Part shown: piece after piece, positions 1-25,184 of the stretch
Numbering within the stretch: position 1 is the stretch's first letter
How the letters are laid out: every line of letters begins with the position of its first letter
Virus record (IMG/VR): IMGVR_UViG_3300044676_003475
Location: 1 to 25,184 of that record
Length of the DNA stretch: 25,184 nt
From: a virus
Taxonomy: Duplodnaviria > Caudoviricetes
Strand: one strand, 5' to 3'
The notes under the pieces: model-generated
What the model was told of the DNA's origin: nothing
What the model saw: only the letters and a program-made list of their open reading frames with translations
The model's database searches: none
Position numbers and translations under genes: made by a program

Positions 1-158
1 CGGGAGACTCGGAGGTTTCTTATTCGGTTGCGGACAAGATTGCGGAGCGTTTTAACCAAAAAAACAGCACGATACAACGCTGTCAGGAAAGACTAAACGC
101 CGCCGCAGAACATATGGGACACCAATTTATAACTGACCTAGTTGAGGAGGGTTACTGA
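1..158 (+). CDS. Hypothetical protein, 5'-truncated by window edge
   Basis: Frame starting at base 3 is open to TGA 156-158 (GDSEVSYSVADKIAERF...LVEEGY*); ends 1 nt before next ATG. Confidence 0.65.
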   Translation, partial: GDSEVSYSVADKIAERFNQKNSTIQRCQERLNAAAEHMGHQFITDLVEEGY

Positions 159-159
159 A

Positions 160-495
160 ATGGTTGCACAAGAATACCGAAACATAAAACCACACTTCGT
201 ACACGCGGATCATATGCCAATGGTTTGCCGGTGGTCTTGCATCCTGTTGGATCAGGATACAGAGAACCCACCATTTGAACCGGCGCGATACTTTGTGGTC
301 AATGTGTTTGCTGAAACAAAAGACGCAGTGTTGGATTGTTTAGGTGAGGAGTATCCGTGGTGCGATATTATGTATGTTGATAAGGCACTCGGTGGACATA
401 GTGACGATGATTTCCTAGAATCATGGTTGCATTATTTTGATGCAAACAATGCACAACCAGTAAGGGAGGCACCACATGGCAACGCTAGTAATTAA
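160..495 (+). CDS. Hypothetical early phage protein
   Basis: ORF 142..495; ATG 160 preferred because GAGGAGG lies at 144-150. Confidence 0.75.
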   Translation: MVAQEYRNIKPHFVHADHMPMVCRWSCILLDQDTENPPFEPARYFVVNVFAETKDAVLDCLGEEYPWCDIMYVDKALGGHSDDDFLESWLHYFDANNAQPVREAPHGNASN

Positions 496-721
496 GGAAG
501 GGGAGAAACCCTACATTGAGGACACTTGGAACCTTGACGATTTCCGGAATGTCGCTGACGGATACGATACCGAGACTTTTACTGATGAGGAACTGATTCA
601 GGCAATGGAGAGAGTAGCGGATAACTTTGACGCAAACGAGGGGATAACGTGGGAGACCCTTGAAGCCGGTCTTGATTTCATAGTATGGGAAAGGAGGAGA
701 AAGAATGATCACAACAAGTAG
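476..721 (+). CDS. Hypothetical acidic phage protein (81 aa)
   Basis: ORF preceded by GGGAGG; short overlaps with both neighbours. Confidence 0.75.
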   Translation: MATLVIKEGEKPYIEDTWNLDDFRNVADGYDTETFTDEELIQAMERVADNFDANEGITWETLEAGLDFIVWERRRKNDHNK

Positions 722-911
722 AAACGAGAACAAAACCCGTGTGGATTACCTTGTTTACAAACAAGTAAGCGAAGCACTCGACGACCTAAAGAAGGCCGCG
801 ACATTGATACACGATACCGGAGAGACCGAATCCGACCGGTTGGACAAGGCCGTTTGTTTTACGCAAGATGCGATTGACCAACTGGATTATTTCCTGAAGG
901 AGAATGCATGA
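705..911 (+). CDS. Hypothetical helical phage protein (68 aa)
   Basis: AGGAGG upstream; ATGA overlap with next ORF. Confidence 0.7.
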   Translation: MITTSRNENKTRVDYLVYKQVSEALDDLKKAATLIHDTGETESDRLDKAVCFTQDAIDQLDYFLKENA

Positions 912-1066
912 AAACTGAAACAATTATTCCCGACGATGTTTTGGAATCAAACGAACTGGACGTGGTGTCTGATGCGATTGTCGAATACATCACGAACAAG
1001 ACCGGCTTTTGCGTAAACACTTTGTCTTATAATATTGAGGTTACCTATGAACTCGACGAGACCTAA
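908..1066 (+). CDS. Small hypothetical protein (52 aa, MKTETIIPDD...YELDET), below ORF-track cutoff
   Basis: Translated by hand; AAGGAG RBS, ATGA coupling, fills the gap between neighbours. Confidence 0.7.
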   Translation: MKTETIIPDDVLESNELDVVSDAIVEYITNKTGFCVNTLSYNIEVTYELDET

Positions 1067-1322
1067 CACAATTTGCCATCCTGAAGCACTCGCAGACTGG
1101 AGAGCAAACGATGAAGACGCGCATAGTTACTTAACTACAGTACAAGAACAAATCAATATCGGGAGAACACAAGATGCAAGTACACGTGAACATAGTACGT
1201 ACGACAACAAAGTACAAAAAGAGCAAGAGAAGTTTGAAGGATTACTCGCACGACGTCTTGAAGACGCCATCGAGCAAGAAACTCGGAAGCGCGGGACGAT
1301 ACGTAAAGAAGGGGAAGCTTAA
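1047..1322 (+). CDS. Hypothetical protein overlapping the GP88-like gene
   Basis: ATG 1047 after GAGG; 149-nt overlap with 1174..1860 lowers confidence. Confidence 0.5.
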   Translation: MNSTRPNTICHPEALADWRANDEDAHSYLTTVQEQINIGRTQDASTREHSTYDNKVQKEQEKFEGLLARRLEDAIEQETRKRGTIRKEGEA

Positions 1323-1860
1323 AGGTGCTGAAGTCTACACCCTGACACTGACCGAGCGCGAAACCTGCCCGACATCGTGTGGACACTGGGACGATTGTTA
1401 CGGGAACAATATGCCGTTTGCCCATCGGCTTGAGCATGGCAGGGAGCTTGAAGATCGATTGATTGAGGAGGTGGGGGAGAAATGCCGGCTTGCCGCTAGT
1501 AAAGACCGTAAGGTACTGGTTCGATTGCATGTACTCGGGGACTTTTACAGTGTGGAATATGTGCAGTTATGGCGTAAGCTTTTGGTCTTGCACAAGAACC
1601 TCTATGTGTGGGGTTATACCCACGTCACACCATCGGATAACCTGCAAATCTACCACGAACTCACACTAGCGCGGGACGGGTTTCCAGAGAGGTGGGCTGT
1701 ACGATGGAGCGACACTTGCGGAAAGTTTAGTGCGAACAGTGAGGAGTTGACCGACGAGGGTATCGTGTGTCCGGAACAGACGGGACAAACGCAAGCCTGT
1801 ACCACGTGTTCTTTGTGTTGGGATGCTCCCGATAAAAACATCATTTTCAAAACGCATTGA
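1174..1860 (+). CDS. GP88-like (gene product 88) Cys-rich protein, probable Fe-S/radical-SAM-like fold
   Basis: Motifs TCPTSC...DCY, VRLHVLGDFY, WGYT and C-terminal CPEQ...CTTCSLCW. Confidence 0.75.
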   Translation: MQVHVNIVRTTTKYKKSKRSLKDYSHDVLKTPSSKKLGSAGRYVKKGKLKGAEVYTLTLTERETCPTSCGHWDDCYGNNMPFAHRLEHGRELEDRLIEEVGEKCRLAASKDRKVLVRLHVLGDFYSVEYVQLWRKLLVLHKNLYVWGYTHVTPSDNLQIYHELTLARDGFPERWAVRWSDTCGKFSANSEELTDEGIVCPEQTGQTQACTTCSLCWDAPDKNIIFKTH

Positions 1861-2081
1861 ATGAACTCGATAAACTCGACATCCACAACCAAAAGGAAAG
1901 GAAGGTGCGACAAGATAGGAAAGTTAAATCGACTCTAGGGTTTTGGCATCCCCAACTTAAAAAGCGCGTACAATGTTACGGCGCGATACAAGCTGATTAC
2001 TGGGGAGGGCGCGCGCGAGGCCGATACACCCCAGCCGCGCTCATCGCCTTGACCTACTTACTTTTTTGCTTAAATTAATTG

Positions 2082-2110
2082 TTGATGTATGTCTTTTTTT
2101 AACGTACAAA
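2082..2110 (+). promoter_or_regulatory. Putative sigma70 promoter for the DUF932 operon
   Basis: TTGATG-17 bp-TACAAA in AT-rich intergenic DNA, followed by hairpin 2118-2139 and RBS AGAGGA. Confidence 0.5.
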
Positions 2111-2159
2111 ATACCTACCGGATCGGACTGGCCGACCGGAACAAAGAGGACTTTTAGTC

Positions 2160-3167
2160 ATGAACGCAATAGTAAACAACCCAGAGCGCACCGCTCAGCG
2201 TATCCAAGATGGTTTGGAATTCACGCACAGCAATCCGCTTAATGTTGACTTCTTCCGTGAACTCGGAAGTGTCCAAAAAGAAGCGATGTATGACCGCGAC
2301 CGGAATTTGATCGAGGGATACTACGCACTCAAAAACAGCGCGACTCAGGAGCTTATCGGATCGCCACCAGTAGCTAAAACTTACAAACTGGTTGATCACG
2401 CACTAGCTTTCCAAGAACAGGCGCGGAGCATTCTCGAGAATCCATCGTTGCCGCATGACAACCTGACAGTCGTCGACCGTATTTTCGACAATGGCCGCCG
2501 CGCAACTCGCGCTGTTTACTTTAACGACCTCACTTTCGACATCGACGGGAAGGGACAAGGGATCACAGCACGAGCGGACATTATCAACAGCGTCGATATG
2601 TCTTGGGCTTTCCAAGTCTTCTCAGGAGCTTATCGGGATTACTGCCGTAATACCTGCGTTTTTGGCGGACAAAAAGCCTACCACCAGAAACGGAAGCACA
2701 CCGCCAACCTGTCGGTATCCGCAATGATCGCGAAGTCTACTCTCGGTCTCGGTATGTTCAACTCGCATCGCGACCAGATGAACGCATGGAAAACTATCGA
2801 CCTGCACCCGTCCCAGTGGGTTGAGATTCTCGAGAATACGATCTGCAAGAAGGGAGGGGAGGCCGCCGCGCTTAGCGTCGACAAATCAACCCGCGTCAAT
2901 GGCCGTTTGCTCGACTACATGAACCACCGTTTCAAGGAGGAACAGCGCGAATTGGGTTCTAGCATGTGGGCGGGATACAACGCGCTGACACACTGGGCAA
3001 CTCACGTCGATGAAACATGGGAGCGGGAGAACGAAGACGGCACACTGTCTGAACTCTCGACCTCTCGCGGTAACAGCAACCCGCACCGCGTCCGACTACA
3101 AAGGGAAGCCAAGGTGCGGAATGTACTCGAGTCGCCCTACTGGCTCGCACTGGAACAGGCCGCATGA
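2160..3167 (+). CDS. DUF932-like protein
   Basis: INSVDMSW...SGAYRDYCRN..VFG...KHT and W.GYNALTHWATH resemble DUF932 motifs (NSxDGS, RxxCxN, YNAxT). Confidence 0.75.
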   Translation: MNAIVNNPERTAQRIQDGLEFTHSNPLNVDFFRELGSVQKEAMYDRDRNLIEGYYALKNSATQELIGSPPVAKTYKLVDHALAFQEQARSILENPSLPHDNLTVVDRIFDNGRRATRAVYFNDLTFDIDGKGQGITARADIINSVDMSWAFQVFSGAYRDYCRNTCVFGGQKAYHQKRKHTANLSVSAMIAKSTLGLGMFNSHRDQMNAWKTIDLHPSQWVEILENTICKKGGEAAALSVDKSTRVNGRLLDYMNHRFKEEQRELGSSMWAGYNALTHWATHVDETWERENEDGTLSELSTSRGNSNPHRVRLQREAKVRNVLESPYWLALEQAA

Positions 3168-3253
3168 TTGAGTTGCTCGGACTCATCACACGGCTCGCGG
3201 GGATAGCACTTGCTATCCTCATCGTGACAACAATATTGGCCTCTATGGCCTAA
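3164..3253 (+). CDS. 29-aa single-pass membrane microprotein (MIELLGLITRLAGIALAILIVTTILASMA)
   Basis: Translated by hand; ATGA overlap with DUF932 stop; fills gap to next RBS; long hydrophobic run. Confidence 0.6.
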   Translation: MIELLGLITRLAGIALAILIVTTILASMA

Positions 3254-3265
3254 GGATTTGAAACC

Positions 3266-3700
3266 ATGAAAACTTTAGAAACATTCAAGACTGACCTCGG
3301 CACACTACGCACCGACCTAAACGCAACGACCTACAAAGTCGAAAAGGTGCAGGAACTCTTGAGCGACCTAGTTGAAAAACTCGACGGGATCTACGACCAG
3401 TCAGTATCCAACAAGGATCAGGCCGTCGACCTAGTACGCGCCGCCGACGATCTGAAACCCGCAAAGGATAATCGCGCTTTGTGTTCTTCTCATTACCGAA
3501 TGCTCGCTATCCTGAACGAGTATGGCGTAATGCACCGCGAACACATCGCGAGAATCTTAGGAGTGAAACCCGAAACGATTGGACAGTATGCCCACATCGT
3601 GAAACACCATGGACTCGCACACTTGAAAACGCGGCGGGGTGTTGTTAGTCTTCAATCACTGGCCGATGGGGTCAGCGATAATACAAACTTTAAGATCTAA
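3266..3700 (+). CDS. Coiled-coil plus (winged) helix-turn-helix DNA-binding protein
   Basis: N-terminal heptads; C-terminal HREHIARILGVKPETIGQYAHIVK HTH pattern; AAGGA RBS. Confidence 0.7.
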   Translation: MKTLETFKTDLGTLRTDLNATTYKVEKVQELLSDLVEKLDGIYDQSVSNKDQAVDLVRAADDLKPAKDNRALCSSHYRMLAILNEYGVMHREHIARILGVKPETIGQYAHIVKHHGLAHLKTRRGVVSLQSLADGVSDNTNFKI

Positions 3701-3711
3701 GGGGATCAAAG

Positions 3712-3924
3712 ATGAAAACTGAAACAACCTTGAACTTCACAGCCGAGCAACTCAACGAACTGAAGCGCATTGTCGATACCGTTGGTTGGGCGACACGCAA
3801 CGACGAGACAGGGCATATTGATGCTTACGTCTCAGAAACCCGCATGAAGTTTGCGAAGGATCTGGCCGGTGTTCTTGGCCGCATGGATACCGCCGCGATT
3901 GTCGGTACATCCGAAGGGATCTAA
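3712..3924 (+). CDS. Hypothetical protein (70 aa)
   Basis: AAGGGG RBS; last ORF before terminator. Confidence 0.7.
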   Translation: MKTETTLNFTAEQLNELKRIVDTVGWATRNDETGHIDAYVSETRMKFAKDLAGVLGRMDTAAIVGTSEGI

Positions 3925-3943
3925 GACTACCATTCCCTCATTT

Positions 3944-3969
3944 GCCCCGCTTCATGCGGGGTTTTTTTT
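3944..3969 (+). terminator. Intrinsic terminator of early cluster
   Basis: GCCCCGC-TTCAT-GCGGGGT followed by T run. Confidence 0.9.
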
Positions 3970-4470
3970 GCCCGTCTTATAGTCACTTCCCGCCTTACCG
4001 CCGGTATGCCCAGAAAATACCGTAAGGTCTTACCGCCACTGGGGATTGTGTTTTTCGGGTGTGTCCATAGTTGCTATATATCACGCCCCAGACATTCGGG
4101 TTTTTCCAAAGGGACAGGGGAGGATGACCCAGTTGATTCAACTCTACGGGGTTGGCATCACAAGAAAACACAGACAGGGGGGCGCGTATGTGTGCGCGCG
4201 GAGTGAATCCCTACCGGTTTGGCCTATGGTGTGGCGCGTGGTGTGAATCTGTTGGGTTCACTGAGGGTGGTAGCAGGAGCCCCCAAAGAAAAGATAAATA
4301 AATCAATGGGTTGGGGGTGGCAAGGGACACGGGGGGGTGCCCCTGCTAGTGCTAGCAATCCCCCCATATTTTTTTGGGTTTTGGAAATGGTGTTTCACGC
4401 AATGTTTCACATGCCGGCTTACCATTGGTACCACCGTTGGGAAGCCAGCCGGCTTACCGTCGGGGGTTAC
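3970..4470. other. Non-coding repeat/hairpin-rich block; probable terminus/packaging or origin region
   Basis: No credible ORFs, G/C runs, CTTACC repeats and inverted repeats; lies between early terminator and terS. Confidence 0.5.
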
Positions 4471-4475
4471 GGGGC

Positions 4476-4512
4476 AAAAAAAAGCCCCGACAGCAGGGGA
4501 TACTGTCAGGGC
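4476..4512 (-). terminator. Intrinsic terminator on minus strand
   Basis: Minus strand GCCCTGACAGTA-TCCCC-TGCTGTCGGGGC-T8: 12-bp stem whose two G-U pairs only form on this strand. Confidence 0.85.
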
Positions 4513-4578
4513 GCGGGGAGGGTGGTAAGCGTGGAGTTAACCAGTCGGTAATCTATGGGTTTACCCCGGCGGGCTTAC
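4476..4578 (-). ncRNA. Putative ~100-nt small RNA
   Basis: Bounded by promoter 4613-4585 and terminator 4512-4476; contains no AUG/GUG start. Confidence 0.65.
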
Positions 4579-4584
4579 AATCCC

Positions 4585-4613
4585 ATTGTACAGTCCAGAT
4601 TTCCATCCGTCAA
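4585..4613 (-). promoter_or_regulatory. Sigma70 promoter driving the sRNA
   Basis: Minus strand TTGACG-17 bp-TACAAT. Confidence 0.75.
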
Positions 4614-4669
4614 TAGCTACGGGAAATATATTTTTTTTCTCTTATTTTCTAGTACTCTGAGTACGTCTA

Positions 4670-4699
4670 TTGACAAAATTCTAAACCGACCCCCATAAT
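4670..4699 (+). promoter_or_regulatory. Sigma70-like promoter of packaging/structural operon
   Basis: TTGACA-18 bp-CATAAT with upstream AT-rich tract 4624-4650; divergent from the sRNA promoter. Confidence 0.65.
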
Positions 4700-4815
4700 G
4701 AATCTGTACCGGGGCCGAAATGGCAGGGGAAATCAACTTTTATAGTCCATGTGAACCAAAGTTCCGAGACCACGGGCCCCACGTACACTTTTTATTACAT
4801 ATATATGGTAAAACC

Positions 4816-5226
4816 ATGAACCTCCTCCCCCAGCAACGGAAGAAACGTGACCTCTCCGACCAACAACAAGCTTTCCTTACCGCACTCTTCGAGAACGGAG
4901 GTAACTTCTCGAGGGCTTGCGAGGTGTCAGGTTACTCGCAAGGTTCCATCGGGCACCTTAAAGAGTCTCTTGCCGACGAAATTATCGAAGGAGCACGGAA
5001 TATTCTTGCAGGTGGTGCTCTTAAGGCCGCGAATAAGCTCGTCTCAACCATTGACGCGCCGGAAATCGAGCGTGGAGATAACGTACGGCTCCAAGCCGCT
5101 GAATCTCTCCTCAACCGAGTGGGTCTCGGGAAACAGGAGACTCACAATGTCAATGTCCAAGCTGTACATGGGGTGGTACTACTCCCCCCGAAGAAAGAGA
5201 TGGTTATAGAACATGGCGAAGGATAA
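4816..5226 (+). CDS. terS: Putative terminase small subunit
   Basis: LSDQQQAFL...GGNFSRACEVSGYS HTH-like N-terminus, RLQAAESLLNRVG, C-terminal VVLLPPK; upstream of terL; ATG 4816 preferred over 4720. Confidence 0.7.
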   Translation: MNLLPQQRKKRDLSDQQQAFLTALFENGGNFSRACEVSGYSQGSIGHLKESLADEIIEGARNILAGGALKAANKLVSTIDAPEIERGDNVRLQAAESLLNRVGLGKQETHNVNVQAVHGVVLLPPKKEMVIEHGEG

Positions 5227-5446
5227 ACCTTACACAAATCCCCCTCGCGATCCGAATTGGACAGGGGCTCCTCCACTGGGTAAACAACGTGATTACAACA
5301 AAGATGCTCGCACTCAGTACCAAGAAAACAGAGACAATGAAGATTCCGCTGTCAAAAAGACGCGGGGATCGAGTATGCCAACTTCTTCACGTATCAAAGA
5401 GTCTAAAGACAACATAGTCAGGACTCCTAGACGTATTATAACGTAG
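5213..5446 (+). CDS. Small basic hypothetical protein
   Basis: Fills gap between terS and terL. Confidence 0.65.
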   Translation: MAKDKPYTNPPRDPNWTGAPPLGKQRDYNKDARTQYQENRDNEDSAVKKTRGSSMPTSSRIKESKDNIVRTPRRIIT

Positions 5447-5447
5447 T

Positions 5448-7154
5448 ATGAGCGAAGAAACGGTTGAAGAACAGCCAAAACGAAAGCCGGGACGCCCAAA
5501 AAAGGACCCGAATGCACCCAAAAGCCGCTACCATCTCTCTACTGCGGAAAAAGCGCGTCGAGCGACTCAAACCTCGATAAGACGCTCTAAGAAAGAGGCG
5601 GAAAAGAAACGAGCCGCCGCTACAAAACAAGCATATCGTGCATCAGTACGAGAAAAAGCCGCCTCCAAGGTCGAAACAGCCCTAAAGGGCGAAAAGTCAC
5701 GGGTAATCGACCAAGGAGACCTGAATGAATTACCGAAAGCTGTTTCAGACCTCGTTGGTGAGTCTGAGATCGTATTCCAGCCTAATGGAGGACCTCAAGA
5801 AGAGTTTCTCAGTGCTCCAGAGCAGGATGTGTTATATGGCGGGGCGGCCGGCGGCGGAAAAAGCTTCGCTCTTCTTGCTGACCCTCTCCGCTATTGTCAC
5901 AACCCTAACCATCGGGGGCTTCTTCTCCGCCGTACTCTCGATGAATTGACTGAACTCATATCAAAGTCGAAACAACTGTATCCCAAAGCGTTTCCCGGTG
6001 CCACATTCCGTGAAAGTAAGTCGACGTGGGTCTTCCCCTCTGGAGCGACCATATGGTTCTCGTACCTCGACAAAGATAAAGATGTCACTCGATACCAAGG
6101 ACAGGCATTTAATTGGATAGCCATTGATGAAGTCACTCAGTATCCCACACCCTATGTATGGGAATACCTTCGGTCCCGTCTACGGAGTACCGACGAGGAG
6201 TTGTCCCAAAACTTATCAATGCGATGTACAGCTAACCCCGGCGGCGTTGGCGGCTGGTGGGTCAAAAAAATGTACATTGACCAAGGAGAACCCGGTAAGC
6301 CCTTCGTTCCATCCGATTTGGAATCGGGAAAGCCATACGTATACCCGGATGGACATGAAAAGGCAGGCAAGCCGCTCTACTGGCGAAAATTCATCCCGGC
6401 CAGACTTACTGACAACCCGTACCTTATGCGGGACGGCCAGTACGAAGCCATGCTCCTCTCTCTCCCAGAAGTGGAGCGAAAGCGTTTACTTGATGGCGAC
6501 TGGGACGTTGCAGAAGGTTGTGCATTCCCAGAGTTTAACAAGCTCAAGCATTGCGTCGATCCTTACGACCTGCCAACCAACTGGCCCCGAATCAGAGCGG
6601 CCGACTACGGCTACGCAAGCCCTTCGTGCGTACTCTGGGGTGCAATCGATTGGGACAACAACATATGGGTCTATCGAGAACTTTACGTAAAACACTTTAC
6701 AGCAGAGCAACTTGCCGCTAAAATATTAGAAATGGAGGAGTACGATCCTACTCCTCACTATGCTGTATTAGATAAATCGTGCTGGAACCGTACAGGATAC
6801 GGGCCTTCCATCGCAGAAACGATGATACGGTCAGGCTGTCGTTGGACACCATCAGACAGTAATCGTATAGCGGGTAAGATGGAAATCCACAGCCGCCTCG
6901 GGGATAACCAGTTTACTGGCAAACCCACTGTCAAGTTTTTTAACACGTGTACAAACATAATAAAACAACTCGCTGGAATACCGCTATCTAAAACAAATTC
7001 AGAAGACGTCGACACAAAAGCTGAAGATCACGCCTATGACGCATTGCGTTATATGTTGATGACTCGCACATCTGGTTACGTCTCTATCCACAAAACTCTT
7101 AACGATATTAAGAATAGCACGTTCCAGCCACAGGATGCAACCTTCGGATACTAA
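5448..7154 (+). CDS. terL: Terminase large subunit
   Basis: Walker A YGGAAGGGKS, Walker B WIAIDE, coupling motif TANPGG, nuclease ADYG and DHAYDALRY. Confidence 0.95.
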   Translation: MSEETVEEQPKRKPGRPKKDPNAPKSRYHLSTAEKARRATQTSIRRSKKEAEKKRAAATKQAYRASVREKAASKVETALKGEKSRVIDQGDLNELPKAVSDLVGESEIVFQPNGGPQEEFLSAPEQDVLYGGAAGGGKSFALLADPLRYCHNPNHRGLLLRRTLDELTELISKSKQLYPKAFPGATFRESKSTWVFPSGATIWFSYLDKDKDVTRYQGQAFNWIAIDEVTQYPTPYVWEYLRSRLRSTDEELSQNLSMRCTANPGGVGGWWVKKMYIDQGEPGKPFVPSDLESGKPYVYPDGHEKAGKPLYWRKFIPARLTDNPYLMRDGQYEAMLLSLPEVERKRLLDGDWDVAEGCAFPEFNKLKHCVDPYDLPTNWPRIRAADYGYASPSCVLWGAIDWDNNIWVYRELYVKHFTAEQLAAKILEMEEYDPTPHYAVLDKSCWNRTGYGPSIAETMIRSGCRWTPSDSNRIAGKMEIHSRLGDNQFTGKPTVKFFNTCTNIIKQLAGIPLSKTNSEDVDTKAEDHAYDALRYMLMTRTSGYVSIHKTLNDIKNSTFQPQDATFGY

Positions 7155-9047
7155 ATGGCAGAATCAAAAGTCAAAATGAATGCTCCGCTACCGGATGCCG
7201 AAGTTCGTGCGAAACTAGCGGATAAGACCCTCACTTTCCGCGAAGCCCTAGAGTATTCTCACGCAAATGCGACAACACAAAACGCGAAGGACTTAATCAA
7301 AAACATCTACAATACAGGTCTCGGTCAAATGGGTATTGACCCAGATCAACCGTGGTCTGATTTTCAAAAGCGTTCTGTCTTCGAGAAGATGCATCAAAGT
7401 GACGCACACCCCGAAGTCAAAGCAGATCGCTACACTCATTTCCAAGCAGTCGAAAAAGTTTTAACTGTCTCGCCTTACGCAGAAGTTGAAGATCAGATGT
7501 ACCCGCTCAAAGTCATGACGAGTGGTGAGTCTAAGAAAGTTACAGGCAAAGGTCAAGCACGTTATAAGTCGCAGATGCGCGGCGTGGTATCCAACAAAGA
7601 GTGGAATAAGATTTACGAGGATGCGTTCCGTGACAAAGACGGGAAGCTCCTCATCACAAATGCAGAGCACCGTAATGCACTTATGTTCCATAAGATTACG
7701 GGTGGTCGTCCAGAGAACTTGTTTAGTAAGGGCGGAAACTTTCCTTTAACTGCCGACGATTTTATCTACGAGCTTGACGTTGATACTGGCGAAGAAGTTA
7801 TTGTGATGACTGCAAACCGTAACGTCAATAAAGGACGTGCGGCGATTCAGTTTTCCGGAGAAGACAAGGCTTGGGTTGAGAGCTTAATCAAAGAAGCAGA
7901 GACTCGTCCAAACCGTAATATCTTCCAGATCACTAATACCGAATACTCAAAAGTTTTTAAAGAGCACATCACCCCACAGATCGAAAAACGTCCTAAGGTG
8001 ATGGCTAAAGTACCAATCTTGCAAGGGAAGCCAATGGTTACCCCTGCTGTTGTGCGGCACGTAACTAACAAGATCATGACAGATGAGTTGCGTGTTCCTT
8101 TGGATTACACCAACGGCTTTATGGGACATGCCCCGCAGGATATCGGCCGTGGTTCGTATCTCGGTGAAGTGCCACCAAATATCTTGGGTGAAGTCAAGGA
8201 CGCTTTTATCGAAGACTCTGCCTACCAAGGCGGACACGCGACTACCCGTAGTTTCTGGTCAAAGTTTGGTATTGAAATCCCTGCGACTCTTGTCGATGAC
8301 GAAGGTGCTGAGTACGAAGTTAAGACAACTCCGGTACAAGGACGCTATCGCTGGGGTGAGACTGCGCGGGGCGACCAAAAGCCACGGGCAGAATTAACTG
8401 CCGCACAACGCAAAGCGATTGATGATCAGGCAAAAGCTGATAGTGCGATTGCAGAAGCGAGTGTTGAGAGTGCAAAGAATACTGGTGCTCAAGCTCGTCT
8501 TGAACGTCTCAATGCTGAAATTAAAGAAATGGAGACGGTCAACGATCCTGCGTATCTTGAGACGTATAAGAAGTACCAAGAAACTCTCCAGAAAAAAGCT
8601 GAGATTGAGAAGCAGGTAGCTGATGAAATCGCCGCTGAAAAGAAAGCCGCGAAGGCTCTGACTCCGGAAAGAGAGAAAGACATCGCAAAAAGCTTCTTTG
8701 ATATGTTCACCTCACCAACGGGCAAAAAGATTATTGGGGGTGCAGTAACTGTAGGCGGCACAACCCTACTCGGTGCTTCTCTCGTTCCCCGTATCGCAGA
8801 AGCGCAAGCAAAGATTGAAGCGGGCGAACCTGTAATCCCTTCTGTTACAGAGGAAGCAGGACAGTTCCTTCTCGAAGAAGGCCCCGTGGGTGCCATACAA
8901 GCGGGTCTCGAAATAGGACAAGAAGCAGTAGGTGCGGCACTCGAGCCTGCTCTCGAAGAATATGAAGTACAAGCCGAAGAGGCTGGACTAGACGAAGACA
9001 CTGAATCGCAGGCATTCCGCCTGTTCGGTGAACAACCATTCCAATAA
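7155..9047 (+). CDS. Tyrosine recombinase-like domain protein with C-terminal coiled coil and hydrophobic segment
   Basis: TGGR185PENL, NK226GR, A298xxR301H, MGH325, SY335 in tyrosine-recombinase order and spacing. Confidence 0.7.
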   Translation: MAESKVKMNAPLPDAEVRAKLADKTLTFREALEYSHANATTQNAKDLIKNIYNTGLGQMGIDPDQPWSDFQKRSVFEKMHQSDAHPEVKADRYTHFQAVEKVLTVSPYAEVEDQMYPLKVMTSGESKKVTGKGQARYKSQMRGVVSNKEWNKIYEDAFRDKDGKLLITNAEHRNALMFHKITGGRPENLFSKGGNFPLTADDFIYELDVDTGEEVIVMTANRNVNKGRAAIQFSGEDKAWVESLIKEAETRPNRNIFQITNTEYSKVFKEHITPQIEKRPKVMAKVPILQGKPMVTPAVVRHVTNKIMTDELRVPLDYTNGFMGHAPQDIGRGSYLGEVPPNILGEVKDAFIEDSAYQGGHATTRSFWSKFGIEIPATLVDDEGAEYEVKTTPVQGRYRWGETARGDQKPRAELTAAQRKAIDDQAKADSAIAEASVESAKNTGAQARLERLNAEIKEMETVNDPAYLETYKKYQETLQKKAEIEKQVADEIAAEKKAAKALTPEREKDIAKSFFDMFTSPTGKKIIGGAVTVGGTTLLGASLVPRIAEAQAKIEAGEPVIPSVTEEAGQFLLEEGPVGAIQAGLEIGQEAVGAALEPALEEYEVQAEEAGLDEDTESQAFRLFGEQPFQ

Positions 9048-9057
9048 GGAGAATACA

Positions 9058-9261
9058 ATGAAGTATCAAGCATCCGACATCATGACGGCTGACAAGAAGG
9101 GCATCGACTACAACTGCGGCGAAAACAACCTCGTTCGTGAATCAATGGATTTTGACACAGTAGCAAAGACAGACTCTCTGATCGAAGCTATGCCTAAGAC
9201 AAACAAAGAGTCATTGGATCAGTCGATCCTGACTTCCGACAAACAGTCTGCATTATCCTAA
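9058..9261 (+). CDS. Small hypothetical protein
   Basis: ATG 9058 after AAGGAG. Confidence 0.75.
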   Translation: MKYQASDIMTADKKGIDYNCGENNLVRESMDFDTVAKTDSLIEAMPKTNKESLDQSILTSDKQSALS

Positions 9262-9280
9262 ACTTTTAAGGTAAATATTT

Positions 9281-11368
9281 ATGAGTGCGTCTGGAGGGTT
9301 CGTTCAAGAGCCGGATGATGGACAGGTTAGCATCCTCGGCGCGGAAACGCAAATGCCGGGGCTTGCTGGCGTAATCCAGAGCAAGTTTGAAGATGCTGAG
9401 AATGGCCGTCGCACATTTGAGCAACGGTGGCTTCAGGCGTACAAGAATTTCCGTGGGGTGTATGACACTTCCACGCAGTACCGTGAGAGTGAGCGTTCTA
9501 AGGTTTTCATCAAGATTACCAAGACAAAAGTCTTAGCGGCATACGGTCAGATCATCGACATCCTCTTCGCGAACAAAAAGTTCCCGATTGTTGTCGAATC
9601 TACCCCTGTTCCGGAAGGAATTGCCGAGTTCGCACGTATGTCTGGCCCCTTAGAACAACTAGAAGACCCGTACGGCTACGAAGGAGACGGAAAGGTACTA
9701 GAGCCCGGTGCGACCCGTTTAGGCCCGTACAGAGCAACTGAGGCGGTCGAGGGACGTTCTAAACTGGGCGAACCCCAAGTTGAACCAGCGGCAGAAGCGG
9801 CTCGTATTCTCGAAAAGCACATTCATGATCAGCTACTGGACACGAATGCTGTTAACGTAATGCGAAACGCGGTGTTTGAAGCGGCATTACTCGGCACCGG
9901 TATTGTAAAAGGGCCCTTTAACTTCTATAAGCGAGTTAGCAAGTGGGAGCGGGACGAAAACGGGGAGCGTACCTATTCTCCTTACGAGAAAATCGTACCT
10001 CGTATCGAGCACGTATCCGTGTGGGACTTCCACCCAGATCCCTCTGCGACAAGCATCGAAGATTGTGAATACGTAATCCAACGTCATCGTATGAATCGTC
10101 AACAGCTACGTGCTCTGACTAGCCTCCCTTATTTTGACGCCACGTCTATTGAAGATACAATCGTAAAAGGGCCGAATTACGAGGATAAGTACTACGAAGA
10201 TACTATCCGTGAGGACGACACTGAGCCCTACTATCAAGAAAACCGTTTTGAGGTTCTCGAGTATTGGGGTGTCCTAGACGCTAAGTTTGCCCGTGAAGTT
10301 GGATTGGAAATCCCTGACACGATGAGTGCTCTTGATCAAGTGCAGATCAATGCTTGGGTATGTGGTAGTTCAGTACTCCGTTGTGTTTTAAATCCTTTTA
10401 CTCCAGCTCGCATTCCGTTCCAAGCGTTCCCTTACGAAGTAAATCCCTATCAAATCTGGGGTGTAGGTGTCGCTGAGAACATGGAAGATGCTCAGATGCT
10501 AATGAATGGTCACGTTCGTATGGCTATCGACAATTTAGCACTGGCGGGCAACCTCGTGTTTGACGTGGATGAAGCGAGTCTCGTCCCCGGCCAGAACTTC
10601 GACATATTCCCCGGCAAGGTATTCCGGAGACAGTCTGGTGTTACAGGTACGGCGATTAACGGAACGAAGTTCCCCAATACTGCACCCGAAAACATCCAAA
10701 TGTACCAAATCGCACGTCAGCTCGCAGATGAAGAGACCGGTATTCCTTCGATTATGCACGGACAGACAGGTGTAACAGGCACGGGCCGTACGTCTTCTGG
10801 TTTGTCGATGTTGATGAATGCGGGTGCACAGTCAGTTAAGACGGTGATCAAAAATATTGACGACCTACTACTAAAACCACTCGGAGAAGCGTACTTCCAG
10901 TGGAACATGCAGTACAACGAAGATCAACCAGACATTATCGGTGATCTCGAAATCAAGCCGCGAGGAACAGCGGCCGTGATGCAAAAAGAAGTACGGTCTC
11001 AGCGACTCACGACGTTGCTCCAAACTGTTGCAAACCCGATGCTCGCACCGTTCGTCAAACTACCAAACCTTGTGAGGGAGCTTGCGATTTCGCAAGATAT
11101 CGATCCAGATCAACTCGTAAACAACGTCGACGAAGCACAACTTTACGCAAAAGTCTTACAAGGATTACAAAATGCTCAGCAAGGAACAGGCCCAGAAGGT
11201 GGGCCCATTGGTCAACCATCCCCAAGCATGGGGGGCCCTAACCAGTTATCTGGCGGACCTCCACCAGTTGACGCTTCGGGGGTTGGTAACGGCACAATCG
11301 GAACGGGAAATGTTCCAGTTGCAGGGGAAGATGGTTTTACTGGACTCCCTCCTGAACCTCAAGGATAA
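9281..11368 (+). CDS. Portal protein
   Basis: 695 aa; LLGTGIVKG, DFHPDPSA, GVGVAENMEDAQ...N...R...DN motifs typical of podovirus portals; position between terL and scaffold/capsid. Confidence 0.9.
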   Translation: MSASGGFVQEPDDGQVSILGAETQMPGLAGVIQSKFEDAENGRRTFEQRWLQAYKNFRGVYDTSTQYRESERSKVFIKITKTKVLAAYGQIIDILFANKKFPIVVESTPVPEGIAEFARMSGPLEQLEDPYGYEGDGKVLEPGATRLGPYRATEAVEGRSKLGEPQVEPAAEAARILEKHIHDQLLDTNAVNVMRNAVFEAALLGTGIVKGPFNFYKRVSKWERDENGERTYSPYEKIVPRIEHVSVWDFHPDPSATSIEDCEYVIQRHRMNRQQLRALTSLPYFDATSIEDTIVKGPNYEDKYYEDTIREDDTEPYYQENRFEVLEYWGVLDAKFAREVGLEIPDTMSALDQVQINAWVCGSSVLRCVLNPFTPARIPFQAFPYEVNPYQIWGVGVAENMEDAQMLMNGHVRMAIDNLALAGNLVFDVDEASLVPGQNFDIFPGKVFRRQSGVTGTAINGTKFPNTAPENIQMYQIARQLADEETGIPSIMHGQTGVTGTGRTSSGLSMLMNAGAQSVKTVIKNIDDLLLKPLGEAYFQWNMQYNEDQPDIIGDLEIKPRGTAAVMQKEVRSQRLTTLLQTVANPMLAPFVKLPNLVRELAISQDIDPDQLVNNVDEAQLYAKVLQGLQNAQQGTGPEGGPIGQPSPSMGGPNQLSGGPPPVDASGVGNGTIGTGNVPVAGEDGFTGLPPEPQG

Positions 11369-11399
11369 TCATAAAAAGGTCGTAGAATCAAATGGCTAG
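11172..11399 (+). CDS. Small helical protein overlapping portal 3' end
   Basis: AAGGA RBS; W..L..YL...QLQGK..LL..LLNLK pattern resembles small post-portal genes; couples to 11392 start. Confidence 0.7.
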   Translation: MLSKEQAQKVGPLVNHPQAWGALTSYLADLHQLTLRGLVTAQSEREMFQLQGKMVLLDSLLNLKDNHKKVVESNG

Positions 11400-13806
11400 A
11401 TACGGCGGTGGGTATACTGTTTATGACGCGATTGCTCGTTCGAGAGCTCGCGCACAGTTTCGGTCTTATACTCCTCAACCTACTCCGGCAACAACACCGG
11501 GAGGTATTTTTGGAACTGACGGTACTCCAAAAACATCCACGTCTACCGTAAAAGATAGCACGAGAATCTCAGGAGGTTTACCTACGGGGGGCTTCGCCGC
11601 GAGCGCAGGGCAGTACAAGTCTCCGTTCATGGACCCTAACATGACCTTCGAGATGACACCCTCGGGTGTTGTTGGAACTCCTATCACAGAAGCTACGTCT
11701 AAGACTGGTTCTGGCTATATGACTGGTCCAGAAGCCGCTGGAAAAGCGGTGATGGGGACCTATGGTGCTTTTGATGTAACTACAAAAGCAGGAAAGGCGA
11801 TGCAGTCCGTTTTGGCGGCGTCTGACCCCACTCCCTTTGGATTGACAGGACTTGTTGCAGGAGAATTACGGACTGATCCGTATGGTCGTAGCGTCGCTCG
11901 TCCCGGCGGTATGCTCGGTGCAGTTACAGACATGGTTGTCGAAAAACAGCACGAAGTTGCATCTAAGATTTTTGCGGGAGAGCCGGGGTATCACCAGTTT
12001 TACTCGGGGGGACAGCTTGTCTCTCTTGTTCCCCAGAACAATCCCTTAACAGGAAACCAGATTGGGTACGCAGTCCTCGGTGCAACAGGCATTGATGCCA
12101 AAACCGCAACTGCACAATACGCCGCGATGTTTGGTTACGACCCACGCAGTGTTGATTTATCGAAGCGTCCCGGACAGAAAGGCTTTGGTCTCGAACTCCA
12201 AGGATTTGTGCAGGGTTCTGGCGGCGTAGCGCAGGACGGGACATTCATCGGCGCGAGTGGTGGGCAGAAACAACTCGCAGGTAAAGACCTAGAGCGTCAC
12301 CTCGGACTTGTTGCAGATATTTACGGTGTACAGGAAGCAGGCAAAACCCTACAGGGAATGAACGTGAGGGAGGACGTTAAGTCGACACTCATGGGAGCTC
12401 TCGAGTTGGGTGAAGTTACTGCGGAAGCGATTGTTGATAAGGATGGTAATACAGTAGGTTATACCACAGGTGTGGGCAACGTCGTGCGCTCTGGGGATGA
12501 TTCTATCGTCACAACCAAAGACGGTCTCGTAACTTCAGGTCAGGGCGTCATGTCTCCGAACGTCTACAACTACCTCCGCCAAGAAGCAGAGTTTGATAGC
12601 CAAGAACGCGCAGGGGGAGCTTTAGACGCCCCAACTCCGGGAATACAACGTGTTGACACAGGCGGCGGTGACGGGGGTAGGGACCATACCACAGTTTCCG
12701 GACGTGGCACTACGAACTTTAACCAATCTGACAGAAGCGAAGCATCCTCACGAGGAGAAACATTCTTCGCAGAGGGCGGCCCTGTCGTACCTACCCCAGA
12801 AGCCGCACAAGGTGAAGCCCCTGTTGTTGCCGACGCAGGATTTGTTGGCACAGAGCCTGAGAATGTTCCCGTGGGTGAAACTGTTGCGGACGACGTCCCG
12901 ATGGACGTTCCCGAAGGTACTTTCGTACTGAATGCGGCCGCTGTTGAATTCATGGGATCTGCCGACGTTAAGAAGATGATTCTCCAAGCGATGCAAGAAG
13001 CAGAGAAGCAAGGTATTGACATATCGCAGAGAAGTTCTAAAATACCTAAGGAAGAGCTTGTATCTTTAGTAGTTTCTAAAGGTGAAGTGATTATCCCTCC
13101 TGAACTCGCCCAAATCATCGGCTACGACAGACTCAATAAGATCAACAATCGCGGCAAAGCAGAAGTTGAAAAACGTCAAGCAGAGAATGGGGAACAGCCA
13201 GAAGGTGAGCGTGTTGCGGCCGCAGAGGGTGCAGATACACGTGGGATGATTGATCTCGGAGATGTCGTTGACTACCGAGACTTCAAGAACCCACAGACTA
13301 GCTGGATGAATATGCTCGAGGTTACTGGTGCAGGTGCTACAGGTAATCTTGAAGCAATGGAAAAAGCATTTTCGTATTCCCGTAAGTGGAATGCAAAAAC
13401 AAAGTCTGGTGATAAGTACGAGGACAGTTTCCGTCACACCCTAGTTGGTGGATTGTACGGTGACGTCGGAGGTTTTTACGCAGACGCAAAAGAGAACTTT
13501 CACAAGTACGTAGAAGCTTATCCTAAGATTGCGTACGAAAAAGCGAAGGGCATGCTCGGTGGTGAAACGAACCAAGAGCAGATAGGTATCGCCCGCAGTA
13601 TTATCGCAGAGTCAGACGTCGATCTCAACAATAATGCATTCGGCAGAGAACTCCGCAAACAAATCCCAGATGAAGAAAAATACGTTCGTACTGTAGAGCG
13701 TATGATGAATATTGCTGTAACGGAGGGAATCGATAAGGTTCCTTCGATAACAACAGAAGATGGTGAACAGATACGTCTCCAACTGAGCACCGTCCCAGCA
13801 GAATAA
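11392..13806 (+). CDS. Putative internal virion/ejection protein with C-terminal DUF6973-like domain
   Basis: Gly/Ala/Thr-rich N-half; FAEGG, ADDVP..EGTFV and SKGEVI motifs; C-terminal DSFRH...DLNNNAFGR. Confidence 0.6.
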   Translation: MARYGGGYTVYDAIARSRARAQFRSYTPQPTPATTPGGIFGTDGTPKTSTSTVKDSTRISGGLPTGGFAASAGQYKSPFMDPNMTFEMTPSGVVGTPITEATSKTGSGYMTGPEAAGKAVMGTYGAFDVTTKAGKAMQSVLAASDPTPFGLTGLVAGELRTDPYGRSVARPGGMLGAVTDMVVEKQHEVASKIFAGEPGYHQFYSGGQLVSLVPQNNPLTGNQIGYAVLGATGIDAKTATAQYAAMFGYDPRSVDLSKRPGQKGFGLELQGFVQGSGGVAQDGTFIGASGGQKQLAGKDLERHLGLVADIYGVQEAGKTLQGMNVREDVKSTLMGALELGEVTAEAIVDKDGNTVGYTTGVGNVVRSGDDSIVTTKDGLVTSGQGVMSPNVYNYLRQEAEFDSQERAGGALDAPTPGIQRVDTGGGDGGRDHTTVSGRGTTNFNQSDRSEASSRGETFFAEGGPVVPTPEAAQGEAPVVADAGFVGTEPENVPVGETVADDVPMDVPEGTFVLNAAAVEFMGSADVKKMILQAMQEAEKQGIDISQRSSKIPKEELVSLVVSKGEVIIPPELAQIIGYDRLNKINNRGKAEVEKRQAENGEQPEGERVAAAEGADTRGMIDLGDVVDYRDFKNPQTSWMNMLEVTGAGATGNLEAMEKAFSYSRKWNAKTKSGDKYEDSFRHTLVGGLYGDVGGFYADAKENFHKYVEAYPKIAYEKAKGMLGGETNQEQIGIARSIIAESDVDLNNNAFGRELRKQIPDEEKYVRTVERMMNIAVTEGIDKVPSITTEDGEQIRLQLSTVPAE

Positions 13807-13810
13807 TTTA

Positions 13811-13878
13811 ACGGCTACCCCGCAATTCCGCGGGCCCCGTGCAACACCTACGGCTACCCTCCGCCAAGAGGCCCCGTG
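13811..13878 (+). promoter_or_regulatory. Tandem structured RNA element in scaffold 5' leader
   Basis: Two copies of ACGG-CTAC-[stem, 6-nt loop]-CC-CCGTG with different but fully paired inner stems. Confidence 0.8.
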
Positions 13879-13893
13879 AGATAGGAGAATAAA

Positions 13894-14775
13894 ATGGCAA
13901 AACCAAAAGGACATCGCGCAAACAAGGCGAATGACAACTTCGGAACGATCAACAACGATAGCCTATATCGTGGTAAATATCGAAATGAAGTGTATGAGGA
14001 TGACGACGAAGTAGTTGAGCAGGAGCAAGAAGAAACCACCGAGGTGGAAGAGTCTTCTAACGAAAGCTTCGCAAAACCACAGGAGGGGTCCGACACCGAC
14101 TATAAGAAACGGTACGACGATCTCAAACGTCATTATGATTCAAAACTTGAAGACTGGAAACGGGAACGCGAGGAACTCGCGGAAGCCCAGAAAGCAGGAC
14201 GAGACAGCGGGTTGAATGCGGCCGATCTTCCAAAGACCCCAGAGGACTTGGAAGCATTCCGGGCAAAATACCCAGACGTGTACGCCATTGTGGAAACAGT
14301 TTCTTCGCTTCAGGCAGAGAACAGACTCAAGTCTCTTAAAGAAGAGGTGGATACTCTCAAAGGACGTGAGAAGCAATTAGAAGTTCAGAGTGCATACAAA
14401 GAGCTCTTAAACGCCCATCCGGACTTTAATGAATTCAAGACAGACGAGAAATTCTTGGCATGGCTTGATGACCAACCTTCTTCGATTGCTGATGGTATTT
14501 ATAAAAACAATACCGATGCAAAATGGGCGATTCGTGTTGTGGACTTATTCAAGGCAGATACCGGAAGAAAAACCCCTGCCAAACCCAAGCGTGACTCCGA
14601 CCCAGCTATTTCCGTAAAGGCCCCCAAGTCTAAAGATGTAGTTGGTGAAGCTAGCCCAGATAAAAAAGTCTGGAAAGCTTCCGAAATCGGCAAGATGAAA
14701 CCGTGGCAATTTGAAAAGCTTGAAGCTGAGATTGACGCCGCGAGAGCAGAAGGCCGAATTGATTATAGAGCATAA
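13894..14775 (+). CDS. Capsid scaffolding protein
   Basis: Acidic N-terminus, DYKKRYDDLKRHY coiled coil, C-terminal EIDAARAEGRI; directly upstream of MCP; AGGAG RBS. Confidence 0.8.
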   Translation: MAKPKGHRANKANDNFGTINNDSLYRGKYRNEVYEDDDEVVEQEQEETTEVEESSNESFAKPQEGSDTDYKKRYDDLKRHYDSKLEDWKREREELAEAQKAGRDSGLNAADLPKTPEDLEAFRAKYPDVYAIVETVSSLQAENRLKSLKEEVDTLKGREKQLEVQSAYKELLNAHPDFNEFKTDEKFLAWLDDQPSSIADGIYKNNTDAKWAIRVVDLFKADTGRKTPAKPKRDSDPAISVKAPKSKDVVGEASPDKKVWKASEIGKMKPWQFEKLEAEIDAARAEGRIDYRA

Positions 14776-14818
14776 ACTTTAACAACCTAACTATCTCATA
14801 ATAAGGAAGGGTAATAAA

Positions 14819-15775
14819 ATGGCTTTTGGAGTCGCATCAGGGTATACCAACCTGCCAAGTGGTAATTTTACTCCAGAAATCTTCTCTCAGAAGGTTCTGA
14901 AGTTTTTCCGTCGTGCATCTGTTGCAGAAGATATCACCAACACTGATTACGCTGGTGAAATCGAAAACTTCGGTGACACTGTACGTATCATCAAAGAGCC
15001 AACAATCACTGTCTCTGCTTACTCTCGTGGATCAACTGTATCTCCACAAGATTTGGCGGATGATCAGATCACAATGGTTGTTGACCAAGCAAATGCTTTC
15101 GCGTTCAAGATCGACGACATCGAAGAGCGTCAGTCACACGTTAACTTTGAAGCGTTGGCTACATCTTCAGGTGCGTTCTCTCTGAAGCGTAAGTACGATG
15201 CTAACGTCCTCCAAGCAATGGCTGACGGTGCGGGCACTACAGGTGCGACGTACGGTACAGCGGCTGGCGGTATCGACATCTCAGGCGCATCTGGCGGCGA
15301 CACTGCTGTCAACTTGATGCTCGCGATGGCTCGTGCGTTGGACGACAACTCAATTCCAGAAGAAAACCGTTTCTTCGTAGCACCTCCTGCATTCTATGAA
15401 ATCCTCTTCAAAGCGGGTTCTAAGTTCGCAGAAGTACAGGTCACTGGTGATGGAACATCTCCACTCCGTAACGGTCTCGTTATGGCGGGTAACATCGCTG
15501 GCATGAACTGCTACAAGACAACTGCGTTGAACAACTCTGGTACAGACGTTGTAACTATCGCTTCTCAGTTAGATGACGAAAACGTCGTACTTGCTGGTCA
15601 CATGTCTTCTACAGCGACTGCATCGCACATCGCTAAGACAGAAGTTGTACGTGACACTGGCACATTTGCTGACATCGTACGTGGCCTCCACGTCTTTGGA
15701 CGCAAGGTACTTCGCCCAGAGGGCTTGGTACGCGGTGTCATCGACACTGACTCAGGAACAGGTTCTGCCCTTTAA
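14819..15775 (+). CDS. Major capsid protein
   Basis: NFTPEIFS, TNTDYAGEIENFGDTVRI, DIVRGLHVFGRKVLRPE; strong RBS; followed by terminator. Confidence 0.92.
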   Translation: MAFGVASGYTNLPSGNFTPEIFSQKVLKFFRRASVAEDITNTDYAGEIENFGDTVRIIKEPTITVSAYSRGSTVSPQDLADDQITMVVDQANAFAFKIDDIEERQSHVNFEALATSSGAFSLKRKYDANVLQAMADGAGTTGATYGTAAGGIDISGASGGDTAVNLMLAMARALDDNSIPEENRFFVAPPAFYEILFKAGSKFAEVQVTGDGTSPLRNGLVMAGNIAGMNCYKTTALNNSGTDVVTIASQLDDENVVLAGHMSSTATASHIAKTEVVRDTGTFADIVRGLHVFGRKVLRPEGLVRGVIDTDSGTGSAL

Positions 15776-15787
15776 GAACCAATAGTT

Positions 15788-15809
15788 GGGGCCTTCGGGC
15801 CCCTTCTTT
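15788..15809 (+). terminator. Terminator after MCP
   Basis: GGGGCC-TTCG-GGCCCC-TTCTTT (cUUCGg loop). Confidence 0.85.
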
Positions 15810-15830
15810 ACGTCAGCATCTTATGGGGTG

Positions 15831-15859
15831 TTGACATAAGGAATTTCATAATATAGAAT
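15831..15859 (+). promoter_or_regulatory. Sigma70 promoter for lysozyme/tail genes
   Basis: TTGACA-17 bp-TAGAAT, followed by TAAGCCCGCCGGGG at 15865-15878. Confidence 0.8.
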
Positions 15860-15889
15860 CCGATTAAGCCCGCCGGGGGTATACACACT

Positions 15890-16066
15890 ATGGCACAGAG
15901 AGGTTTGTGGGACAACATCCACGCCAAGCGTAAGAGAATCGAGCAAGGCTCAAAGGAAAAGATGCGTAAACCGGGAGATCCCGGAGCACCTACTGCAAAA
16001 GCACTACGTGAGTCTAAAGCAATGGGTGGTTATACCGAAAGATGGAGTAAAGCACGTGGCGGTTGA
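15890..16066 (+). CDS. Small basic protein (58 aa, MAQRGLWDNIHAKRKRI...), below ORF-track cutoff
   Basis: Translated by hand; GGGGGT upstream; GLW.NIHAKR/KPG..GAPT pattern recalled from marine phages. Confidence 0.75.
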   Translation: MAQRGLWDNIHAKRKRIEQGSKEKMRKPGDPGAPTAKALRESKAMGGYTERWSKARGG

Positions 16067-16313
16067 ATATCGCGGGGAGAAGTTTTCTGGGTACAACAAA
16101 CCCAAGCGTACTCCTAACGGACCGAAGAAGTTTGCGGTGCTCGCTAAAAAAGGAGACAAGGTAAAGCTTGTTCGTTTTGGCGATCCGGATATGAAAATCA
16201 AAAAAGATCAACCATCAAACAAGAAATCATATTGCGCTCGCTCCTCTGGAATTAAGGGTACTGATGATAAGTTCAGTGCAAATTACTGGTCACGGAAAAA
16301 GTGGAATTGTTAA
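16056..16313 (+). CDS. Small basic protein (RFG...KSYCAR...NYWS..W; DUF6321-like)
   Basis: ORF 16008..16313; GTG 16056 after GGAG preferred; TAATG overlap with lysozyme. Confidence 0.7.
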   Translation: MAVEYRGEKFSGYNKPKRTPNGPKKFAVLAKKGDKVKLVRFGDPDMKIKKDQPSNKKSYCARSSGIKGTDDKFSANYWSRKKWNC

Positions 16314-16738
16314 TGAAATACGACATGACAGCACTGGAAGATCAGCTCATTGATCATGAAGGTTTAGAACTCAAGCCCTACCAGTGTACAGCCGAGAAGC
16401 TGACCATAGGAGTTGGTCGCAATATCGAAGATCGTGGTATCACGGAAGACGAAGCACGTTATCTTCTCAAGAACGACATCAAGATCGTAGAAGATGAACT
16501 ACTTGAGAAAAAACCCGTGGTTGCTGGACTTGATTCTGTTCGTCAGCGGGTGCTTGTGGACATGGGCTTCAATCTCGGCATCCCAACTCTTTTGAAATTT
16601 CAAAACATGTGGAACGCGATTGAGGAAGAAGACTTCGAGACTGCGGCGGAAGAGGCTATGGACTCCCGCTGGGCAAAGCAGGTAGGTCGTCGCGCAGAGA
16701 GACTCTGTCAGGCGATGTCTACAGGTGAGTGGGTTTAA
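16313..16738 (+). CDS. T4-type (GH24) lysozyme
   Basis: HEG..LKPYQC....LTIGVGRN catalytic loop, MGFNLG, DSRWAKQVGRRA. Confidence 0.9.
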   Translation: MKYDMTALEDQLIDHEGLELKPYQCTAEKLTIGVGRNIEDRGITEDEARYLLKNDIKIVEDELLEKKPVVAGLDSVRQRVLVDMGFNLGIPTLLKFQNMWNAIEEEDFETAAEEAMDSRWAKQVGRRAERLCQAMSTGEWV

Positions 16739-17104
16739 ATGACCGTAGGCCGGAACGTTACAACAAACAGCCGGATGAAGACCGTGAATATCACGGCAAC
16801 AACGAGTGCTCAAGAAGAAACGTTGTACACTTGCCCATCGAATTGTCGTGCTCACGTATCAATGCTAATGGTCACGAATGTGACAGGAACTACAACGGTT
16901 GACGTTCAATTCCACCGTTCCGCCGATTCGTCTATCGTGCACATCCTTGGCGGTAAGAACCTAGGTGCAGGTGAGTACGTTTTATTTACAGGTGCAGAAA
17001 TGGTGATGGATTCTGGGGATCACATCACAATAACACCGACAGGCAGTGGCCCGCAAGTTGACTTAATGGCAACTGTCGAAGAATTCTTTGTTATTCCCGG
17101 ATAA
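16739..17104 (+). CDS. Putative virion beta-rich protein
   Basis: TLYTCPSN.., alternating beta pattern; tail cluster context. Confidence 0.65.
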   Translation: MTVGRNVTTNSRMKTVNITATTSAQEETLYTCPSNCRAHVSMLMVTNVTGTTTVDVQFHRSADSSIVHILGGKNLGAGEYVLFTGAEMVMDSGDHITITPTGSGPQVDLMATVEEFFVIPG

Positions 17105-17130
17105 CAAGAACACCCCCAAAGGAGAAAATA

Positions 17131-17550
17131 ATGAGTAAATCAAACTACCTTGAGAACGCTGTTCTCGACTTCTGGTTGAAGGCAAACTCGGGCACTTACA
17201 GCTCACCTTCTACCGTATACCTCGGAATCTTTAGCTCCGACCCAACAGACGCGGGCTCAGGAACAGAGATTGCATCGACTGGTTACACAGCAACTGGCGC
17301 AGGATCAAACGCTCGCCCACCAATTACATTTGGTAGCGCATCAAGCGGATCAATCGCAGGTCCAACATCTGATATTGAATATGAGAACACCAGTGGCTCT
17401 AGCTTCACTGTATCTCACTTCGGTGTCTTTGACGCGGCTACTTCAGGTAACCTCCTCTATCACGGCTCTCTATCTTCAAGTAAAACCATTGCAAACGGCG
17501 ATTCAATCCGTTTTGAATCTTCTTCAGCAATCACTATTACTGAGGGCTAA
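17131..17550 (+). CDS. Virion/tail-fibre-associated protein
   Basis: SNYLEN.VLD, HFGVFDAATSGNLL, GDSIRF motifs; AGGAG RBS. Confidence 0.75.
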   Translation: MSKSNYLENAVLDFWLKANSGTYSSPSTVYLGIFSSDPTDAGSGTEIASTGYTATGAGSNARPPITFGSASSGSIAGPTSDIEYENTSGSSFTVSHFGVFDAATSGNLLYHGSLSSSKTIANGDSIRFESSSAITITEG

Positions 17551-17553
17551 TCG

Positions 17554-19959
17554 ATGGCACTTGTTGTCGCTGATCGTGTAAAGGAAACTTCCACCACGAC
17601 AGGTACCGGTACCTTCTCACTTGGGGGTGCCGCTGACGGTTTCCAAACTTTTGTCGCAGGCGTAGGTAACACAAATACTACGTACTATGCTATTGTGGAT
17701 AGCGCGACAGGGGATTGGGAAGTAGGTATTGGAACTGTTACGGATGGAAGTCCGGATACACTTTCACGCGACACGGTGCTTGAGTCGTCAAACTCCGATA
17801 GTAAAGTTAGCTTTGGCTCTGGAAACAAAAGTGTTTTCTGTACCCAGCCTGCTGAAAAAGCTGTTTACTTAGACGCTTCGGGTAACCTCTCTACTACAAT
17901 TAACACCGGGGAGATTGCAGATAATGCGATCAACGCGGCGAAACTCAATGTATCTGGTAACGGTACAACAGCTCAGTTTCTCCGCTCCGATGGTGATGGT
18001 ACGTTTAGTTGGGCAACGCCCACAGACACAAACACAACGTACTCAACAGCAACCTCTTCTACGCTCGGCCTAGTCAAGATTGGCTACACGGAGAACGGTA
18101 AGAACTACCCGGTTGAGCTGTCAAGTGGACAGATGTTTGTTAATGTGCCGTGGGTCGACACGGATACTGATACAACCTACAGTAATGCAACAACATCTAC
18201 CGCCGGACTCATGTCGTCAACTGACAAGTCTAAGCTCAATGGTATTGAATCAGGAGCGACCGGGGACCAAACAGCTTCAGAGATCCTCACAGCAATTAAA
18301 ACCGTCGATGGTTCTGGCTCCGGCCTCGATGCAGATACTCTTGACGGTCAACAAGCAAGTGCGTTTTTAACCTCGTACACTGAAACTGATACTCTTGCTT
18401 CAGTCACCGCTCGTGGTGCTACGACAACTAACGCCATATCGACAGGAAGTATAACAACCTCCGGACATATCAATCTACCTAACGACCACTACGTAAATCG
18501 TCAATTTCAGATGGACGCAGTGGATAATAACGGCACGGTGTATATATTACTATGTCGCAACACGGGCAATAACGATGTAAATGGTACCTTAACAATGGAC
18601 CGTACATCAGGACTTCGACACGCCTGTCAAGTTGATATTATTGTATCTGCCGGATCTTCTGCCGCACCTATCGGTTCTTTACGCGCTCACGGCGTAGCTG
18701 GAAACGGAGAGCCATCATACCAGCTAGTAACAGTTACGTACTCTTCGGATTCAAACTCTTACGTAGCCTTAAAAATCGTAAACCCAGATAACTATTACGA
18801 AACGTCCGGGGCTTATTTTACAGGACGGATTGCTAACAGCGGGTCAAACACACTTACACCCGTCACTAGCTCAGATGTATCTAATGAAAGTGGCTTAACA
18901 GTATTGTCCCGCCATTCCGTAGACGGTACTTTTGAGGTTACAGGTAACATCACTGTCTCAGGGACTGTCGATGGACGAGATGTAGCGTCTGACGGTAGCA
19001 AGCTAGATGGCATCGAGTCCGGTGCGACAGCAGACCAGACTGCCGCAGAAATTCGTGCTCTTGTGGAAGCCGCTACAGATTCAAATGTGTTTACAGATGC
19101 TGACCACTCAAAACTTAATGGCATCTCCTCTGGAGCCGAAGTCAACCAAAATGCGTTTTCCAATGTTGCCGTATCTGGTCAGACCACTGTTGCCGCAGAC
19201 TCCGAAACGGATACCTTAACGCTTGTTGCAGGCAGTAATGTTACCTTAACAACAAACGCTACTGGCGATTCCATAACAATTGCGTCAACCGACACTAACA
19301 CAGATACAAACACCACGTACTCGATCAGTGCCGAGACAGCGACGGGAGGAGCAAACCTCCGGTTGACTGATAGCGGTGCGGGCACGGATGACGTTAAGTT
19401 TGCCGCCGGGTCTAACGTAAGCATCAGCCGTACCGACGCTAATACCATAACCATCGCCTCGAGCTACACCGATACCAACACAACCTACACAGCAGGCACT
19501 GGTCTAACACTAGACGGTACAGAGTTTGATGTTAACGTAAGTGCTACCACTCAAACAACAGCCGCGAACAGTGTTTCTTCTACCGCTTCGCGCACTTACG
19601 CTGTTCAAGTCGATGGGTCAGATAACCTCGTTGTTAACGTCCCATGGGTCGATACTGACACCAACACAACCTACACGAATCTCTCTGAGTTTACAAACAA
19701 TGTTGGGTACCTAACCAGTGTTGCGTTCACAGATATCGCCGGGTCCGCAGTACAAACTTCCGGGGAATCTTTCTCTGACTCTGACACTGTCTTAATGACA
19801 GCCGCGGCAATCGAGGATAGGTACCTTAAAACAAGTTCTGTTGTCGTTCCGTTCTTTAAGAGCGACGGTAGCTCCGATACAATTTCCTTGACCGTAGACA
19901 GCGAGCTTCCTTTCTTCAAGGCGGACAGTTCTGCGTCCAACATCTCATTAACGACATAG
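17554..19959 (+). CDS. Tail fibre protein (mosaic)
   Basis: MALVVADRVKETSTTTGTG anchor, repeated DTNTTY and KL.GI..GA units, GLDADTLDG. Confidence 0.85.
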   Translation: MALVVADRVKETSTTTGTGTFSLGGAADGFQTFVAGVGNTNTTYYAIVDSATGDWEVGIGTVTDGSPDTLSRDTVLESSNSDSKVSFGSGNKSVFCTQPAEKAVYLDASGNLSTTINTGEIADNAINAAKLNVSGNGTTAQFLRSDGDGTFSWATPTDTNTTYSTATSSTLGLVKIGYTENGKNYPVELSSGQMFVNVPWVDTDTDTTYSNATTSTAGLMSSTDKSKLNGIESGATGDQTASEILTAIKTVDGSGSGLDADTLDGQQASAFLTSYTETDTLASVTARGATTTNAISTGSITTSGHINLPNDHYVNRQFQMDAVDNNGTVYILLCRNTGNNDVNGTLTMDRTSGLRHACQVDIIVSAGSSAAPIGSLRAHGVAGNGEPSYQLVTVTYSSDSNSYVALKIVNPDNYYETSGAYFTGRIANSGSNTLTPVTSSDVSNESGLTVLSRHSVDGTFEVTGNITVSGTVDGRDVASDGSKLDGIESGATADQTAAEIRALVEAATDSNVFTDADHSKLNGISSGAEVNQNAFSNVAVSGQTTVAADSETDTLTLVAGSNVTLTTNATGDSITIASTDTNTDTNTTYSISAETATGGANLRLTDSGAGTDDVKFAAGSNVSISRTDANTITIASSYTDTNTTYTAGTGLTLDGTEFDVNVSATTQTTAANSVSSTASRTYAVQVDGSDNLVVNVPWVDTDTNTTYTNLSEFTNNVGYLTSVAFTDIAGSAVQTSGESFSDSDTVLMTAAAIEDRYLKTSSVVVPFFKSDGSSDTISLTVDSELPFFKADSSASNISLTT

Positions 19960-19968
19960 GGTTAAGCA

Positions 19969-20481
19969 ATGGCTAAGTTAGTCAAGTCAATATACACGGG
20001 ATCAGACGTAACGTCTCTTGGTGAGATCACATCTTCGGACACCATCGAAGACGATTTGATCTTTGCTGACAACACAGCCCTAAAGTTTGGGACAAACTCT
20101 GATGCTGTAATTCAGTACGATGAGACGACAGATGACAGGCTCGAGATTACGGGAACAACTGTTTACGTCCAAAAGAATGCGGTTAGTACAGTGACCGCTG
20201 AAAACGACGGGTCATTCGATCTTGCTACAGGTAATTATTTTACGTGTACTCCGACCGGAGCAATCGATCTAACATTCACGAACGAAACCGCAGGACAGAC
20301 AGGGACAATCCTCCTCGTCAATACTACTCCGCAGGTTATAACTGTAGCGGCCGACGTGTTTCTATCAGATGCAGATCTCACGACGATCAACGTAGCCGGG
20401 ACTTACCTTATGTCCTACTACTGCCCTGACGGAACTAACGTATACTTATCCGCAACCCCAGCCCTCACAGAAGGTTCGTAA
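19969..20481 (+). CDS. Tail fibre-associated protein
   Basis: Beta-rich; FDLATGNYF, GQTGTI, YYCPDGTNVY fibre-tip-like motifs. Confidence 0.65.
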   Translation: MAKLVKSIYTGSDVTSLGEITSSDTIEDDLIFADNTALKFGTNSDAVIQYDETTDDRLEITGTTVYVQKNAVSTVTAENDGSFDLATGNYFTCTPTGAIDLTFTNETAGQTGTILLVNTTPQVITVAADVFLSDADLTTINVAGTYLMSYYCPDGTNVYLSATPALTEGS

Positions 20482-20491
20482 GGAGAGTTAA

Positions 20492-21844
20492 GTGGCGTTC
20501 GCAGTCTTCGCATTTGGTGAAGTACCCTATAGCGTAGGTACATCCGGACAAGCGATTGTTGCGACAGCCTCTGCGACAGGCGTAGCAACTACCTCTGGTG
20601 TTGCCGTCTCGGTTGCAGAACCAACAGGATCAGTAACAGGAACATCGGTATCTTCTACCTCTGCGGTTGGTGTTGCGAATGTCACATCCTCCGTATCTGG
20701 AACATCGACAAGTTCTTCGAGTTCCCAAGCTGTTGCCAACTCAACAACAACGGTAACAGCGAACGCAGTAACTAGCTCCTCAGCGGATGCAGTCGCCAAT
20801 GTATCGGCAACCGCGACAGGAACCGCGACAGGATCATCTGGATCTGTTGCCATCGCGAATACCTTCGGTACAGCGGCAGGCACAGCGACAGTAGCGGTAG
20901 CCAACGTAACACTCGGCCCCGCAGACGTAACTATCAGCGCGGCGGCTACCACATCTGGTTCTGCCGTCGAGATTTCGGTAGGATCAGGCTCCGTATCCGG
21001 TGCGGGAACTACTACTGGGGAGGCTATAGAGTTAGCCAACTCGACCGGCACCGTAGTAGGCATTTCGAGTACCTCTGGTACAATTGTTTCGGTAGCCAAT
21101 CCGACATCGACTGCTATTGGTACAGCTACGACGCAAGGAGCGGCTGTCTCTGTTGCGAATCCTACGGCGACAAGCACGGGTACTACAACAGTAACCGGAG
21201 CCGCTGTAGACGTTTCTGAGGGCATTGGTGACACTGTCGTCGGAACTTCGGTAAATACATCGACAGCAGATGCGATTGGGGTTGTAACGGGTAGCGTTAC
21301 AGGTACCGCAACTTCAAGCTCGACTGCGGACGGTATTGCAAACGTAACGTCTTCTGTTACGGGCACATCGGAGAGTACCTCCGACACTATCGTCCTAGCG
21401 TTTGCAACTGCGTCAGCGGTAGGTACCGCCGAAGGATCATCTGGAGCTGTAGCGGTTGCCAACACGTTCGGAACCTCTACAGGCACAGCCACGGTATCAG
21501 GGACGATAGTCTCAGTTAAAGTACCTTCTGGATCGTCTTTAGGGGTTGCTACAACACAATCTACTGGAGTTGCCGTAAGGCTTGTCGAGTCGAGTGTTGT
21601 CGGGACATCGACGACCACAGGGTCCGGAAAAATAGCTAGCCAGATTTCCGGTACAGCGACAGGCACAGCGACTACTGTTGCATCGGGTTACGTATCCTTC
21701 TACTTTAACCCTGAGTTGTACGACCGAGACCGCACAGTATATGTACGAGCGGAAACATCGAGAACTATCAAGGTTACGAGCGCAGAATCCCGCATAGTTT
21801 ATGTTACGCAAGAAGTTTCACGAGAATTAAAGGTGGCCGCATAA
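20492..21844 (+). CDS. Thr/Ser/Ala/Val/Gly-rich repeat virion protein
   Basis: GTG start after AAGGAG; ~20-aa periodic repeats; charged C-terminal R.VYV repeats. Confidence 0.75.
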   Translation: MAFAVFAFGEVPYSVGTSGQAIVATASATGVATTSGVAVSVAEPTGSVTGTSVSSTSAVGVANVTSSVSGTSTSSSSSQAVANSTTTVTANAVTSSSADAVANVSATATGTATGSSGSVAIANTFGTAAGTATVAVANVTLGPADVTISAAATTSGSAVEISVGSGSVSGAGTTTGEAIELANSTGTVVGISSTSGTIVSVANPTSTAIGTATTQGAAVSVANPTATSTGTTTVTGAAVDVSEGIGDTVVGTSVNTSTADAIGVVTGSVTGTATSSSTADGIANVTSSVTGTSESTSDTIVLAFATASAVGTAEGSSGAVAVANTFGTSTGTATVSGTIVSVKVPSGSSLGVATTQSTGVAVRLVESSVVGTSTTTGSGKIASQISGTATGTATTVASGYVSFYFNPELYDRDRTVYVRAETSRTIKVTSAESRIVYVTQEVSRELKVAA

Positions 21845-21845
21845 A

Positions 21846-22196
21846 ATGGCATTGAAGTTTCCCGACAAAGACCCCGATGAGATCTTGGACTACACAGTCG
21901 ATTGGTCTCGTTATTTAGGCGACCTCACGATTGACACAGGCGGTGATGCTGTTGTGTGGAAGATCAAGGATGCGGATGGTGTGTACCAGACAATATCAGG
22001 TAGTGACACCGTCAACGGCCTCACAGTCAACAGTACCAATAATACAACGACAACTGCGACGATTGTTTTGGATGCAGGGACAGCGAATACGACGTACACA
22101 CTTCAGTGCCAAGTCCGCACGAGTATCTCGGATAAAACCAACGCAAAGATCACGACAGCCCGTGAAGTCAACCTACGTGTACGGGAGCGTTCATAA
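21846..22196 (+). CDS. Putative fibre-tail adaptor
   Basis: KDPDEILDYTVDWS motif. Confidence 0.7.
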   Translation: MALKFPDKDPDEILDYTVDWSRYLGDLTIDTGGDAVVWKIKDADGVYQTISGSDTVNGLTVNSTNNTTTTATIVLDAGTANTTYTLQCQVRTSISDKTNAKITTAREVNLRVRERS

Positions 22197-22876
22197 TGGC
22201 CTATAACTTTCTAGGACTCGTAAATGATGGTGCGTTACGCCTCAACGAGACACAGTTAACATCGAGCAACTTCGATACAGCGAAGGGATTCTACGCAACA
22301 TTAAAAGAAGCAGTAAACTCTTCTATACGCCACATTAACCAAGCGCACTTCTTTTGGCCGTACAACCACAACAAGGAAGAACTAACCCTAACTCCGGGAG
22401 TCTCTCGATACGCTGTTCCGGATAACACTAAGTATGTTGATTTTAGCTCATTCCGTGTGAAGCGGGACACAGATCTCAATGTAGGCGAGGGTCGTCGTCT
22501 TGTGCAAATGACTTACATCGAGTATCTAGATAAGTACATCGATCAGGAGTACGAGACAAATACAGCCGTAGGGGGCGTACCCCGAAATGTAGCGAGGACG
22601 CCGGACGAGAACTTTGCGATTGTTCCGATGCCAGATAAAGCGTACGAGATTGAGTACGAGTTTTACATGGAGCCGGTGGATCTTGAGTCGTACGATGATG
22701 TGCCGACAGTACCCGAAAGATTCCGGCATGTTGTTGTCGACGGCATGATGTACTACGCATACATGTTCCGCGATAATATTGAACTCGCGGGCATGGCTCA
22801 GAATAAATTCGAGAATGGTATCAAGAATATGCGTACCCTTCTCATCAATGAGAACGCCTACTTTAGGTCTTTCTAA
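22196..22876 (+). CDS. Tail adaptor / tail tubular protein A-like
   Basis: FL.LVN..L.RLNE, WP, P.PDKAY, D.P.VP motifs; precedes nozzle gene. Confidence 0.75.
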   Translation: MAYNFLGLVNDGALRLNETQLTSSNFDTAKGFYATLKEAVNSSIRHINQAHFFWPYNHNKEELTLTPGVSRYAVPDNTKYVDFSSFRVKRDTDLNVGEGRRLVQMTYIEYLDKYIDQEYETNTAVGGVPRNVARTPDENFAIVPMPDKAYEIEYEFYMEPVDLESYDDVPTVPERFRHVVVDGMMYYAYMFRDNIELAGMAQNKFENGIKNMRTLLINENAYFRSF

Positions 22877-24403
22877 ATGGATAGATGGCAAACATTCCCG
22901 CTCGAGTTTAAAGGTGGCCTAATTACAAATATGGCACCTGTACAACAAGGGCTCCAGTTTCCGGGATCTGCGGTAACTCTCCGTAATTTCGAGCCATCGG
23001 TTGAGGGTGGTTATCGTCGTATCGAGGGCTATTCCAAATGGGATGACGCTCAGTTAGCCGGTAGCGGTGCAGTTCGTGGGGTTGTCGAGTTTGAGCAATC
23101 AGCTATTGCTACTCGTGGAACTCACGTCTATCAATCGGGTGGAGCGGGTTGGACGCAACTTACAGACAACGCAACTTACAGTTCATCCGGTATAAATATT
23201 AGTGGATCAGCCCGTACTCGTTTCGCAAAACATCACTTCGGTTCTAATGACGTACTGATTATTACGGATGGCAATGACCTTCCGTATAAGTTTGATGGTA
23301 CAACCTTTGCACAGATCACAACAGGAACCGGAGACATTGATGGTGCGACAGATGTTATTGAGCACAAGAACCATTTGTTCTTTGCAAAAGCCACAACCCT
23401 AACATTTTCAGCACCTTTTAGCGACACAGACTTTACACCCGCCTCTGGTGCCGGTACAATAGAGTTTGATAGAGCGATCACAGACATGATCTCCTTCCGC
23501 GAAAACCTCTTTATTTTTACGGAAGGTTCTATCCACCAAATATCCGGGTCAACGATTGCAGATTTTAACGTCGTACCTGTCACCCGTGATATTGGCGCAG
23601 TACGTCCTGACACTGCCCAAGAAGTTGGTGGTGATATTATGTTCTTGGGCCCTGATGGTTTACGTCTCCTCAGTGCAACAGACAGGAACAATGACTTTGG
23701 ACTCGCGGTTGTATCGAAGCTAATACAGCCAACAATGTCTGCGTTTGTCCGGGCGTCTAGCACGTTCTCAAGTGTTGTTATCCGGGGTAAGTCCCAATAT
23801 CGATTGCTCGGCTACAACGAAAGTTATACGGATCGAGCGGCTCGAGGAATTCTCGGCACTCAGTTTGCGGAACAAGGCGGGGAAGGCATGGCGTGGGCGG
23901 AACTCCGCGGTATCAACGCCTACGTTGCCTCGAGTAGCTTGAACGATAACACCGAGTACGTTTTGTTCGCAAATGACGACGGCTACGTCTACCAAATGGA
24001 GTCGGGCAATAGTTTTGACGGTGCTGAAATACCTGCGAGTTTTAAGACCCCAGCTCTTTCTATCACTGACCCGACAACACGAAAGAGTCTTTACAAAGCA
24101 AAACTATTTCTCGATCCGCAAGGTGGTTTTACTGCGGAGATGTCTACGGAGTTTGATTTTGGTGAGACAGATGTCGTACAACCTGACGAGGTCGAGTTCT
24201 CAAACGTAGCGGCGCAGGTTGCTTTCTACGGTCAGGCTGAGTACGGTGGCGGCTCTTTTGGCGGCAGACTTCAGTACATATTTGACACCCAACTGACAGG
24301 GTCGGGCAACGTGGTTGCTTTTAACTTCACAAGTGTTTCGGATGATCCCCCGTATTCACTTGACTCAATGCTCTTACAATACGGCCAGTACGGTCGGAGG
24401 TAA
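22877..24403 (+). CDS. Tail nozzle / stabilisation protein (tubular B-like)
   Basis: GGL, NFEPSVEGGYRRIEGY, DIGA, FLGPDGLR; beta-propeller-like repeats. Confidence 0.8.
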   Translation: MDRWQTFPLEFKGGLITNMAPVQQGLQFPGSAVTLRNFEPSVEGGYRRIEGYSKWDDAQLAGSGAVRGVVEFEQSAIATRGTHVYQSGGAGWTQLTDNATYSSSGINISGSARTRFAKHHFGSNDVLIITDGNDLPYKFDGTTFAQITTGTGDIDGATDVIEHKNHLFFAKATTLTFSAPFSDTDFTPASGAGTIEFDRAITDMISFRENLFIFTEGSIHQISGSTIADFNVVPVTRDIGAVRPDTAQEVGGDIMFLGPDGLRLLSATDRNNDFGLAVVSKLIQPTMSAFVRASSTFSSVVIRGKSQYRLLGYNESYTDRAARGILGTQFAEQGGEGMAWAELRGINAYVASSSLNDNTEYVLFANDDGYVYQMESGNSFDGAEIPASFKTPALSITDPTTRKSLYKAKLFLDPQGGFTAEMSTEFDFGETDVVQPDEVEFSNVAAQVAFYGQAEYGGGSFGGRLQYIFDTQLTGSGNVVAFNFTSVSDDPPYSLDSMLLQYGQYGRR

Positions 24404-24405
24404 TA

Positions 24406-25184
24406 ATGGGAACTGGATACGTTCGTAACGATACTTCTAATAATATTGCGGATGGTAACGTCATCAATGCGTCGGACCTCGATGGAGAGTTTGATGCGGT
24501 TCAGGCGGCCTTTAATGCATCGACGGGCCACTCCCACGACGGAACTACTGGGGAAGGTCCACAGATTCAAACGGCCGGTATCGCTGATGATGCTGTCACC
24601 GGAGCTAAGATCGACTCAACGACAACGGTTACGGCCGCGAGTTTTGTAGGTCCTTTGACGGGTAATGTTGCCGGGGATGTAACGGGAGACGTTACAGGCA
24701 ACGCCGATACAGCAACTGCCCTAGCCACAGCCCGCGACATTGCGGGTAACTCATTTGATGGTACAGGCGACATTTCTATCGCGACAACAGACCTCACGGA
24801 TGTTACCGCAACAGCTACTGAAGTTAACGTTATCGATGGTGATACAACGGCTACTGCAACGACTCTCGTGGGTACTGACCGGGTAGTTGTCAATGATGCG
24901 GGTACGATGAAACAGGTTGCGATGACTGATGTGCAAACCTACGTCGATGCCAACGCAACAATCACCGAATCTCAAATCAGTGATCTCCAGAGTTACCTCA
25001 CGAGTTTTACGGAAACAAACGACCTCACATCGGCGGTAACATGGGCAGACGTACCGGACGAAAATATCACGGCGTCTTCTGTAACCCAGCACCAAGCTTC
25101 GCTATCTATTACGGAATCCCAGATTAGCGATTTCGGTACCTACGAGACTGCGGATGCAACAATCCTGAAAGATGCGGATATTGG
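24406..25184 (+). CDS. Tail fibre/spike protein, 3'-truncated
   Basis: Hand translation MGTGYVRNDTSNNIADGNVINASDLDGEFDA...GHSHDGT; GGAGG RBS; absent from ORF track, consistent with no stop inside the window. Confidence 0.8.
   Translation, partial: MGTGYVRNDTSNNIADGNVINASDLDGEFDAVQAAFNASTGHSHDGTTGEGPQIQTAGIADDAVTGAKIDSTTTVTAASFVGPLTGNVAGDVTGDVTGNADTATALATARDIAGNSFDGTGDISIATTDLTDVTATATEVNVIDGDTTATATTLVGTDRVVVNDAGTMKQVAMTDVQTYVDANATITESQISDLQSYLTSFTETNDLTSAVTWADVPDENITASSVTQHQASLSITESQISDFGTYETADATILKDADI

Follow-up and report, generated by a model that had tools for sequence, protein, structure and literature searches.

The window, as we call the whole stretch of 25,184 nucleotides analysed here, is a fragment of a marine podophage of the HMO-2011/HTVC103P-like kind. 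It shares the packaging module of HTVC103P-type and HMO-2011-type phages, with TerL proteins (5448-7154 in the window) that are 47-57% identical, and differs from them in that its early block faces the outward promoter that is the subject of this report. The terminase genes are followed by portal and capsid genes; in the region from terL to portal lies a 630-aa ORF (7155-9047), assigned to no PHROG family and matched just weakly in Pfam, which has a same-place counterpart in two relatives (G002, G004). On the other side, a plus-strand block (1-3924) carries genes for GP88-like, DUF932 and helix-turn-helix proteins, and the outward unit sits in the gap of about 890 bp between this early block and terS. 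A blastn comparison of 3900-4850 with named phages gave no match, and no TerS relatives were found in 185,579 GTDB genomes; one match to promoter plus box, in a MAG titled Oscillospiraceae, was taken as chance. The features referred to below are the following.

3266 to 3700, plus strand: gene for a coiled-coil and winged helix-turn-helix protein, a candidate box-binding factor.
3944 to 3969, plus strand: early-block terminator, facing the outward promoter; only its plus strand has a U tract.
4319 to 4343, no strand assigned: family-wide G/C motif, probably belonging to the packaging (pac) signal, towards which the outward promoter is directed.
4413 to 4460, no strand assigned: short GCCGGCTTACC repeats beyond the outward terminator; related repeats occur at the early-promoter box copy in relatives.
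4476 to 4512, minus strand: intrinsic terminator, a 12-bp stem (4512-4484, two G-U pairs) with a C-rich loop, then U8 (4483-4476).
4513 to 4524, minus strand: C-rich single-stranded linker, the putative seed of the first-pass annotation; variable, and missing in some relatives.
4525 to 4578, minus strand: predicted 5′ hairpin, closed by pairing of 4578-4573 with 4530-4525; its inner helix occludes the G run.
4562 to 4576, minus strand: promoter-proximal box, core CCCGCCGGGG, at about +6 to +15; nearly invariant, unlike the rest of the unit.
4585 to 4613, minus strand: outward sigma70-type promoter, TTGACG (4613-4608), 17-nt spacer, TACAAT (4590-4585), predicted start at 4578.
4670 to 4699, plus strand: late (terS) promoter, TTGACA-18-CATAAT, divergent from the outward promoter.
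4706 to 4790, plus strand: conserved rod-like leader or second small RNA, directly after the terS promoter.
4816 to 5226, plus strand: terminase small subunit gene, product 37-45% identical to the annotated TerS of HTVC115P, HTVC103P, HTVC033P and CRP-1.
15831 to 15889, plus strand: second boxed promoter, TTGACA-17-TAGAAT, with the box at 15866-15880 and an ATG at 15890.

The first-pass annotation had described 4476-4613 as a stand-alone small RNA gene on the minus strand, and the elements it listed are in place: the promoter at 4613-4585, divergent from the late promoter; a predicted RNA of about 100 nt (103 nt, 4578-4476) devoid of ATG, GTG and TTG; and, at 4512-4476, the strand-specific 12-bp stem with two G-U pairs and U8. 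The fold z-score of this RNA is -3.97, against -0.57 for its plus-strand complement. Promoter-like sites occur at chance level in positions 1-12000 (12, compared with 10.9+/-3.3 in shuffled sequences), so the case against chance rests on conservation in relatives. Promoter and box are present in 50 of 54 sequences (the window and 53 terS loci), the four misses being contigs that end 2-252 bp upstream of terS. Among 36 distinct units, one is cut inside the terminator (L034) and one lacks the terminator (L052); the remaining RNAs measure 77-104 nt, and their middle portion varies freely. A pattern scan gave 44 matches, every one on a contig already known through terS, and the promoter lay upstream in 21 of 22 metagenome matches. 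RNA toxins of the CreT type have a Shine-Dalgarno sequence followed by a start codon. This arrangement is absent from the outward RNA, which led us to reject a mini-ORF or RNA-toxin reading; 30 of 31 distinct RNAs have no ATG before the terminator and no ATG, GTG or TTG within 19 nt after the G run. The -10 hexamer also forms half of an inverted repeat (TACAAT-3 nt-ATTGTA, 4576-4590 in the window) that extends across the predicted start and has been retained by most of the focal clade.

Structure was assessed on an alignment of 31 distinct RNAs, leaving out five distant ones, whose terminators were misaligned, and an unrelated one without terS (L152). Of the terminator cells, 95.4% are paired, and 8 of the 12 pairs show two-sided changes. 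For the 5′ helix the corresponding values are 80.3% and 2 of 6 pairs, the compensatory pairs being carried by five sequences and probably reflecting one event (G-U variants also occur); sliding controls gave 30-47%. The RNAalifold consensus kept the terminator and a 3-bp hairpin within the box but not the 5′ helix. All 31 terminator loops, of 5-9 nt, contain at least three C residues, and the internal loop of the 5′ hairpin exposes CCGCC. Outside the focal clade the terminators are different hairpins, several of them without a C-rich loop. A covariance model built from relatives, a check the annotation had suggested, recovered the held-out syntenic unit of cultured phage HTVC115P (E=0.025, a rough value) and four more distant loci. 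These alignments support a discrete, structured, ORF-free RNA in this clade.

The near-invariant box (consensus CC-R-C-N-GGGG) is found at other promoters as well. A wider scan of at least 120 loci gave 110 distinct ones, 70 of which have terS divergently upstream; at all 70 terS-linked loci among the matches listed, the box starts 10-13 nt after the -10 hexamer, where the pattern allowed 4-14. The second boxed promoter of the window, 3′ of the capsid-gene terminator, is conserved in relatives and carries the box and spacer of the outward unit, but ahead of an ATG. Post-capsid copies are present in four near-complete relatives (G001-G004), and similar copies before an ATG in more distant phages; the same four relatives have a box at their early-operon promoter, beside the primase/helicase operon. 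The site is thus repeated in fixed register at outward, early and post-capsid promoters, as expected of an operator. Cultured pelagiphages HTVC103P, 104P, 115P and 033P have an outward promoter with a box-like motif; none was called by pattern search in HMO-2011, four CRP phages or RHph_N3_19.

Several further observations concern boxed and other promoters. A non-coding conserved leader follows the early-promoter box (L160, L163 and L165, from G002, G003 and G001, respectively, and L115, near 1615 in G004), and shares blocks among the four genomes together with some of the short repeats seen beyond the outward terminator. The post-capsid promoter leads into small lysine/arginine-rich ORFs (15890-16313), which are exchanged from one relative to another, promoter and box remaining in place. 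Eight other viral contigs without a terS link (L266, L277, L291, L319, L325, L334, L342, L359) carry a distinct recurring motif, a sigma70 promoter with AACTCTGCCAGGGTTCA directly after it.

Most family members keep promoter and box without a called terminator. A terminator was called at 12 of the 70 terS-linked loci among the matches listed and none at the other 58; of the four cultured pelagiphages, only HTVC115P has one. On a quick TerS tree (114 rows, 135 columns, many open forks), 44 rows were called terminated and four more were found to be so by locus-level check, the automatic caller having missed interrupted U tails (L007, L009, L014 and L026 here, L385 in the orientation set described below). 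All 32 rows of the focal clade are terminated, and a separate terminated group includes HTVC115P. "Stand-alone" fits in part: the clade has a discrete structured RNA without reading frame, but its most conserved portion is a box common to mRNA promoters, and across the family that portion usually occurs without the terminator. Gene orientation was scored in the first 80 of 120 loci plus 21 chosen close ones, which gave 78 distinct terS-linked loci, 22 too short to orient and 56 with enough flank. Where a terminator is present, the neighbouring genes face the promoter at 19 loci, run the same way at one and are mixed at one; where it is absent, 24 run the same way, seven face it and four are mixed. 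As the 19 facing loci form one over-sampled clade, this link between terminator and orientation is a hint only.

The other side of the gap holds two conserved elements. The rod-like RNA at 4706-4790 is closed by a helix between its 5′ and 3′ ends, is followed by a pyrimidine run and has no Rfam match. In 16 relatives its outer and two inner helices show two-sided changes and, at most positions, are paired in 13-16 of 16 rows. It could act as a leader switch or represent a second small RNA. In many distant relatives terS directly follows the promoter with no such leader, and at five loci (L122, L125, L126, L135, L137) a short ORF with a hydrophobic start takes its place between late promoter and terS. 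The second element, the G/C motif at 4319-4343, has similar counterparts outside the late promoter in HMO-2011, CRP-1, -3, -13, -345, HTVC103P and HTVC033P, and in phiM6 at nt ~55-78, position 1 of that genome being a PhageTerm-predicted pac cut (PMC6256558). By inference, packaging of the window phage would start near 4265. The outward unit would then lie 210-350 bp inside the packaging start, facing outward, with its terminator ending about 130 bp short of the motif. Contig ends give no sharp terminus: 15 of 32 fall within 650 nt downstream (wide set, among the matches listed), a slight enrichment with no fixed distance. As HMO-2011 and the four CRP phages have the motif and no called outward promoter, the promoter is not essential for packaging across the family.

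Since the constant of the family is promoter plus box and not the RNA, the interpretation we prefer (probability about 0.45) is that of a boxed, operator-like promoter that acts in cis and is capped in this clade, in which the adjacent genes are directed towards it. The promoter is likely read by the host sigma70 RNA polymerase. The box would constitute an operator-like site for a phage regulator, presumptively the product of the winged-helix gene (3266-3700), which would jointly control the outward, early and post-capsid promoters; outward firing might matter for the divergent terS promoter or for the packaging signal nearby. With downstream genes in the same orientation, transcription would proceed in their direction. 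In the focal clade the neighbours point towards the promoter and are expressed from a different boxed promoter; there the terminator would cap the transcript at about 100 bases, so that polymerase reaches neither the packaging signal nor the early block. By folding away the G run, the 5′ hairpin would stop it from pairing with the C-rich arm and loop of the terminator, thereby securing termination. Consistent with this interpretation, the box follows other promoters in a fixed register, no terminator was called at most of the listed loci or in three of the four pelagiphages, the terminators outside the clade differ, the neighbours of terminated loci mostly face the promoter and the middle of the RNA is free to vary. 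Against it stand the 5′ helix kept in most of the focal clade and the C-rich loops found throughout the 31 RNAs, which suggest more constraint on the RNA than termination strictly needs and leave room for a decoy role, as well as the seven loci with facing neighbours and no called terminator, and the phages that have the packaging-like motif but no called outward promoter. The match of the candidate regulator to PF13518 (E=2.5e-4) is below cut-off; its structure model (pLDDT 84) matches the BirA DNA-binding domain by VIA-align (Z 9.7, rmsd 1.4, 60 aligned) and it is conserved within the clade at 31-93%, but tblastn did not find the gene in the pelagiphage records fetched, though these carry the box-like motif. 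Overall, the predicted small RNA is likely made, and likely serves promoter control and insulation rather than mRNA silencing.

The main rival, a distinctly less probable reading, takes up another suggestion of the first-pass annotation, that the RNA decoys a protein. A stable RNA bearing at its 5′ end the box present on early and post-capsid mRNAs, and no start codon, would titrate a box-reading factor and so tune those operons. In its favour, box and spacer are the same as those preceding the post-capsid ATG, the RNAs, with one exception, lacking a start codon at that place; the 5′ helix shows covariation, with CCRCC exposed in an internal loop; and terminators are found in separate parts of the TerS tree, HTVC115P included. 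However, the 58 listed loci with no called terminator would produce no discrete RNA, the G run is buried in the minimum-energy fold, in contrast to the short hairpin that the mRNA leader is predicted to form, and the sole candidate factor has a predicted DNA-binding fold. The larger picture that would follow, a marine phage family marking host-polymerase promoters with an undescribed box and one branch using a ~100-nt self-mimic to time early against late expression, has the same lower probability.

It is unlikely that the unit is an attenuated leader, in which antitermination would allow read-through to the packaging signal and antisense transcription into the early block, timing packaging or shutting off early genes. 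In favour of this reading, the promoter points at the pac-like motif, the U tract of the early terminator is confined to the plus strand, and RNA-run contigs that include the outward terminator run past it. RNA data came from 8 of 24 listed runs, as unstranded contigs at small shares. Contigs over the unit occur in three of the eight (X2, X3, X11), the other five giving no cover, and all three run past the terminator; the discrete ~100-nt transcript anticipated by the annotation is not seen among them. In X11 the contig begins at 4573, 5 nt away from where transcription is predicted to start, but continues through the terminator, and a further contig of this run extends upstream of the late promoter. 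The X3 contig covers both promoters, which would be expected of DNA, and DNA may be the source of the read-through contigs. A Pfam scan of 25 proteins brought up no recognisable antiterminator. Lambdoid promoter pR′ gives a short terminated leader RNA, and a short terminated RNA is likewise predicted here. The available part of PMC5001585 shows two further likenesses, a strong sigma70 promoter and a conserved element in the first transcribed bases. The -10-like repeat and elemental pause described there are absent after the start, base counts of 70 loci among the matches listed showing only the G/C-rich box; moreover, no gene resembling Q was recognised, and in this clade the terminator has no co-oriented genes behind it.

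Two other systems serve as precedents for a promoter directed at a genome end. In T7, polymerase pauses at the concatemer junction, and transcription-coupled packaging, as far as the available part of PMC3276506 describes it, resembles the present arrangement in having a promoter beside the terminase genes aimed at the presumed packaging-start end. It differs in that the phiM6 relative is predicted to be pac-type and the window's terminator stops about 130 bp before the motif; in addition, no T7-type single-subunit RNA polymerase was matched in five near-complete relatives, in a search whose control gave no match either. Phikmvvirus promoter P001 (LUZ19), according to the portion of 10.1101/2023.10.13.562163 consulted, is a conserved promoter against the coding strand near the genome end, is read by the phage RNA polymerase and yields a long antisense RNA, proposed to act through the very process of transcription. 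The conserved outward promoter near an end is common to both; sigma70 hexamers, a shared downstream box and a clade-specific terminator set the window's promoter apart from P001 as that portion presents it.

About as improbable as the attenuated leader is the proposal central to the first-pass annotation, a base-pairing RNA whose C-rich linker or loop would block Shine-Dalgarno sites of host or phage mRNAs. C-rich small RNAs of the anti-Shine-Dalgarno type are known, such as cuckoo/CcsR. The outward RNA has, at sequence level, its own promoter, an intrinsic terminator and no reading frame, as such RNAs do, and the C-rich tract is indeed present before the terminator (4529-4515); its first five bases, however, are taken up as the 3′ strand of the helix with the RNA's 5′ end, which leaves about 11 nt predicted to be single-stranded. 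Variants of the form CC(C/U)(U/G)CC are present in 25 of the 31 linkers; the terminator loops are all C-rich, and loop and box G run are complementary. Yet no conserved single-stranded seed emerges among the 31 RNAs: the exact tract is found in three and CCUCC in 14, and the linker is missing from three (L002, L004, L011), which speaks against the anti-Shine-Dalgarno seed. Pairing to the 28 start regions of the window, another check that had been proposed, gave a best gain of -9.5 kcal/mol, close to the values of shuffled sequences. Pairing to the terS leader, attractive on the window's sequence, was rejected, as cognate pairs (-36.03) did no better than non-cognate ones (-35.98) and cofolding brought no gain. 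Moreover, the entire minus strand is C-rich here, 30-33% beyond the terminator. With Rfam 15, no family reached the gathering threshold in the window; the best score over the unit, sX13 of Xanthomonas, was 17.2 bits against a cut-off of 50. The unit resembles sX13 (RF02232) and asX2 (RF02236) in length (~100 nt), own promoter and terminator with a C-rich loop, and differs in scoring far below the Rfam cut-offs, in lacking a conserved seed and in having as its conserved part an element common to mRNA promoters. Least credible of all are replication-priming sites, where the G-rich 5′ end would form an R-loop priming the T7-like replisome of a phage presumed to have no RNA polymerase of its own, as at T4 and T7 origins: relatives do encode Pol A (four of five longer ones), primase and helicase, one boxed promoter lies beside the primase/helicase operon with repeats and an A/T-rich stretch follows the G run, but in this clade the inner helix hides that run and the terminator would release the RNA.

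HMO-2011-like and HTVC103P-like podophages rank among the most abundant marine phage groups, according to the available parts of 10.1101/2019.12.14.876532 and PMC9038755. The main text of PMC9038755 contains none of the words "promoter", "noncoding" and "small RNA", and that of PMC12753301 neither "promoter" nor "noncoding". The literature searched, supplements aside, holds no description of a boxed outward promoter element, and none of the timing of gene expression in these podophages. The element is real and apparently undescribed, and an estimated 500-650 IMG/VR stretches match the box pattern. Cultured phages offer a natural comparison, HTVC115P having the terminator and none being called in HTVC103P, 104P and 033P. 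The G/C motif suggests where packaging starts, and the box provides a sequence handle on the timing of gene expression in abundant marine podophages.

Follow-up and report, generated by a model that had tools for sequence, protein, structure and literature searches.

The product of gene X, which directly follows the terminase large subunit gene (terL) in a podophage genome, is an Int/Xer-type tyrosine recombinase in which the catalytic Arg, Arg and Tyr are conserved. Judged by its sequence, it is a real and catalytically conserved enzyme that has a new architecture and occupies a new genomic place. The main feature that was absent from the first-pass annotation of this DNA is allele swapping, which affects the enzyme part and, separately, the C-terminal tail. 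In the following, the window denotes the whole stretch of viral DNA that was analysed (25,184 nt).

Gene X and the phage that carries it

The window comes from the genome of a podophage; its terL and its portal, capsid and tail genes were recognized with Pfam and PHROGs. The nearest cultured matches are HMO-2011-type and HTVC103P-type phages (47-59% identity); the TerL of phiM6 is 53% identical to that of the window, and TerS shows 32-40% identity to the annotated TerS of cultured relatives. The family A DNA polymerase with two CXXCXGXG motifs (HMO-2011-type), whose gene lies outside the window, was found in four of five related genomes and is closest to that of HTVC033P. Related portal, capsid and TerL proteins, together with the polymerase motifs in the relatives, place the phage in the HMO-2011-type group. 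Around 1,200 IMG/VR stretches match the TerL patterns of the clade, and a search for a cultured member of the gene X clade found none. The genes around gene X are:

4816..5226, + strand: terminase small subunit gene (terS), its start at 4816 being placed from the alignment of relatives
5448..7154, + strand: terL (Pfam, PHROGs), the stop codon of which abuts the ATG of gene X
7155..9047, + strand: gene X, encoding a 630-aa tyrosine recombinase with a long C-terminal extension (profile, model, alignment)
9058..9261, + strand: conserved 67-aa ORF between gene X and the portal gene, with an RBS that overlaps the gene X stop codon
9281..11368, + strand: portal protein gene (Pfam, PHROGs)

As the first-pass annotation had noted, the ATG of gene X directly adjoins the terL stop codon TAA (7152-7154) without any gap. 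The arrangement terL-X-portal, the conservation of which had been proposed as a check, proved to be general: an ORF of >120 aa starts <=20 nt from the end of terL in 85/85 viral loci with >=2 kb downstream (in one of these, L046, gene X looks split into frames of 146 and 571 aa), and in 49/49 metagenome loci with >=3 kb of room terL is followed by an ORF of >=500 aa and then by the portal gene, the viral and metagenome sets overlapping in that they share contigs. The start of gene X lies at -1 to +5 nt relative to the terL stop in 105/105 cases, and with stop and start abutting or overlapping in this way the two genes are probably co-translated. The 67-aa ORF had a tblastn match in 82 loci, a number equal to that of the portal. 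Five cultured relatives (HMO-2011-type) have the same head genes and no gene X beside terL, and the family profile gave no match in the regions fetched from them (partial genomes). In the five related genomes, of which one has a completeness rating of 100% and another of 96%, gene X was the sole tyrosine-recombinase match of the family profile. With PF00589, G001 and G002 each had a single match, gene X in both cases, and G003-G005 had none; since Pfam thus missed gene X itself in three genomes, a divergent second integrase may exist.

Some other genes of the window deserve mention. A 77-aa ORF between terS and terL (5213-5446) was found by tblastn in only two loci; the other assembled relatives skip about 245 nt at this gap, and the ORF looks like a small insertion. 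The 804-aa protein encoded after the portal gene (11392-13806) varies in length from 419 to 1,200 aa among relatives and frequently contains an internal [FYM]xxGGx[VI] motif, a similar GGF motif being found at the end of some gene X tails. A 144-aa protein with a C-terminal helix-turn-helix (3266-3700; Pfam HTH_28, E 2.5e-4), encoded near the end of the early-type genes, may be a regulator.

Gene X encodes a tyrosine recombinase

Searched as a single sequence, the gene X protein had no match in Pfam, PHROGs or the PDB sequences, and alone it recovered three homologues. With TerL as bait we collected 80 viral loci, 74 of which have a long ORF right after terL (the remaining six are cut by contig ends), and the ORFs at this position form one family. 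A profile of 39 homologues matched the archaeal XerC-like protein 4a8e (E 5e-12), followed by Tn1549 Int, XerH, XerD and lambda Int, with the columns of the Arg, the Lys, the HxxR Arg, the His and the Tyr in register and that of the HxxR His opposite Ser; PF00589 was matched by 14 of the 39 members at E<=0.1. Foldseek with the AlphaFold model (mean pLDDT 71) returned lambda Int first (E 8e-4, a single match reaching E<=0.001), then XerA and XerH. The recombinase fold that had been claimed on the basis of residue spacing is thereby borne out by profile and model alike. The family profile spans the core-binding and catalytic domains of lambda Int, and no arm-binding domain is found ahead of the predicted core-binding domain. 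The following parts and residues can be distinguished:

7155..7530, + strand: N-terminal helical domain (aa 1-125), predicted core-binding domain (model helices; profile coverage)
7650..8189, + strand: catalytic domain (aa 166-345)
7707-7709, + strand: R185
7830-7832, + strand: K226
8046-8048, + strand: A298, at the position of the HxxR His
8055-8057, + strand: R301
8127-8129, + strand: H325
8157-8159, + strand: Y335
8400..8705, + strand: predicted long helices, coiled-coil-like (aa 416-517; AlphaFold model)
8730..9047, + strand: swappable tail (aa 526-630), a Gly/Ala-rich, moderately hydrophobic stretch followed by acidic helices

All six residues are where the first-pass annotation had put them. 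A profile search of 1.84 billion representatives yielded 150 proteins at E<=1e-30, a number that rises to 511 at E<=1e-10. By alignment to the profile, which was built on the same family, R185 is kept in 150, R301 in 149 and Y335 in 148 of the 150, and the three residues are present in 94/94 locus proteins. The presumed conservation of R-K-R-H-Y therefore stands for both arginines and the tyrosine and is incomplete for the other two: the column of K226, in a poorly aligned loop, has K in 100, R in 10 and a gap in 24 of the 150, and position 325 is His in 82, Arg in 64 and Gln in 3. K226 is the least certain of the catalytic assignments. The C-terminal extension is kept across the family as well, with >=150 aa after the Tyr in 144/150 representatives. 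An enzyme of this kind would act through 3'-phosphotyrosine chemistry.

The HxxR His is absent in 94/94 locus proteins. Its replacement by Ala298 in the window had been read as a pointer to protelomerases or type IB topoisomerases, but this loss is not diagnostic of either, because the integrase of phage CRP-3, which does integrate, is also without this His and has an Arg in its place; moreover, the protelomerase TelA (rank 46) and TopoI (rank 50) come far below the Int/Xer enzymes in the fold search, last among the matches listed. That gene X encodes a protelomerase, or a DNA-binding regulator built on the recombinase fold, is very improbable. The product equals the N15-type protelomerases in length, yet TelA is only 46th by fold, none of the 39 family members has a telomere-resolvase Pfam match, and no long palindrome was found near gene X or upstream of terS. 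For a regulator, MrpR shows that the recombinase fold can act as a repressor (PMC10516654), but MrpR has lost both catalytic arginines, which the gene X family keeps.

Replacement of alleles and separate exchange of tails

The enzyme parts of 99 gene X proteins form 47 clusters at 50% identity. In 31 of 68 pairs of loci with TerL >=90% and portal N-terminus >=85% identical, the gene X proteins are <30% identical. Free variation of gene X is seen beside a TerL that stays 95-100% identical. In a quick tree, 46 alleles fall into six deep lineages, five of which hold members of both TerL subgroups; the subgroup label requires 11 changes on this tree, of which at least nine are forced, the 'far' subgroup being an identity class and not a clade. 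Of 44 allele pairs from within lineages, nine are saturated and the other 35 have a dN/dS of 0.02-0.38; the alleles are under purifying selection. In four estuary and seawater assemblies the contig depth is high over terL and drops at the start of gene X, as expected if relatives carry other alleles, the depth being a sum over many organisms.

The last ~100 residues are exchanged separately: among 68 full proteins, 18 pairs share the tail and not the enzyme, and 12 pairs show the reverse. The locus L001 has an enzyme part 99% identical to that of the window and switches to another tail near 8733, the helices of aa 416-517 moving together with the enzyme allele in this pair, and the tail type of the window is also found on enzymes that are 22-25% identical to the window's. 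Crossovers into the tail lie at scattered positions in other pairs, which fits ordinary recombination and not one att site. As a separate observation, some alleles (P0009, P0011, P0025, P0053, P0057, P0059, P0062, P0069, P0096 and P0114) carry an N-terminal extension of 110-170 aa; similar extensions recur on several alleles and possibly represent a third swappable module.

Exchange of unrelated integrase types at one locus is the usual pattern of integration cassettes. Among the readings that we considered, the best account of the swapping is indeed that gene X is the integrase of a temperate clade, its alleles being integration cassettes with different host targets and its tail being regulatory. 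The scatter of the crossovers, which do not share one att core, speaks against this, and we consider it unlikely on the whole. Slightly less likely still is that the product, packaged or made early, is an effector in conflicts that nicks or covalently traps the DNA of the host or of a co-infecting phage, its alleles being kept diverse by an arms race or by recognition of self and non-self. The many clusters, the pairs of near-identical phages with unrelated gene X, the deep lineages that span both TerL subgroups and the lack of a cognate site found on the phage would all agree with such a role. On the other hand, gene X was in every case replaced and in none lost among the loci examined, a pattern closer to that of a core function than to that of an accessory weapon, and dN/dS is well below 1 within lineages.

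Target sites, integration and expression

We found no att, lox or telRL site for gene X. Lox-like inverted repeats near gene X numbered 7 against 4.6 expected (42 loci), which is not beyond chance; a protected run of >8 codons inside gene X was absent in 15 of 16 synonymous-saturated pairs; and none of 46 gene X genes has a tRNA T-loop motif, nor was a tRNA fragment found. With none of these searches yielding a cognate site, the sequence specificity of the enzyme may be loose.

These results also bear on gene X as an integrase. A weak similarity of the CRP-3 integrase to the family profile (hhalign probability 25%, E 8e-4), the shared lack of the HxxR His, the integration of CRP-3 at tRNA-Met (PMC6918029) and the position of gene X as sole tyrosine-recombinase match in the related genomes argue in favour. 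Against it, gene X leaves no room for an attP, being flush with terL on one side and overlapped at its stop by the next RBS on the other; the T-loop motif and the arm-binding domain are lacking; none of the 49 metagenome loci has a split terL/X/portal locus; and two scans of 185,579 species genomes found no TerL of the clade. This last blank carries little weight, given how seldom such hosts harbour prophages (PMC6918029). We note that one clade genome (L225, VMHT01062898.1) lies on a contig of 105,890 bp, about twice the genome size, of which 21.7 kb was read and was all phage-like; either a prophage or an assembly that was doubled could account for its length.

Two features upstream of terS concern expression and packaging:

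3950..4815, no strand: non-coding region with conserved blocks, candidate pac region (analogy with phiM6)
4670..4699, + strand: sigma-70-type promoter-like site TTGACA-N18-CATAAT, facing terS-terL-X

The sigma-70-type pattern toward terS recurs in 36 of 60 upstream regions as against 1 of 214 control stretches. Gene X had been taken to be expressed late; with a conserved, near-consensus promoter of this type facing terS-terL-X, its timing is left open, and an integrase could be expressed early from this site. For phiM6, headful packaging has been predicted from a pac 600 bp before terS (PMC6256558), and the same distance before the terS of the window falls in the non-coding region 3950-4815. 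This region lies 2.4-3.2 kb before gene X, and none of its conserved blocks was seen to track the gene X allele.

The same region holds several further elements. A divergent sigma-70-type promoter, TTGACG-N17-TACAAT (4470-4613, - strand), the pattern of which is present in 27 of 60 loci, points to a 12-bp hairpin with a T run ~100 nt away (fold z-score -3.7, no Rfam match), which makes a candidate small RNA at 4470-4613 (-). Two promoter-like sites are each followed, shortly after the -10 box, by an identical 14-mer, at 4564-4577 (-) and 15865-15878 (+) (2 copies against 0.08 expected); the 14-mer is a possible operator or leader element. At 4390-4410 there are two copies of TGTTTCAC, reversed in L102 and L103 and present as an inverted repeat in L108; the element resembles a parS half-site and could be a site for TerS or a host factor.

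The tail and a candidate signal for loading into the head

The first-pass annotation had described the tail as coiled-coil, then Gly-rich and hydrophobic, then acidic, and had likened it to ejection proteins. The description agrees with the helices predicted at aa 416-517, a Kyte-Doolittle mean of 1.67 over the Gly-rich stretch (aa 526-544) and a net charge of -16 over the last 70 aa. In 63 of 71 tails a hydrophobic peak rich in Gly and Ala is found 60-160 aa before the C-terminus, but only 3 of the 71 hydrophobic stretches reach 1.6. As for the likeness, no homology of the tail to known ejection proteins was found, the tail profile had no match to other proteins in five related genomes or five cultured-phage regions, and gene X is located outside the operon that encodes internal virion proteins (IVPs), with no homology to IVP-B, -C or -D; indirect support for packaging comes from relatives, in the form of a shared C-terminal motif.

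At the end of the structural operon, the related genomes have a cluster of genes for proteins of ~450, 160, 180, 950 and 1,590 aa. This agrees with the layout of podovirus IVPs, which comprise a small protein and two of very large size (PMC4819975, PMC8954989) and bring passenger enzymes into the cytoplasm (PMC4819975). The ~180-aa protein encoded ahead of two very large structural genes fits the IVP-B slot by position and size only, and a PHROGs search with the small protein at this position gave no match. The motif [GSN]F[LIMV], chosen after the sequences were seen, occurs in the last 12 aa of 27/71 gene X tails and of 44/59 distinct ends of the ~180-aa protein, as against 9/483 other ORFs. 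Counted by family, the motif ends 21 of 62 gene X tail families (shuffle mean 0.76), 2 of 5 families of the protein at the IVP-B position (0.04) and 3 of 192 families of other ORFs (3.4), and by eye about 7 of 33 post-portal proteins have the same ending. This link between gene X tails and the small protein at the IVP-B position is new here. In the subclade of the window (TerL >80% identical to that of the window) the motif is found in 0/30 tails and 0/12 families, the window protein being without it, and in L208, a member of this subclade, the 180-aa protein carries it further from its end. Because of this absence, the packaging signal is a lead from the relatives and not a property of the window protein.

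A possible role in the incoming phage

The reading that we tentatively favour is that the gene X product is a packaged cargo that cuts and rejoins incoming phage DNA, most likely circularizing its redundant ends. The protein would be made together with TerL, enter the phage head by means of its tail and reach the cell along with the genome, where it would join the redundant ends into a circle (most likely) or relax the DNA. If packaging is headful from a pac just upstream of terS, as by analogy with phiM6, gene X and its neighbourhood would lie inside the terminally redundant DNA. Head loading is suggested by the motif in common with the ejection-cluster protein, in the relatives only, and the steps beyond fold, residues and synteny are what such a mechanism would entail. 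Self-circularization alone does not by itself explain the old, swapped alleles of gene X. A wider version, in which the product is an injected head-cargo recombinase whose swappable C-terminal tag is shared with an ejection protein, and in which coexisting ancient alleles close or protect their own genome and act on rival or host DNA, is more doubtful.

The position of gene X and its translational coupling to terL would also fit a helper that is not injected but remains at the terminase or procapsid and, during packaging, resolves or relaxes the replicated DNA. The tyrosine recombinase VLF-1 of baculoviruses serves genome packaging (PMC11654684, PMC3649998), and a nudivirus Vlf-1 was found at rank 16 (E 0.012) in the viral fold search, among many integrases. 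Resolution of concatemers for the terminase, which had been among the earlier proposals, is weakened by the T7-type endonuclease I (E 5e-40) that the complete relative G002 already encodes. Gene X moreover varies freely beside a nearly constant TerL, unlike a tight partner, and the cultured relatives package their DNA without it; we therefore give such a helper a low probability and prefer the injected cargo, itself a tentative proposal.

Comparison with known systems and implications

With the Int/Xer/Cre enzymes (lambda Int 1z1b, XerC-like 4a8e, XerH 5jk0, Tn1549 Int) gene X shares the core-binding and catalytic fold and the Arg, Lys, Arg, His and Tyr in register; it differs from them in the missing HxxR His, in the Arg that often takes the place of the second His, in the ~280 aa after the Tyr, in the location in a head operon and in that no target site was found. 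P1 Cre acts at loxP to circularize headful DNA and is a simple recombinase encoded near the pac of a headful packager; it has a 34-bp palindromic site beside its own gene and no tail, whereas gene X has a tail and no palindromic site was found beside it. From the same phage group comes CRP-3 gp02, an HMO-2011-type integrase that shares the RPxD and xDLRR motifs with gene X and likewise lacks the HxxR His. The similarity is weak, however, and gp02 has 357 aa, ends soon after the Tyr, is encoded before the replication module and integrates at tRNA-Met.

The podovirus IVP passenger enzymes N4 vRNAP and H66 gp60 combine an enzyme with a helical extension, as gene X does, and its delivery into the cytoplasm would resemble theirs (PMC4819975); in contrast to them, gene X is not encoded in the IVP operon, and the only sequence likeness is a short terminal motif that some of its family carry. 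VLF-1 of baculoviruses and nudiviruses is a tyrosine recombinase and a structural component of the virion (PMC11654684, PMC3649998), and according to PMC11654684 no such role was known outside baculo-like viruses. VLF-1 is a conserved core gene of insect viruses, whereas gene X is a hypervariable gene of a tailed phage, its product being a putative virion component. For the neighbouring, uncultured HMO-2011 subgroups IV-X, PMC9038755 reports no lysogeny-related genes; 10.1101/2019.12.14.876532, PMC12629253 and PMC11288001 concern other groups. At the level of titles and the openings of abstracts, with most subscription papers outside the search, we found no description of the gene X family.

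The clade with gene X is common in marine viromes. Should gene X be an integrase, it would be a mistake to call this clade lytic. If its product is packaged and injected, it would be the tailed-phage counterpart of the virion tyrosine recombinases of baculo-like viruses. With at least 150 clusters, the family is a source of divergent recombinases whose active site is unusual, without the HxxR His and with Arg for the second His in 64/150, and of a candidate tag for loading into capsids.
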